From an uncultured Verrucomicrobiae bacterium (GTDB taxonomy: Bacteria > Verrucomicrobiota > Verrucomicrobiia > Palsa-1439), in contig CAWEWF010000014.1 of the NCBI GenBank assembly GCA_963812605.1, forward strand, positions 32,001 through 96,000: 64,000 nucleotides of DNA, given 5' to 3'. The translations under genes were made by a program, and so were the position numbers. The notes below the pieces were generated by a model. That model ran no database searches. It was not told the DNA's origin and worked only from the letters and a program-made list of their open reading frames with translations. Below are positions 1-64,000 of this stretch, piece after piece (position 1 is the first letter of the stretch; every line of letters starts with the position of its first letter).

Positions 1-2056
1 CACCATCCCGAGCAAATGAGCTACTTCAACATGGTTTCCAGCGATACGGCCGAGGTCAAACTCCGCACGTTACAGGATGATGTCCAGAAGGTGGCGGTGC
101 ATTGGCGGGATGGACGCGAACGCGACGTGTGGATGCATCGCAGTGACACCGCGTTTGGTTTTGACTACTGGAGCGCCACGGTCACCGCCGAAACCACAAA
201 CAAGACGGCAGCCTACTACTTCACGCTCATTGATGGCCCGGCGACCAACACCTTTGGGGCGGGCAGTGAGTACCAATGGCGTCCAGTGGTTCAAGGCTGA
301 GTTGATCGATCGGTTCCCGACACCGATGTGGGCGCGCAATGTCGTGTGGTATCAGATTTTTCCTGAACGTTTCCGCAACGGGACAGCGGAGAATGATCCG
401 CCGCACACGTTACCGTGGCGTTGGGATTGGTACAAGCTGGCGCGCGGAGAGAAGCCGGCGGATAACAAGGCGTTCTCGAATGATTGGTATGGGCGCCGGT
501 TCGGGGGCGACCTTCAGGGGGTCATCAGCCAACTACCGTATTTCCGCGATTTGGGAGTGACGGCGCTGTATTTTTGCCCGGTTTTTGAGGCGAGTTCCTA
601 CCACGGTTACGACACGGTCGATTACCGGCACATCTCCCAATACTTCGGCTTTACGAATGACAACGAAAGCGTCATCGCGCATGAGACACTCGACCCAAAG
701 ACGTGGCAATGGACGCCGTCGGACAAGCTCTTCCTGGACTTCGTCAAGGCAGCGCACGCGCAGGGTTTGAAAGTCATTATTGATGGCGTTTTCAACCACA
801 TGGGCAAGGACAGCTTTGCGTTACGCGATGTGCTTACCAATGGAGTGAGTTCCGCGTATGCGGATTGGTTCGAGGTGACAGATTGGGGACCGCCAGTGAA
901 GTACCATTCCTGGGATGGAGGCGGCTGGATGCCGAATTTCCGCAAGGACGCGGAGAACGGGATCGCTTCGGATTCCGCGCGGAAGTATCTGTTTGATATC
1001 ACGCGACGGTGGATGGACCCCAGCGGCAACGGAGACCCATCGGCTGGGGTCGACGGTTGGCGATTGGATGTCGCCGAAGGCGTACCCAGCGCCTTCTGGG
1101 TGGCCTGGCGCAAGCACGTCAAGTCGATCAACCCGCGCGCGTACATCACGGGCGAGGCGTGGGGCGCGGTGCCAAAGCATTTGCAGGGCGACGAGTGGGA
1201 TGCGGTGATGAACTACCAGTTCGCCATGCGGGCCATTCACTATTTCATCGACCAGAAGCGCAAGATTTCCGCCAGTGAGTTTGACCGGCAGCTAAAGGAC
1301 CTGCTGAAAACGTATCCGCTGCAAGCCGACTACGTCATGCAGAATCTTTATGACTCACATGACACCGATCGCCTGGCAAGCATGATCATCAACCCGGACC
1401 GGGATTACGACCAGGGCAATCGTCCCCAGGACGGCGCTCCCTACGATGGCTCGAAGCCGTCGGCCCCCGCGTATCGGGTTTTGAAGCTTATGGCGACGTT
1501 TCAAATGACGTTTCTCGGCGCCCCGATGATCTGGTACGGGGACGAAGTCGGCATGTTTGGCGCGGGTGACCCGACCGACCGCAAGCCGATGCTCTGGCGC
1601 GACCTGGAACCGTACGATAATCCACAAGATGCGGTCATGGCGGATGTGTACGAGCATTACCGTCGCGTGATTGCCATTCGGAATACCTATCCGGCGTTCC
1701 GCAGCGGGGATTTTGAAACGCTGTTGACGGATGATGCGAATGACCTGTACGGCTTCACCCGCACTTATCACGGCGAGGTAGTCGCCGTGATCGTGAACAA
1801 CAGCGACAAGGACCAGATGATCGATCTCAACGTCCCGTTTCCGAATGACAGCCGCATTGTCGATGTGATGGCGGCCGCGCCGGTGGAGTTTTACCGGGCT
1901 TCGCCGCAAAGCCTGAATTTTCCGAACTTTGAGGCCAGCGCGACGATTCGGGCATTGCGGCTCGGACCGGACGCTGGCCCGGTCTACGTTGTGCGCAGTG
2001 GAAAAATCCACGTTGGCATGGCGGGGAAAAGCGCGGCAATCCTGGTGAAACGGTAG
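1..2056 (+). CDS. GH13 alpha-amylase family (neopullulanase/cyclomaltodextrinase-like); 5'-truncated by the window edge; frameshift near 262
   Basis: Motifs WYQIFPERF, GGDLQGV, YHGYD, DGVFNH, DGWRLDV (nucleophile), GEAW (acid/base) and DSHD. Frame 1 is open from base 1 and joins ORF 77..2056. Confidence 0.9.
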
Positions 2057-2074
2057 ATACGCGGAGACTGCCGC

Positions 2075-5000
2075 TTACGGCAATACCAGGTGCACCCGGT
2101 AGAATCGTCCCACCACCGCAGTTGTGTCGGTCGTGGACGTTGACGGCCCGGTGGCGGTGATGTCGGGGCCGGCCACATCGGTAAACGCACCGGGTAGCGT
2201 ATCTGTAGACTGCAGGTGATACGTCTTGCCGGAGACACTTTCCCACGTAATGGTGTTGACGTTACCCGTGCGGGAGACACTGGTGATTTGCATCGTCGAA
2301 GCACTGTTCGTAGGGTCCGTGCCGGCCAAGAATTCCTGCAAGTTCGACAGCCCGTCGCCATCTGGGTCGGCGTTGGCCACATTCGGATCCAGCGGATTGA
2401 ATCCGTATTGCAACGACCAGTAATCAGGAATCCCGTCGCCAGCATAACTGTTGGTGCCGTAGGTCACGACGATCGAATTGGCCCCTGAGGTGTTATTGAA
2501 CGGACCATGCACGTGGACGCGTCCGGTGGATGTGTCGTAGTCCGCCGGAGCCGGAACATAGTAGGCGCCGTTGGTGACGACCATGACGGGCGGGCCACCG
2601 GCGGGAATGCGCAAGTACATGTCGTAATTCAGCGCGCCCACCGTCCGCTTGTTGATATCGGCGCGTGTGTTCGATGGGTTCGCGGTGATGGTGATGTCGA
2701 ACCGCTGGCTCTCGAAGAGCATGTTGTTGTAGCTGATCGAACTCCATCCGTTGGGCAGTTTGGGCGCGAAATAACAAGTGTTGTTCGTGGACTGCGGCTT
2801 GTAATCGAGGAACATCATCATCTGGTCAACGAGTGTCGAATGCGATTCCCAGACGTTGGGCCAGGCGGTCTGCAGCCAGAAATTCGGATATTTCTGCAGC
2901 GCCGTGGTTGGCGCAATCTGTTCGGACGCCAGGCCGTTCGGGCCGAGTTTGGCGATGAGTTTATCGAGCATCGCCAGGTTCGTCGTCACGAGCGTGTTGC
3001 CGCCGACGTAATCCTGCCAGCGTGTGTAGTACTCCCCGTACCACGAAGAGGCGAGAAACCAGGGGCTGTGACCGAAGGGAGAGGGCGCCGTGTTCCAGTA
3101 ATTGTCTGAATTGTTGTTGACGTTGTAAACGTAGCGATTGACCAAACCGACAATGCCGGGATAATTCACTGTGTCGCCCTCGACGAGGGTGTCGGTGTGT
3201 CCGCCAGCCGTTTGCCGTCCATGGAGCCATTCCACCACGTTGGTCATGCGGGGGTCCGCCGGCGAGTACGTCTCGTACGGCACCACCAGTCCCAGTTGAC
3301 TGATGTCCGATGGCTCGACCCGATTGTCGATGCGGGCATCCATACCCGATTTAAGATTCACAGCGCGCGAGCGGAATGTGCTCGCCCAGCTATTGCTCCC
3401 GACATACTGGGCGATATTGGCCGCGTCATTTAATCCACGCACCACACTACTGTTGGAGTAAAGGAAGAGGCCAAACGAATCCTCCCAAACATTGTTGCCG
3501 TTCATCAAGTTGAACGTGGGGTCGATATATACATCGGTATTGCTGCAACTATTCTCGCTGCTGGCGTTGGCGCACTGAAACGCGAGATTCCAGAAGTTTG
3601 TCAGGAAGGTCCCATCGCCCGTTGCCAGAAAATGGTAATACAAGCCCCAGGGGATGCTCGCCGTCTCGTCCAGTTGCGGAGACGTCCACACCTTGTAACC
3701 GTCCGTCGTGTACTTCTGGTAGAAGATGCCCAAGCCGCCGTCCACGCAGTCGGTGTCACGGAAAGCGATGTCACGGCACCATTGATAAAAGGCGGCGGCC
3801 TCGTTGGTGTGGCCGGTCCGATCCAGCGTGATCGCCGCATAGACCCCGTCGCGCGGCCAGACGAAGGGATAGGCGCCGTTATGCATGCCGGCGATGATCG
3901 CCCCCGTTTTGGCATCGATGTGCAGGGCCGTCACCAGCAGCGAACGATTGAACAGCGAATTGTACTGCGCGCCCGGCAGGTTGACGGTAACGCCTGCACC
4001 AAGCCAATTGGACCAGTACGCCTGGGTCGTAGCTTGCGCATTCGAGACGTTACTCGAATAGAACCAATCGATCATCGGCCGGCCCCAGAAGTTGTGCGTG
4101 CCCGTGGCGCCCGCAAAATCGTCCCAGGAACCGACAATCATCACATCGACTTCCGTGGGTTGGCCCGGAGGCAGCATAACGCGTTTTCCGATCCAGCCCT
4201 CCTGATTGTCGGTGCTGGTGTGATCGCGCCAGCTTCCATCGGCCATCGCGCCTGCGCCGGTGGTGCTGTTCGTCACGAGTTTCATGACAGTACCGAAGTA
4301 AAGCGAAGTGCTTTTCTGCCACGGGAAGGCAAACGCGGGCGAATACTCGGTGGTGTAACCGTTTGGATCACAGGAATTCGTCTGCACCGGCACGAGGCGA
4401 GAGGTGTTGTCGAAGGCGATCATGGCGTTGTAGTTCGTCCCAACGGCGTTGGTTTCCCAGTACATGGTGTCGTATTCGTTGCCGCCGTTGATGTTAAAGT
4501 TCGCGTCGAAATAGAAGTCGATCGTGTTGGTGGTGGCCTGAAGATTGGTGAGCACAAACCGCTTGACGTAGACGCCGTAGTTGGTGCGCGTCCCATCCGT
4601 CACCACGGGCAGTGCGTTGGTCGTCGGGCAGAAGTCGTATTGTTCCACCAGGATATTATTGCCGCCTGCGGTAAAGAGATTCGTGGTGTAGACGACATTG
4701 TTGTCCGTGACATAGCGCTGCCCGACAGGATTGTAATCCGTGCCGCTGGTGTTTTGCAGCCAGTGAATGCTGTTCGTGCCGCCTTCGATCGTCCCGATAC
4801 CGCCCATGGCGGCGATCAGGTTCATCTGGCCGTTGGCTTCCTGGTCGAGGCTGGGGCAGCTCGGGAACTCTTCCGGACCGCGATAGCCTTCATTGGAAGT
4901 GCCGACTCCATGGCGGTCGCCGACGCTGGGATAATAAATATCGTAGGTGTTTCCGTTCTGGTCGAGCTGCACCGTCATGTATTGGTTGCCGACGATGGCC

Positions 5001-5920
5001 TCTTCCTTCCAGTGATGGATGTTTGTGGCGGGATCGCTCGGATAACCCGCCGTCGCGCCGCCCGGCCAGGGCATGGCGTGGGATGTGTAGCTGTAGTTAT
5101 TTCCCGCGTTGCTGTCCAGGTTCAATGTCAGGGTATCCACGTTGCCGTCGTTCAGCCCGCCGGTCGGCGTGACTGTGGAACTGAACACGTAGTAAGCCAC
5201 CGTCGCGCCGTTGGGCATGGGAGGAATTGGCGCCGAATAGCTCGTGCCTGACCCGGATGCTTCGACAAATGTCGTGCTCGCAAAATTATTCGTCGTCCAG
5301 CGGATGAAGATATGCTCCTCCACCGATTTCGGCGCACTCAGGCCGATGTTCACGGTAACAGTGTCGTTGGTGCGCGGTACCGCAGGAGACTGGCTCAAAC
5401 GGGTGACGGAGACGGGACGCGCTGAGGTTTTCATCACACCGATTACCGCATTATTGCCGCTCGGCGGGTTCAGAGTGCGAAATGAATAGAAGGCGCCATT
5501 TTGCACGGTAATCGTCCCATTGTTCGCGGAGAACCACGTAAATGTCGTGGTGCCGTCGATGCCGGCGGTCGCGCCGCCCCAATTGCTGCCAAACGAGCCG
5601 TCCGCCGCCAACTTGAATTCGTAAGTGCCGTTGGTCACGTCCCCACCCGAGGCGGCGACAAACATGACATTGGTGTACCAATCCATTCCCGAGGGCGTAC
5701 CCGGCGGGGACACTTTATTCATGCGAAACGGGCCGGAGGTATCCGCAGCGTTGAAACTGTCCCACGTACCGGGAAGATTCATCGTGGTCCACGCTGTGGC
5801 GGTCGACGCGGAAAACCCGGTGAGCGCCAGCGCGGCGAGCAGGGCAATGAGAATCCGTCCGGGCCGATCTGCTAAAGCGGTTGAGCAACCGAGGCGAGAA
5901 GCTCGAAATTCTTGCGTCAT
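2075..5920 (-). CDS. Secreted GH15 glucoamylase-like protein with N-terminal CBM/Ig-like modules, a DxDGDG Ca-binding repeat and the shared C-terminal domain
   Basis: Signal peptide; GAIIA...YPFVWPRDG, QLDET and NVWE motifs typical of GH15; DPDGDGLSNLQEFLAGTDP; ends RFYRVHLVLP. Confidence 0.85.
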   Translation of the reverse strand: MTQEFRASRLGCSTALADRPGRILIALLAALALTGFSASTATAWTTMNLPGTWDSFNAADTSGPFRMNKVSPPGTPSGMDWYTNVMFVAASGGDVTNGTYEFKLAADGSFGSNWGGATAGIDGTTTFTWFSANNGTITVQNGAFYSFRTLNPPSGNNAVIGVMKTSARPVSVTRLSQSPAVPRTNDTVTVNIGLSAPKSVEEHIFIRWTTNNFASTTFVEASGSGTSYSAPIPPMPNGATVAYYVFSSTVTPTGGLNDGNVDTLTLNLDSNAGNNYSYTSHAMPWPGGATAGYPSDPATNIHHWKEEAIVGNQYMTVQLDQNGNTYDIYYPSVGDRHGVGTSNEGYRGPEEFPSCPSLDQEANGQMNLIAAMGGIGTIEGGTNSIHWLQNTSGTDYNPVGQRYVTDNNVVYTTNLFTAGGNNILVEQYDFCPTTNALPVVTDGTRTNYGVYVKRFVLTNLQATTNTIDFYFDANFNINGGNEYDTMYWETNAVGTNYNAMIAFDNTSRLVPVQTNSCDPNGYTTEYSPAFAFPWQKSTSLYFGTVMKLVTNSTTGAGAMADGSWRDHTSTDNQEGWIGKRVMLPPGQPTEVDVMIVGSWDDFAGATGTHNFWGRPMIDWFYSSNVSNAQATTQAYWSNWLGAGVTVNLPGAQYNSLFNRSLLVTALHIDAKTGAIIAGMHNGAYPFVWPRDGVYAAITLDRTGHTNEAAAFYQWCRDIAFRDTDCVDGGLGIFYQKYTTDGYKVWTSPQLDETASIPWGLYYHFLATGDGTFLTNFWNLAFQCANASSENSCSNTDVYIDPTFNLMNGNNVWEDSFGLFLYSNSSVVRGLNDAANIAQYVGSNSWASTFRSRAVNLKSGMDARIDNRVEPSDISQLGLVVPYETYSPADPRMTNVVEWLHGRQTAGGHTDTLVEGDTVNYPGIVGLVNRYVYNVNNNSDNYWNTAPSPFGHSPWFLASSWYGEYYTRWQDYVGGNTLVTTNLAMLDKLIAKLGPNGLASEQIAPTTALQKYPNFWLQTAWPNVWESHSTLVDQMMMFLDYKPQSTNNTCYFAPKLPNGWSSISYNNMLFESQRFDITITANPSNTRADINKRTVGALNYDMYLRIPAGGPPVMVVTNGAYYVPAPADYDTSTGRVHVHGPFNNTSGANSIVVTYGTNSYAGDGIPDYWSLQYGFNPLDPNVANADPDGDGLSNLQEFLAGTDPTNSASTMQITSVSRTGNVNTITWESVSGKTYHLQSTDTLPGAFTDVAGPDITATGPSTSTTDTTAVVGRFYRVHLVLP

Positions 5921-5951
5921 GTGCGTGCGTATCCCGATAGCCCCGACTGAA

Positions 5952-6527
5952 TCAGCCCATGCCGGCGTATTCTTCGTCGGTGATGATATGGCGTCCCATC
6001 AGCACGTAATCGTGCGCGAGAGCCTGCATGTCCTTGACGTAGTCGGGCAGAACCAATAACTCGCTGAATCCCAATTCAGCGAACACCAGTCGCGCAGCCT
6101 GCTGGTCGCCCAGAAACTCGGCTTCCAGCTTCTCCAACCCAACGTCGCTCGCGATGTCGATCAACTCCTGTACCAATGTTCGCGCCAAGCCACGTCCGCG
6201 ATAGCCAGGGTGGACCACGACGCTGATCCGGCCGATATGACGCTTCCAGCCGCCGAGCTGTTGGTGGAGGGAGGCGTCGGCGACAATTTTGCCATCCGCG
6301 ATGGCGAGCAAGGGCAGGATCTTCCCGTAGTCGATGCGCTGGCACCAATCACGGATGACCTCCGGTTCAGTGACGCGATGCTTGAAAAGGAGGCGTTCGT
6401 TATCGGGTACGGTGCAGAAGAATTCGTGAAAGGCCTTTTCGTCCGCCGCTACCAGCGGGCGTATGGTGACATCCAGGTCACCCTTTAGGGTCACCGCCTT
6501 CGGATAACGCTCAAGATGATCGTCCAC
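5952..6527 (-). CDS. GNAT N-acetyltransferase
   Basis: Acetyl-CoA-binding motif VHPGYRGRGLA; probable GTG start at 6527. Confidence 0.85.
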   Translation of the reverse strand: MDDHLERYPKAVTLKGDLDVTIRPLVAADEKAFHEFFCTVPDNERLLFKHRVTEPEVIRDWCQRIDYGKILPLLAIADGKIVADASLHQQLGGWKRHIGRISVVVHPGYRGRGLARTLVQELIDIASDVGLEKLEAEFLGDQQAARLVFAELGFSELLVLPDYVKDMQALAHDYVLMGRHIITDEEYAGMG

Positions 6528-6613
6528 TTGTTGCGCTCGGCTCCTAACTTGTTCACGATACCAGATGAACCGGCCAACATCAAGCTGCGAAATTGATTCA
6601 ATTCCGGCAGTGA

Positions 6614-9600
6614 TCACGGGACAACCTTGACCTTGTAGTATTTCGTTGCGTCGGTGGTGTCAACGTCCGTATAGCTCGTGGTTGCGCCCGCGGAGGGCAC
6701 GGTGCTGCCCACGGGCGCGTAGGCGCCGGCCAGACTCGTCGTGGCATAGACCTGATAGTTTTTCCCGGGGACGCTCGTCCACACGATGACGTTGTTGCCG
6801 TTCGGCTGACGCGTAATGCTGATAATGTGGAAGAAGGAGCTCGACTTGGTCGGGTCGGTGCCTGTGAGGAATTCCTGGAGATTGCTCTGGCCGTCGCCAT
6901 CGGGATCAGCGTTGGCGTTGATGTTCGTGGCGCCAAAGTATTTCAGTTCCCAGGCGGTCGTCAGACCGTTGGTATCCCACGGATTGAACGGATCGGCGCC
7001 CAGTTGCGCGGCCTGATAATTCTGAATGTTGTCACCATTCGGCGCGGCGTCACCCTGGAGCGCCTTGATTTCCAGGGCGAAACTGAAGGCCGTGTTTGTG
7101 CTCTGGAGTTCGACCTGTTGGGTCTGCGCCTGGTCGCGCATGTTGACGGTGGCAAAGCCAGCGCCCCGGTCGGTAGCCGCGGCGTTGTAGGTGACATTAC
7201 TGTGGGACGGGACATCGGCATAATCCAGCGCGGCTACGGCAACCGACGAGGGGCTGATGTTCTCAGCCTGGACGTGACCCGTCGAAGCGGCCAACGCCAG
7301 GTTCGCCTGGCCCTGATACATGAGGCTCAGCGCGTCGGGCGACAGGCCGTGGCGGACGTATAGCGTCGTCACGCCCCCGGCCAGCGCGTAGGCGGCTTCC
7401 AGCCGGTCCGAGCCGCTCCCCAACGTGATGGTCTTGGTGATATTGCCGTCGGAGCTGACGAATTGCCAGCCGTTGCTGACCTGCGTGGCGTTGTAGACAT
7501 TGTTCACGTAGAGATTGGTGCCGCCGCTGTTGGAGATCGCCCACCAATCCTTGAATCCGGAAGTGCGATACGCCAAAGGTGCGGCCGGGCTACCGGTAGT
7601 GTTGCTGATCCCTTCGCGCTCGCTCTCGTATTCCGGCGTGCTGGCGAGGCTGCCGACGAGTTGATAAGCGCTGCCCGTAATCGGGTCGCGCGCGAATGCG
7701 GCGATGAGAACGTCCGCCGATGCGCTCGAACACCGCGTAGACTGCGTTGTTGTAAAGTAAGTAGTTTGGTTCGCCGGCCTGTTCAACGTCCTGGGCAACA
7801 ACGACGGTATTGGACGACGGGTTCGATCCAGCCCAGATCGCCGCGTGGGCCACGATGCTCGCCTGGCGCGTCGCGCGCGCGGCGCCCTTGAGAGCAAACT
7901 GTGAGAGCAAATCCGTCGTCGTATCGGGATAGACGTAATCGCCGGTCGAGAAGCGGGCATAATTACCGTTATCCTCGTCGTGAAAAGCGGTCTCGAAGAT
8001 GCCGTTGAGGTATACCAATTCCGCGAGCCTGGTCAGGTTGGACTGCCCGGCAGCGGCGGATTGAACGTCTGTCCAGGTATCCGCGAGAATGGTGCCGTTG
8101 GTGGCGACGTGACCGAGTACTTTGGCCGCCAATACCTCACCGTTGGTGCCGAAGTAGAATTCATTACTGTTGGTATCACGAGTCGGTGCCGGCATTATCG
8201 TCACCGCGCAGGATCGGATGCCGGTTGAAGAAGCTTTCCTCTTGTGAACTGCCGAAGTACCAATTGTTAAGGTTGGTTTCGCTGGCGTGGCGGACGAAGT
8301 CCTTCGCTTGGACATTGAAATTCGCGGAACCGCGTTGATTGATAAACGGCACATCCGAACCATTGACCGTGCCGTCGTTATTGATGTCAAGCTGCCCGGT
8401 GGCAAACTGGTCGAGGCGCACCACCTGAATCCACTGATGATTGGCCAGCCAGCGCAGGTTGAGGTTGAGGTTATCGGGATTGGAATTCCCGCCCACACCC
8501 GCTGCGGTTTCCCAGTTGTCGGCGAGAATGACAACCTGGTCCTGGACGCCATCGATCGCCTTGCGGATGAGAAGTTCGCGCAGGGTGATGCTCGCGCCGA
8601 GGTCATCATTCTGGTAGAGCTGGTCGGACTCCCCGCTGATGAGGAAGGTGTTCATGCCGTTGAATTGATTAAGCTGGTAACCGCCGTCCTGCAATGCGGT
8701 CGGCCTTCCATTACCTGCGCCATAGAGTTGGTCGCCCCACCACCACAGGTGCACCATTTGGTCAAGGATCGCATAATTGTGGCCGCTGTTGGCGGCGAGA
8801 TCAGACAATGACGGCCCGTCAGCGGCGCGCTCCGCAAGGTAAATGGGCGTGTTTGCCGTGACGCTGTTCGATCCGTAGGTGCTGCGCATAAGGTCGTCCT
8901 GCAATTGGACACCCGCGCGGTTGACGGCGCCCGTGAAATAAGGCGCCATGTGGTCCGCGAACATGCCGCTGACGAGGGACACTTGATTGGATTGAATCAG
9001 CGACGCGATGCGCTGGTTGAATTTGGCGCCGTCGACGGAGCCGTTGGTATCGGTCGTGGGATCGCTCTTGGCCCATTGCAGCGCGGAAATCAGGGAACCG
9101 CTCAAATGCAGGTTCAACGGCAGTCCAAAGATCTGGGCCGACTCAAGCGCGCGGTAATAGCCGACAGGGTTGTTGCCGGGGTTGTACGTCGGATCGTAGC
9201 TCGTATTGGCGGCACTGCTGCTGGGGGTGCGCGTTGCGGTATTGGACACGAGATTCTGAATGAGCGTGCCCGGCAGGATCGACTGGTTCCCATGCAGCAG
9301 AATCGCAACCTTGGCGATACCGGGCCGGCTGGTGACGGAGAGCGAAGACGAATAGGACGAGAGGTTGACGGGGCTCTGGTTGACGGATGTAAACCAATAG
9401 TGCAGCGCGTTGCCGTAATTGTTGTTTTGGCTTTGGGTGATACCGTTGTCGTAGATCGAGTCGGTGATTCGCGTGGGATTCGAAAGCGTCGTCGGGCCGG
9501 CCGTGTCGTAGACCTGGAAGTTGAGCGGGGTGAAGCCCGACCACCCTGCGTCGAACAATGCCTGTCGCGGGATGACAAATTCAATCGAGTCAAGGTCCGC

Positions 9601-12600
9601 GCGCCAGTATTGATTTTGGACGCCGCCGGATTGCTGATAGCCGCGGGTCTGGTAGATACCGGGACCGAGCCGGGCAGTTTTACGTACAGGTTCGCCGCAT
9701 AAGAGCCGGCAACCTGACCGTAAATGGCCGCCAGGACGTGCCAGCCCATGTCGGTCGTGGCGCCAACATTTTCGGGAAGCGTAGTCTCACCCGTGCCGGG
9801 CGAGCCGATGTTGATGGCCACATAGAGGCTGACGCGCCCGTTCTGGTCCGCGCCAAAGGTAAGGTCGTGCATGTCCACGCGGAAATAGTAATTACCGTCA
9901 TTGCCACCATCGCGCGCGTAAAAGGCCACGAGGTCGCGGCTCCAGTCGAAACCGTCGTAGATTGGGTAAATGGTATGGTTGTTCACGTTCGGGCCGATTC
10001 CATCGTACGGGCGCACCACCTTCAGGTCATTGACGCTCCAGCCCTGGAATTCCGTAAACCACGTATTGCCGGCCGTGCTGCCAATCGTTGCCCCCGAACC
10101 GACAATCAACGAACCGGCATTGACAGCCACGCCATTGCTGTAAAACAGGGTCGGATCCAGTCCATTCAGGAACTTCGTGATGTTCGAGATGCCGTCACCT
10201 CGGGGATTGCCCGCCGCGCCATTCAGGTTCGTGGTGATCAAGGCGCCGGTGTGCCAGTTGGTGTGACCAATGACACCATCGTCCCACGGGTCGAGTCCGT
10301 AACGTGTCTTCCAACCATCCGGCAGGCCGTTCGGGTCGCCATCGGTGTGCGCATCCATTGGATCCGTTTCGAGAAGTACGGCGTTCGGATACTGTTGAAT
10401 GAGAGCCTTTCGATTCACCCGCGACGTGAGGGGCCAGTAGAGAATGGTGGGCGGCAGTGGAGTGGACAAAACGTTGGTGACGCAGGCGGTGACGTTGCTC
10501 ACGCACGGACAACCGCAACTGGAGGCGTTGTAACCAATGTTGCGGTTGAGCAGGCCGATCTTCAGGAAGCCGGTGCCGCTGGCATTCTCCGCGCCGTCCG
10601 GGATGCCATCGCCATCAGTGTCGGGATTGTTCGGGTCGGTCTCCAACCAGACAGCAGCGGGCCAGACCTGGAGGACTTTCGTGCGGTCGATCATCGAAGT
10701 GTTATAGATGGTTGGCGGGTGGGCGATGACCACGATGCTGGTCGTAATCGCGGTGCCGTTGGGGATCGAGAGGCCACCCATGTTCGGGTACTGCCATGAG
10801 GTGCCGTAACCCGCGATGACCAGAGAGCCGTTGGCGTTCGAGAGTGTGACCGTGTCGTACGTCAGGCCGGCGATGCCATTGGTGCTGGTCAGCGGGGTGC
10901 CGGTGGAATTTGTCAGTGTGATGTCCACGCGACCGTTGTGATTCATGTCTTCAACGGCGTCGCGCAGACCGTCCGCATCGGTGTCGGGTGTGCTGGGGTT
11001 TAACACCGTTCCAGCGATCTGGTCGGTGCGCGGGTTGTTGTAGTTGAACGGCCACGGCACGTAGCCTTGATAGCCCGCGGGGGCAGTCGAGTTGTCGAGC
11101 GTGTTGTAGAGCGGCGGATCCAGGCTCGCGATGAAATTTCGGGTCCCGCAATTCGGATCGAGTCCGGTAACCGTGTTGGTGGCGGCAGGTAGGGGACCGA
11201 TGCCGAGTTTCAAGCCATCCGGTAATCCATTCGGATCGCCATCGCTGTGAGCGCTATTCGGATCGGTCTTGCCGGAGAAGAAATAGACGTGGACATCACT
11301 ATTCTTCCACGTATCTGGATTGGTACTGGGCAGCGGCTGGGCGGTGGTCTCCAGGTAATCGCTGATGCCGTCGTTGTCGCTGTCGTCGCTGTTGGGATTG
11401 GTCGGCACGATTGGACGGAAGGCAACGTCAACACTCCGGAACGTCGTATTGGAGCCGCCGCCGAATACATCCGCGCGGATGAGCCAGGCGCCCGCGACCA
11501 TGTTCGTCCAGTTGAAATTCCACAACAACGCGGTGCCGACGTTCGTGGACAACTGCGCGGGACCACCTTGGAACCCGTTGGTGGTGGGCATGAAACTGAC
11601 CAGGACATTGGTGACGCTGGTGCTGGTCTGCACGGTGATGGTGTACGCATCATTCGTCGGCGCGGCGCCGCCACCGCACGTGCCGAAGACAATCGTGTCC
11701 GGCGGAACGTTCTTGCTGGGATCAACCGCGGGCGGTTGGAGAATACTTGCCGAAACGCCCGTCAGCGAGACGTTCACGATGCGGGAGGCATAGAGGCTCA
11801 CAGCGCCGTCGTCATAAAGGAATTCAATCAGGTGCTGGCCCGCGCTCATGCCGCTCCAGTCGTAACGCAGGTCACGGGTGCCATTGCCGCAGAAACTTCC
11901 TTGGAAAAGATACAGCGGAGTATTGGTGGGAGAGGTCCGCGGCTGCACCGAGCCGTCGATTCGGATGGTGAAATTGGTCGGAACCGCGCTCAGGGAACTG
12001 CTGAAGCAGGCGACAATCTCGTAGAAGCTATTTTGATCGAGCGAGACCGTGTCGCCGTTATTGACCGGGAAGGCGATATTCAGGACCTGTGACGGCGCGG
12101 CGCAGTTTACCTGTCGTGTCAGGGTTGTGTAGTGGTTCGTATACAGCGTCGAGGAGGCGTCCTTGAGGCGGACGGTGATCGTTGCCGGGCCGCTGCTCGG
12201 GATGCCGACATAGTTGAAGCGAAACTCATGGGGCAGGTTCGGATATTGCAGGCCGATAGATGGCAATGGCGAGACTTCCGTGGCCACGGCCCAGGAAGGC
12301 GCGCCGTTGGTGCCGTTCCCATTTCCGTTAAGCTGGCCGGTCGCCGAATCGTCGTTATTTGCGCTATTGTCGTCAATGTGATAATCGACCTCGGTCGTCG
12401 TGTCCTGCGCCCGCACCACCACGCCGTAGGTCTGGCTTCCCAGTGTATCGCCATCATTCGTCGGAAAGGCAATAACCCCGCTTGGCGTCTGCGGCGCGTA
12501 GTAGAAAGATTGCAGGAACGTGTTGAACACGCTGGCCTGGCCACTGCGCGGCAGGAATGTTCGCAGCCGCAACATGTGGAAACCGGCATCCAGACCGACC

Positions 12601-15485
12601 TGCGTGCTGTTCGTGTTCAGGTCGTTGTGCAACCACACGAGCGCGGTGGCGGGATTGAAATTGGTAATGGCAAATTGTGTAAGGCCGTAGAGCTTGGCTG
12701 TGTCCGCGTCCGAAATCGGCGTGCCGACATTGCCATTGTACATGGCGATCTTGTACGTGACCGTGCCCGAGCCCTGGGCGGGAATTATCCCGTACCACCA
12801 ATCATAAGTGCCGTCGGCGCCGCTGCTCGTATGGCTAAATTGCAAGGGTATGATCTGCGTGGTCGTGCCATGCTTGGCAACGCCGAACGATCCCTCGGGC
12901 GCGGTGCCGTCGGTTGTGTAGTAAATGTTGCCCGTGGTGGTGTTGAATTGGTAACCGACCTTTACCCAATTGGTCACCGCCTGTCCGCCGGCAATGGGTG
13001 AACGCATGGCGAGGCCCTGATCCGTCGTATCGAGCGGATTGTGGTACACCCATGCGGCCGTTGAAGTGTTGACATTGACACCGCTGCCAAACGTGACCGT
13101 CGCGGAGCCGCCGATGGTGTAGGTGTATGTCTCCGCGCCCAGCGAAACCACGACGTTGCGGGAGATATTTGTAGCGGCAAATTTTTCGGGACCGTAGCGG
13201 AACTGGAACATGGCCTGTTCGTAGCCGAGGTACAGGTCATTGGTGTAACCGGGACGGTTGTCGCGCAGGTCCAGCATCGTACCCGTGAATTGGTTTAGCG
13301 GCCCGAAACCCATCTGGCTGTTGAGGTCGACGCCGCCATCGAGCTTGACCAACATGTTTTGCGTCGAGGCGTCGGCGCGCAACACCAGGTTTATCGGGCC
13401 GGAATTCGTGATGATCGGCACGTCAATCGCATAGGTGAGGTTGGAAACATTCGTGCCGCCGATGATGTTACCGGTTTGATCGATGCTGCCCCGCATTTGA
13501 AAGGGGTAGGACGGATTCCATCCGGTGTCACCATCGGGTCCGTCGGTGCGTAGCGTGGTCATCCGTGGCGCGTCCTGGCCGCCCTGCTGAATGGTGATCG
13601 CGTCCTTGAGTCCGGCCCGACTGGCCTGGGGACCTTGATACGCGTAAATAACGTACCCACCGCTGGGGACGACCAATTCAACCGCACCGCCATTGGCTGG
13701 AATGCTTTGCGAGCCTACATAGACAGTGGCGCCGTTGCTGGCCACGGCCACGCTCCGGCTATTGGTCGCCGGCCGAACGGTGATCTGACTGAAGGCGCGA
13801 TTGGCGCCAGGCCCGGAAGCCGCCAACTGGTAAAGCACCGAGCCGACCGGGAAATCCACCGCCAATCCCTGGGCATCACCGTTTGCGCCGGGGGGAATTG
13901 GGTCGCTGCCCGGCCAGGAGTCATTGATACCGTCCAAAAACGCTATGTCACCGGGAAAGTTAAGGTCGTCATTCATTACGAACAGCGACACCACCTGCGA
14001 AGACTGGCTGCTGCCCTCGCGGTAATCGTAGCGCTCAAACGCAACGGTATACTGATCGCTCCACCGCGGGATGGTGCCGCCGCGCGCTTCCTGGTTGTGG
14101 AGGTAGGCGACCTCGGGCATTTTATTGTCACCGAATTCGCCCAGGAATGGCGCATACGCAATCGCCGGAAATGCCCCGCCGCATTGCGCGCAATTCGCCG
14201 ATTCATAGTAGCCATCGCTGTAGAGCGAGGGCAGGCCCTCACGCATGAAAAAGTAGGCCATGAGCACCGCGCGTTGCGCCGTGAAGACGACACCCGGGTC
14301 ATGTGTGCCCACAAACATCTCGCGGTCAAAGGAGCTGAATCCCCCGGCGTCGCGCCCATCGTAGCCGGACAAGCTGTTGCCGTTCGGGTTGCCCAAAATG
14401 TTGTTGATGTTGTTGTGCAGGTTGATGTCTTCCAATCGCATGCCGCGATTGTAGTAATCATCAAAACTCGGCGGCTCCCCGAGGTGTTCGCCAAAGATGA
14501 TCGCGTCATTGCGCACCGCTTCGGTGTCGTACGCGCTGTTGCGATTGTCGTCCGGCTCATTGTAGCCGCTGATCGGGTTGTTGTAGCCGTAGCCGTGGAC
14601 GTAATCGAACATGGTCTGGATCGCGCCGTTGTAACCGTTGGGCGTGGAGCTGAGGTAGTCGCCGAAGAAAAAGCTCGGCACATGTTTCACCGCGTCCAGG
14701 CGAAATCCATCGCATTTCGTTTGATCCAGTTCCCACAAGACCGCGCGAATTTCGTAGGATGCGGTGTCTTCCGCCACCGGCACGCCGTTGGTCCCGTTGA
14801 ACGGGTGCCAGACGGTCGGGCCGGATTGCCCCTGGATCGGCGCGAGGGTGAAATCGGGGTAATACTCCGGATGGGTGGGTTGACGCACAAATATCAACTT
14901 TGGATTGGTGCTGCCGTCAATCGAACCGAAGTTTGCATTCGGGCTTTCCTGCGACAGATCGATCAAATCCGAGAAGCCATGGTTCTGGATTTGGAAGACG
15001 TCATTCCAATCGCTGATGTTTGGCCACTTGCGGTAAAAGCCATCGGGCGTGGTCTGCAAGTGGAAGTCCTCGGGCAAGAGGCCGGGATAAATCGTAATCG
15101 GTGTGTTCGCATCATACCCGGGCACACTGTAGCCACGGTGGTTCATGACATTGTCGAGATACACGCGAATGCCAAAACGGTGCGCGACGCGGACCACGTG
15201 GATCAATTCCTCCTTCGTGCCGTAGCGGGTGGGAATCGTGCCATTCTGGTCCTGGTCGCCGAGGTCAAAGGGATCGAAGATGTCATAACCGGCCGAGAAC
15301 TGGCTGGTGGCCTTGGTCGGCGGGGGCAGCCACAAGGCCGTGTATCCCGCCTCCGCAATTTCTGGCATCTTGTCTGCAATCTGGTTCCAGGTGAGATTAT
15401 ACAATTGAAGCATCGCCTCGGCGTGAACCGGCGCTGAAGACGCCACGCAGAGGAAAAGGATCGCGAGTAAGGTTCGGAGCTTCAT
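6614..15485 (-). CDS. Giant secreted alpha-glucanase (~2,950 aa once joined): N-terminal GH13, Ig-like and Ca-binding repeats, GH57-like domain, shared C-terminal domain; frameshifts near 9670, 8180 and 7712
   Basis: GH13 motifs LWLPPP, GYD, DNVMNH, DGFRLDAVKH, FGEH. GH57-like motifs LHGNQ, NLHLSGSL, YLAER, LADNWE in ORF 8176..9558. ORFs 9114..15485, 8176..9558, 7590..8609 and 6614..7960 join into one continuous protein ending KYYKVKVVP. Confidence 0.8.
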
Positions 15486-15830
15486 CCAGAAATTCCGTCA
15501 GGGGGCCGAAAGGTCGCTCGCGCTGCCCAATTCCTGTTGTTCATTTGCGGAGGTCCCGAAATCATCGCGGCGCGGCGTGAACGAAAACGAACCAGCCGCC
15601 TCAGGTCTGAGGTAAGCTTGCCACGTGCCTCGGAAACCCGTCGTGGGGCGATAAGGTCGCATCTGCTAAATCGCTTTACACCCGGCGCAAACCACCAGCG
15701 AACATTGACCGCAGTTTTTGGAAACGTCACCCTGTTGAAACACCGCTATAAGTAGCAAGTTTTGCCAACGATTTCAAGTTAAAACTGGCCTGGAACTGCG
15801 CTTGTCCGTGCTGGCCGAAAGGCCCTGTTT

Positions 15831-18800
15831 TCAGGGCAAAAGACGTACGCGATAATATCGTTGGGACACATTGGTTGCCGACGCATCCGGGTAGGACAGC
15901 CAGATCTGTCCTGCAGCGGCGGTCACCTGCGCATTGGGCAAATTCGTCCACCCTCCGCCAAACGAATCACACGCCATCACTTGATACGTCTTCCCGGGTA
16001 CGGAGGCCCAGGTGATGACGAATCCGCCAACGTCGGATGGCTGAACGGCTTGAATGACAAAGCCCTTGCTGGGATCGAGCCGGTCGTACACCCCGTCCCC
16101 GTCGTTGTCGATGAGCGCGGGAATCGAGAGGAAAAGGAATTCGTTGCTTTCGATATTGCCATTGGGGGTGACGGCCGGGGGCCCCTGCGCGACCAGCGCG
16201 CCGCCGTTGGTCGTCGAATACGCCGCGGCGCAAACGTAGATGTTGGATGGCATGGAGCCGAACGCTTGCACGAGATTGATCGTGCCTTCCATCAAGCCCG
16301 CATTGGTCGCCGCCTTGAAAGCCTGGTTCGACGCCGTCGTCTGCTGCCAGCCGACGTACGTATTGATGCTCTCGCCGCCGAGAAAGGGTTTTGTCGAGAG
16401 CACTGCATTTTGACCGACCTTGTTCCAAGTGGGGAAGGCGGGTTGCATTGTCGGCGAGAGCTGGTCGGTCACGATGATGAAGTGATCGTTGACGCCATTG
16501 TTGTTGCTGCCCGGTGACCAGGTGGCGACGTAGAGCATGGGCCCGCGCACGGCCGCATAGAGGATCATCGGCGACCCGGGCGGAGTTTGCAGATAATTGG
16601 TCGAATCCGCGACCCCATCCATGATGAATGGCGGATAACTGCCGGCCGGTGGCAGAGTCTGCGTCGTGCCGCAACCGGGCGCCGATTGCGCCGACGCGCC
16701 GATGCCATTGGTTGCGGAGATCGTGTAGCAGTATTGTGTCCGGCTTGTAACCCGCCATCCGTATAGCCCGCTCCGTTTGCCGTCCCGATGGGCACGCCGC
16801 CACGGTAAACGATGTACCCCGTCGCGCCACTCGACCCGGCCCACGTCACGTTGATTTGGTTGGTTGCGACGCCGCTAGCGGAGACATTGGTGGGGGGCGA
16901 TGGCGCGGCGGGCGGAGCGCCCGCATTGGGCGCGACGTACACGTGCTGGATAGGGGAGTTGTAAGTGTTGCCCCGGCTATCCGTTGCGCTCACGTAATAG
17001 TCGACGTATGTGTCCGAAAGACCTGTGATCTTCGCGTAGTAATAATCGGCCAGGTACTTCGGCGGCAGCAGCGTGTTTTGCGCCGCCACGGAGCGTTGTG
17101 TCATCGGTTGGAGAACCCACGGAGCGGTGTCCGCGCCGCCCGCGTAGGTCTTGAATTCATCCTGGGTGGGTGGCCGATTATTGCCGTTGGCGCGATAGAG
17201 CAGCGTTACGTTGGTGATGCCCGAGACGTCATACGCGTAGGTCCAGACCCAAAAATCGGTATTACTGGGAACGTAAACACTGGAGGAGTATTCGACGCCA
17301 AAATTTGTGGTCCCAGGATTCCACGGGTTGCGTTGCGGAAGGAAAACCGTGGGTGGGGTTGCGTCCAGGCTTTCGTTGCCCAAGAGGATGGGATCGACAT
17401 TGCGCACGGCATTGGACTGTGCGATCACCGGCCGCCAGCACTCGTCCGCCGTGCAGCCGAAGTACACAAAACCGCTGTCGAGGCCACCCAAATAATAATG
17501 CCAGCCGAGTTCGACCGCGTTTGCCGTCTGGCTGAAGCTGCCCGGGTCGCGAATCTGGTCAATGCGATTGGTGTACAGGCCACCGGAGAGGGAGTTGGTG
17601 ATTTGCTGTGCGGTCTTGACACGATTCTCGGTGGCGATGTACGTGCGCCAGACGTCGCCCTTGTCGGTGACGCCGCGGCTCGGGTCAACAACGTTATGCG
17701 GGGTGGTATTGGTGGAATAGCTTGGCGGCCAATTCCAGCCCACGAAGGTCGGGGATCCGAAATCGTTGGCGCCCTGGTTATAGACCCAGCCGCCATCTTC
17801 CACGTGCACGATGTCGCTGGTGCTGGGGGGAAAATCTGACAGGAATTGCTCAATCGTGGTGGGATCGAAACCCTGGCCGGACGCGTCATTGGCAAACTGG
17901 TCCGCCCAACTCGCCCAGTAGGAATTCCCGTCCGCCCAGGCGTTGTCGCCATCATGGGCCAGCAGGAGAATCGAAGGTTTGCTCGGGTCGTTGCGCGAGG
18001 AGATCGGGTTGATCAGGCTGCCCGAACCGGTGTCAGTCCACGTCCCGGCGCTGTCGGCCCAACCCAGGACCTGGTCGGCGGGAACAACGATGAGGGTCGA
18101 TGCGACGCCCGTGGTCGGGTCGACATAGCGCGCGTAATGGGTCTGGAAGGCAAACGGAGCCACCGCCGTCGGCGAACAACCGAGCGATGTGTAGCCGCGT
18201 GTAATGTAATTGCCGGCGCCCTGGGCCGGATTGATCTGGTCGGCTTTATTGGGCAGGTCGCAGGCTTCGCCGGCCTGGCCGAGTCCCGCCAACACGAAGT
18301 CCGAACAGGAACGCGTCAAATGATTGTTCGCCACAACACTCCAGGCGATTCCCAGTTTGTTCAGGGTGGGGATGATGTGTTCGCTGAAGCACGTCTCCGC
18401 CGGGAAATATCCGCGAGAACCCACGCCCCAAAAAATCTGCTGCTGGCGTTGATGAATCAGGATGTCCATCTCCAACGTTTCATCGCTCACCAGCGGGGCG
18501 ATGCAATGATGATACGTGAAGTTGGTCAGGTCCATGCGCGGTTTGCCGCCGGAAGTTGTCCAACCGTGCGCTTGCTGGTTGTAAGTGTACCAGGTCGAGC
18601 CATAGTACTGGCCCGCTTGCGCCAGGCTTTGTACGTTCTCCATCAACGCACCGGAAAAGTTCAGTTGTCCGCCGGCATTGGGGAGACTTAAAATGCCGCC
18701 GATCGCGTCGTGGGGATAATTCTGGTAGTCCTGAATCCGGTTGGCGTCGCCAAACACGCCGGGCAGGCTGGTGTCACTGGGATGAGTAAACCCGTTGTTG

Positions 18801-19018
18801 TCGAGTTGCATTGTGTCCCAGGCATTTTGATAGTGATCGCCGGCATGGTTGGCGGGGGCGCGGTCCGGCCAGTAAATTGGCTGGTGCATATGCCAAAGCC
18901 AACTGGTGTGGAGGTTGGTATTTGCGGAAGTGATCAGGCAGGTGGTTTGCAGGAGAACACCAATCCAAATCAAAGCACGGCCCTTCGAGGTCTTCATCCA
19001 TCCCGACTTGGGGTTCAT
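15831..19018 (-). CDS. Secreted GH57/GH119-like alpha-amylase with an FN3 domain and the shared C-terminal domain; frameshift near 16740
   Basis: WHMHQPIYW, NFSGAL, YFPAETCFS, LAHDGDN; FN3 pattern PPTNVSA...W...GY.VYR...Y.Y.ISATN spans the frameshift; ends RYYRVRLLP. Confidence 0.8.
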
Positions 19019-19111
19019 TGGTGGTCCGTAGAACGTTTTACTTCACAAGGAAGTTAACATTTCGTTGAGCATTATTGCAAGCCGATTGTACTGAAGCGCG
19101 CGAGAAAAGTT

Positions 19112-19162
19112 GGAGGGCGAGCCTCCCATAAACCTCTAGGGGCACAGGCGTCCCTGCCTGTG
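19112..19162. repeat. Intergenic REP-like palindromic remnants
   Basis: GGAGGGCGAGCCTCCC (19112-19127) and the hairpin CACAGGC-GTCCCT-GCCTGTG (19143-19162). Confidence 0.5.
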
Positions 19163-19214
19163 TCGACGGATTTTAGCAGGCTCAAGAGGCTTGTCCACGA
19201 TAGCGAGATGAGAT

Positions 19215-20453
19215 CTAACGCTGTGATTGTGCAACAGCGGTCAGCAGCGCCGCCACTTTCTCAGCCGCTGGCGAGGATTCGTGAGCAGCCCTGCCGGTCT
19301 TTGCAGTCCGCCCCTCTGCGATCAATTTGTCGAGGGCATTTGCCAGCGCCTTGGAGTCAGCGCAATCTACAACTTCACCCTCAGCGCCGTAATGATGATG
19401 CGAGACCACCCGGCATTCCGCCGCCAACGCCTCCGCAATGGTCAGCCCGTAGCTCTCGTGCTTTGAAGGCGAGACAAAGATGTCCGCGCGTTGCAGCAGC
19501 GCCGCTTTCTGCGCGCCGGTGACATGGCCGGTGAATTCCACGCGCGCGGTCGCAATCCGCGCCGCGAGCCGTCGCAGCTTCTGTTCATAAGCGCGCCCCT
19601 TCATATAAGCCGGCCCGCCACAGATAAACACGCGCACCTTCTTGTCCGTGGTATTCAGATGGGGAAGGGCAGCCAGTAAACGTTCGATCCCTTTCTCCGG
19701 TGACAGGCGGCTGAGTGTGAGGATGACAATCTCGTCTTCGCCGATACTGTAGCGGCGCTCTATGAGCGCCGCCGGATCCTGTGAATTTGAGGAACGGCGG
19801 TCATAGACCGCCGCTACAGATGCGACCGGCTTCGCGATATTCCCCCACGGCAACACGACAATCTTCTCCGGCGCACACCACGGATAGCACCGCAGGATTA
19901 CCTCCCGCATTGGCGCCGAAGGCACGACAATCCGAGCACTGTGACGCACGCATTGATACTGTTTCTCAAACACCAGCTTCAACACATCCGGCATGACGCC
20001 AAACCAGCGGAACCGCGCCGCCGTTTCCGGCCGGATCAACCCGCGCAAATAAAACCGCGTGAAATACTCGACCACATCCACATGGAAAATCGTCACAACC
20101 CGATACCCGCGCTCGCCCAACGCCGCGAAATCCGGCCCCTCGCTGATGTCGTTGCTGAGGACGACGCACTGCTGCGGATCGCGCTTTAAGATTTCACTCG
20201 TCGCCGCTCGCTCAAATTCCCGGCAGAACCGCGCATATTCCAGTTCCTGCATGTCCGTCAGCCGTTGGTAGGGCAGGCGGCCCGCCTGCCACAGCCCTAC
20301 CGACTTCGGGCTCAACGCCGCAAGCGGAAACGGATTCCGCTCGCGCCACTCACGAATCAAATAGTCCACGACCGCTTTCCCTCCACCTAGTGGCTCCGAG
20401 TCGGGAAAGTCCGCATGCGCGGCAGAGTAGAGAACTTCAAGATTCACGGACAA
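19215..20453 (-). CDS. Glycosyltransferase family 4 (GT-B)
   Basis: LSRLSPEKG, FTGHV and DIFVSPSKHESYGLTIAEALA (EX7E motif). Confidence 0.9.
   Translation of the reverse strand: MSVNLEVLYSAAHADFPDSEPLGGGKAVVDYLIREWRERNPFPLAALSPKSVGLWQAGRLPYQRLTDMQELEYARFCREFERAATSEILKRDPQQCVVLSNDISEGPDFAALGERGYRVVTIFHVDVVEYFTRFYLRGLIRPETAARFRWFGVMPDVLKLVFEKQYQCVRHSARIVVPSAPMREVILRCYPWCAPEKIVVLPWGNIAKPVASVAAVYDRRSSNSQDPAALIERRYSIGEDEIVILTLSRLSPEKGIERLLAALPHLNTTDKKVRVFICGGPAYMKGRAYEQKLRRLAARIATARVEFTGHVTGAQKAALLQRADIFVSPSKHESYGLTIAEALAAECRVVSHHHYGAEGEVVDCADSKALANALDKLIAEGRTAKTGRAAHESSPAAEKVAALLTAVAQSQR
19748..19818. repeat. GTAG-type REP doublet (REPIN) inside the GT4 reading frame
   Basis: TGTAGCGGCGCTCTATGAGCGCCG (19748-19771) and the inverted copy CGGCGGTCATAGACCGCCGCTACA (19795-19818). 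Each arm is an 8-bp hairpin; the two arms differ by a compensatory C:G/G:C swap. Confidence 0.85.
20266..20301. repeat. Degenerate GTAG REP inside the GT4 reading frame
   Basis: GGTAG, then the hairpin GGCAGGCG-GCC-CGCCTGCC, then an inverted GCCCTACC. Confidence 0.6.
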
Positions 20454-20463
20454 AGTTGTGCTA

Positions 20464-20540
20464 CGTCATTCCGAGCTTGTCGAGGAATCTCTGCCTTTTT
20501 CTCGGAACGACAGAGACCCTTCGACAAGCTCAGGGTGACA
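20464..20540. repeat. CGTC/TGTC-tagged REP doublet (intergenic)
   Basis: CGTCATTCCGAGCTTGTCGAGGAATCTC; the reverse complement of 20513-20540 is TGTCACCCTGAGCTTGTCGAAGGGTCTC. Confidence 0.8.
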
Positions 20541-20604
20541 CGGTTGGAGGTTTGACCTTGTTGCAAGCAAGACTGCACGCTACCATACTGTTAGCAGATG
20601 GCGC

Positions 20605-21183
20605 ATGCGCGGGATAAAACACTGCAACATCGTCGATGATCCGGCAGATGCGCTGGTTTATTCCACCAATATTCTGCTGAATTGCACGGGTGGAGTTGGC
20701 GCGTCGTTGCTAGAACGGTATGGGCCAAAGTTTCAGGTCGAACTCCACGAAATTCTCAAAAATCGGGGTTCGCGCTTCGCAGATCAAGGTGAGGTTATCA
20801 ACCACGTTCCTGTGGGTCTTCCCTACAGATATCTGCTGCATACCACGCCGTGTGATGCGATGTACGACACAACACCTGAGATTGCAGAAGATGTGTTGTT
20901 GCGGGCGCTTGCCATCTGCGCCGGAGATCCGGCTGTGCGGCGTGTTGCAGTCAGTGCGCTTGCCACCGGTTTCGGGCATCTGGGATTCGATGCCTTCGTT
21001 TCGATTGCGGCGCGGGTCTTTAACGATCTCCGCTTTACGCCGCTAACCGTATCATCCTCTGTATCGACGACGCATTTACCTTTCAGTGCGCGCAAGAAAT
21101 AATACGGGACAAGGATTTGCCCCTGGGAGTTGAATCAGGAAAAATCATTTCACCGAAGCGTCGGCAAAGTCACACTCCCTGAG
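20605..21183 (+). CDS. Macro domain (ADP-ribose binding/hydrolase) protein; probable frameshift near 21035
   Basis: NIV...ADALVYSTN...GGVGASL and VAVSALATGFG macrodomain motifs. ORF 20605..21102 continues plausibly in another frame to 21183. Confidence 0.75.
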
Positions 21184-21250
21184 ACCACTCGAGATTCGAT
21201 GCAGTGGGTGGTCACCCAAGATACGAGCACACAGGCATGAGTAATCGGTT

Positions 21251-22372
21251 CTACGGCTGTGGGAACTTCTTGTTAAGAAACCGGCCGTTCTTTTGAATGA
21301 GCGCGCCGTCGACGTACAACTCGCCGCCTTTGCGGAGGTCACAGACCATGTCCCAGTGCAGGCCGCTGCGGTTCTTGTTGCCGGTCTCGGTGTAACCCGC
21401 GCCGAGCGCGAGGTGGATCGTGCCGCCGATTTTTTCATCGAACAACGTGTTCTTCGTGTAGCGCGTCACGTTGTAATTCGTCCCGATGGCGCCTTCGCCA
21501 AGGTAACAGGAGCCGCCATCCATGTTGATCATCGCCCGCAGGAAATCCTGCCCTTTTTCCGCCTCGGCTTTCACGACCTTCCCGCGCTCGAAGGTCAGTC
21601 GCGCGCCATGCACTTCGCGTCCGCCATGGACCGCCGGGAAACTGAATTTCACATGGCCTTCGACGCTGTTCTCGACCGGCCCGGTGAAGACCTCGCCGTC
21701 GGGGAAATTGTAATGGCCGTCACAGTTGATCCACTTGCGGCCTTTGCAGGAGTAACGGATGTCGGTGTCTTCCGCGACGATGCGCACTTCGCGCGACTTG
21801 TTGAGGAAATTGGTGAGGGCTTGCTGCTCCTTTGAGATGCGTTTCCAGGCGGCGATGGGATCGCGATCGTCGAGATGGCCCGCGCCGAACACGAATTCCT
21901 CATATTCCGTCAGCGACATCTCGGCGTCCTGCGCGCTGGCATTGCACGGCCATTGCGTGCCGACCCACCGCAACTTGCCGCTCGCGCTGCGGTCCATGAA
22001 AATTTTGTTGATCGGTTTGCGCGCGGAAGAGGCCGCCGCCAGCAGTTTCGGGTCAACATTGGTCAACGCCTTGGTGTTCTCCTCGGCCCAGAAGCTGATG
22101 AGCGCGTCCACCTTGCTGAGCTTGTACTTCGCGAACGGCGACACCCACTTGAGCTGCTCTTTATTCGCCTCTGCGTAGAAGATTTCTGCCAGGCTATCAA
22201 TGCGCACGTCGGTGATCACAAATGCGCCGCAGCGTAACGCCGCGCGGTAGCATTCGCGCAGCAACGGGGCGGTGGACGCATCGCCCTGGATGGCGACGAT
22301 GTCGCCGGGTTTCAGCGCGACGGAGTATTCCGTCAGCAAGCGGGCAAGTTTTTCGTGGCGCGGGTCTTTCAT
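21251..22372 (-). CDS. Aminopeptidase, M29 family (AmpS/AmpT-like)
   Basis: NFPDGEVFTGP, LGE.AIG, LFDEKIGGTIHLALG, SGLHWDM. Confidence 0.92.
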   Translation of the reverse strand: MKDPRHEKLARLLTEYSVALKPGDIVAIQGDASTAPLLRECYRAALRCGAFVITDVRIDSLAEIFYAEANKEQLKWVSPFAKYKLSKVDALISFWAEENTKALTNVDPKLLAAASSARKPINKIFMDRSASGKLRWVGTQWPCNASAQDAEMSLTEYEEFVFGAGHLDDRDPIAAWKRISKEQQALTNFLNKSREVRIVAEDTDIRYSCKGRKWINCDGHYNFPDGEVFTGPVENSVEGHVKFSFPAVHGGREVHGARLTFERGKVVKAEAEKGQDFLRAMINMDGGSCYLGEGAIGTNYNVTRYTKNTLFDEKIGGTIHLALGAGYTETGNKNRSGLHWDMVCDLRKGGELYVDGALIQKNGRFLNKKFPQP

Positions 22373-22374
22373 GA

Positions 22375-23884
22375 TCACTGAACCTCCTGTATTGATTCGT
22401 CTTTGGCGGTCGCGGCGGCTTCTGGCAGCGGCGCAATCTCCACGACTCGCCACTCCGCCCAATCCAGCGGGTCCACGTCCAGATAATAGGTATGAACGCA
22501 GGTGAGCACGCGCTGGGGATCGCCCAGCACTTTCAGCGGGATGCGCAGGGTCAATTCCTGTCCCCGACGATGGATTTGCACGGCGTTTTTCGGCAATCGG
22601 CGCGTCTGATCCACGACTTCATGCCACAGCTCCCCGACGTTAATCCGCAGTTTCGGCATCTGCTCAAAGGGCTGACCGGCACGATAGCCGAAGGCAAAAA
22701 TCGAAGCCGATACGCCGCCGAACAAGTGCTTTGACAGGCGCACGGTCACCACCAGTTTGTCATCCTCCAGCCGGGTCGACATCTTTTCGATACCGACGAA
22801 ATTCGTCCGTTCCTCGTCATTCAACTGTTCCTTGAGCAGTGGAAAGCGTTGTCGGCGACCCGCCAGAAACTGGTTGTTCGTTTGAACGGCGGACGCAGTA
22901 ACGGGTGGGAAATCGCCAAACAACTCATTGGCCCGGACAAATGAGTTCAGGTAGGTCCGGCTATACTCCAGTTGACTGCGATGCGCTTGCAATGCTGATT
23001 TCTTAACCTGAACCTGTTGTGGAGACAATGGCACAATGCTCCAATCGACAATGTCGGCCAGCCGCGATGGAGGCTGGATGGGGCTGGGCAATCTGCAAGC
23101 CTTCCGGCACCGGCCAGTGGGCGAAGTGGACGAGGTACGGATAAACTTCCGGGCACATTTCGCTTTCGAGGTCCCACAGCGCCACGCGGGTGAAGAGATA
23201 CAATGCCTGGTGATCGACGTTGTGGTCCGATGGATGGGAAACGAACACTTTGGTCGGCTTGAACTCGCGCAGGTTCGTCTCGATGTCATGGAGGATGTCC
23301 TCACCCTTGTAAGGCGCGCCGGGCCGAAACGCGTTGGCATAGGGGACTTTCGTGACCCGGGTCAACATGCTCTCGAGTGGTGGCTGGTTGGCCCAGTGCC
23401 GGTACCAGATGGTCAGCGTGCCGAAATCCGGATAGCCCAGAAACGCGAGTTGATCCGGCTCAACCCCGAGGACTTTGGCAGCGGCGACGCCCTCATCGTG
23501 TCGCACCTCACCCATTTCCCGAACGGATCCGGGCATTAACACGAATCGCCTGCGATACATCATGAACGACCATTCGTTGTTGTCGCCATAGGTGAGCCAG
23601 ACAATCCGCACCGGCAGTTTCATGGCGACCGCTTCCTGAATGACGCCGGCGCAACCAAGAGTCTCGTCATCGGGGTGCGGCGCGAACACGAGGATCCGAT
23701 CATCTTGACCAAGGGTTGGCTTGATCGGCAGTGAGGCCTCGACCAGCGGCTGGTCGCGTGCCATCGCGCAGGTGATACCCATCCCGCAGGAGAGGGCAAG
23801 GAGAAAGACTCGCCTTGCTGCGGACCGGAATTGCCGCCAGCGATGAGTCAGATGAGTCAATTGATTGTTAGCCTTCAGCGCCAC
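22375..23884 (-). CDS. PIG-L/LmbE family deacetylase; frameshift near 23085; start uncertain
   Basis: FAPHPDDETLG, LTYGD, FLGYPD, HPSDHNVDH; C-terminal KKSALQAHRSQ in ORF 22375..23340. Confidence 0.85.
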
Positions 23885-24078
23885 TTCGAGAATCAGTCCC
23901 CAAATCGAATCGGAGGTTACGTTGTCGCCCCGATTTTGTCCATCCTGACGAAAGGAGGCGAAGCCGGAGCGGAGACAGGAATGGAGTTCACTGAGCCGCA
24001 AGTCATTAGGTGGTCGCTGACGGCATAGGGAATGCTTTCTTTAGGTGCGTACGAGCAGCGAAAAGGAGGCCGAAAACA

Positions 24079-24891
24079 GTGTACTTGCAGTACTACAACC
24101 TGCGGGAAGCGCCGTTCAATATCACGCCGGACCCGCGTTTTCTTTTTTACAGCGCGAAGCATCAGGAGGCGTTCAATCATCTCCTGTTTGGCGTTCGCGA
24201 ACGGAAAGGCTTTATCGAGCTTACCGGCGAAGTCGGCGCGGGCAAGACGACGATTTGCCGCAAGTTGCTTGAAGAACTTGGCCCGACTTACAAAACGGCG
24301 CTCATCCTCAACCCGTGCCTGAGCAGCCACCAGCTCATCAAGACCATCGCCATGGAGTTCGGCCTCAAGGCCCGGGGAATCGATCGCGTGGCCTATCTGC
24401 AAGCGATCAATGATTTCGTCCTCCAAGAGGTCAATCAAGGCCACGATGTGGTTCTCGTCATCGACGAAGCGCAGGATCTCAGCGATGAATTGCTCGAACA
24501 GGTGCGGCTGCTTTCCAATCTCGAAACGGATCGCCAAAAACTGATGCAGATCATCCTGATGGGGCAACCCGAACTCCGCGAGAAACTGCAACAGCCGAAG
24601 CTGCGGCAACTCCGCCAGCGTATCACCGTGCGCTATCACCTCCGACCGCTCGACGCGACCGAGACGGTCGCCTACATCAACCACCGCCTCACGCTCGCCG
24701 GCGCCAACGGCACGCCGCGTTTCGAGGAAGGCGCGGCCCGACTGGTCTTCAGATATTCCGAAGGCATTCCGCGTTTGATCAACGCTGTTTGTGACAAGAC
24801 TTTGCTGGCAGGATTCGTCATGCAGACCGGCTTGATGACGCGGAAACTGGTGGACCTGGCCATCGAAGAACTTCAAGGAGTGGCGGCGTGA
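24079..24891 (+). CDS. ExeA/GspA-like AAA ATPase
   Basis: PFNITPDPRF, Walker A GEVGAGKT, Walker B VIDEAQ, LMGQPEL, GIPRLIN; AGGAGG upstream of the GTG at 24079. Confidence 0.9.
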   Translation: MYLQYYNLREAPFNITPDPRFLFYSAKHQEAFNHLLFGVRERKGFIELTGEVGAGKTTICRKLLEELGPTYKTALILNPCLSSHQLIKTIAMEFGLKARGIDRVAYLQAINDFVLQEVNQGHDVVLVIDEAQDLSDELLEQVRLLSNLETDRQKLMQIILMGQPELREKLQQPKLRQLRQRITVRYHLRPLDATETVAYINHRLTLAGANGTPRFEEGAARLVFRYSEGIPRLINAVCDKTLLAGFVMQTGLMTRKLVDLAIEELQGVAA

Positions 24892-25549
24892 GCCTGATTA
24901 ACGAAGCCCTGAAACGAACTCGCGACGCTGCGGCCAATGGGGGCACTCCCCAGCGCGCTACGGCAAGCTATCGCGTCCAGAGCAAAGTCGAGTCGAGCGG
25001 CGCCAAGGGCAATTTCTTCGCCACAATCCTGATCGCCGGCGTGATTCTGGTCAGTGTCATTGTGCTCGGGTCGCGGATCGCCAAACGCGTTCAAAACGTG
25101 CAGGACGGTTTCGCTTCGAGTCCGGATGCTTCGGCGACAGATGCTCCCGTGGTGGAAACAAAGCCGTCCGGCCCGTGACCCAGACGGCGACGGAGCCAGC
25201 GCCCATGCCGGAAGTGTCACCCGGGGTTGAAACGCCCGCGCCGCCCGTGCCGGCGACAACCGTCGTGGCGCCGACCGCCGATGCAAAAACCACCGAGGAC
25301 CAAATCGTCAACAAACTCATGGAGCGGATCAAGGCCGAGCAGGGTGCCACGCCCAAGACGGCATCCGCGGACCTGCCGAAACTCGTTCTTCAGGGAATCA
25401 CCTACGCGAAGGATGGCAGCGACGCGATGATCAACAACCAGACGGTCCATGAAGGCGAGGAGATCGAAGGCGCTCGTGTCGTCACGATCGAGAGCCGCCG
25501 GGTAAAACTCGATTTCAACGGCCACGAGATTTCGCTGCGGTTGCCCTAA
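24888..25549 (+). CDS. ExeB/GspB-like membrane protein; frameshift near 25172
   Basis: MSLINEALKR start, one TM segment, Pro-rich linker, C-terminal LQGI.Y...AMINNQTVHEGEEIEGARV; start overlaps the exeA-like stop. Confidence 0.75.
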
Positions 25550-25614
25550 CGCGCTTCGCGCCGGTGGGTTTCTCTGGCAAACCCCGCGCCGCCTCCCTAT
25601 ATTCCTCACCGGAG

Positions 25615-25815
25615 ATGAAAATTTTCCAATGGGGCTTACTGCTGCGTTACATGGTGTACGGCGTTCTGCCGCTCGTCATCAGCTTCATTTTCCTGGAACG
25701 CCGCGTCGGCGAAGGCGCGGCGGGATATTTCTTCGTGGTGCTGGCGCTGGTGCTGCCCTTTGTCGCCGTCGGCTGGCTCGGGTGGCAGCATTTCCGTCAT
25801 CGAAAGCAGAAGTAA
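25615..25815 (+). CDS. Small two-TM membrane protein
   Basis: Hydrophobic 66-aa ORF with GGAG immediately upstream. Confidence 0.55.
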   Translation: MKIFQWGLLLRYMVYGVLPLVISFIFLERRVGEGAAGYFFVVLALVLPFVAVGWLGWQHFRHRKQK

Positions 25816-25839
25816 GTTGCCGTGAAAGGACAAGGATCC

Positions 25840-27258
25840 ATGGCCCGAATCGCGACGAGTGTCAGTTACAGTTTCACGATGCGTCTGCGCGTTGTGAACA
25901 ATGTGGGGATGTTCGCGAAACTCTTGCACGTAATCGCGCGGCAACAGGGCGATCCCGGCGCGGTGGACGTGGTCCGCGCGGACCGCAAATTCAAGGTGCG
26001 CGATCTCACGGTCAATGCCCGCGACGATGAACACGCCCACGCCATCATCGAGGCGGTGAAACGCATTCCGGGCATCACGGTCATCAATGTTTCCGACCGC
26101 GTGTTCCTCATGCATCTTGGCGGCAAGATCCGCATCCAGAACAAAATCCCGCTGACCACGCGCGACGCGCTCTCAATGGCCTACACGCCCGGCGTCGCGC
26201 GTGTGTGCCTCGCCATTGCCGAGGACAAACGCAAGGCCAGCACGCTCACGATCAAACACAACGCCGTTGCCGTGGTCAGCGACGGGTCCGCCGTCCTCGG
26301 CTTGGGCAACATCGGCCCCGAAGCCGCCATGCCCGTCATGGAAGGCAAAGCGATGCTTTTCAAGGAATTCGGCGACATCGATGCCTACCCGATTTGCCTG
26401 CAGACGCAAGACACGGAGGAAATTATCAACGCCGTAAAGTGGATCTCCACCGGATTCGGCGGCATCAACCTCGAAGACATCAGCGCGCCGCGTTGTTTCG
26501 AGATCGAAGACCGGCTCAAGGAGGAACTCGACATTCCCGTGTTCCACGACGACCAGCACGGCACTGCCGTTGTCGTTCTCGCCGCCGCGTTGAACGCCTT
26601 GAAGTTGCTCAAGAAAAAGATGAGCGAGATCAAAATCCTCGTCGTCGGCGCTGGTGCCGCGGGTGTCGCCGTCACCAAAATGCTGCAGGCCGCCGGCGCG
26701 CGCCACATTATTTGTTGCGACCGCAAAGGCATCATCTGCCGCAAACGCCTCCCCGACCTTGATTTCAGCAAGACGTGGCTGGCCGAGCACACCAACGCGC
26801 GCAATGTCAGCGGCTCCCTCGAGGACGCAGCGCGCAGTGCGCACCTGTTTATTGGTGTCAGCGGTCCGGGCGTCTTCACGGTCAACGCGCTCAAGAAGAT
26901 GGCGAAAGACGCGATCGTGTTCGCGCTCGCCAACCCGACACCGGAAATCATGCCGGAAGACGCGGAGCCGTACGCGCGCATCATCGCCACGGGCCGCAGC
27001 GACTATCCGAACCAGATCAACAATGTCCTCGCGTTCCCCGGCATCTTCCGCGGCGCGCTCGACGCCCGCGCCACCGCCATCACCGAACCGATGAAACTCG
27101 CCGCCGCCAAGGCCATCGCCGGCTGCATCACCCCCGACGAACTCAGCGAGGAATACATCATCCCCAGCGTCTTCAACAAACAGGTTTCCCGCCGCGTCGC
27201 CCGCGCCGTCGAACAGGCCGCCTACGCCGGCAATGTGGGGAAAAGGCCGAGGGGTTAG
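25840..27258 (+). CDS. NAD(P)-dependent malic enzyme with N-terminal ACT domain
   Basis: AYTPGVA, DGSAVLGLG, EGKAMLFK, INLEDI, FHDDQHGT, GAGAAG, ALANP, NQINN. Confidence 0.95.
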   Translation: MARIATSVSYSFTMRLRVVNNVGMFAKLLHVIARQQGDPGAVDVVRADRKFKVRDLTVNARDDEHAHAIIEAVKRIPGITVINVSDRVFLMHLGGKIRIQNKIPLTTRDALSMAYTPGVARVCLAIAEDKRKASTLTIKHNAVAVVSDGSAVLGLGNIGPEAAMPVMEGKAMLFKEFGDIDAYPICLQTQDTEEIINAVKWISTGFGGINLEDISAPRCFEIEDRLKEELDIPVFHDDQHGTAVVVLAAALNALKLLKKKMSEIKILVVGAGAAGVAVTKMLQAAGARHIICCDRKGIICRKRLPDLDFSKTWLAEHTNARNVSGSLEDAARSAHLFIGVSGPGVFTVNALKKMAKDAIVFALANPTPEIMPEDAEPYARIIATGRSDYPNQINNVLAFPGIFRGALDARATAITEPMKLAAAKAIAGCITPDELSEEYIIPSVFNKQVSRRVARAVEQAAYAGNVGKRPRG

Positions 27259-27302
27259 TAGCTCCAACAACCAAAAGACAGGCTCGCCATCACTGGTATT
27301 GA

Positions 27303-28874
27303 TTATTGTAACTTCGCCAGGTGACGCGCTTGTCTCGGCGGTGAACCGGGTATTGCGACAGCGCGCCTGCGGTTGGCGTCTTGCTGAAGCGCGCGATGAA
27401 CCTCCTCTTGCGGAAGGTTGATTTCTACCGTGAGATACCGCGCCGCCAGGTCCCGCAGTCGCTGCAGGGCGATGCTGTGCGTTTGCCTGGTCTGCGCGTA
27501 CAGCCAATCCGAGAAATGGAGAAATGACCAGAACGGCGAACCCCTCACCTTGATCCTCTCCCCCAAGGGGAGAGGGGACTCTGGAAACGCTGAACCGTCG
27601 CGCCAGAGGAGAGGCGTCGTCTCCACGAAATTGCCGCTGTTGCCAACGAGATCCCAGTAGCGGGCGAAGCGGCGCAGGCGCTGCATCGTGAAAAAATCGA
27701 TCAGCTTCGTCTGTAGGATTTCGTAGGGCGGTTCGGGACTGTAGACCATGCCCCATTCGCGGTCGTGACGCACAATCGGTGTCCCGCGCAGCCGTTTTAG
27801 CAGCCCGACCTGGATCTCCTGCGGTGCGAGCGCAACCAGCCGGTCAAACCCCGCCGCAAAACTTTCCAGATTTTCCCCCGGCAAGCCGACAATCAGGTCG
27901 GCATGGACGTGCACGCCTGTCTCCTTGCGGAGCCAGCGCAGATTTTCCTCGACCTTCGCGTTGTCCTGGCGGCGACTGATGAGCTTGGCGACTTCCTCGT
28001 TGAAGGTCTGGACGCCGACCTCGAATTGCAGCGCTCCCGCCGGAAACTTTTTGATCGGTTCGCGCAACGCCTCCGGCAAACGGTCGGGAATCATCTCGAA
28101 GTGCACGAACAACCCCGGCCGATGGCGTTCGAGAAAGAAATCCAGGATGGCCGAACTGATCTTGAGGTTGAGATTGAAGGTGCGGTCGACGAACTTGAAC
28201 TGTCGCGCGCCGCGGTCGAGCAAGCGCTGCATCGCCGCCAAAAACCTGTCGAGCGTGGCGTTGCGCACCGGGATGTCGAGTGACGACAGGCAAAACTCAC
28301 ATTCAAACGGGCAGCCGCGCGATGCTTCTACATAGATGACGCGATGCGCAATATCGGCGTCCGTGTAGAGTTCATACGGTAATGCCAGATGGTAGAAATC
28401 GGGCAGGGGAGCGGGAATGATATGCGGTTGTAGTGGGGCGGGCGTCTCGCCCGCCAATGGTTGTTGATTCAGCGGGCGAGACGCCCGCCCCACTAATTCC
28501 CGGCACACCTCCGCAAACGCCAGATCGGCCTCACCCGTGATGACGTGATCGACGAGACGGACAATTTCCTGCCGGTCGCATTCATAGCTGACCTCCGGCC
28601 CGCCCAGGATGATGATTAGCTCCGGCCGCAGCCGTTTCAAATCCGCCACCACGTGCAGCGACTGGGTTGCGTTCCAGATGTAAACGCCAATGCCGACGAT
28701 CTTCGGCTCATGGCGGAGAATCACCTCGACGACGTCGATGGGCCGCTGATTGATGTCGAATTCGAGAATCCGCGCCCGGCCTTGCAACTCGCCCAGGTTC
28801 GCCATCAGGTATCGCAACCCAAACGCACAGTGCGCGTACTTCGCGTTCAGCGTGGTGAGAATGATGTCCGGCAT
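27303..28874 (-). CDS. B12-binding radical SAM protein (DUF4080-type C-terminus)
   Basis: N-terminal cobalamin-binding domain; [11 protein letters not shown] (CxxxCxxC); KFVDRTFN. Confidence 0.9.
27541..27578. repeat. BoxC-like repeat inside the radical SAM reading frame
   Basis: CCCCTCACCTTGATCCTCTCCCC-CAA-GGGGAGAGGGGA; encodes [13 protein letters not shown] on the minus strand. Confidence 0.75.
28431..28495. repeat. GTGG-type REP doublet inside the radical SAM reading frame
   Basis: Perfect 24-bp inverted repeat: TAGTGGGGCGGGCGTCTCGCCCGC (28431-28454) and GCGGGCGAGACGCCCGCCCCACTA (28472-28495). Confidence 0.85.
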
Positions 28875-28958
28875 GCTGGCGGCAAATTATGTCATACCCA
28901 GCGTTCGGGGCAATGCCCGAATCATCCCCACCACGTGAAACCGGCGTGAGCCGCCGCG

Positions 28959-29507
28959 TTATTTCTTCTCGAGCGGCGTGAATCGGAATTTCTGCCCGCC
29001 CACGCTGGCCTCAAACATCAAGCCGCCCTTGGCAACCGTGAAGACCACCACGCCCTGCTTGTACTTCGCATCGGCGGACGCGCTCTCGGCGGCGGCCACC
29101 GCGCTGACCCCGGCGCTCATGGCCCATTCGCTGCCCTTGAAGTTGTCCAGCGAGGTCTTGTCTTCGAAGAAGATCACCTCGGCGAATTTCTGGCCGCCCA
29201 ATTGCGCGCCGATCGTGACTTGTGTCATCCGCGCAGTCCCGACCAATGTTCCCTTCTCGAAAACCTCGCCGTCGCCCGCCGCGCCGCCGATGCCGACCGC
29301 GGCTTTGCCGATGCCCGGAAATACCACGTACCCGTACGCCGTATCGAAAAGCTTCCCAATCGTCGAGTCGGTTTTCTTGAAAAGCTGGATGGCGTCCTTG
29401 ACTTGTTGATCCACCGTGGGTTGTGCTTGAGGTTCATCCGCCGACGCCGCGAAGGCGCCCGCAAGTACAGCAACTGCAAACAGACCGATCAATCGTAACT
29501 TTCTCAT
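28959..29507 (-). CDS. YSC84/SYLF lipid-binding domain protein
   Basis: Signal peptide; GYVVFP.IGK, GAQLGGQ, GGLMFEASVGGQKF. Confidence 0.85.
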   Translation of the reverse strand: MRKLRLIGLFAVAVLAGAFAASADEPQAQPTVDQQVKDAIQLFKKTDSTIGKLFDTAYGYVVFPGIGKAAVGIGGAAGDGEVFEKGTLVGTARMTQVTIGAQLGGQKFAEVIFFEDKTSLDNFKGSEWAMSAGVSAVAAAESASADAKYKQGVVVFTVAKGGLMFEASVGGQKFRFTPLEKK

Positions 29508-29660
29508 GGTTCCCCCTCCATTGTGATGGCCGCCGTTGATGACGACCGTCGGGAGTGTAGCATAATGGGAAACCAAAAATCAAAGATTACAGATTCCGGG
29601 TAGTGTCCTGATTTGAGTCTCGCTATTTCATAAGGGCTATTAATAATGTTCGACAGCTAG

Positions 29661-30068
29661 ATGAACATTCGCAGAATGGCACTCGTGTTGAGCGGGACAT
29701 TATACGGCATCTCGCTTTTTTGTCCGGTCTTCGCGTTTCAAGAAGGAGACTCAGGATTTCTTCCAGGTTTTGTCTGTCTCGCGTTTGGTGCTTTCGCCGG
29801 GCAATTTGCTTGGTACGCCAACCCGTTTTATTTTGCCGCACTTATCGCATTGGGGATGAAGAAGCGCGATTTCGCTGCCCTCTTTTCATGTTCTGCGCTG
29901 GCAATAGCTTTGGCGACCTTATTGATCAAGGGAATTGAGAGAGATGAGGCTGGAAACATGACAGCCGTTGTGGGGTATCGACCGGGTTTTTATTTGTGGT
30001 TATCCAGCATGTTTGTTGTATTAGTGGCTGCCGTCATCGGTATCGTGAAGCCAGAATCATCGAACTAA
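29661..30068 (+). CDS. Hypothetical 4-TM membrane protein, AT-rich, gene-cassette-like
   Basis: Hydrophobic ORF (AWYANP...GFYLWL) flanked by GTTCGAC and ATCGAAC. Confidence 0.7.
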   Translation: MNIRRMALVLSGTLYGISLFCPVFAFQEGDSGFLPGFVCLAFGAFAGQFAWYANPFYFAALIALGMKKRDFAALFSCSALAIALATLLIKGIERDEAGNMTAVVGYRPGFYLWLSSMFVVLVAAVIGIVKPESSN

Positions 30069-30124
30069 ACGCTTCAGCCAAACGCAAAGCGAGTATGTGG
30101 ATTGGGTAATTGACTGCGGGAAAT

Positions 30125-31136
30125 GTGGTCGAGGCTTGACACTTGACATTTTACGTCTGGCGGGTCAACGTGCTAAACATGGCGCGACCGATTCGGGTGG
30201 AATTTCCGGGGGCTGTCTATCACGTGATGGCGCGCGGCAATGAGCGGCGCGACATCTTCCGCGATGATCGGGACCGAGAGCGGTTCCTCGACACCCTGGC
30301 CGGGGCGGTCGAGCGATACGGCTGGCGACTGCATGGCTACTGTCTCATGGGCAATCACTACCACGCGCTGGTGGGGACGCCGCGCGGAAACCTCAGCCAC
30401 GGGATGGGCTGGTTGCAGGCCACCTACACCGCGCGATTCAATGCGCGGCATCGCCGACGGGGCCACCTGTTTGCCGGTCGCTACAAGGCCCAGATCATTG
30501 AAGCCGATGAATATGCGCGCTGGCTGGTAGAATACTTGCATCTCAATCCAGTGCGTCCCACCAACAAACGTCAACGCCTGGATCCCACGCGTCAGGAGGA
30601 ATTGCAGCGCTACCGCTGGAGTAGCCACGGCGACTATGCCGGCTTGCGTCGCCAACCGCCCCCTTGGCTCTGCCTCGAATGGCAACGCTATTGGGGCCGG
30701 AACAAACGGGAAGCGGTCGCGGAATATCGAAAAGCCATGCGGCAGGCGTTTGGGTGTGTCGTCAGCAGCCCTTGGGAGCAAGTACGACGGGGATTGATCC
30801 TCGGGAGCGACGCGCTGTATGATCAGGTCCGACAACAGATCGAACAGCAGGACGGTTTGCAAGAAGCGCGCTGGACAGTTGCCGAAAATCAGCAGCGCGT
30901 GACCCAACGGATCAAGGAACTCGTAGCGCATGAACCGGACCGACGAATCCAACTCTGGGCGCGGGTGTGCTTGGGAGCTGAACGCAGCATCGAGGTGGCA
31001 CGGGAACGCGGGTATCGAGACGGAAGCGCCGTGCGCCAGGTCATCAAGCGCCTCGAAGTCACCGCCCAAACCGACCGCCAACTGCGAAACCAACTGGATC
31101 GTCTCCGCAAAATGTCAAGAGTCAAGCCTTGACCCC
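30125..31136 (+). mobile_element. RAYT (HUH/Y1) element bounded by 28-bp inverted repeats
   Basis: GTGGTCGAGGCTTGACACTTGACATTTT (30125-30152) versus AAAATGTCAAGAGTCAAGCCTTGACCCC (31109-31136); 25/28 complementary. Confidence 0.75.
30179..31132 (+). CDS. REP-associated tyrosine transposase (RAYT, Y1_Tnp) with C-terminal HTH
   Basis: MARPIR...YHVMARGN, CLMGNHYH (HUH), GHLFAGRY, YLHLNPVR (catalytic Tyr), YRWSS. Confidence 0.9.
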   Translation: MARPIRVEFPGAVYHVMARGNERRDIFRDDRDRERFLDTLAGAVERYGWRLHGYCLMGNHYHALVGTPRGNLSHGMGWLQATYTARFNARHRRRGHLFAGRYKAQIIEADEYARWLVEYLHLNPVRPTNKRQRLDPTRQEELQRYRWSSHGDYAGLRRQPPPWLCLEWQRYWGRNKREAVAEYRKAMRQAFGCVVSSPWEQVRRGLILGSDALYDQVRQQIEQQDGLQEARWTVAENQQRVTQRIKELVAHEPDRRIQLWARVCLGAERSIEVARERGYRDGSAVRQVIKRLEVTAQTDRQLRNQLDRLRKMSRVKP

Positions 31137-31173
31137 TTTATCTTTATTTTATTTACCAGAAGTCTTCCCTGCG

Positions 31174-31647
31174 CTAATCTGGCGCAGACTCCGAGGCTTG
31201 CCACGATACGACCCGCCATTTTCCCTGGCGGCGCACATACACCTTCGTGAAGCGCCAATCCTCATGGATATTCTTGTCCCCAAAGGTTCGTTCGCGCACC
31301 AAACGGCCCGTCACGACTGCGGCTTCGCCATAGATGCGGAAAGCGGTGTCGGATGTTTCATAGCGTTGGAACTTCATGCGTCCGGTCCGCCAGATCGCCA
31401 ACGATTGCGTCTTGTTCATCACCTGCATTCTGGGGACCGTAACGACTAATTCGTCCGCCCAGAGGTCGTCGAGGGCGGCGGTATCTCCGCGCAGGTGGGC
31501 GTCGTTCCACACTTTTTCGAGGCGTTGAAGTTCGACTTGGTCCGCGGCGTTGATTGAAGTGTCCTTGCGTTCCTGGGCGACCGCAGGCACGAGTGAAAAC
31601 GCTAGGAACAGGAGGCTTGCTGCCTTCGTCAGATCAACGAGTCGCAT
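31174..31647 (-). CDS. Secreted NTF2-like (DUF4440) protein
   Basis: Signal peptide; GDTAALDDLWADE...RFTKVYVRRQGKWRVV. Confidence 0.85.
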   Translation of the reverse strand: MRLVDLTKAASLLFLAFSLVPAVAQERKDTSINAADQVELQRLEKVWNDAHLRGDTAALDDLWADELVVTVPRMQVMNKTQSLAIWRTGRMKFQRYETSDTAFRIYGEAAVVTGRLVRERTFGDKNIHEDWRFTKVYVRRQGKWRVVSWQASESAPD

Positions 31648-31940
31648 GGATTCATTTAAGGGGCCGGATGAATTTCTGTCAAGGCCAGAGGGAAGGGGTC
31701 AGACCCGCGTAATCGCATATTTATCAGCCGACTTGGCAAGTATAGGATCAGACTGCGCGAAGGCTCGCCGAATCCGGACACCAGATTCTGCGTGAGACGA
31801 ATGGACGCGGAGTACTATCAGCAGTGCCGTGCAAGGTCTCACCGATATGAGCTTGCGCATTTCGCGGCTTGCGCCTAATACTGTGTTCACACGTTGGTTA
31901 CGGCTACTGGTCCGGAATCTGCGAAACGGAGGATAGGCCC

Positions 31941-32897
31941 ATGAAAGTCAAGAATTTGAAATATACCTTGGTTGCTTCGCTGATGGCGATTACGGCCGCG
32001 CTCAATGCCCGCGCCTGGGATGGCACGGGGCACATGCTCGTCGCGCAGGTTGCGTACGACCGTCTCAATGACAAGGCGCGCGCGCGCGTGGACGAATTGG
32101 CCGCCAAACTTCACAAGGGCGATGCGCCATACAACGGCATCAATATCGCGTGCTGGCCCGACGACATCAAAGGGCCGGCTTCCGACCCGCAATTCCGCGG
32201 CTTGTACAAACCGTGGCATTACATCGACATCGGCTGCAATCCCAACGATCCGGATCAATTCGCCAATCCTCCCGCGTTGACCCCGACCAATGGCAATGTC
32301 CTCGTGGCGCTGACGCACTGCGTGGATCTCATTCGCAACAAGCAGTACGATGCGCTCGTGACGAACGAATCCGTCGCGCTGGCCATGGTCATTCATTTCG
32401 TGGGCGATATTCACCAGCCGTTGCATACGACCGCGCGCTACAACCCGGACCCGAAGCCTGACGACAAGTTCAAGGATGACGCCGGCGGCAACGGCGTGAC
32501 CGTGGCCAATCTTGGCGACGAGGTTTGGGGAAAGAACCTGCATTCGTTCTGGGACGAGGCGTATCGGCGCTACTACGAGAATGGCCAGGTCCAGGCCCTC
32601 GACCCGCTCGACCATGCCGACGCGCCGGACAGTCCGCCGTTGAAGGAGTGGATGAAGAAACTTCCTCTTGATGTGCCTGGGAAGCTGGATACGACTTATG
32701 ACGTGAAGAAGTGGATCATGGAATCGCACGAGATCGCCTGCACACAGGTCTATGGCACGCTCGGCGAACCCTACGGTGCCAAGGACATCAAGTTGAAGGA
32801 AGAATACGTCAAACAAGCGACGAACACCGCGCGCCACCAGATCGTCGTCGCCGGCTACCGCCTTGCTGCACTGCTCAACGATCTTTACGGAAAATAA
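31941..32897 (+). CDS. Secreted S1/P1 nuclease
   Basis: Signal peptide then W.GTGH, WPDDIK, WHYID, HFVGDIHQPLH, GGN, NLHSFWD, AGYRLA. Confidence 0.93.
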   Translation: MKVKNLKYTLVASLMAITAALNARAWDGTGHMLVAQVAYDRLNDKARARVDELAAKLHKGDAPYNGINIACWPDDIKGPASDPQFRGLYKPWHYIDIGCNPNDPDQFANPPALTPTNGNVLVALTHCVDLIRNKQYDALVTNESVALAMVIHFVGDIHQPLHTTARYNPDPKPDDKFKDDAGGNGVTVANLGDEVWGKNLHSFWDEAYRRYYENGQVQALDPLDHADAPDSPPLKEWMKKLPLDVPGKLDTTYDVKKWIMESHEIACTQVYGTLGEPYGAKDIKLKEEYVKQATNTARHQIVVAGYRLAALLNDLYGK

Positions 32898-32932
32898 ACT
32901 CGTACAGTCGAGTGGTCGCGCAGCGAATACAA

Positions 32933-32969
32933 AAAGACGCGCTTCGGATACCGAAGCGCGTCTTTGTTT
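32933..32969. terminator. Probable bidirectional rho-independent terminator
   Basis: Perfect 15-bp stem AAAGACGCGCTTCGG-ATA-CCGAAGCGCGTCTTT with A/T tails, between convergent genes. Confidence 0.8.
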
Positions 32970-33001
32970 CTGAAACAGGCGGTTGATCGGGATCGCTGTG
33001 T

Positions 33002-33385
33002 CTACCGCCCGCCTTCTTCGTGTCGCTCCTCGCGTGGAGGCGCAGCATGCGAAGGATATCGCGCCCGAATTTCCTCGTGACGCTCGTAAGGAACCCGCGT
33101 GTTCAATCTTACGTTCACGCGCGCCCTCTCATGAAGCACAATGGTCGGCGGCAACCGCCGGCCGTTGTGCCACCCGCCGCCTCCGAACCAGAAATAAACG
33201 CCGGTAGCGGGGTAAAAATAGACTTCTTCGTCGGGATAATAGTAGTAATCGTAGCCTTCGACAGCCACCGGTGGCGGCGGTGGTTGGGCGTACGGTCTTT
33301 CTTCATAACAGCCGACAAGCGCCACCAGCGCAGCGGCTCCGACCAGTGGTAACAACACGTCCTTGGATTTCCTCAGACCCTTCAT
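33002..33385 (-). CDS. Putative lipoprotein (Tyr/Pro-rich)
   Basis: Lipobox-like LVGC followed by YYYYPD.EVYF. Confidence 0.7.
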   Translation of the reverse strand: MKGLRKSKDVLLPLVGAAALVALVGCYEERPYAQPPPPPVAVEGYDYYYYPDEEVYFYPATGVYFWFGGGGWHNGRRLPPTIVLHERARVNVRLNTRVPYERHEEIRARYPSHAAPPREERHEEGGR

Positions 33386-33584
33386 AACATTCCCCTTTCC
33401 GTTGTCGTTCCTTGATGCACCAAAGAAACGTAAGCCCGGTTTTTAAACTCGTCAAGAGACGGGATGGAATTCCCAGCGCAGCGCTTGTTGTGGATACGAT
33501 TCCAGGCTTGCACTTTGGGATGCGTGAGAGTATTTAGCGATCAAGCTTGGAGATGGAGAGGCTCAGTTTGCGAGGTGATGGCAC

Positions 33585-35108
33585 GTGGCTACTTTCAATT
33601 CAGTTCCGCCCCGACATGAGGACACTGGCGGGGCCCATTACGGTTTTGACCCAATGCGGTTTGGTCTCATCGGCGCGGTGGTCCTGGCCGCCGTGATTGT
33701 TGTCGGGTTCGTTTTTGCCTGGTTCTACTGCCGCATCGAACCCCCCACCGGAACCTGTGCAATTCTGACGCGGCTTGACGGCAAGGATATTCCCGCCAAC
33801 GAGATCATCGCCACGTCGCCGGACCAGAAGGGAATCCAGTTGGATCCGCTGAGCGAAGGCCGCTATTTTCGCAATCCGCTGTACTGGCACTGGGAGATTG
33901 TGCCATTGGTGCAGATCCAGCAGAGCGAAGTCGGCGTGCTGGTGCGGCAGTTTGGCAAGACCGCGCCGCCGGGCCAGTTTATCGTGAAGGACAAGGAAGC
34001 GGACGGCACGCAGTATCGCGGGGTGATTGAGGAACCCCTGCGGCCGGGTACCTATCGAATCAATCCCAACGCCTATCACGTCGAGAAACGGCCCGCGGTG
34101 AAGATTGAACCCGGCGAGGTCGGCGTGGTCACGCTCCGTTACGGACGCGACCCGGCGGAGGCGAACACGATCCTGGTGAAGGACGGCGAACGCGGCGTGC
34201 AGGAGACGCCGTTGCGGCCGGGCACGTATTACCTCAACCCGTACATTTATCGCGTGGACGTGGTCGGCGTGCAGAGCCATAAGACGGAATTCGAGATCAA
34301 CTTCCTCTCGAAGGATGGTTTCCGCTTTCCCGTCAAGGGTGCGGTCGAGTGGGCGGTGGAGGAGGCGAAGGCGCCCGAGGTTTTCGTGAAGATCGGCGAC
34401 GAGGAGGACATCGTCAACAAGGTCATCCTGCGCTCGGCGCTCTCGATGAGCCGCATCCAGGGATCGAAGTACAGCTCCGCCGATGTCATCAGCGGTACGG
34501 TGCGCAAGGCCTTTCAGGATGAATTCAGCAAGCACATCACGTCCGAATCCGCGAAGAAGAACATCCTGGTGAAGGCGGCGCTGATCAGCGAGATCGAGCC
34601 GTCGCAAAAAATCGCCGAGCCGATTCGCGAGCGCGAGATCGCCATCCAGACCCGCGCGAAGTACCAAAGTGAAATCGAGCGCGCCAAGTCGGACGCGAAC
34701 GTTGCGCAGCAGATGAAAATGCAGGACCAGCGCGTTCGTTTCGTGACGGCGGAGACCACGCGCACCAACGAAATTCAAAAAGCCACGAAGGAGCAGCAGG
34801 TACAGGTCATCGCCGCGCAGCGCGACCTTGAAGTGGCGAAAAAAGACCTGGAGACGGCGGAGAACCAGTCCCAGGCGATTGTTTTCACGGGCCAGGGCGA
34901 CGCGGACGTGATTACCTATACGCGGACAGCGGAAGCGAACGCGCTGCGTTCGATCATCCTGCCGTTCGGCAACGGGGAGGCGTACGCGCGCTATTTGTAT
35001 TTGAAGAAGATCGCGCCGAACATCGATTCGATCCTCGCCAACTCGGACGGGCCGCTTGCGGAACCTCTGCGGCAACTATCGCTGTCGCCGAAAGGCGGCG
35101 CCAAGTGA
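33585..35108 (+). CDS. SPFH/band-7 domain protein with N-terminal repeats
   Basis: TM segment; repeated EVGV...L.PG.Y..NP units; FLSKDGF; coiled-coil C-terminus. Confidence 0.8.
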   Translation: MATFNSVPPRHEDTGGAHYGFDPMRFGLIGAVVLAAVIVVGFVFAWFYCRIEPPTGTCAILTRLDGKDIPANEIIATSPDQKGIQLDPLSEGRYFRNPLYWHWEIVPLVQIQQSEVGVLVRQFGKTAPPGQFIVKDKEADGTQYRGVIEEPLRPGTYRINPNAYHVEKRPAVKIEPGEVGVVTLRYGRDPAEANTILVKDGERGVQETPLRPGTYYLNPYIYRVDVVGVQSHKTEFEINFLSKDGFRFPVKGAVEWAVEEAKAPEVFVKIGDEEDIVNKVILRSALSMSRIQGSKYSSADVISGTVRKAFQDEFSKHITSESAKKNILVKAALISEIEPSQKIAEPIREREIAIQTRAKYQSEIERAKSDANVAQQMKMQDQRVRFVTAETTRTNEIQKATKEQQVQVIAAQRDLEVAKKDLETAENQSQAIVFTGQGDADVITYTRTAEANALRSIILPFGNGEAYARYLYLKKIAPNIDSILANSDGPLAEPLRQLSLSPKGGAK

Positions 35109-35611
35109 GCGGGCAACGGCGGGAACGTCGAATGCTCAACATTGAACTTTCAACGCTGAAAGAGGGAGGCGCGACCTACCAGGTTTACGACTTGGAGGAG
35201 AGACTTCTGGAGTACGCGGCAAGTATCATCCGTCTGGTGGAGCGGTTGCCTGCGACTCGTGCAGGCAATCATATCGCGGCGCAGTTGTTGAGGTCGGGGA
35301 CTTCGCCGTTGCCCAACCACGCCGAGGCACAAGCGGCAGAGTCGCGCAATGACTTCATCCACAAGTTAAGAATTTGTCTCAAGGAACTGCGGGAATCACT
35401 TCGCTGGTTGAAGCTCATGAGGCGCGTGCCGCTTTTACAGCCGGCGTCGCAAGTTGACGCGCTCCTGACGGAGACGGAAGCCTTGGTAAAAATCTTCGTG
35501 GCGAGCGTCCGCACCGCCACGGCGAAAAATGGTCGCCCGTCCGCAGTTGGACGTTCGAAGTTCAACGTTGGACGTTCCGAGTTGAATTCGTTGCAGGAAG
35601 GTGGGCAATGA
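35105..35611 (+). CDS. Four helix bundle protein (TIGR02436 / 23S rRNA IVP-like)
   Basis: LEERLLEYA...QLLRSGTS...N.AEA..AES..DFIHKLRICLKELRES..WL. Confidence 0.9.
   Translation: MSGQRRERRMLNIELSTLKEGGATYQVYDLEERLLEYAASIIRLVERLPATRAGNHIAAQLLRSGTSPLPNHAEAQAAESRNDFIHKLRICLKELRESLRWLKLMRRVPLLQPASQVDALLTETEALVKIFVASVRTATAKNGRPSAVGRSKFNVGRSELNSLQEGGQ
35124..35158 (+). repeat. Heptamer tandem repeat (AACNYYS-like), left flank of the four-helix gene
   Basis: AACGTCG AATGCTC AACATTG AACTTTC AACGCTG. Confidence 0.7.
35542..35583 (-). repeat. Inverted heptamer tandem repeat, right flank of the four-helix gene
   Basis: Reverse complement reads AACTCGG AACGTCC AACGTTG AACTTCG AACGTCC AACTGCG. Confidence 0.7.
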
Positions 35612-37227
35612 AGAACCGCACTTTCATGATGGTGACTGCCGGGGTGCTGGTGCTGCTGCTGGCGTACGTGTTCGTCTACGAAGGGTTTTGGGTTTGGGTG
35701 GTGGAGAATACCGTGGTGCCGTCGAACAAGATGCTTGTCGTGATCGCCAAGACGGGCCGGGAAATGCCGGCCGGCCAAATCATCGCGGAGCCCGGGCAAA
35801 AAGGCGTGCTCCTCGAACCGCTCGGCCCAGGCCGTCACTTCGTCAATCCGTTCCTGTACGAGCGGCAACTGAAAGACCAGGTTGTCGTGTCCGGCGGCGA
35901 AGTCGGCGTGGTGATCACCAAGTTCGGCAAAGAACTACCTGAGGGTGAGTTTCTTGCTGGTCCGGGGGAACGCGGCATCCAGCGCGAGGTGCTGTTGCCC
36001 GGCACCTACCGGCTCAATCCGTACGCCTACGAAATTCGGGTGGTAAAAATGATCGAGATCGATCCCGGTTACGTGGGCGTGGTCACGGCGCGTTCGGGCA
36101 AGCCCGCGGAAACGCAGTTGGCCGGTCCCGGTGAGCGCGGCGTGCAAAAGGTTGTCCTGCAACCCGGCTTGTACCCGCTCAATCCCGAGGCCTTTTCCGT
36201 CGAGCGCATCGAAATTGGTTACAACCAGATCACGATGGCCCACGCGGGCAAATTGCCGCAGTCGCAAACCTCGGGCCAGTTCGCCGGCAAGGAGAAACAG
36301 GCGGAAGCGATTGGCGAGGCGATGCAGCGGGCCCAGGTTCCCTCGGGCCAGTACGGCATTCCCGTCCTGCCCGCGGTAACGTTCCCATCGAGCGACGGAT
36401 TTGAGATCACCATCGACGTGACACTGCTCTGGCAATTGCTGCCGGAGGATGCGCCGTCGGTCGTGGCGCGGTACGGCAACATCAAGAAGATCGAGGAAAA
36501 CATCCTGATCCCGCAGATCAATTCCACCGCCCGCATCAAGGGGTCCACTTTTGGCGCGGTGGACTTCATCGTCGGCGACAAACGCGAGGAATTCCAGCGG
36601 GCGTTCCAGGAAACCATCGAGACGACGTTGCAGGAGAAGAAACTGCAAGTGGACCTCGCGCTCGTGCAGGACACGCTGGTCCCCGACAACATTTCGGGGC
36701 CAATTCAGGACGCGCGCATCGCGGCTGAGTGGAACATCACGAATGTCGAGAAGACAAAGACGGAAGCCAACAAGGCGGAACTGGACGAGAACATCGGCAA
36801 GATTCGCCAGGTTGAGCAGGTCGTCGAATACGAGACGCAGCGGCTGGAAGGCAACATCCACGCCGAGCAGGAAAAACAGGTGAATGAGACTGCCGCGCAG
36901 ACGCGGTTGCTCGTCGCGGAGTTGGCGCGGCAGACCGCCGCGATTCGAGCGGACATCAAACGCAAACTTGGCGGCGCCGAGGCAAAGGTGGTGGAACTCA
37001 AGGGCAAAGCGGAAGGCGACGGCTACGCCTTGCAGGTGAAAGCGGTCGGCACGCCGGCAGATTACGCGTTCTACCAGTTCGCCCAGCAATTGCCTGAACA
37101 GATGAAGCTGATGTTGATCTACGCCGGCACCGGCACGTTGTGGACGGACCTGGACAAGGCGATGAAGATTGCGCCGCTCGGCGTGCTACAGGAGCTGCAA
37201 CAAGGTCCGCCGCCCGCCAGCAAGTGA
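35608..37227 (+). CDS. Second SPFH/band-7 domain protein
   Basis: Same repeat architecture (GERGIQ...LPGTY.LNPY); FPSSDGF; coiled coil. Confidence 0.8.
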   Translation: MKNRTFMMVTAGVLVLLLAYVFVYEGFWVWVVENTVVPSNKMLVVIAKTGREMPAGQIIAEPGQKGVLLEPLGPGRHFVNPFLYERQLKDQVVVSGGEVGVVITKFGKELPEGEFLAGPGERGIQREVLLPGTYRLNPYAYEIRVVKMIEIDPGYVGVVTARSGKPAETQLAGPGERGVQKVVLQPGLYPLNPEAFSVERIEIGYNQITMAHAGKLPQSQTSGQFAGKEKQAEAIGEAMQRAQVPSGQYGIPVLPAVTFPSSDGFEITIDVTLLWQLLPEDAPSVVARYGNIKKIEENILIPQINSTARIKGSTFGAVDFIVGDKREEFQRAFQETIETTLQEKKLQVDLALVQDTLVPDNISGPIQDARIAAEWNITNVEKTKTEANKAELDENIGKIRQVEQVVEYETQRLEGNIHAEQEKQVNETAAQTRLLVAELARQTAAIRADIKRKLGGAEAKVVELKGKAEGDGYALQVKAVGTPADYAFYQFAQQLPEQMKLMLIYAGTGTLWTDLDKAMKIAPLGVLQELQQGPPPASK

Positions 37228-37238
37228 GGCCTGCGCTT

Positions 37239-37640
37239 ATGCCAGCGAACTTCGACCACCGCATCTTTCACCGACGCCGCAAGCTGTTCAAGGTCATCGG
37301 CCTCGTGCTCGCGCTGGCAGGCGTGTTCGTACTCCTGAACATGATGGGCGAATTACCCGAGGAGCCGCTGAAAGGCACCAGTGCGATCTTCGCGGGGACC
37401 GTGTTGGTTCTTTTTGGAATCCTTTTTCTCTACCAGGGCTACAAGCTCCCACTCGAAGAAGCGCTTGAACTCATCCACGAACGCGGACGCGGGGTCACCG
37501 AATCGGAAATCGTCCATGCCATGCGCGTGGACCAACCCACCGCCGGCCGCATCCTCCGCGGCCTCATTGCCAAGGGTTTCCTTCGCCGCGCCACCGAGCA
37601 GCCCAGTCACGCCGAGGAAGTCTTCGAGCCGGTAAGGTAG
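37239..37640 (+). CDS. Two-TM protein with C-terminal wHTH-like domain
   Basis: Two hydrophobic segments then VTESEIVHAMRVDQPTAGRILRGLIAKGFL. Confidence 0.6.
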   Translation: MPANFDHRIFHRRRKLFKVIGLVLALAGVFVLLNMMGELPEEPLKGTSAIFAGTVLVLFGILFLYQGYKLPLEEALELIHERGRGVTESEIVHAMRVDQPTAGRILRGLIAKGFLRRATEQPSHAEEVFEPVR

Positions 37641-37783
37641 CGGCCGCGGTCGTGGAACTGAAAAGCGGTTTTTTTCTGGAACAAATCCCTCGCGCCCGCC
37701 TCGTACTGTGAAGATGGGAAATGGCGCGGTCGCCGCGATGGCCGGGGCTGCATTGGTCAACACAGTACGACGGGGGCTAGGGA

Positions 37784-38407
37784 ATGAGAACTGCGACGAA
37801 GTCGATTCTGATGGCGGGGGCATGTCTGGTGCTTGTGGGGATGACCGATCTGGCCGCAACAAACACAATCCAAATATACAACTTTAATTTCGGCACGCCA
37901 CCGTCCACCCATATTGATCCGGTCATCACCGTCGGCGACACGGTTACGTGGGTCTGGACAAATGGCACTCACAGCACCACGGCGGCGCCCGGACAACTGG
38001 AGAGTTGGGACTCCGGTGTGCAGTCAACGGGAGCGACATTCAGCCATACGTTTACCCAACTGGGCACGTTCAACTACTACTGCATGATTCACGGCACCTC
38101 TACGGGTTGCCGGGGTGTCGGCGCGATGTCGGGAAAGGTCATCGTGACGCTGCCCAACACGGCGCCGTATCCGATCACCGGAATTGTGGCGCAAGGCAGT
38201 GACATCAGCGTCACCTGGGTCACGGGCGGTATTTGCCAAACCAATATCTTACAGCGTTCGACCGGTGCGCCCGACGGCAGTTACACGAACACTTTCACGG
38301 ATATTTTCACCGTGTCCGGTGCCACTGGCAACACCACCAACTACCTCGATGTCGGCGCGGTCACCAATTTTCCGTTTTCCTACTACCGCATACACATACC
38401 GCAGTAG
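37784..38407 (+). CDS. Secreted plastocyanin/azurin-type cupredoxin with the shared C-terminal domain
   Basis: GDTVTW...H...YYC.IH...M Cu ligands; ends SYYRIHIPQ. Confidence 0.85.
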   Translation: MRTATKSILMAGACLVLVGMTDLAATNTIQIYNFNFGTPPSTHIDPVITVGDTVTWVWTNGTHSTTAAPGQLESWDSGVQSTGATFSHTFTQLGTFNYYCMIHGTSTGCRGVGAMSGKVIVTLPNTAPYPITGIVAQGSDISVTWVTGGICQTNILQRSTGAPDGSYTNTFTDIFTVSGATGNTTNYLDVGAVTNFPFSYYRIHIPQ

Positions 38408-38447
38408 TCAGGGGCGCCAAATAAGCCAGCGGGCACCACAAGGACAA

Positions 38448-40010
38448 CTAGGCTGAGGGTTCTTCTTTGCGATAACTGGAGACAACCCAGTCGCTGAGGA
38501 ATTTGTCGGGGTCGGCCAGGGCGGATTTGGGGATGACGAATTCAGACTGGCCGGCGTTGCTCTTCACCAGGTTCAGGCCGAACTGGTAGTCCTTGAAAAG
38601 CTCGCGGCAGAGGTCGGTGACGGATTTGTGGGCGTGCTGGGCGCGCTCAATGATTTCTTCGATCGCGTCGGGTTCCAGGCGCATCCGCAGTTTGTGTTTC
38701 TCCTCGAACCTTCGCTCGTAATCGTGGACGAGTTGGCGCATCAATTCGCGCTGTTCGTACGCCGGTTCGTTGAGGATGCGTTGCAGTTCCGCCTCGGGGT
38801 TCTCCACAAGCGAGCGCGTGACGACGAATTGCCGCACCGTCGAGGAGGGCAGCTCGAACTTGAATTCCCGCAGGGCGCGTTCGCAAACAGTGAGCAACCC
38901 GCGCGCGCCGGTGTTTTCGAGCGCGGCTTTCTCGGCGATGGCGTGCAAACCCTCGTCCGAAAACATCACGTCGATGCCAAACGCGTGGAAGCTCGATTCG
39001 TACTGCTTGATCACCGAGCCCTCGCTTTGCTTGAGGATATGGTAGAGGTCGGCGACCGCGAGTTTATCGAGGACGACGCGGACGGGAAGGCGCCCAATGA
39101 ACTCCGGTTCAAAACCGAATTTCACGAAGTCCTCCGTTTGCGCCCGCCGCTGAAGTTCCGCTTCGGTCACGGATTCCGCCAGGTGGCCGCCGAAACCGAT
39201 ATCCGCCTGGCGCACGCGCTTGCGGATGATCTCGAGCATCTGGTCGAAAGCGCCGCTAACGATGAAGAGAATGTGCTTGGTATTGATCGTCTCGCGTTTG
39301 ACCTTGCCGCGCCGCTGGTATTCGAAAGCGGCCTGCAATTGTGCCTGGATGTCCGTGGGCGAGCGGAGAGGGACTTCCGTTTCCTCCATGAGTTTCAAGA
39401 GATTGGTCTGCACTCCGCGGCCGCTCACGTCGCGCCCGATGATATTGGCGGGCGCGGCAATTTTATCGATCTCATCGAGGTAAACGATGCCGTAGCTCGC
39501 GAGGTTTACGTCGCCGTCCGCGCGGTGGATGAGCTCACGGACAAGGTCTTCCACGTCGCCGCCGACGTAACCGGTTTCGCTGAACTTGGTGGCGTCCGCT
39601 TTCACGAACGGCACGCCGATGAGGTCGGCAATCGTCTTGATGAGATACGTCTTGCCCACGCCCGTGGGGCCGATGAGCAGCACGTTTTGTTTTACGTAAT
39701 CGCGCAGTTCCTCGCCGTGCTCAGCGGCCTTGACGTGGTTGTAATGGTCGCAGACCGCGATGGCGAGGGCCTTTTTGGCGTCTTCCTGCTGGATGACAAA
39801 GCGGTCGAGATGCGCTTTGACCTCCTTCGGCTTGAGATGGAAATCGAACTCGAGTTCCTTGCGTTTTGGTTCCTCGCTCGGCGGCGCGGTTTCCACCGTC
39901 TCGGCCTGGGGCGAGGCAAAGACGACCCGGTCGCCAAACTCCTGTTTCATGAATTCAGAAAGTTTCTTCTGGATCTCTTCCGGCGACGGCAGTGGTTGGT
40001 CAGAACTCAT
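38448..40010 (-). CDS. ClpX-like AAA+ ATPase lacking the N-terminal Zn-binding domain
   Basis: GPTGVGKT, ADATKFSETGYVG.DVE, YLDEIDKI, RDVSG.GVQ..LLK, IGF loop, PEFIGR, GARGL. Confidence 0.85.
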   Translation of the reverse strand: MSSDQPLPSPEEIQKKLSEFMKQEFGDRVVFASPQAETVETAPPSEEPKRKELEFDFHLKPKEVKAHLDRFVIQQEDAKKALAIAVCDHYNHVKAAEHGEELRDYVKQNVLLIGPTGVGKTYLIKTIADLIGVPFVKADATKFSETGYVGGDVEDLVRELIHRADGDVNLASYGIVYLDEIDKIAAPANIIGRDVSGRGVQTNLLKLMEETEVPLRSPTDIQAQLQAAFEYQRRGKVKRETINTKHILFIVSGAFDQMLEIIRKRVRQADIGFGGHLAESVTEAELQRRAQTEDFVKFGFEPEFIGRLPVRVVLDKLAVADLYHILKQSEGSVIKQYESSFHAFGIDVMFSDEGLHAIAEKAALENTGARGLLTVCERALREFKFELPSSTVRQFVVTRSLVENPEAELQRILNEPAYEQRELMRQLVHDYERRFEEKHKLRMRLEPDAIEEIIERAQHAHKSVTDLCRELFKDYQFGLNLVKSNAGQSEFVIPKSALADPDKFLSDWVVSSYRKEEPSA

Positions 40011-40027
40011 ATCATGGATACTGTAGC

Positions 40028-42130
40028 TCACCCTGCCGCATTTTCAACGATGGGCGCAAGCGCGGCCCGGAATTGCGCGAGGTTTTCCGATTTGCCGATG
40101 ACCACGAGATCGTCGCCTATGACCAGCCGCGTGGCGGGTTCGGGCATCTCCGTGAGGCTGCGACCCGTGACCGGATCACGGCGCTTGATGGCAAGGATGT
40201 GGACGCCGTAGCTGGCGCGGGGCGCCAGGTCCGCCAGCGTGCGACCGCCCAGGTGCGCGGGCAATTCGAGCGTCCGCAGTTCGAAGCCCTCGGGCAGCTC
40301 CAGGAAAACATCGCGTTTCTCATCGCCTTCCTTGACGACAAAGTGCCCGAGAAGCTGCCGCTTGTGCATGATCTCCTGGCTGTAGACGCCCAGCAGGTCG
40401 CGTTTCGAAATCCAGCCAATCAGTTTGCGATCCGTGGGATTGTTGATCACGGGCAGGCGTTCGGCGTTTTCCCGCCAGAAAATGTCCATCGCGTCGGCCA
40501 GGTTCTGGCGCGGGGTCACGAATTGGAACGAGTCGTCCACCAGATCATCGGCGATGACAGATGACAGCGATTCGCCCTGATGCAACATTTCCTTCATCGA
40601 ATGGAGTCGAATCGCCCCGAGAAACCTGCCCTCGCTATTCACCACGTAAAGATTGCTGTACGGCTCCTTCAGGAATTGCTCCACAATCATGGAGAAAGGG
40701 ACCGAGTGGCTGACCGCGGGCACGTCATCATGCATGATGTCCTCCACCCGCAGCGATTGCATGACGCCGGCTTCGAGTCCCGTGGGTAGCACCACGCCGC
40801 TGCGGTGGAGTGACTCCTCTTCCAGCGAGCGGGCCTTGAAGAGGCGCGTCGTGAAATGGCTGACGATACAAACGAACATCAATGGCAGCACAATCTGGTA
40901 GTTGTTGGTCTGTTCAAAAATCATCATGATGGCCGTGAGGGGCGCATGTGTCATTCCCGCGAGAAGCCCGCCCATGCCCACCAGCGCGTAGGCGCCATGC
41001 TCGGCCGTCGCGTGCGGAAATAATTCGTGGACACCATAGCCGAACGCGCCTCCCAGCAGGGACCCCAGCATCAGGGACGGTGTAAACATCCCGCCCGCGC
41101 CACCGGATCCAAATGTCAGTGAGGAAGCGAGCATCTTCAGGGGAATCAGCGTCAATAGCAGCAGGATCGGAAGCTGCCCGCGCAGCGTCAGATTCACTGT
41201 TTCGAAGCCGTTGCCGTACACGTGGGGATACCAAACCCCGATCACCCCGACCAGTGCCATGCCAAGCGCGGGCTTTACCCATTTCGGCACGGGGAGTTTC
41301 TCGAAAGCATCCTGCGAACCGAACAGCACGCGCATGAATAGCAGGGAGATTAACCCCGAAAGCAATCCCAGGATGAGATAGGGCAGGAGTTCCCACGCCG
41401 ACACGAGTTCGTAATGCGGGACCTCAAAGCGCGGCAGGTTGCCCATACAACTGCGGAACACCAGCGTCGAAATCACCGACACCACGACGACGGGTCCGAG
41501 CACCTCGATGGCGAAGTTGCCCATGAGAATTTCCAGCGCGAACAGCGAGCCGCCAATCGGCGCGTTGTACACCGCCGCCAACGCTGCCGCCGCCGAGGCG
41601 CAGACCAATATGCGTAGCTGCTGGGTTGTCAGGTTGAAGCGGCGTCCCATATAAGAGCCAATCGCGCTGGCCAGCAGCGCCATGGCGCCTTCACGACCCA
41701 GGGAACCGCCCGTGGAAATCGTCACAATCGCCGCCCAGTCGCGCGGCACCGTCTGCCGTACGGAGATCGCACCGCCTTTCAGGGACACGGCTTGCATAAT
41801 GGTGGTGATGCCGCCACCGCGGGTCTGGACGCGAAAGAACCAGCCGATCAAGCCCACCAACAATCCGCCGACAAGGGGAATGATAATACGGACCGGCCAG
41901 GGATTATCGGCGGCGGCATCGAGCAGATTCTGGCCGCTGCCCCAGAACTGGTTCTGGAGAAAGGAAATGATGTGCGCGGTCACCACGGAGGTGAGGCCGA
42001 CCGTCAAGCCCACCAGCGGCAGGAGCAAGAGAAACACGTTCTCGCCGGGAGAGCGTTTGGCCAGCTGCGGCCAGATCAAGGTCCGGAATTTGTTGCCGAT
42101 TGACCGAACCCATGGCAGCAATGGTTGCAT
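40028..42130 (-). CDS. ClC chloride channel family protein with CBS pair and TrkA-C domain
   Basis: GGGIT, GSLGREG, GGMFTP; C-terminal CBS and RCK-C pattern. Confidence 0.9.
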   Translation of the reverse strand: MQPLLPWVRSIGNKFRTLIWPQLAKRSPGENVFLLLLPLVGLTVGLTSVVTAHIISFLQNQFWGSGQNLLDAAADNPWPVRIIIPLVGGLLVGLIGWFFRVQTRGGGITTIMQAVSLKGGAISVRQTVPRDWAAIVTISTGGSLGREGAMALLASAIGSYMGRRFNLTTQQLRILVCASAAAALAAVYNAPIGGSLFALEILMGNFAIEVLGPVVVVSVISTLVFRSCMGNLPRFEVPHYELVSAWELLPYLILGLLSGLISLLFMRVLFGSQDAFEKLPVPKWVKPALGMALVGVIGVWYPHVYGNGFETVNLTLRGQLPILLLLTLIPLKMLASSLTFGSGGAGGMFTPSLMLGSLLGGAFGYGVHELFPHATAEHGAYALVGMGGLLAGMTHAPLTAIMMIFEQTNNYQIVLPLMFVCIVSHFTTRLFKARSLEEESLHRSGVVLPTGLEAGVMQSLRVEDIMHDDVPAVSHSVPFSMIVEQFLKEPYSNLYVVNSEGRFLGAIRLHSMKEMLHQGESLSSVIADDLVDDSFQFVTPRQNLADAMDIFWRENAERLPVINNPTDRKLIGWISKRDLLGVYSQEIMHKRQLLGHFVVKEGDEKRDVFLELPEGFELRTLELPAHLGGRTLADLAPRASYGVHILAIKRRDPVTGRSLTEMPEPATRLVIGDDLVVIGKSENLAQFRAALAPIVENAAG

Positions 42131-42315
42131 CTGAGGTATTGTAGTAACAAATCGGGCGCGATGGGTCAAACCATGCGCTGCAGGAAAGTCTTGCAATCGA
42201 AAAAAATTGAGCGATTATGGAATGCGGCGTGTCTGACGTAACAAGGAGGTCTGACGTGCCGCACAACTGAAGGATGGCTGGCAACGCAGAGGAAGAAGAA
42301 AGGGGGACGACAGGC

Positions 42316-42543
42316 ATGACGCAACAGAATTTGACGCCGGAGCAGATTGCCGCTCGTGCCTACCAGCTTTATCTCGAACGGGGACGCACTCATGGGCACG
42401 ATTTCGATGATTGGCTGCAGGCCGAATACGAGTTGAGGCAATTGCCGGTCCGCAAACTCGCCGAGTTGGAGCCGCCGCCGGTTCCGCGAGGCAAAACCAA
42501 TTCAAGGTCCATCATCGACCTCGTCCGGACAGCGATGTACTAG
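42316..42543 (+). CDS. DUF2934 family protein
   Basis: IAARAYQLYLERGR.HG....DWLQAE. Confidence 0.85.
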   Translation: MTQQNLTPEQIAARAYQLYLERGRTHGHDFDDWLQAEYELRQLPVRKLAELEPPPVPRGKTNSRSIIDLVRTAMY

Positions 42544-42619
42544 CGGCGACGCGATGGAAGAAGAACCGCCGGGTACTGCCGTCGAGTCTGTGATTTCGCC
42601 GGACGATCAACTGTGATCG

Positions 42620-43429
42620 TTACTTTCCGAGTTGCGCGTGCCTTTTCATGAAACTGGCGACGCGCTTCACGTCCACAGCGTTTGACCATAAGCCGCCGAC
42701 TTTGAAGTGCGATCCGACAATGAACCCGTCCGCGAGAGCGTAGTACTTCGCCAGGTTTTGCGCCGCCACGCCGGAGCCGAGATAGATTGGCAGGCGACAA
42801 CGTTTCTTGACGGCCCGTATATCCGCGGGCCCGGGCGGGTCGCCCGTGACCGTTCCGGTGATGATCACTGCGTCGCCGCGCATAAACTCGACCGCTTCCG
42901 CCGTCTCGCCGATACCGATATCAGCGGTGATCGCATGCGAACTGTGCTTCTTTTTCACGTCGGCCCAGACCTGCACGTGGTCGGCGCCGATCTGCTTGCG
43001 GTAACGGAGCAGGGGAGCCGCGGAGGCCTGGATGAGCCCCTCGTCGGCCACGTGGGCGAAGGCGAAACCTTCGACGCGGATGAAATCCAAACCTGCCGCG
43101 TGGGCGATTGCCATGGCTTCCGTGTTGGCGCCGGCCAGGACCTGGACGCCGCAAGTCAGTTTGGTTGATTTCTTTATCGCGGAGGCGACGATGGCCATCA
43201 CCGCGACAACCTCCGGGCCGACCGCACCCCGCAAGTACGGCGTGTCGTGCATATTCTCGATCAGGATGCCGTGCACGCCTTCCTCGCGATAAATTTTGGC
43301 CTCGCGTAACGCCAGCGATTCGATCTCACGCACGGTTCGCCGACTGGCGGGCGTGCCCGGCAGCGCTTCGAGGTGAATCATGCCAATGACCGGTTTGGAT
43401 GACGAAAAGAGCGGATTCTTTGCAGGCAT
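42620..43429 (-). CDS. BtpA/SgcQ family protein
   Basis: IGMIHL.ALPG, IEN.HD.PY, ADVKKKH, ITG..TG, GSGV. Confidence 0.9.
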   Translation of the reverse strand: MPAKNPLFSSSKPVIGMIHLEALPGTPASRRTVREIESLALREAKIYREEGVHGILIENMHDTPYLRGAVGPEVVAVMAIVASAIKKSTKLTCGVQVLAGANTEAMAIAHAAGLDFIRVEGFAFAHVADEGLIQASAAPLLRYRKQIGADHVQVWADVKKKHSSHAITADIGIGETAEAVEFMRGDAVIITGTVTGDPPGPADIRAVKKRCRLPIYLGSGVAAQNLAKYYALADGFIVGSHFKVGGLWSNAVDVKRVASFMKRHAQLGK

Positions 43430-43545
43430 AGAAAACAATTATAACGATCCGCTTCGACAAACCAAGCGCGTTGATGAACTTGGCAGAATATCTGTATGCG
43501 AGTTCTCTCTTGTTCGCGCCGCCGCAACGTGGTTTGCTTTTCGCG

Positions 43546-45381
43546 ATGCCGACACCCGCGACCATGCAAGCGAATACGCAATCCGACTGGACGGTCATCC
43601 GTCGTCTGCTGGCACTGAGTTGGCGCTATCGCGCGGGCTGCATCAAGGTGTTCATTTACCAGTTGGTCCTGCTCTCGATGGGGCTGGCGGGGCTGGGGTT
43701 GACGGGGCTGGGGATTGATTTTGTTCGCTGGCAAATTCACTCGACAGCGACACCGCCGCACTGGCCGTTCGGGCTGGCGCCGCCAGCGGCGTGGTCGCCG
43801 ATGAAGGTGCTCACGGTCATCGCGGCCATCATGTTCACGTTCGCGATCCTGCGAGCGGTGCTGAACTACGTTTACAGCATCGCCGTGGCCGTGCTTGTGG
43901 AGCGGTACATTGTGGTCGAGATGCGGGCGCAGGTCTATGAGAAACTCCAACGGCTCAGCTTTCGCTTTTATGATGCCAACGAGACCGGCTCGATCATCAA
44001 CCGCGTCACCGGCGACTCGCGCGCGGTCGCGAACTTCGTCAACAACGTGTTGATCCAAAGCATCATCATGGTGTTGTCGCTCGTCGTGTTCCTGTCGTAC
44101 ATGCTGACCATTCATGTAAAGCTCACGCTGGCGTGCCTGGCGGTGATTCCGCTGCTCTGGGTGATCGCCGCTGTCTTCTCGCGTGTCGTCCAGCCCGAAT
44201 ATGTCCGCAATCGCGAGCTGGTGGATCGGATGATTCTGCATGTCGCCGAGACCGCACAGGGAATCCAAACGATCAAGGGTTTCGCCCGCGAACGGGAGCA
44301 GAGCGCCATCTTCGCCGCCAGCAACGAAGCCGTGCGCGCGCAACAGCAGACGATTTTCTGGCGCGTGAGCCTGTTTGTGCCGTCGATCGGGATGCTGACG
44401 CAGGTGAGCTTGTTTGTGCTGCTGATTTACGGCGGGCACCTGGTCATCGTGGGCGAATTGCCGTTGGGCACCGGCATGGTCGTGTTCGCGGGACTCTTGC
44501 AGCAGTTCGCGGCGCAAATCGCGAACATCGCGCAAATCGCCAACACCATCCAGCAGAGCCTCACGGGGGCGCGGCGCGTGTTTGAGGTGCTGGACGCGCC
44601 CATCGAAATCGTCAATCCGCCCAATGCGACCCGGCTGGCGCGCGCCAAGGGCGACGTGCGGTTCGAGAGCGTCAGTTTCGGGTACAACGCCGGGGATGAT
44701 CCGGAGTTGCAAGGGGTGACCTTTGAGGTGCGACCAGGCGAGAGCATCGCCATTCTTGGGCCGACTGGCTCGGGCAAGACAACGTTGTTGAGTTTGATCA
44801 CGCGATTCTATGATCCCCAGCGCGGGCGGGTGCTGGTCGACGGCACCGACGTGCGGCGATTTAATCTCGACGATCTGCGCCGCAACGTGGGGTTGGTGTT
44901 CCAGGAGAGTTTTCTTTTCAGCAACACCGTCGCGGCCAATATCGCGTTCGGGCATCCGGATGCGACACGCGACGAGATCGAGCGGGCGGCGAAGATCGCC
45001 GCCGCGCACGAGTTTATCGTGAACCTGCCCAAGGGCTACGACACGCTGCTCGGCGAAGGCGGCAAGGATTTGTCGGGCGGGCAGCGCCAGCGGCTGGCCA
45101 TCGCGCGCGCGTTGTTGCTCGATCCCGCGATCCTGTTGCTCGACGACCCGACGGCAGCGGTCGATCCCGAGACGGAAAAGGAGATTCTCGAAGCGATTGA
45201 GAATGCGATGCGCGGGCGCACCACGTTCATGGTGGCCAACCGCATCAGCACGTTGCGGCGCGCCGACCGCATCCTCGTGCTGGAGGACGGACGGATCGTA
45301 CAGGTCGGCACGCACGAGGAGCTGGTTCGCATTGATGGGCCGTATCGGCGCACGACGGAATTGCAGTTTGCCACCTCATGA
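43546..45381 (+). CDS. ABC exporter subunit (TMD+NBD)
   Basis: GPTGSGKT, LSGGQRQR, LLLDD (degenerate Walker B). Confidence 0.92.
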   Translation: MPTPATMQANTQSDWTVIRRLLALSWRYRAGCIKVFIYQLVLLSMGLAGLGLTGLGIDFVRWQIHSTATPPHWPFGLAPPAAWSPMKVLTVIAAIMFTFAILRAVLNYVYSIAVAVLVERYIVVEMRAQVYEKLQRLSFRFYDANETGSIINRVTGDSRAVANFVNNVLIQSIIMVLSLVVFLSYMLTIHVKLTLACLAVIPLLWVIAAVFSRVVQPEYVRNRELVDRMILHVAETAQGIQTIKGFAREREQSAIFAASNEAVRAQQQTIFWRVSLFVPSIGMLTQVSLFVLLIYGGHLVIVGELPLGTGMVVFAGLLQQFAAQIANIAQIANTIQQSLTGARRVFEVLDAPIEIVNPPNATRLARAKGDVRFESVSFGYNAGDDPELQGVTFEVRPGESIAILGPTGSGKTTLLSLITRFYDPQRGRVLVDGTDVRRFNLDDLRRNVGLVFQESFLFSNTVAANIAFGHPDATRDEIERAAKIAAAHEFIVNLPKGYDTLLGEGGKDLSGGQRQRLAIARALLLDPAILLLDDPTAAVDPETEKEILEAIENAMRGRTTFMVANRISTLRRADRILVLEDGRIVQVGTHEELVRIDGPYRRTTELQFATS

Positions 45382-47207
45382 AAGCGGCCCTGACACAAGT
45401 GCGACAGGAAGACCTGGACGAGTTGAACCTGCGTCCGCTGGAAATGAACTTGATCTGGCGGATGTTCCGGTACACGCAGGCGCACGCGCGCAAACGGAAT
45501 TGGTTGTTCACGCTCGTGATTGTGCGGTCGATTCAATTGCCGATGCTGGCGTGGGCCATCGGCGCGGTGATCAACGGGCCGATTGCCCGGCACGATTCGC
45601 GCGGCGTCATGTGGGGTGCGGTCGGATTCCTGGCGTTCGCGGCAGTGACGCAGTTCTGCTTCCACTTTCGCCAGCGGCTGGCGCTGGAGTTGGGCGAGTC
45701 GGTTCTCCAGGATTTGCGACGCGACATTTTCCAGCATTTGCTGCGGATGCCGATGAGTTTCTACAACCGCACGAAAATCGGGCGCATCATCAGCCGTTAC
45801 ACGTCCGATGCCGAGGCCATGCGGGTCGGCTGGCAGGACGTGTTTTTCATCACGGCGGTCCAGGCAGGACAGATGTTTTTTTCGGCGCTGCTGATGTTGT
45901 GGTACGACCGGGTGCTGTTTCTGGTCGTACTGGCCATGGCACCGGTGTTGGGGGCCATGAATTATCATTTCCGCCGCACGCTGAGCAACGCGAACCGCAA
46001 GGTGCAGGAGAGCTGGAGTCGCGTGACGGCGACCATCGCGGAATCGGTCACGGGAATTCGCGTGACGCAGGGATTCGTGCGGCAGGATGTGAACGCGGGC
46101 CTGTTTACGGACCTGCTGATGGACCATTCGGTTTACAATCTCGGTGTGGCGCGGGCGACGGGTGTGTTTCTGCCGATGCTGGAATTGAACAGCCAGACGT
46201 TCACCGCGGCGCTGCTGGTGCTGGGCGGCTATCGGGTGTTGAGCCCGACGATTCATATGGACGTGGGCAACCTGATCCAGTTCTTTTTTCTCGCCAACCT
46301 GTTTTTCAGTTCCATTCAGCCGCTGGGCAACATGTACAACCAGGCGCTGGCGGCGATGGCGGGGGCGGAGCGCGTTTTCCGTCTGCTCGACACCAAGCCT
46401 GATTGGGAGGAACCGCCGACGGTGCGCGAGTTGCCGCGCATCCGGGGACGCGTCGAGTTTCGCGATGTCAGCTTCGGTTACGTCCCCGATCGGCTGGCGC
46501 TGGACGAAATGAATTTCATCGCTGAACCCGGGCAGACTATCGCGCTCGTCGGTCACACGGGCAGCGGCAAGAGTTCCATCGTCAATCTGATCACAAAATT
46601 CTATCTGCCGGGGGAAGGCGCTGCGCTGATTGACGGGTTCGATACGCGTGATATCCAGGGCGACTCACTGCATCGGCAAATGGGTATCGTCAGCCAGCAG
46701 AATTTCCTGTTTAGCGGCACGGTGATGGATAACATCCGCTTTGGCCGGCCCGCCGCGACCGACGAGGAAGTTGTGGATGCCGTCCGCAAACTGGATTTCC
46801 TCGACGTGATCGGTTCGCTCTCGGCGGGATTCGCGACGGCGGTGGGGGAACGCGGCACGAACCTCTCGCTTGGCCAGCGCCAGCTTATTTGTTTTGCGCG
46901 CGCGATGCTGGCCGACCCGCGCATCTTGATTCTCGATGAGGCCACGAGTTCCGTGGACGCCATGACCGAAGCGCGCATCCAGAAGGCGCTTGTAAGGTTG
47001 TTGCAAGGCCGCACCAGTTTCGTCGTCGCCCACCGCCTCAGCACGATCCGCCATGCCGACCTGGTTCTCGTGCTGAGCCACGGAAAAATCGTGGAACGCG
47101 GCACGCACACGCAGTTGCTGGCGGCGAACGGCACTTATGCGGAATTGTACCGGCAATTCATCCGCGCGACGGGGACGACGCCAAGGCAGACGGTAACAGG
47201 TGTGTAA
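45378..47207 (+). CDS. ABC exporter subunit (TMD+NBD), heterodimer partner
   Basis: GHTGSGKS, LSLGQRQ, ILDEATS, AHRLST; ATGA overlap with the previous gene. Confidence 0.92.
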   Translation: MKAALTQVRQEDLDELNLRPLEMNLIWRMFRYTQAHARKRNWLFTLVIVRSIQLPMLAWAIGAVINGPIARHDSRGVMWGAVGFLAFAAVTQFCFHFRQRLALELGESVLQDLRRDIFQHLLRMPMSFYNRTKIGRIISRYTSDAEAMRVGWQDVFFITAVQAGQMFFSALLMLWYDRVLFLVVLAMAPVLGAMNYHFRRTLSNANRKVQESWSRVTATIAESVTGIRVTQGFVRQDVNAGLFTDLLMDHSVYNLGVARATGVFLPMLELNSQTFTAALLVLGGYRVLSPTIHMDVGNLIQFFFLANLFFSSIQPLGNMYNQALAAMAGAERVFRLLDTKPDWEEPPTVRELPRIRGRVEFRDVSFGYVPDRLALDEMNFIAEPGQTIALVGHTGSGKSSIVNLITKFYLPGEGAALIDGFDTRDIQGDSLHRQMGIVSQQNFLFSGTVMDNIRFGRPAATDEEVVDAVRKLDFLDVIGSLSAGFATAVGERGTNLSLGQRQLICFARAMLADPRILILDEATSSVDAMTEARIQKALVRLLQGRTSFVVAHRLSTIRHADLVLVLSHGKIVERGTHTQLLAANGTYAELYRQFIRATGTTPRQTVTGV

Positions 47208-47364
47208 ATTATAGGGCGTGGACTCCTTCGACCACGAAGCCACGAAGGACACGAAGATTTATGGATAGCATTATCCATAGCCGAGGGTGGCGAGGAGGGA
47301 AACGGGCGGCGGAACTGACGAAAGCGGCTTGTGAATTGTAAAGCGGTGACACTCTAAACTTCGC

Positions 47365-48216
47365 TCAACCGGAAATATGAGCGACTTCCTTCCGTATGTC
47401 TTCGCCAGCGGCCTTAATTCCGTGCGGTATGTCGATCCAGATTATACCCTGAATATCTGAGGGTAGTTCAATAGGTCCCTTTCGTAGCGCAATGACTCGG
47501 CCAGTCTTTCTCCCCATTTGGGCGTAGAAGAATCCAAGCTCGAAGACCACGTTCTGTCGCGCTCTCCGCTTGTCGTCGTCAGTTGCGAGACTAACACCCG
47601 AATCGTCCGGTGTCAGAAGAACGAAGACGCAGTCAATGCGAGACGCGAATTCTTCAAATTTTTCAATGATGGTCTTGCCCCGACTTGGTTGCTCGCGGAG
47701 CACAACTGGTTCTTGCCACTTCAGCGTATTCTGGAGGTAGTCCTTAAGTTCGGTTAGTGTTGCTTCGTCATGCCCGTGAACGATGAATGCTTTCGGAGCC
47801 GGAATGGTCGATAAAACCCCGATCTTTTCGAGGGCCCGAAGTAGAGAATGCGGGCCTTCATCCTTGAATATGAAGGGGATTCCCTGTTCGGACGCCCATT
47901 CGCTCGCCTCGCCCCCCACGATTCCCGACGAAAGCAAGATGAGGGGCATCTTATGGCCGCGATTTTTGACTTCTCGGCACAGTGCGACGCCAGAGAAGAA
48001 ACCTGCCCGTGCTGATTCCGGTGAAATCCCCGATTCCGCGGGATCATTGGGCAGCATCACATCCGAAATTACGCAACCGAAACCTTCGAGAGGCATATGC
48101 AGCGCCTGCTGCACACTTCCAGCGACGACACTTTCAAAGCCGTTATCGGACAAGAGTTCTGTAAGTCGGATGGCGTAATAGTGGTCGTCTTCAACGATCA
48201 GGATTTTCATACGCAT
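47365..48216 (-). CDS. Receiver domain fused to a TIR-like domain (CAP12/PycTIR type)
   Basis: REC: ILIVEDD, ISDVMLP, LLSS, FIFK. TIR: AFIVHGHD, TIIEKFE, VFVLLTPDD, RARQNVVFELGFF, ELPSDIQG. Confidence 0.88.
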   Translation of the reverse strand: MRMKILIVEDDHYYAIRLTELLSDNGFESVVAGSVQQALHMPLEGFGCVISDVMLPNDPAESGISPESARAGFFSGVALCREVKNRGHKMPLILLSSGIVGGEASEWASEQGIPFIFKDEGPHSLLRALEKIGVLSTIPAPKAFIVHGHDEATLTELKDYLQNTLKWQEPVVLREQPSRGKTIIEKFEEFASRIDCVFVLLTPDDSGVSLATDDDKRRARQNVVFELGFFYAQMGRKTGRVIALRKGPIELPSDIQGIIWIDIPHGIKAAGEDIRKEVAHISG

Positions 48217-48217
48217 T

Positions 48218-48634
48218 TTAGAAAGACATTCTTCCAGTTGCTTTCGATTCAATTAACTTCCTCGCCGTGTCTAATGGTGTCTCCCCTTTCCTCAGGTATA
48301 AAATGTTCTGCTTCTTTAGGTCTTCGATCTTCTCCGCATCAGCTATGACCGATAAGCAGATGATCGCGACCCCTCGCCATTGCTGCCGGATCTTACGTAC
48401 AAAGTGGAATCCTGCGGAAGATGAATCGACTCCTGGGAATCCATCACCTGCAGGCATCATTATATCAGTCACGACGACATCGATATGTTGGTGCTGAAGA
48501 ATGTCCCATCCATCTGTCACATTCGTTTTCGAAATGCAATTGTAGCCTCTGGATTCCAAGGAAAGTCGCAATGCCTCACTAAGCCACGGTTCATCGTCGA
48601 CAAAAAGGATAGTATACTTTGCATTGTCATTCAT
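48218..48634 (-). CDS. Single-domain response regulator
   Basis: ILFVDDE, VTDIMMP, ICLSV, YLRK. Confidence 0.88.
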   Translation of the reverse strand: MNDNAKYTILFVDDEPWLSEALRLSLESRGYNCISKTNVTDGWDILQHQHIDVVVTDIMMPAGDGFPGVDSSSAGFHFVRKIRQQWRGVAIICLSVIADAEKIEDLKKQNILYLRKGETPLDTARKLIESKATGRMSF

Positions 48635-49401
48635 GCCATTCGGCTCCGGGGAAAAACAAGCGTAAACTGGGAGGTCTTTCCATTGGTATCGAGTGTCACT
48701 CTGCCCTCGTGAAGTTGCATCACACGCGTCGCCAAGTAGAGACCAATGCCTGTTCCTGCCGGGACTCTCTGTTTGGCAGCCGCACCGCGAACGCCCCGCT
48801 CGAATATCTTTTCCCTTTCTGCTCCGCTTATCGGCATGCCTACACTGGTTACCGAAACCCCAACACCATCCAACTTTTCGGCGCGAACGGTGATTGCAGT
48901 CCTGGCGTCTGCATATTTTACGGCATTCTCCAGGAGGTTGGATATAGCCTGAGCAACCAAGTTCTTCTCTGCCCGTACCTTCCGAGTATCCAAGATGTCC
49001 TTGAATGAGTCGTTGTCGACAATAATATTTTTCTCAACGTCGAAAGCTTGGGGCTGAAAATCATTGGCGAGGTTGATTGCCAGCAGCATCAGGTCAATGG
49101 GTACTTGGTTTCGCATTTGTCCAAGCTGTTCGTCGGCTTCAAGGTTCGACATCAGAGCGAAGTTCTTAATTAAGTGAACCAGAATTGTCGCTTGGGAATA
49201 CACAGAGCGAAGAAGATTTCCTTTGCGAGGCACCGGAATGCTTTCATCCTTGAGCGCTTCAATGCTCCACTTGATGGCCCCTAGCGGCGCGGTCAACTGG
49301 TGAGCAACATTCTGGAGATACATCCTGCTTAGGTCTTTGGAGGATTGAAGTTGTTTTTTTAGGTCTTCGACCTGTTTGCGGAGCTCTTCGATTTCACTCA
49401 T
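48631..49401 (-). CDS. Cytoplasmic histidine kinase without a sensor domain
   Basis: Short coiled coil, H-box AHQLTAPL, N-box NLLENAVKY, F-box IFERG, G2 GTGIGL; AAGGA upstream of the ATG and an in-frame stop further upstream. Confidence 0.88.
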   Translation of the reverse strand: MSEIEELRKQVEDLKKQLQSSKDLSRMYLQNVAHQLTAPLGAIKWSIEALKDESIPVPRKGNLLRSVYSQATILVHLIKNFALMSNLEADEQLGQMRNQVPIDLMLLAINLANDFQPQAFDVEKNIIVDNDSFKDILDTRKVRAEKNLVAQAISNLLENAVKYADARTAITVRAEKLDGVGVSVTSVGMPISGAEREKIFERGVRGAAAKQRVPAGTGIGLYLATRVMQLHEGRVTLDTNGKTSQFTLVFPRSRMA

Positions 49402-49757
49402 AGGAAGTTCCTTAAACTGGATGCTTCTTCACTCGAATCTCGCCCGACACTCGCCTCAGCAACAGCACGGTGCTGCATGCTGGAGTCTACCAAGCGTTTC
49501 GCCGTTCGAGCAAGCCTGGCGAGTATGGAGTTGCGGCAAAGGATCTAGTATTGGTTATCGGTTTACCCTCTTTTCGGTCAAATCGACCTCAAAACGCCAA
49601 TGTTTACGAGCATTTCGTAGAAAAGCTTCCAAACCTTCCAAAGCTTCCAGAGTGCACGCATGCGATTTTGGGCGTTGGGGTAGAGTTGGCATGTGAGTTG
49701 TATGAAGAAGGTTTCCAGTCGCGGTATGACCGAGAGGACTGCCCACAACAACCAGAC

Positions 49758-49781
49758 GGCGCGCGGGACGCACGCCCTACA
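49758..49781 (-). repeat. GTAG-type REP
   Basis: Reverse complement TGTAGGGCGTGCGTCCCGCGCGCC; a related TAGGGCGTG lies at 47212-47220. Confidence 0.6.
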
Positions 49782-49807
49782 ATCGGACCCCAGGAAAGGA
49801 TGTAGTT

Positions 49808-50749
49808 ATGATTCCCAGTGATCTAGTCCCCGCAGCAGAGTCAGCAGAAAACAGGCGGGACGCCTGTTCAGCGAAGATGTTGGCGGCGAATCGGAGGAAT
49901 GCTCGCAGATCCACGGGGCCGCGCACGGCGGAAGGGAAGGCGGCTTCGCGGATGAATGCGGTGAAACATGGAATCCTGTCATCGGAGGTGGTGGTGCGGG
50001 GGTTGCGGATCCAGGAGCGGGAGGATGAGTTCCGGGTGTTGCGCGAACGGTGCTGGAAGAGCCTGGCGCCGGTGGGGCCGGTGGAGGAAATGTTGGTGGA
50101 CAAGATCGTGACAGCGCAATGGCGGTTGCGGCGGGCGTTGCTGGCGGAAACGGGGGAGATCGTTCTGAGCGTGGACGGCGGGCGCTGGGAGCGGTCGAGG
50201 CGGGACCCGATTCCGCTGGTGACGTTTTTGGATGAATTCCATGACGCGTCGGTGGCGATGACCAAGTCGACGCAGGGATTGGAATACCTGAGACATATCC
50301 TGAAGAAAGTCCGCGAGGGTTTGGAACTGGACGGAGAATTGACGGAGAAGACGTGCGAGTGGGTGCGGAGGCGATTCATGAACGAACCAAATGCGATGAC
50401 GCAGGCGCTGGAGGAGTATCGCGCGGAGTTCCTGGCGAATGCGGAGGGGTTGAGTGCGGAGGTGCTGAAGGATCGGCATCGGGTGGCCGTGGAGCGGTAC
50501 ATCGAGTTGAAATTGATCGGCTACGCCGAGTTGAGCGGTGAGCGGAAGGAGCGGGAAGACAAGGAGGAGACGGCGCGGCAGGCGGCGAATGTGTTGCCGT
50601 CGACGGAGGTGCTGGAGAAGATTTTGCGGTATGAGAGCGCGCTGGAGCGGCAGTTGTATCGGGCGATGAACCAGCTTGAGAGGCTGCAACGACGACGGGA
50701 AGGGGAGGATGTTCCCCCACCAGTAACGATGCAGTTATCGCGGGGATGA
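49808..50749 (+). CDS. Conserved hypothetical protein (ANRRNA..STGPRT.EGK family)
   Basis: AANRRNARRSTGPRTAEGKAASRMNAVKHG...LRYESALERQLYRAM. Confidence 0.8.
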   Translation: MIPSDLVPAAESAENRRDACSAKMLAANRRNARRSTGPRTAEGKAASRMNAVKHGILSSEVVVRGLRIQEREDEFRVLRERCWKSLAPVGPVEEMLVDKIVTAQWRLRRALLAETGEIVLSVDGGRWERSRRDPIPLVTFLDEFHDASVAMTKSTQGLEYLRHILKKVREGLELDGELTEKTCEWVRRRFMNEPNAMTQALEEYRAEFLANAEGLSAEVLKDRHRVAVERYIELKLIGYAELSGERKEREDKEETARQAANVLPSTEVLEKILRYESALERQLYRAMNQLERLQRRREGEDVPPPVTMQLSRG

Positions 50750-50833
50750 CGGGGCTTGAAAACATGTGTTTCTGCGAAACGAACCCATTTTGGGGGCGTA
50801 CCGATGAGGTTTGGGAGAGTTCGCCTGCTTTTG

Positions 50834-51079
50834 CTACAGGCGCTTTTTGGCGAAGGATCGGCCTGATGCGGTTTTGAGGTAACGCTCAAAGTCCAAGGCC
50901 GATTGGCGATGGGTAAACGCAATGCAAGTCTTGATACGCCAGGGACGAAACGCTCTCGTGTGAATGGACTTTCCGGAGTTGTGCTCGGCAAGTCGCGCCT
51001 TGAAGTCTTCAGTGAAGCCGGCATAGAAGCGGGTTGGGTCTTTTTCGCTGGCGAGGATGTAGACGTAGTAGAATTTCAT
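50834..51079 (-). CDS. Small GIY-YIG nuclease
   Basis: YVYIL...FYAG.T.D...RL..HN.G...FERYLKT. Confidence 0.9.
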   Translation of the reverse strand: MKFYYVYILASEKDPTRFYAGFTEDFKARLAEHNSGKSIHTRAFRPWRIKTCIAFTHRQSALDFERYLKTASGRSFAKKRL

Positions 51080-51120
51080 GGCTTGCGCGGCTGCCCGCCT
51101 TCGCTTCGCTACGACGCGGC

Positions 51121-51143
51121 AATTTTCGCTCCGAGCGAAAATT
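51121..51143. terminator. Hairpin directly downstream of the tRNA 3' end
   Basis: AATTTTCGCT-CCG-AGCGAAAATT. Confidence 0.5.
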
Positions 51144-51171
51144 GGCGGAGGGGGCGAGATTCGAACTCGCG
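51143..51171 (-). other. 3' fragment of a tRNA (probably Ser), att site of an integrated element
   Basis: Reverse complement CGCGAGTTCGAATCTCGCCCCCTCCGCCA: T-arm, acceptor 3' strand, discriminator G and CCA. The 5' half is absent and the integrase starts 120 bp away. Confidence 0.8.
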
Positions 51172-51290
51172 AGGCCAACATGACCGCACACAATGCAACT
51201 TTACTAGGAAATATGACACTATAGAACGCTATTGACAGGGGTGGACGTTATGATAATCTGTTATGACAAAACGAACAAAGATTATCCCAT

Positions 51291-52485
51291 ATGGCCAGCC
51301 TACACAAAGATCCGCAGGGGCGAAGCAAGTTTTGGTACTGCGCTTTCAGCGAATGGGACGCGGACGAACAACGTTGGCAGCGCCGGTTCCGGTCCACCAA
51401 GACTGCCAACAAAGAACAGGCCCTTCAAATCTGCCGGACATGGGAGCAAGCGGCCAAGACTGCCCAGACAGGCCGACTGACACCCGACCGCGCGCGGGAA
51501 ATCCTCGCCAACGGGCTGGAAGGAATTTTTCTCGCCAGCAATCGCGAGCCCATGAAGCGGTACACGGTCCGGGAGTGGGGGCAGCAATGGCTCGACAGCA
51601 AGTTGATCGAGAACACCCCGCGCACCCATGAGCGATATGCCGGCATCATCACCCGGTTTTATGAGCACCTCGGCGCGAAGGCTGACAGGGACATTGCCGC
51701 TGTGACGGCATCGGAGATCACCGCCTTTCGGGACAAGCTGGCAAAAGAGCTTTCGATCAATACCGCCAACCTTGCCGTGAAGACTTTGCGTGTGTGTTTC
51801 GGTGCCGCCTACAGCAATGACCTTATTACCAGCAATACCGCCGCGAAGGTAAAGAAGTTAAAACTGCCGCGCATGGGGCACCGCCGCGAGTTTAAGCCGG
51901 CGGAAATCCGCCTTCTACTGCAGGCCGCCGGTGACAGTGAATGGCGCGGCATGATTCTGACCGCACTCTATTCCGGGCAACGGCTCGGTGATGTGTCACG
52001 GTTGCGGTGGGGGGACGTGCGGCTGGACACCCGCGAGATCGTCTTTCGCGTCAGTAAAACCAACGAAGTTCTGCCGTTGCCGATGGCGCGCCCGCTGTCC
52101 GACTATCTCGAAAGCTTCCCGTCGAGCGACGACGCCAACAGTTTCCTTTTTCCGAAAGCTGCCGCTTGTACCCGCACCGGGTATGTTGAGCAATCAGTTT
52201 TACAAGGTCATGGAACAAGCCGGGCTCGTACCGCAGCGGAAGAACGTCGACACTGGTAAAGGCCACCGCGAGCGTCGCACAGTCAGTTCCTTGTCCTTCC
52301 ACAGTTTGCGTCATAGCTGTGTGACGTTTCTCAAAGCCGCCGGAGTCAGCGATGCCATCGCGCAAGCCATCGCCGGCCATGCGTCTAGTGCCGTCTCGCG
52401 GATTTACACCCACCTTGACGTGGAAACCCTACGCGGCGCTGTCGCCAAACTGCCGGACGTGACGAAGGATGACGCAAAGCGTTGA
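51291..52485 (+). CDS. Tyrosine integrase; frameshift near 52180
   Basis: SGQRLGD (R), VSKT (K), FHSLRH, AGH, RIYTH across ORFs 51291..52259 and 51988..52485. Confidence 0.9.
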
Positions 52486-52593
52486 ACCCAGATTTCCCAG
52501 ATTCGCTTCACAAGTCAATGTTAGTGACATACAATGAAGCCGCATAAACAAAGGGTGTGATCGATGTTGAAGCGACAAAAAACGGAGAATCCA

Positions 52594-53938
52594 ATGGGTG
52601 CAAGCTAACAAACAGGCTCTGCGGGTGACTTTCGATAGTCGTTTGAAGCTGGAGTTTCACGGTTCCAAGGTCACCTCCGATGCGGGCTTGCTGGCTTACC
52701 GGGAACTGGATGAGGCGCTGGGACTGACCGCCATGGTGAGTGACCTGCTGAATGATTGGCGCACGGGAAAGAACACGCAACACTCGATGGTGGCGCTGCA
52801 TGCGGCAGTCGATTTTCAGCCGTCTGGCTGGATACGAGGACACCAATGACGCCGAACGGCTCTCGGTTGATCCCACCATGCGGCATGTGGTTGGCGGGCG
52901 AGCCACGGAACGCACGGCGGCTTCCACCAGCCAGATGGGTCGCTTCGAGACCGAGGTGTTGACGCAGCCGCGGAATCTGGCGGAGTTGACGAAGCTGTCG
53001 GGAATATGGATTGAGCGGCTGCGGGAACGCCAGCCGATGCGGGAACTGATCCTGGACATGGATAGTTCGGTGAGCGAAACCTATGGGGAGCAGGAAGGCA
53101 CGGCCTACAACGGGCATTTCGGCTGCACCTGCTACCACCCGCTGTTTTGCTTCAATCAGTTTGGCGATGTGGAAGCAGTCCCTGTTGCGGGAAGGCAACG
53201 TCCATAGCGCCAAGGATTGGCTGAGCGTGCTGGAACCGGTGGTGGCACGCTATCGCGGCCAGAAGTTGCCGCTCTATTTCCGGGCGGATGCCGCCTTTGC
53301 CAACCCGGAGATTTATGAGTATCTGGAAGCCGAAGGTTACGGGTATGCCATCCGGCTGCCAGCCAATGATGTGTTGCTGCGGGAGATCGCGCCGCTGCTG
53401 ACCCGTCCAGTGGGGCGTCCCTCGAACGCGCCGGTGTCTGGTATGCGGACTTTCAGTATCAGGCGAAGAGTTGGGATCGCGCCCGTCGGGTGGTGGCCAA
53501 GGTGGAATGGCACAAGGGGCGAATTGTTCCCTCGCGTCGGGTTCATCGTGACCAATCTGAGCCGGCCAGCCAAACGGGTGGTGCGGTTCTACAACCAGCG
53601 GGGGACGGCGGAGCAGTGGATCAAGGAAGGCAAGAACGCGGTGAAATGGACGCGGCTGTCCTGCCACGACTTTGTGGACAACCAGGTGCGGCTGCAACTG
53701 TTCGTGCTGGCGTACAACCTGGGCAACTTCCTGCGTCAGGCGGTGCTGCCGCAGGTCGGTGCGTCACTGGACGTTGACGACGTTGCGGGAGAAACTGATC
53801 AAGATCGGGGCGAAGGTCGTGCGCCATTCCCGGCAGGTGATCTTCCAGATGGCGGAGGTGGCGGTTCCACGAGAGTTGTTCCGGGCTATTCTGGAAAGGA
53901 TTGGATGGCTGAGATTGCCCATGCCGCTGCCCGGCTGA
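52594..53938 (+). pseudogene. IS1380 DDE transposase with multiple frameshifts (could be sequencing errors)
   Basis: VTSDAGLL, GYEDTND, LDMDSS, YHPL, LREGN, RADAAF, YNQRGTAEQWIKEGK, LREKLIKIGA spread over several frames. Confidence 0.85.
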
Positions 53939-54065
53939 TGCTCGCTGGGCGGCAAATGCGGGAAAGCAAAATGGCTGACGGCGATGCTTTGTCTGCGTTC
54001 GGTCGAAAATCGGTGCAGAACGCAATTTAGAGCCGAAGGCATCGTCTCCGGAGCCTAGAAAAGGC

Positions 54066-54093
54066 TTGCTTGCAGTGTCAGGAGAGATAAAAT
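54066..54093 (+). promoter_or_regulatory. Possible outward-facing sigma70 promoter in the IS right end
   Basis: TTGCTT-16 bp-TAAAAT pointing at the gene starting at 54157. Confidence 0.35.
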
Positions 54094-54156
54094 GCGATCA
54101 ATGAAACTGAATGGCCCGCGCTGATCGCGGGCCGTAGGTCATATGGGAAATGTAGG

Positions 54157-56160
54157 ATGAATACACACGGGCTTACAGACCGGCGTATTGGCATCGCAAT
54201 TCTCTGCGCCTTGTTCTTCGCCTCCGCGCCGGCGCAGGCAACGCTGACCACGAATAGTTGGGGCAGTTTTTTCAGCGGCCCCTGGCAGGGCGGAAGTTTA
54301 TGGTCCCTTGGTGTACCTCCTTCCAGCAGCCAGAGCATCGTCACGATCACCAATAGTTTCGTGACCGGAACCTCCAAGACCATCACCATCGACGGCACCA
54401 CTGCGACGAATTTCCCGGCCACGATGACCATCAGCAATCTCGCCGTGCTGGGCTCACTGGCCCTCGGCAACGTGCCGCCGTTGGGCAACAATATTTTGGC
54501 GCTCAGCGGCACCTCGACCTCGGCGCTGACCGTGCTCAATTCCCTCGTGGTCAGCAACGGCGGCATCATCTCCATCTCGAATTCCATTCTGAATACCGGA
54601 GGGAATGAACTCATCGGGGCCCTCGGCACCATGTTCCTGTCGAGCGGAACGAATAATACCGCGGACAACTTGGTCATCGGCGACGGCGTGAATGGCGCCG
54701 CGTTGTGGATGAACGGCGGCGCGTTGAACGCGGCGGCTCTCACCATCAACAACGGAGCGCTCCTCGTCCAATCCAACGGCACGGCAAATATTTACGGCGC
54801 GGAGTGCGTCGTATTCGGCAACTGGGCTTTGGCCGGTGGAACGCAGAATGGTACCCTGATCGTTGGAAATGGTGGCACGCCCGGTACCGCCACCATGACC
54901 GGCGGGCAACTGCTTGGCGGCCTCGGTATCAACCGCGGCACGATGGTGGTGTCCAATGGTCAGGTGAACCTTGCTCAATCCGACGTGGGTTCCCCCGCGA
55001 ATTCTGATGGCACGTTGACCATTGCGGGCGGGACAATTTCTTTGGAAACACTTCAGATTGGCGGCGGGACGGGAACACTTTGGATGACCGGCGGCAGTCT
55101 TCAGATTACCAACAACTATCTGTACGACGGAACCGGCAACGGAGGTGCCTCCGGAACATTGATTCAATCCAACGGAACCATGGCGCTGTTTGGAGAACTT
55201 GTAGGCTCCCCATTCATCGGCGGTCCTCCATCTGGCACCCTGACCGTCGCCGGCGGCGTCCATACGATCGGCGCCGGTGGATTGGCCGTGGGGTCTGCGG
55301 GAACCGGAACCTTCTGGTTGACGGGCGGACAAGTGATCGTCACCAATGGCTACACGTATCTCGGCTACGAGGGCTTTGCCACAATGACCGTCTCGAGCGG
55401 CACCTGGATGGCTCGCGATGTTTATGTGGGTACCGATGATAGTGAAGGAACGCTGACCTTTCTGGGCGGCATCACGACAATCTCCTCCAATCTCACCTTG
55501 GGCGATTGCGGCGAGGGGTCTTTGGGCCACTTGTTTCTAAAAGATGGCTATCTGTTTATCACCAACGCCGCCCACAACGCCACGCTCAACGTCCGTAACG
55601 ACGTGGTCTTGATCACGGGTGGTCACTTGATCGTGGACCGGGTCGTCATGACCAACGACTGCGGCCTGTTCATCCACGCCGGCGGCACTGTGAGCGTCGG
55701 CAGCGAGCTTCTCGATCCAAATCTGGACGCCGATAACGATGGCCTGCCAAACGGCTGGGAAATCGCCCACGGTCTCGACCCGCTCGACTCCAGTGGCGTC
55801 AATGGCGCCGACGGCGATCCCGATGGCGACGGCTACAGCAACATGCAGGAATACCTCGCCGGCTCCGATCCGCAAAATCCTTTGTCCACCCCACTCAATC
55901 CCGGCGGCACTTTCGCCTTCACCTCAATCGTGCACACCGGAAACAATATCGTCCTAACATGGAATACCGTCGGCGGAACAACCAACCAGGTACAAGTTTC
56001 CCCCGGTAGTGTCGGGGGAAGCTACTCGACCAACGCCTTCACCAATCTCGGCGCGCAAATGCTCATCACCGGCAGCGGCGCCGTCATCACCAATTTCACC
56101 GACACCAACGGCGCCACCAACAAACCCGCCCGTTACTATCGGATCCGCCTCGTACCATAA
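54157..56160 (+). CDS. Secreted Gly/Thr/Asn-rich beta-helix-like protein with a Ca-binding repeat and the shared C-terminal domain
   Basis: Signal peptide; GTL.(I/V).GG repeats; DPDGDGYSNMQEYLAGSDP; ends RYYRIRLVP. Confidence 0.8.
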   Translation: MNTHGLTDRRIGIAILCALFFASAPAQATLTTNSWGSFFSGPWQGGSLWSLGVPPSSSQSIVTITNSFVTGTSKTITIDGTTATNFPATMTISNLAVLGSLALGNVPPLGNNILALSGTSTSALTVLNSLVVSNGGIISISNSILNTGGNELIGALGTMFLSSGTNNTADNLVIGDGVNGAALWMNGGALNAAALTINNGALLVQSNGTANIYGAECVVFGNWALAGGTQNGTLIVGNGGTPGTATMTGGQLLGGLGINRGTMVVSNGQVNLAQSDVGSPANSDGTLTIAGGTISLETLQIGGGTGTLWMTGGSLQITNNYLYDGTGNGGASGTLIQSNGTMALFGELVGSPFIGGPPSGTLTVAGGVHTIGAGGLAVGSAGTGTFWLTGGQVIVTNGYTYLGYEGFATMTVSSGTWMARDVYVGTDDSEGTLTFLGGITTISSNLTLGDCGEGSLGHLFLKDGYLFITNAAHNATLNVRNDVVLITGGHLIVDRVVMTNDCGLFIHAGGTVSVGSELLDPNLDADNDGLPNGWEIAHGLDPLDSSGVNGADGDPDGDGYSNMQEYLAGSDPQNPLSTPLNPGGTFAFTSIVHTGNNIVLTWNTVGGTTNQVQVSPGSVGGSYSTNAFTNLGAQMLITGSGAVITNFTDTNGATNKPARYYRIRLVP

Positions 56161-56282
56161 CCCCTTCTGCCTCTCACATTCGCACGGGCCTCCGAAGAAT
56201 CGAAAGCCCAACAGCCTGCCACCCAACTGACAAGGCTCGGTTGAAACCAAAGAAAGCCAGACGTAGTCGCAAACACGAGGCC

Positions 56283-56525
56283 ATGGCGCACGGTGGCAAA
56301 CAACAATTGCAGGTGCCTTCGGAAATCGTGTTTGAAGTGTACAGGCCGAGGGAAGGCGGTTATGTGGCACGGGCAGTCGGGTATTCGATTTTCACTGAGG
56401 GCGACACACGCCCGCAGGTTGCACAGAACGTCAGGGCCGCAGTTTTTTGTTATTTCGGCGGGAAAGAGTTGTCACCAACACGAATCCGATTGCGTTTCAT
56501 TTACCCAGCGGATGTTGACGTATGA
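56283..56525 (+). CDS. Short HicB-like antitoxin
   Basis: EIVFEV...EGGYVARAVGYSIFTEGDT......NVRAAV.CYF; ATGA overlap with the next gene. Confidence 0.7.
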   Translation: MAHGGKQQLQVPSEIVFEVYRPREGGYVARAVGYSIFTEGDTRPQVAQNVRAAVFCYFGGKELSPTRIRLRFIYPADVDV

Positions 56526-57520
56526 GCATATCCGCCAATGCTTCGGGAGTCGAGTTGGTCGAGCAGCTTCGCGCAGTCGGCTACGAGCGGATTGCCCGGA
56601 GCGACGGGCACTTCGTTCTGGACACAGACCGCAACGGCGCTCATCGGATTGTCCTACCTGATTGTGATCGACTATGCGAGCACACGGTGCGCTCAATTAT
56701 GCAAGACGCAGGCTCTCATGTGGGACGTGAGTCTTCTGATACATGGGAGGGTGCGAAACCGCCCCCAGGCGGCGGAAGCGTCGTGATCTACCGTGAAGGC
56801 GTCGGACAGGTCCGGCTGTGGTATGACGAGACCGGCAAATTGGAGAAAGAGGAGCCGGTCGAGCAACCCGTATCCCCAAGCCAAACCCAACGGGTGTGCC
56901 GTCCGCGTGACAAGAAACTACAAGAGTGGCTTGGAATGATGGGCTATGCGTCCCTTTACGAATGGCCAATGCCAGAGTGGGCCTGGAACGCCTACGCAGA
57001 AATGCAGCGGATGTATCTTCCGGAACTGTGGAAGCGGTTTACGACGTGGGACGCATTCTTGAACGATCCCCTCCAGCAGGGACTACGGACTGGCTATCAA
57101 TTGGCGCTGTGCGTGACCACCATGGACAACGCGACGCTGCTGGACAGACGCGATCCGGAAGCTGCGATAGCGGCTAGAAAAGAGCGGCCAATCTACATTG
57201 AAAATGTCGAGCGAGTCTGCGAAGAATGGTCTCTTCCGCGCCAGCAGAAGTTCTTTAAGGGATTTACAATGGCACTCACCGAGGACGCCGTCTACTTTGA
57301 AACGGGCAAACCCACAGTTGACGCTGGCAGATTCGCAGTGCTGGGGTTCCTTCTCGACCATCGCGCTGAAGTGAAAGAAAAGTATATGAAGAAGCGCCAG
57401 ACTATCGGTGACCTCTACACTTGGGTGAGCGGTGATCTTGAATCCCGTTGTATGGAACTGAAAACGTTCCAGAATCTTTGCAGTAGAATTGGCCTTCGTC
57501 TGCGATCCCGCAAGCGATAA
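56522..57520 (+). CDS. HicA-like N-terminal domain fused to a ~260-aa unknown domain
   Basis: SGVELVEQLRAVGYERIARSDGHFVL......HRIVLP...L...TVRSIM resembles HicA (dsRBD-like fold). Confidence 0.6.
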   Translation: MSISANASGVELVEQLRAVGYERIARSDGHFVLDTDRNGAHRIVLPDCDRLCEHTVRSIMQDAGSHVGRESSDTWEGAKPPPGGGSVVIYREGVGQVRLWYDETGKLEKEEPVEQPVSPSQTQRVCRPRDKKLQEWLGMMGYASLYEWPMPEWAWNAYAEMQRMYLPELWKRFTTWDAFLNDPLQQGLRTGYQLALCVTTMDNATLLDRRDPEAAIAARKERPIYIENVERVCEEWSLPRQQKFFKGFTMALTEDAVYFETGKPTVDAGRFAVLGFLLDHRAEVKEKYMKKRQTIGDLYTWVSGDLESRCMELKTFQNLCSRIGLRLRSRKR

Positions 57521-57637
57521 ACACCGCCCACATTGACGCGGCAGTCCGAAGTAGGAGTTTAGCCACCGCACTTTCCCGGCCCCACCCTCTTTCTGCCCGG
57601 GAAAACGACCGCTTGCATAGGAGTACGGTCGCGTCCA

Positions 57638-57922
57638 ATGAAAGCCGATACTGTCACACCGCACACCGCCAGTGCGAATAAAACGGCGGCCCCGATTGCG
57701 CCCGGTGCGAGTGGCGCGCAGCCTGAATTTTGTAGGCCCGCGGATATGCCCCGGCTGTTCGGAATCGGGCGCACATACGCCTACCAACTCATCAACGAAG
57801 GGAAAATCAAATCTATCTCACTTCGGAAACGGGGTGCACGCACTGGTGTGCGTCTGATTTCTTGCGACTCCGTGCGGGAGTTCTTGGCGAGCGAAATGGA
57901 GAAGGGCGAGGAGAAGGTATGA
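57638..57922 (+). CDS. Excisionase/AlpA-like HTH protein
   Basis: RLFGIGRTYAYQLINEGKIKS...GVRLISCDSVREFL. Confidence 0.75.
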   Translation: MKADTVTPHTASANKTAAPIAPGASGAQPEFCRPADMPRLFGIGRTYAYQLINEGKIKSISLRKRGARTGVRLISCDSVREFLASEMEKGEEKV

Positions 57923-58183
57923 AGCAGCAAGGGAAACCGGTTCGGCATTTGGACGACTTGTCGTTGGAGGAGTTGCAGGGCTACGCCGCACGAATGTCCG
58001 AATTGGAACCCTCTCAGCAGGGAGCGTTACGTGGAGAAGGTGGCTAAACACAGAGGGTTCTCTATCATATTCCGCGCGTTACAACGGATCGACGAGTGTT
58101 ACGACCCCGACGAGATTCGGTTTCCCTGGGCTCTTTTCGGAAAGGTGATCAGGGATGTGGCGAACGGGCGTGACGGGAGTTGA
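57919..58183 (+). CDS. Small hypothetical protein; probable frameshift near 58015
   Basis: ATGA-coupled to the excisionase-like gene; continues in another frame as ERYVEKVAK...IRFPWALFGKVIRD. Confidence 0.4.
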
Positions 58184-58401
58184 GGGACAAATTTTCACCG
58201 GCCAAGTTCCACGAGGCAACATTTCACGGGCCTATTTCCATCTAGCGATTCGGTACCCGTCCGCGTTTCTGGCTCGACACCCTATAGCCGCCCCCCGCTG
58301 GAATCAAGTTCATCAAGAAGGCAGGCCGGTGATGGGCTGTCAAGGCCGCGCTCACATATTCCTTGAATATTGGACGGCATTCGTCCATATTTCACGGTGC
58401 C

Positions 58402-59553
58402 ATGAAGATTAGCCGACTGGAGTTGAAGCACCGGGTGGAGCAGGGATTAAAAACCTTCCCTGTCACGGCGCTCTTGGGGCCGCGGCAGAGCGGCAAGACC
58501 ACGCTTGCCCGCGAGATCGCTGGAAAGAAAGGCCGATACTTCGATCTCGAAAATCCCCGTGACCAAGCGCGACTGACACAGGCGCAATCCGTCCTTGAGG
58601 AGTTGCGCGGCTTGGTCGTACTGGACGAAATACAACGCCGACCCGATTTGATGCCGTTGCTGCGGGTGCTGGCGGATCGCCGTCCATTGCCCGCTCGGTT
58701 TCTGCTGCTCGGCAGTGCTTCGCCCGATTTAATGAAACATTCATCGGAGTCGCTAGCGGGCCGGATTCACTTCGTGGATATGAGCGGGTTCAGTCTACTG
58801 GAAGTCGGCGCAATCCAGCAACGCAAGCTGTGGGTGCGCGGCGGCTTCCCGGACTCGTTCCTGGCCCGAAACGATGCCGATAGTCTGGCATGGCGCGATG
58901 ATTTTATCCGCACGTTTCTGGAGCGCGACCTGCCGCTGCTCGGAGTTCACATTCCGCCGGAGACGTTACGGCGGTTTTGGACGATGCTGGCGCATTATCA
59001 CGGGCAAATCTGGAATGCTTCGGAGTTGGGCAACTCCCTCGGTGTGGCGCACCATGCCACGCGCCGCTACCTGGACGCCTTGGTGGGAGCCTATGTGGTG
59101 CGGCAATTGCAACCGTGGTTTGAGAACGTCGGCAAGCGCGTGGTCAAATCGCCGAAGGTCTATATCCGTGACAGCGGGCTGCTTCACGCCCTGCTCGGCA
59201 TTCCGGATTGGACAAGTTTGCAAGCGCACCCGAAGCTCGGCGCATCGTGGGAAGGCTTCGCGTTGGAGCAGGTCTTGGCGTGGGCAGGCGAACGCAATGC
59301 CTATTTCTGGGCCACGCACGGTGGCGCGGAGTTGGATTTGATGGTGACGCTCGGTGGCAAGCGGTGGGGCTTCGAGTTCAAGTGCTCCGACACGCCGGCG
59401 CTGACCAAGTCCATGATGATTGCCTTGGAAGACCTGAAATTGAAGAAGTTGTGGGTCGTTTACCCCGGCAAGGAGTCCTATCCGCTGCATGACCGTGTTG
59501 AGTGCATTGGCCTAGGTGACTTGGAGAAAGCCCGGCGAGCGAGCGGGGGCTAA
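58402..59553 (+). CDS. AAA_14 ATPase with DUF4143 domain
   Basis: GPRQSGKT, LDEIQ, LLGSAS, ESLAGR, GGFP, KSPKVY.RDSGL, ELDL...FEFK. Confidence 0.9.
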   Translation: MKISRLELKHRVEQGLKTFPVTALLGPRQSGKTTLAREIAGKKGRYFDLENPRDQARLTQAQSVLEELRGLVVLDEIQRRPDLMPLLRVLADRRPLPARFLLLGSASPDLMKHSSESLAGRIHFVDMSGFSLLEVGAIQQRKLWVRGGFPDSFLARNDADSLAWRDDFIRTFLERDLPLLGVHIPPETLRRFWTMLAHYHGQIWNASELGNSLGVAHHATRRYLDALVGAYVVRQLQPWFENVGKRVVKSPKVYIRDSGLLHALLGIPDWTSLQAHPKLGASWEGFALEQVLAWAGERNAYFWATHGGAELDLMVTLGGKRWGFEFKCSDTPALTKSMMIALEDLKLKKLWVVYPGKESYPLHDRVECIGLGDLEKARRASGG

Positions 59554-60027
59554 GATGCAGGCGGGAAAGCCATTTGAAGGCTTCTGATTAGACTGGGACG
59601 TATAGTTAAAGCCATACTTGAACTGGATCGCCTAAATCAAGCTACAGCCAAGACAATATATGTCCGGACAATTCGGGCAGGAAGGCGGGCGGTTTATCCA
59701 AACGCTGCCGCAGCCGAGACCAACGCCCGCCGCACAAGTCGCCGCACAGTTCGAGGATCAGGAAAACCGCCAGTAGGACAGGCTATTGCGTGACATTAGC
59801 GGCACTTTCACATACCCAAACCCACCGCTGCCTGATCTCAAGGTGCTTGGCATCATTGTTGTCTATCCGTCGCGATGTCGATATGAAGTCCTATTACAAG
59901 CTGCTAGTGACAAAGTTCGCCATTGTTGGCGGGCTAGGTGAATTGCACTATCATCGTGTGATTATTCTTGCTGATACCGGGACATAGCGTTCACCTGGTC
60001 TTGGCTCACGTGCGGCACGCGTTGCCG

Positions 60028-60738
60028 TCATGGGTCGTAGCGAACATTCCGTTTTTTTACTTGGCCGATAGCGAGGGTCTCCACGTGTCCATCGGTGAAA
60101 AGGAAGTTGGCGGCTGTATTCGCCCGCTGCCGCCAGCGAATAAAGCCGGCACTGCTACCGGTATTAACGTCGTCAACATTCGGCCCGGGGGCAATAGGAT
60201 CGTCATTGTCTGAAGCGCCCGCAACATATTGCTGGTAGATACATTGAACGGAGTAGGCTGTCGACAGGGCGTTCCCGCTCCACGCCTGGCAGCCATCCAT
60301 GACGAGAATGGTTTCACTGGGGCGACTCAAGCGGGAGCGTCGATAGAGGCCAGTGGATCGGGTATCCGGCACGAGCATAGGATGGGCGGAATAGTCAAGG
60401 TGCCCGATGGTCGTGAGACCGTTTGGGCACTTGAACACTTTACTGTAATCGCTAGTGGTCGCGTATGTTCCCCCGGCTTTTGAGAGGTACGGTTGAATCA
60501 ACAGCGTCCAATCGGTAGTGCCGGTGTAACCAGCCGGGAAGTAATCGTCGTGATCGTCGGCATACATCAAGGTCGCTAGGCCAATCTGGCGCAGGTTGGC
60601 AACTCCGGAAGCCGTCCGGGCCGTCCGGCGCGGTCCCAGCGCCGGTAAGAGCATCCCAGCCAATATGCCAATGATGGCTATGACGACCAGGAGTTCGATC
60701 AACGTGAATGCCTTTCGGCTGTTAGCGAACATTCTCAT
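60028..60738 (-). CDS. Prepilin-type N-methylation / DUF1559 (H-X9-DG-type) protein
   Basis: [47 protein letters not shown]. Confidence 0.9.
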
Positions 60739-60886
60739 CGGATCCTTCCATGAAGGAAGGCATCGGCCAACGGCAGACATGAAAAGTGGGCGCAACCACT
60801 CGTTGTTCACCGAGTCGTGAACGTGGGACTTTGTGCCTGTTGTTTGTTTGCCCATAGTGGTTGCGCCTGAACAAATCGGCTTCTTA

Positions 60887-62383
60887 CTACGGCACCAGCA
60901 CGCGAACGCGGTAGTAGCGCGACGGTTTATTCGTCGCCCCGCCCAGATCCACCATATTGGTAAGGGTGCCAAGCCCCACACCGCCCATGAGGACGTTCGT
61001 CACGCCAGTGCTTGCGAAGTTGTTACTGTTGTAGCTGCCGTTGGCCGTGCCCACAGTGAACTCCAGCACGTTGGTGCGGCTCCCCAACGGTGGCATGCGG
61101 CTGCTATCGCCGCTGGCTCCCAGGTAACTCACAAAGACGTTCGTGCCGCCGTTCGTCGCAGCGATGCTAATGATGTGAACGTATGCCGCAGCATTGGTGG
61201 GATTGAATCCCGCCAGGAACTGGTTGGTGTTGCTCATCCCTTTGCCAAACGGATCCGCGCCCGGTCCACTGAATGCTGGATTGGTCAGTTCACCGGACGT
61301 GAAATACTGGTTCTGCCAGACTGCAAATGGATCCGTCCCCAGCGGCTGAAACGCGGCATCATCAAAATACACGGATCCACTGCTGTACGCGACGTTCTTG
61401 AACAGTAAGGTATACCGGGATAACATCGTGTTCGGGGGTGCGGTGGCAGTCAATACCAGTTGTGTGTACACATTCAGCGTTAGATTGTTCTGGTTGACGT
61501 CGACCTCCTGCGCAGCCAGCAGACCATTGGTCGTGTCCTCAAACTCAATTTTCAAGGTCGCGGCATTGTTGGTGCCGATAGGGTCGGATGACAGGCTCTG
61601 TACCCACGCCGTTGCCATCCAGGCCTGTCCCGCCGTCGCGAGGACATCCTGATACGCGCCGGAGTAGTTCGGGTCGGCATTGAATCCGCCAAACATCTTG
61701 AGGTCCTGCGTTCCGGTGTGTGAATTGCCCGAGTTACGCAGAACATTGGGGATGACGTTATTGAAGAAAACCCAGTTGAGGGCATTTGTATCTCCGAACT
61801 CAAAACCTGGATTCTCCAATTGCGTCGATGCAAACTCCGCATCATCAAAATACACGGAACCGCTGTTGAATGCGACGTTCTTAAACACTAAGGCATACCG
61901 GGCATACATCGTGTTCGGGGGTGCGGTGGCAGTCAATACCAGTTGTGTGTATACATTCAGCGTTAGATTGTTCTGGTTGACGTCGACCTCCTGCGCAGCC
62001 AGGAAACCGTTGGTCGCGTCATGAAACTCAATTTTCAAGGTCGCGATATTGTTGGTGCCCATAGGGTCGGATGACAGGCTCTTGACGAACACCGTTGCCT
62101 TCCACGTGTCTCCCGCCGTCGCGAGGACGTCCTGATACGCGCCGGAGTAGTTCGGGTCAGCGTTGAATCCGCCAAACACCTTGAGGTCCTCCGTTCCGGT
62201 GCGGGAATTGCCAAAGTCACGCTGAACATTGGGGATGACGTTATTGAAGAAAACCCAGTAAGAGGCATTTGAATCTCCGTACTCAAAGCTTGCGTTCTGG
62301 AGTTGGGCCGGGCTCGATGTTGCGAAAGCGGCGTACACGAGAAGACCAAAACCGTAGCCAATCCACTTGCTGTGCGAATTCAT
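60887..62383 (-). CDS. Secreted protein with two tandem CBM4/9-like domains and the shared C-terminal domain
   Basis: Signal peptide; two L.N..FE...W...VYFDD domains; ends [10 protein letters not shown]. Confidence 0.8.
61340..62305 (-). repeat. Tandem duplication with a 483-bp unit
   Basis: Units 61823-62305 and 61340-61822 share long identical DNA stretches, e.g. the segment encoding [32 protein letters not shown]. Confidence 0.9.
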
Positions 62384-62407
62384 AAAGCTTATCCCTTCAG
62401 AACTAAG

Positions 62408-62422
62408 TGTTACGCATAACAT
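62408..62422. promoter_or_regulatory. Candidate LacI-family operator, copy 1
   Basis: TGTTACGCATAACAT, a quasi-palindrome with central GC; minus-strand TTGACA at 62441-62446. Confidence 0.6.
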
Positions 62423-62608
62423 GTCACAACCAATACTTCTTGTCAACAACATTTGAAGCCAGACCCACGAGCCGGAAAGGCGGTCATCGTTACAAAAAGC
62501 GCTATTTTATTGAAAAATGCGCAAAAATGATCGGCAAATTTTGTTGTAGTTGCATCTGTTTTCATTGGCGGGGCTTCCACGAGTGGCTGTTGACAATTCA
62601 AAAAATAT

Positions 62609-62623
62609 ATGTTATGCGTAACT
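62609..62623. promoter_or_regulatory. Candidate LacI-family operator, copy 2
   Basis: ATGTTATGCGTAACT matches the reverse complement of copy 1 at 14/15; TTGACA at 62590-62595. Confidence 0.6.
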
Positions 62624-62952
62624 GGTGGAAAGTGAAGGCGCGTTGCACGCGGTTGGATGGGTTCCAAGAGTCGGTCTTTGCCCAAACAATTCGTCGCAGT
62701 CCCGTTGGGTGGGTGATGAGGTTGTGACGTGAACGTGATTACTCGTATTGCACTGACCTTCATGACTGTGGGTGTGGCTTTCGTCACGCTGTTTAACCCA
62801 CAGCAAGACTGCAAGCGATTTTAGCATTGGTATATTGATATATGGATACCTTCAATTTCATCACGGCGCGCGGGATCTCTGACTCTTCGAAAAAGCCCGT
62901 TGACAAGGCAGAGACGGCGAAGCTACAAGGGCTCGCGTATTTGGGGAGCTGC

Positions 62953-63991
62953 GTGAAACGAACCGTAACAATGAACGACATTGCCCAGAAAACGGGTTTA
63001 TCGGCGATGACCGTCTCCCGAGTCCTCGCTGGCAAGAAATGGGTATCGAAGTCTACCCAGGATCGGGTTCTTCAAGTCGCGAAAGAACTCGACTATCGCA
63101 TGAACTCGCTGCCCCGCCAATTGCGGACCAATCGTAGCGAGCTAATTGGAGTGATCGCTCCTTTTAGCGGATTCGTCACGAGCTATTATTTTGGGCTGAT
63201 CCTGTGCGGGATGAACCACGCTCTGGATGGTACCCACTACCACTTGACTTTCTATGACAGCACATCCGGAAACTTGGACACGGTGGCGAAATGCCCGGAG
63301 CTTCTGTCGCGAAGGACGGGTTGACGGGTTGATTGTTGTGGATCCGACCGGTCGTGAGGACTTCTCGAAAACCTTTGTCAACCTGGGCATGCCTATGGTG
63401 GTCGTAGGTGCTTCGTACGGTAATCAGCGGATTAGTTACATCGATATGGACAATTACCAGGGCGCCGTGCTTGCCACTGAGCATCTAATTGCTCTGGGAC
63501 ATCGCCGGATCGGCTTTTGCGGTGGAATTGTTGAGCACGTCGATGCGATAGAACGCGAACGGGCGTTCCGCAAGACAATGCGCAGGCATGGCTTGCCGGT
63601 GATCGAGAAATGGGTTCTTCACTGCGACTTTGAAATGCGTAAAGCGCTGCATGCGGGACTAAAGTTGCTCGATACCCGCGATCGCCCCACCGGCATTTTC
63701 TCCGCAAATGACGTTATGGCTTTTGGTTTGATTGACGCTGCAAGGATTCTTGGACTGGCTGTGCCAAGCGATTTGTCCGTGGCTGGATTCGATGACATTG
63801 ATGACGCTGCAGCATTTCTACCGCCACTGACTACGGTGGGCCAGCCGATTCAGGAAATTGGCCGCACGGCGGTGGCCTATCTTCTGGGGGCCATTGGCAA
63901 CCCCCGTCCTCCCATCCTCCACCAGAGACTACCTGCGCAACTTTTCATACGTGCGTCGACCGCGGCGCCGCCCAAGACCGGCGGTTCGTGA
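62953..63991 (+). CDS. LacI-family transcriptional regulator; frameshift near 63310
   Basis: TMNDIAQKTGLSAMTVSRVL HTH; VDGLI, GHRRIG, ND.MA, VPSDLSVAGFDD, PLTTV.QP. Confidence 0.92.
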
Positions 63992-64000
63992 GCCCTTCAC

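Follow-up and report, generated by a model that had tools for sequence, protein, structure and literature searches.

A histidine kinase, receiver and receiver-TIR cassette from an uncultured Verrucomicrobiae bacterium as a candidate Detocs-like defence module

Can a TIR effector be held in check by two-component phosphotransfer, and would such a module constitute a new type of defence? The question is raised by three adjoining genes in a 64,000-nt stretch of DNA (the window) from an uncultured Verrucomicrobiae bacterium (assembly GCA_963812605.1, contig CAWEWF010000014.1). Their products are a histidine kinase, a receiver that stands alone and a second receiver joined to a TIR domain (REC-TIR). 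A sequence-only reading of this DNA had described a TIR effector gated by phosphotransfer, in which the lone receiver might serve as phosphate sink, and had proposed it as a new system. The anatomy so described is right and the logic remains the best-supported reading, but the status of a new system does not stand. The relevant precedent is Detocs, in which a sensor kinase (DtcA) is accompanied by two receivers: DtcB, which stands alone and is proposed to buffer phosphate, and DtcC, a receiver-effector whose effector part is interchangeable (Rousset et al., bioRxiv 10.1101/2023.01.24.525353). On balance, and with no great confidence, we favour the view that the trio is a Detocs-like abortive-infection module, built from two-component parts and spread by horizontal transfer.

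Organization of the locus

The trio, at 47365-49401, comprises three intact, tightly packed minus-strand genes (Table 1) which are predicted to be co-transcribed. The kinase and lone receiver genes share an ATGA overlap (48631-48634), read directly in the sequence. The stop codon of the lone receiver, TAA at 48218-48220, is separated by the single base 48217 from the ATG at 48216 that can open the REC-TIR gene. Homologues of REC-TIR start at the equivalent of this ATG or of the next, at 48210. In 500-nt windows spanning 47250-49749 the GC content of the trio segment is 0.48-0.54; on either side it rises to 0.62 (46750-47249) and 0.63 (49750-50249). The tight coupling and the AT-rich character of the trio relative to its flanks, both reported in the sequence-only reading, are therefore confirmed.

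Table 1. Features of the trio locus, in window coordinates
Feature	Position	Strand	Remarks
Histidine kinase gene	48631-49401	-	256 aa, ORF listing
His34 codon, predicted phospho-accepting His	49300-49302	-	His34 invariant in family alignments
Stand-alone receiver gene	48218-48634	-	138 aa, ORF listing
Asp57 codon, predicted phospho-acceptor of lone receiver	48464-48466	-	Alignment of 30 lone receivers
REC-TIR gene	47365-48252	-	295 aa if TTG start; 283 aa if ATG at 48216
Receiver domain of REC-TIR	47812-48216	-	Residues 1-135; Response_reg 3.4e-8 at 5-129 (Pfam)
TIR domain, CAP12/Pycsar clade	47365-47811	-	Residues 136-283 and stop codon
Glu226 codon, predicted catalytic Glu	47539-47541	-	Invariant in alignments
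Low-GC segment with trio	47208-49800		Between end of conserved ABC-transporter gene and unrelated 313-aa ORF

A search for attachment sites around the low-GC segment gave no convincing pair of flanking direct repeats, and a scan for promoters and terminators returned no more sites than shuffled sequence. A look-up of sequencing runs listed no RNA run and one DNA run with a 0.05 share of words, which bears on neither expression nor habitat. The 313-aa ORF (49808-50749) was considered as a further member of the trio and rejected, since none of the fetched loci contains it; Pfam, PADLOC and NCBIfam gave no match to it.

Domains and active-site residues

The kinase is compact. About 27 residues, a helix of that length, precede the DHp domain (Pfam HisKA, 2.2e-6, residues 28-89), which is followed by the CA domain (HATPase_c, 3e-16). 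A hydrophobic stretch was not seen, and Pfam places neither TPR repeats nor any other domain ahead of HisKA. Relatives at E<=1e-30 fall, among 29 representatives, into 25 of no more than 290 aa (39-69% identity) and four long proteins (29-31%). No close longer relative was found, only generic kinases appearing among the long matches, and longer kinases with TPR repeats are 24-28% identical to the trio kinase and carry a canonical H-E box. A sensor domain is absent from every close relative, so there is no visible input to the kinase.

The N and G2 boxes of the CA domain are kept. The G1 box is S-x-G-x-P, or S/N-x-G-I-P, where solved kinases have D-x-G-x-G; the solved sensor kinase 7zp0 shares this shape, with N-x-G-x-P.

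The H-box is also odd, lacking both the kinase acid and the phosphatase Thr/Asn, a feature that the sequence-only reading overlooked. It reads H-Q-L-T-A, with Gln35 in place of Glu/Asp and Ala38 in place of Thr/Asn, and all 28 family kinases carry H-Q-L-(T/V)-A. Glu or Asp follows the histidine in 33 of the 34 HisKA domains of the genome, the trio kinase being the sole exception. In the canonical bifunctional HisKA motif, H-E/D-x-x-T/N, to which the trio kinase does not conform, kinase activity depends on the acid and phosphatase activity on the Thr/Asn in the enzymes studied; E372Q abolishes the kinase activity of CrdS, and the phenotypes of NtrB E140Q are consistent with a kinase-negative protein (PMC3510030). 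Given the H-Q box and these mutants, a simple model in which the kinase fires on infection may not hold, or may hold only if another residue compensates.

Could the protein then be a relay component rather than a true kinase? An attenuated 'kinase' might use His34 to shuttle phosphate from receiver to histidine to receiver, drawing on a small molecule (acetyl phosphate, for instance) or an unlinked kinase, with the same TIR output. The invariant Gln at H+1 and Ala at H+4, the CrdS and NtrB precedents, the isolation of this H-box within its own genome and the constant presence of two receivers are all in keeping with such a relay. However, the N and G2 boxes are retained in 28 of 28 kinases and the G1 variant has its precedent in 7zp0, which argues for selection on nucleotide binding, and neither a separate Hpt nor a donor gene is conserved nearby. 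We judge the relay improbable.

The lone receiver (Response_reg, 8.1e-15, Pfam) keeps Asp13/Asp14, Asp57, Ser95 and Lys116 in all 30 aligned sequences. Across 22 sequences of the REC-TIR receiver Glu9/Asp10/Asp11, Asp52 and Lys118 are invariant and Ser96 is at least 90% conserved. With acidic pocket, phospho-Asp, Ser/Thr and Lys in place, these alignments identify both as predicted phospho-accepting receivers, not pseudo-receivers. The predicted fold of the REC-TIR receiver matches receiver domains with a TM score of about 0.8 on target. An insertion of about 17 aa follows its phospho-Asp in the β3-α3 loop, and its HMM alignment with solved receivers is broken at residues 55-71. In the lone receiver about 10 extra residues follow the phospho-Asp, so that the two share an insertion at the same loop. 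A specific paralogy of the two was considered and rejected, their similarity (23% identity, E 4e-4) being no better than generic. No longer or fused relatives of the lone receiver were found at E<=1e-5, which is weak evidence. By analogy with DtcB we predict that it serves as a phosphate sink.

The C-terminal part of REC-TIR matches PF10137 (CAP12-PCTIR_TIR, 9.9e-32, residues 143-263) with 109.9 bits against a cut-off of 24.7 bits. PADLOC profiles for PDC-S35 (5.4e-46, covering profile positions 118-250 of 264), the CBASS TIR effector (8.4e-13) and PycTIR (5.2e-9) are also matched. In two solved Cap12 chains the residue aligned with Glu226 is the glutamate of a VVFEFG motif; one of these proteins, 9lmq, is matched at 1e-5 and there the partner residue is Glu86. 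This glutamate is catalytic in the ElSTING TIR-STING protein, and Cap12 cleaves NAD+ upon ligand-driven filament formation (PMC12421889). We take 9lmq to be the TIR-STING of the latter study because its residue numbers match and its release date fits. A Foldseek search that used the complete REC-TIR model yielded receiver proteins only, and the TIR domain was therefore modelled alone (pLDDT 83.6). The top PDB matches were then the TIR-STING structures 9lmq and 7un8 (TMq 0.65), followed by other TIR domains.

The profile search suggested by the sequence-only reading thus recovered HisKA, HATPase_c, two Response_reg domains and PF10137, and Pfam placed no DNA-binding domain in the trio proteins, in agreement with the missing DNA-binding output noted there. 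Its account of a kinase lacking sensor and transmembrane segments, of an atypical G1 box, of two receivers with intact phospho-acceptor sites and of a TIR domain with an intact catalytic Glu is likewise upheld by the domain matches and alignments.

Distribution and genomic setting

Is the trio a conserved unit, and does it keep the company of defence genes? Both points had been proposed as a neighbourhood check. Complete trios number 28 among 48 fetched REC-TIR loci, and the trio is conserved in two gene orders. The order seen in the window, kinase, receiver, REC-TIR, occurs at 16 loci, which represent every locus of 53-60% identity with enough flanking sequence; at two more a contig edge cuts the trio and the lone receiver is present. 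The order REC-TIR, kinase, receiver is found at 12, with four others cut off after the kinase. Those hosts that carry a name come from at least five phyla: Acidobacteriota, Verrucomicrobiota, Nitrospirota, Planctomycetota and Desulfobacterota.

Within the genus, the TIR part is present in two of 17 other genomes. The site is empty in two congeners (G006 and G012) whose ABC gene shows 88% nucleotide identity. The cassette looks horizontally mobile, and its distribution is patchy and island-like. One congener holds a degraded copy.

Defence neighbours occur at some loci. PADLOC was run on the neighbours after 40 of 102 ORFs already named as housekeeping by Pfam had been left out; matches are limited to nine of 62 ORFs, in five of 17 trio loci, and none of the eight window neighbours scanned has a credible defence match. 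At one locus (L038) capH (5.6e-21) and capP (2.5e-57) lie directly upstream of the REC-TIR gene, with HsdM, E1-E2 and a NucC-like nuclease also present. Elsewhere the trio adjoins PDC-S37/Hhe (L006) or TIR-TM (L026), or lies near PDC-S70 and HicAB (L017), BrnT (L004) or HigB (L013); transposase, integrase or ICE genes occur at L003 and L027. Of the PADLOC matches, the one to mad8, which falls on a TrwB-like ORF, probably reflects cross-matching. The ORFs scanned include no cyclase, and no fourth gene is conserved beside the trio in the 17 loci examined.

Such mixed surroundings invite the suggestion that the trio has no phage role and is a stress or dormancy circuit, in which the phosphorylated regulator would lower NAD+ or bind a nucleotide to slow growth. 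Several trios lie amid signalling or housekeeping genes (L007, with GGDEF, STAS and HD; L009, with a LuxR regulator and a peptidase; and L033), the eight window neighbours scanned give no credible defence match, and phyla of soil and sediment that are rich in two-component systems commonly carry the cassette. The island-like distribution with its variable surrounding gene content, the degraded copy mentioned above and the capH and capP regulators upstream at L038 argue the other way, as do the Detocs precedent and the TIR clade itself, whose other known members belong to CBASS, Pycsar and PDC-S35 and which often turns up on viral contigs. A non-defence role is in our view unlikely.

Detocs, the proposed mechanism and other TIR systems

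The sequence-only reading knew of no characterised system with this architecture. Detocs, as its preprint describes it, has the same logic of kinase, receiver and receiver-effector. Because the architecture already has a name, what can be claimed is a variant of Detocs and no longer a new system. Shared features are the three-gene operon of histidine kinase, lone receiver and receiver-effector without a DNA-binding domain, an arrangement present in the 28 complete trios, and the modular, cell-killing effector fused to a receiver. When assayed in E. coli, Detocs defence requires the kinase histidine, the DtcC aspartate and the effector site, and a DtcB aspartate mutant is toxic (bioRxiv 10.1101/2023.01.24.525353).

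The differences are several. The effectors that we found named for Detocs are PNP (80%), REase, TOPRIM, TM and α/β-hydrolase; TIR is not one of them, although the supplement may list TIR variants. DtcA carries N-terminal TPR repeats and its histidine at position 645, whereas the trio kinase has 256 residues and no sensor, and an H-Q box in place of the canonical H-E/D. The second gene order, with REC-TIR first, is a further departure. Neither the kinase nor the receivers gave a Detocs-named match in PADLOC 2.0.0 or NCBIfam, libraries which may hold no such models. The trio looks, by its architecture, like a TIR-armed variant of Detocs. The TIR effector and the kinase without a sensor domain would be what is new relative to Detocs. 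In the portions of the literature covered by our search, no description of a kinase, receiver and receiver-TIR operon was found.

From what is established here, namely the architecture, the conserved catalytic and phospho-acceptor residues, the two-order trio across phyla, the patchy distribution and some defence neighbours, we infer NADase activity, its dependence on phosphorylation, the sink, the trigger and its nature, and a role against phages. The cytoplasmic kinase, with DHp and CA domains only, would phosphorylate His34, from which the phosphoryl group could pass to either receiver. In the resting cell the stand-alone receiver would soak up this flux, and a separate sink may be needed because the kinase is devoid of the HisKA phosphatase motif. 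On infection, increased flux or a failing sink would lead to phosphorylation of Asp52 in REC-TIR. The receivers would then associate, allowing the TIR domains to build a composite active site around Glu226 and hydrolyse NAD+, the loss of which would stop both cell and phage. Confirmation of this scheme would add a TIR NADase to the effectors of Detocs-type phosphotransfer immunity, with a reach into the Acidobacteriota, Planctomycetota, Verrucomicrobiota and Nitrospirota, phyla in which defence is poorly charted. The minimal kinase, with its natural 'kinase-minus, phosphatase-minus' H-box, offers a compact test case for sensing without a sensor domain and for avoiding autoimmunity.

One version of the mechanism, which we hold to be a minor possibility, removes sensing from the kinase altogether. 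A weak, phosphatase-less kinase would let phosphate trickle, and the lone receiver would drain it as an antitoxin does a toxin. Infection would be sensed when the sink is lost or saturated, be it by host shut-off, by turnover of the sink or by a phage protein binding it, to name examples, and flux would divert to REC-TIR. If true, this would be a two-component system rewired with toxin-antitoxin logic, in which the invariant H-Q-x-x-A box would set a slow, one-way flux. Receivers of this kind are familiar from chemotaxis, where a second, output-less receiver acts as a phosphate sink, competing for the phosphoryl groups of one kinase. The likeness lies in that output-less second receiver; the chemotaxis sinks belong to CheA-type pathways serving motility, not a cell-killing effector.

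Two further groups of proteins share the TIR domain of the trio. CBASS Cap12 (TIR-STING or TIR-SAVED) and Pycsar PycTIR have in common with it PF10137, the TIR fold and the motif R-x-N-V-V-F-E-x-G, which contains the catalytic Glu. They are activated when a fused STING, SAVED or cNMP domain binds a cyclic nucleotide made by the cyclase of the operon, whereas the trio has a phospho-accepting receiver as its fused domain and a histidine kinase as partner. Confirmation of the Detocs-like reading would provide a third switch for this clade, beside cyclic nucleotides and direct sensing. The comparison also bears on whether a phosphorylated REC-TIR, instead of depleting NAD+, might make a nucleotide messenger for an effector encoded elsewhere, in the manner of Thoeris. 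Bacterial TIR domains can make signalling molecules (bioRxiv 10.64898/2025.12.03.692087). However, the closest solved relatives by sequence and fold are the NAD+-degrading Cap12 TIR-STING proteins, and the 17 trio loci examined show no conserved fourth gene of the kind that reads the TIR product in a Thoeris-type system; we regard a messenger as highly improbable.

The second group is PDC-S35, a PADLOC candidate comprising single-gene TIR proteins, which are the best-scoring and nearest TIR relatives and dominate the 80 matches on viral contigs. They differ from REC-TIR in standing alone without a kinase and in having helical N-terminal halves, not receivers. The idea that these N-termini are pseudo-receivers was rejected, since in alignment they prove to be helical and unrelated. 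A single supported cluster of 57 rows in the tree (SH-aLRT 98) unites 42 of 43 REC-TIR rows with 15 labelled non-receiver; eight of those 15 are truncated or contig-edge copies.

Gene layout and putative insertion site

The three ORFs of the trio, a histidine kinase (HK), a lone receiver (REC) and a receiver-TIR fusion (REC-TIR), are intact. The sequence-only reading had described them as tightly coupled and AT-rich, and both points hold. Read directly, the kinase stop and receiver start overlap in ATGA (48631-48634), the lone-receiver TAA and REC-TIR ATG are one base apart (48217), and the GC content is 0.48-0.54 in the trio region (47250-49749) against 0.62-0.63 on both flanks. Pfam matched every domain which that reading expected: HisKA and HATPase_c in the kinase, Response_reg alone in the second protein and Response_reg with PF10137, the CAP12/Pycsar TIR domain (9.9e-32), in the third.

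The window and two same-genus genomes are 88% identical in nucleotides as far as 47173-47194; after this they diverge, and similarity returns at a small GIY-YIG gene and the adjacent tRNA fragment. ARAGORN did not call the fragment, nor any intact tRNA within the window, and Rfam gave only a weak tmRNA-3′-like match here. Together with the broken integrase and transposase it looks like what is left of one end of an island that had inserted into a tRNA. A paralogue of the 313-aa ORF, 69% identical, lies at another place on this contig (G000, the window's own genome, C14:216275-217108), and in other loci the ORF showed no linkage to the trio.

Features of the window and genes near trio loci elsewhere (L-numbers, fetched relative loci)
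Location	Feature	Position	Strand	Remarks
Window	ABC-transporter gene pair	43471-47207		precedes trio
Window	REC-TIR ORF	47365-48216	-	283 aa from ATG; alternative TTG at 48252 gives 295 aa
Window	Lone receiver ORF	48218-48634	-	138 aa
Window	Histidine kinase ORF	48631-49401	-	256 aa
Window	313-aa ORF	49808-50749	+	no family match; adjoins trio segment
Window	GIY-YIG gene	50830-51081		small
Window	tRNA-Ser(GGA) 3′ fragment	51084-51174	-	tRNA intact in three same-genus genomes
Window	Tyrosine integrase	51291-52485	+	frameshifted; beyond tRNA fragment
Window	DDE transposase (DDE_Tnp_1_4)	52598-54030	+	three pieces/frames; beyond tRNA fragment
L038	capH (5.6e-21), capP (2.5e-57)	3848-5073	+	168 nt upstream of type-2 REC-TIR gene
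L006	PDC-S37/Hhe			
L026	TIR-TM			
L017	PDC-S70, HicAB			
L004	BrnT			
L013	HigB			
L003	IS21, integrase			
L027	ArdC, serine recombinase, TrwB			

The REC-TIR effector

An alignment of 22 full-length homologues shows that E9/D10/D11, D52, S96 and K118 of the receiver are kept, as are the TIR motifs FIVHGHD and R-Q-N-V-x-F-E-x-G; the receiver pocket had been judged intact from the outset. E226 is invariant here and in a further set of 28 TIR domains sampling all subgroups. In two solved Cap12 chains that match the TIR part, the residue aligned to E226 is the Glu of the VVFEFG motif, number 86 in 9lmq. In ElSTING, E86 is reported to be the catalytic residue and NAD+ cleavage is lost in E86A (mBio 2025, PMC12421889). 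E226 is then probably the intact catalytic Glu previously claimed. Compared with the PDB, a TIR-only AlphaFold model (pLDDT 83.6) is closest in fold to TIR-STING 9lmq and 7un8 (TMq 0.65); further TIR domains rank next. In PADLOC the closest match is PDC-S35, a candidate of single-gene TIR proteins (5.4e-46), then CBASS TIR effectors (8.4e-13) and PycTIR (5.2e-9). That the TIR domain produces a signal is highly improbable.

Directly after the phospho-Asp of the REC-TIR receiver (48061-48063 region) there is an insertion of about 17 aa, where the HMM match to solved receivers is split, and the same loop of the lone receiver has a shorter one of about 10 aa (48464-48466 region). Such insertions may hinder small phosphodonors from reaching the site or determine which kinase is accepted.

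In fusions at L044, L045, L047, L049, L055 (349-568 aa) and L050/L052/L053 (213 aa) a TIR domain 51-61% identical to that of the window follows N-terminal regions other than a receiver, none of them matched by Pfam. It appears that the effector module is exchanged between unannotated putative sensor domains. Viral-contig relatives (L087-L165, among the best 80 of 141) are nearly all PDC-S35-like proteins of 250-300 aa, with a helical N-terminus and the same TIR clade. On viral contig L086 an orphan REC-TIR lies immediately after a type II restriction-modification cluster.

Occurrence and neighbours

Relatives came from three collections. Genome contigs gave 5 loci; in metagenome contigs 428 of the 595 candidate stretches were confirmed, of which the best 80 were used, and in viral contigs 141 of the 310, again with the best 80 used. 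Searches with the window's proteins (phmmer), Pfam and a count script served to classify them. Conservation of the trio, on which the sequence-only reading depended, is evident: among the matches listed, 48 loci have REC-TIR or a REC-TIR-like gene, and the trio is complete in the window's order (HK-REC-RECTIR, type 1) in 16 and as RECTIR-HK-REC (type 2), at about 40% identity, in 12. Two further type-1 loci, truncated by the end of the contig, still include the lone receiver, and four of type 2 are cut after the kinase. The other 14 are without the trio's kinase family; five are on contigs too short for judgement, six have no kinase at REC-TIR (L031, L035, L040, L054, L060, L086) and in three a different kinase adjoins it (L023, L029, L042). 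The latter pair REC-TIR with canonical-looking histidine kinases and have no lone receiver (the L042 G1 box is D-N-G-V-G), so the effector has been coupled to kinases of more than one family.

Among the named hosts are Terriglobales, Pyrinomonadaceae, Bryobacteraceae, Verrucomicrobiia, Thermodesulfovibrionales, Planctomycetota and Desulfobaccales. In a quick IQ-TREE analysis of 142 TIR rows, all 17 type-1 rows and four truncated copies form one cluster (SH-aLRT 99), and 42 of 43 REC-TIR rows fall inside a 57-row cluster (SH-aLRT 98) that also contains TIRs with other, unannotated N-termini. Of 41 related genomes, the window's own included, 4 gave a match to the TIR part; within the genus, 2 of the 17 others did. 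One of these two matches, locus L168 (same-genus genome G001, 233-1476, minus strand), is apparently a degraded type-2 copy; its kinase ORF keeps the H-Q box in just 122 aa and the N-terminal part of its REC-TIR ORF has no visible acidic pocket.

Around 17 trio loci, 102 ORFs were searched with Pfam and 62 with PADLOC, leaving out 40 Pfam-named housekeeping ORFs; neither showed a fourth gene that recurs with the trio. Genes of mobile elements, toxin-antitoxin pairs or defence are often nearby, and the L038 island also contains HsdM, E1-E2 and a NucC-like DUF6602 nuclease. PADLOC matched 9 of the 62 ORFs at 5 of the 17 loci, a raw count without background rate, and one of the nine is probably a cross-hit. 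Pfam and PADLOC found no defence genes near the remaining loci or in the window. The neighbours are suggestive support for a defence role and not proof. A stress circuit without such a role is unlikely.

The kinase and a likeness to Detocs

Ahead of its H-box the kinase has only about 27 residues, whose charges follow a heptad-like pattern; it has no hydrophobic segment and no domains besides HisKA and HATPase_c, as expected of the short coiled coil without transmembrane or sensor domain proposed earlier. Among 1.84 billion representatives, 29 relatives were found at E<=1e-30, 25 of them of 290 aa or less; the four long ones are just 29-31% identical. Longer relatives, sought by word matching, were generic kinases only (22-41% identity). 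Since close relatives are short and longer ones distant or generic, those bearing TPR repeats having a canonical H-E box, sensor absence is a family-wide trait.

The G1 box, rightly called atypical, is S-x-G-I-P in type 1 and N-x-G-I-P in type 2, a shape with precedent in the solved kinase 7zp0. The H-box is H-Q-L-(T/V)-A-P-L in 28 of 28 family kinases. Glu or Asp follows the His in 33 of 34 HisKA matches of the window's genome, the trio kinase being the sole exception. In studied HisKA kinases the acid after the His is needed for kinase activity, as E372Q abolished it in CrdS and E140Q of NtrB gave phenotypes in keeping with a kinase-negative protein, and a Thr/Asn four residues after the His is needed for phosphatase activity (PMC3510030); both positions are replaced in the trio kinase. 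The Gln argues for a kinase that may be slow or otherwise unusual, and the missing phosphatase residue would fit a design requiring a separate sink. A phosphate relay, the 'kinase' serving mainly as a phosphate shuttle, is rather improbable; both the N box and the G2 box are retained.

The available parts of the Detocs preprint (bioRxiv 10.1101/2023.01.24.525353) describe an anti-phage system of a kinase with TPR repeats (DtcA), a stand-alone receiver (DtcB) and a receiver-effector (DtcC), the effector being PNP in 80% of operons, with REase, TOPRIM, TM and alpha/beta-hydrolase also named. By that description, not by sequence, the trio has the same three-part logic, and the earlier statement that no characterised system has such an architecture does not stand. 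A kinase/receiver/receiver-TIR operon was not described in the literature searched, the Detocs supplement lying outside it. The trio would then be known logic with differing parts: a TIR effector, a minimal kinase as opposed to the TPR-bearing DtcA, an unusual H-box and a gene order that comes in two forms. Its breadth of occurrence and unusual kinase make it worth testing.

On balance we lean towards an abortive-infection module resembling Detocs. A TIR NADase of CAP12/Pycsar type would be turned on by phosphotransfer in place of a cyclic nucleotide, while noise would be buffered by the lone receiver. The sink role first suggested for this receiver agrees with the one proposed in print for DtcB, as far as the same excerpts go. 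These report that His, Asp and effector mutants of Detocs lose defence and that a DtcB Asp mutant is toxic, dependent on the effector. A flux-guard with toxin-antitoxin logic, loss of the sink being the signal, seems doubtful.
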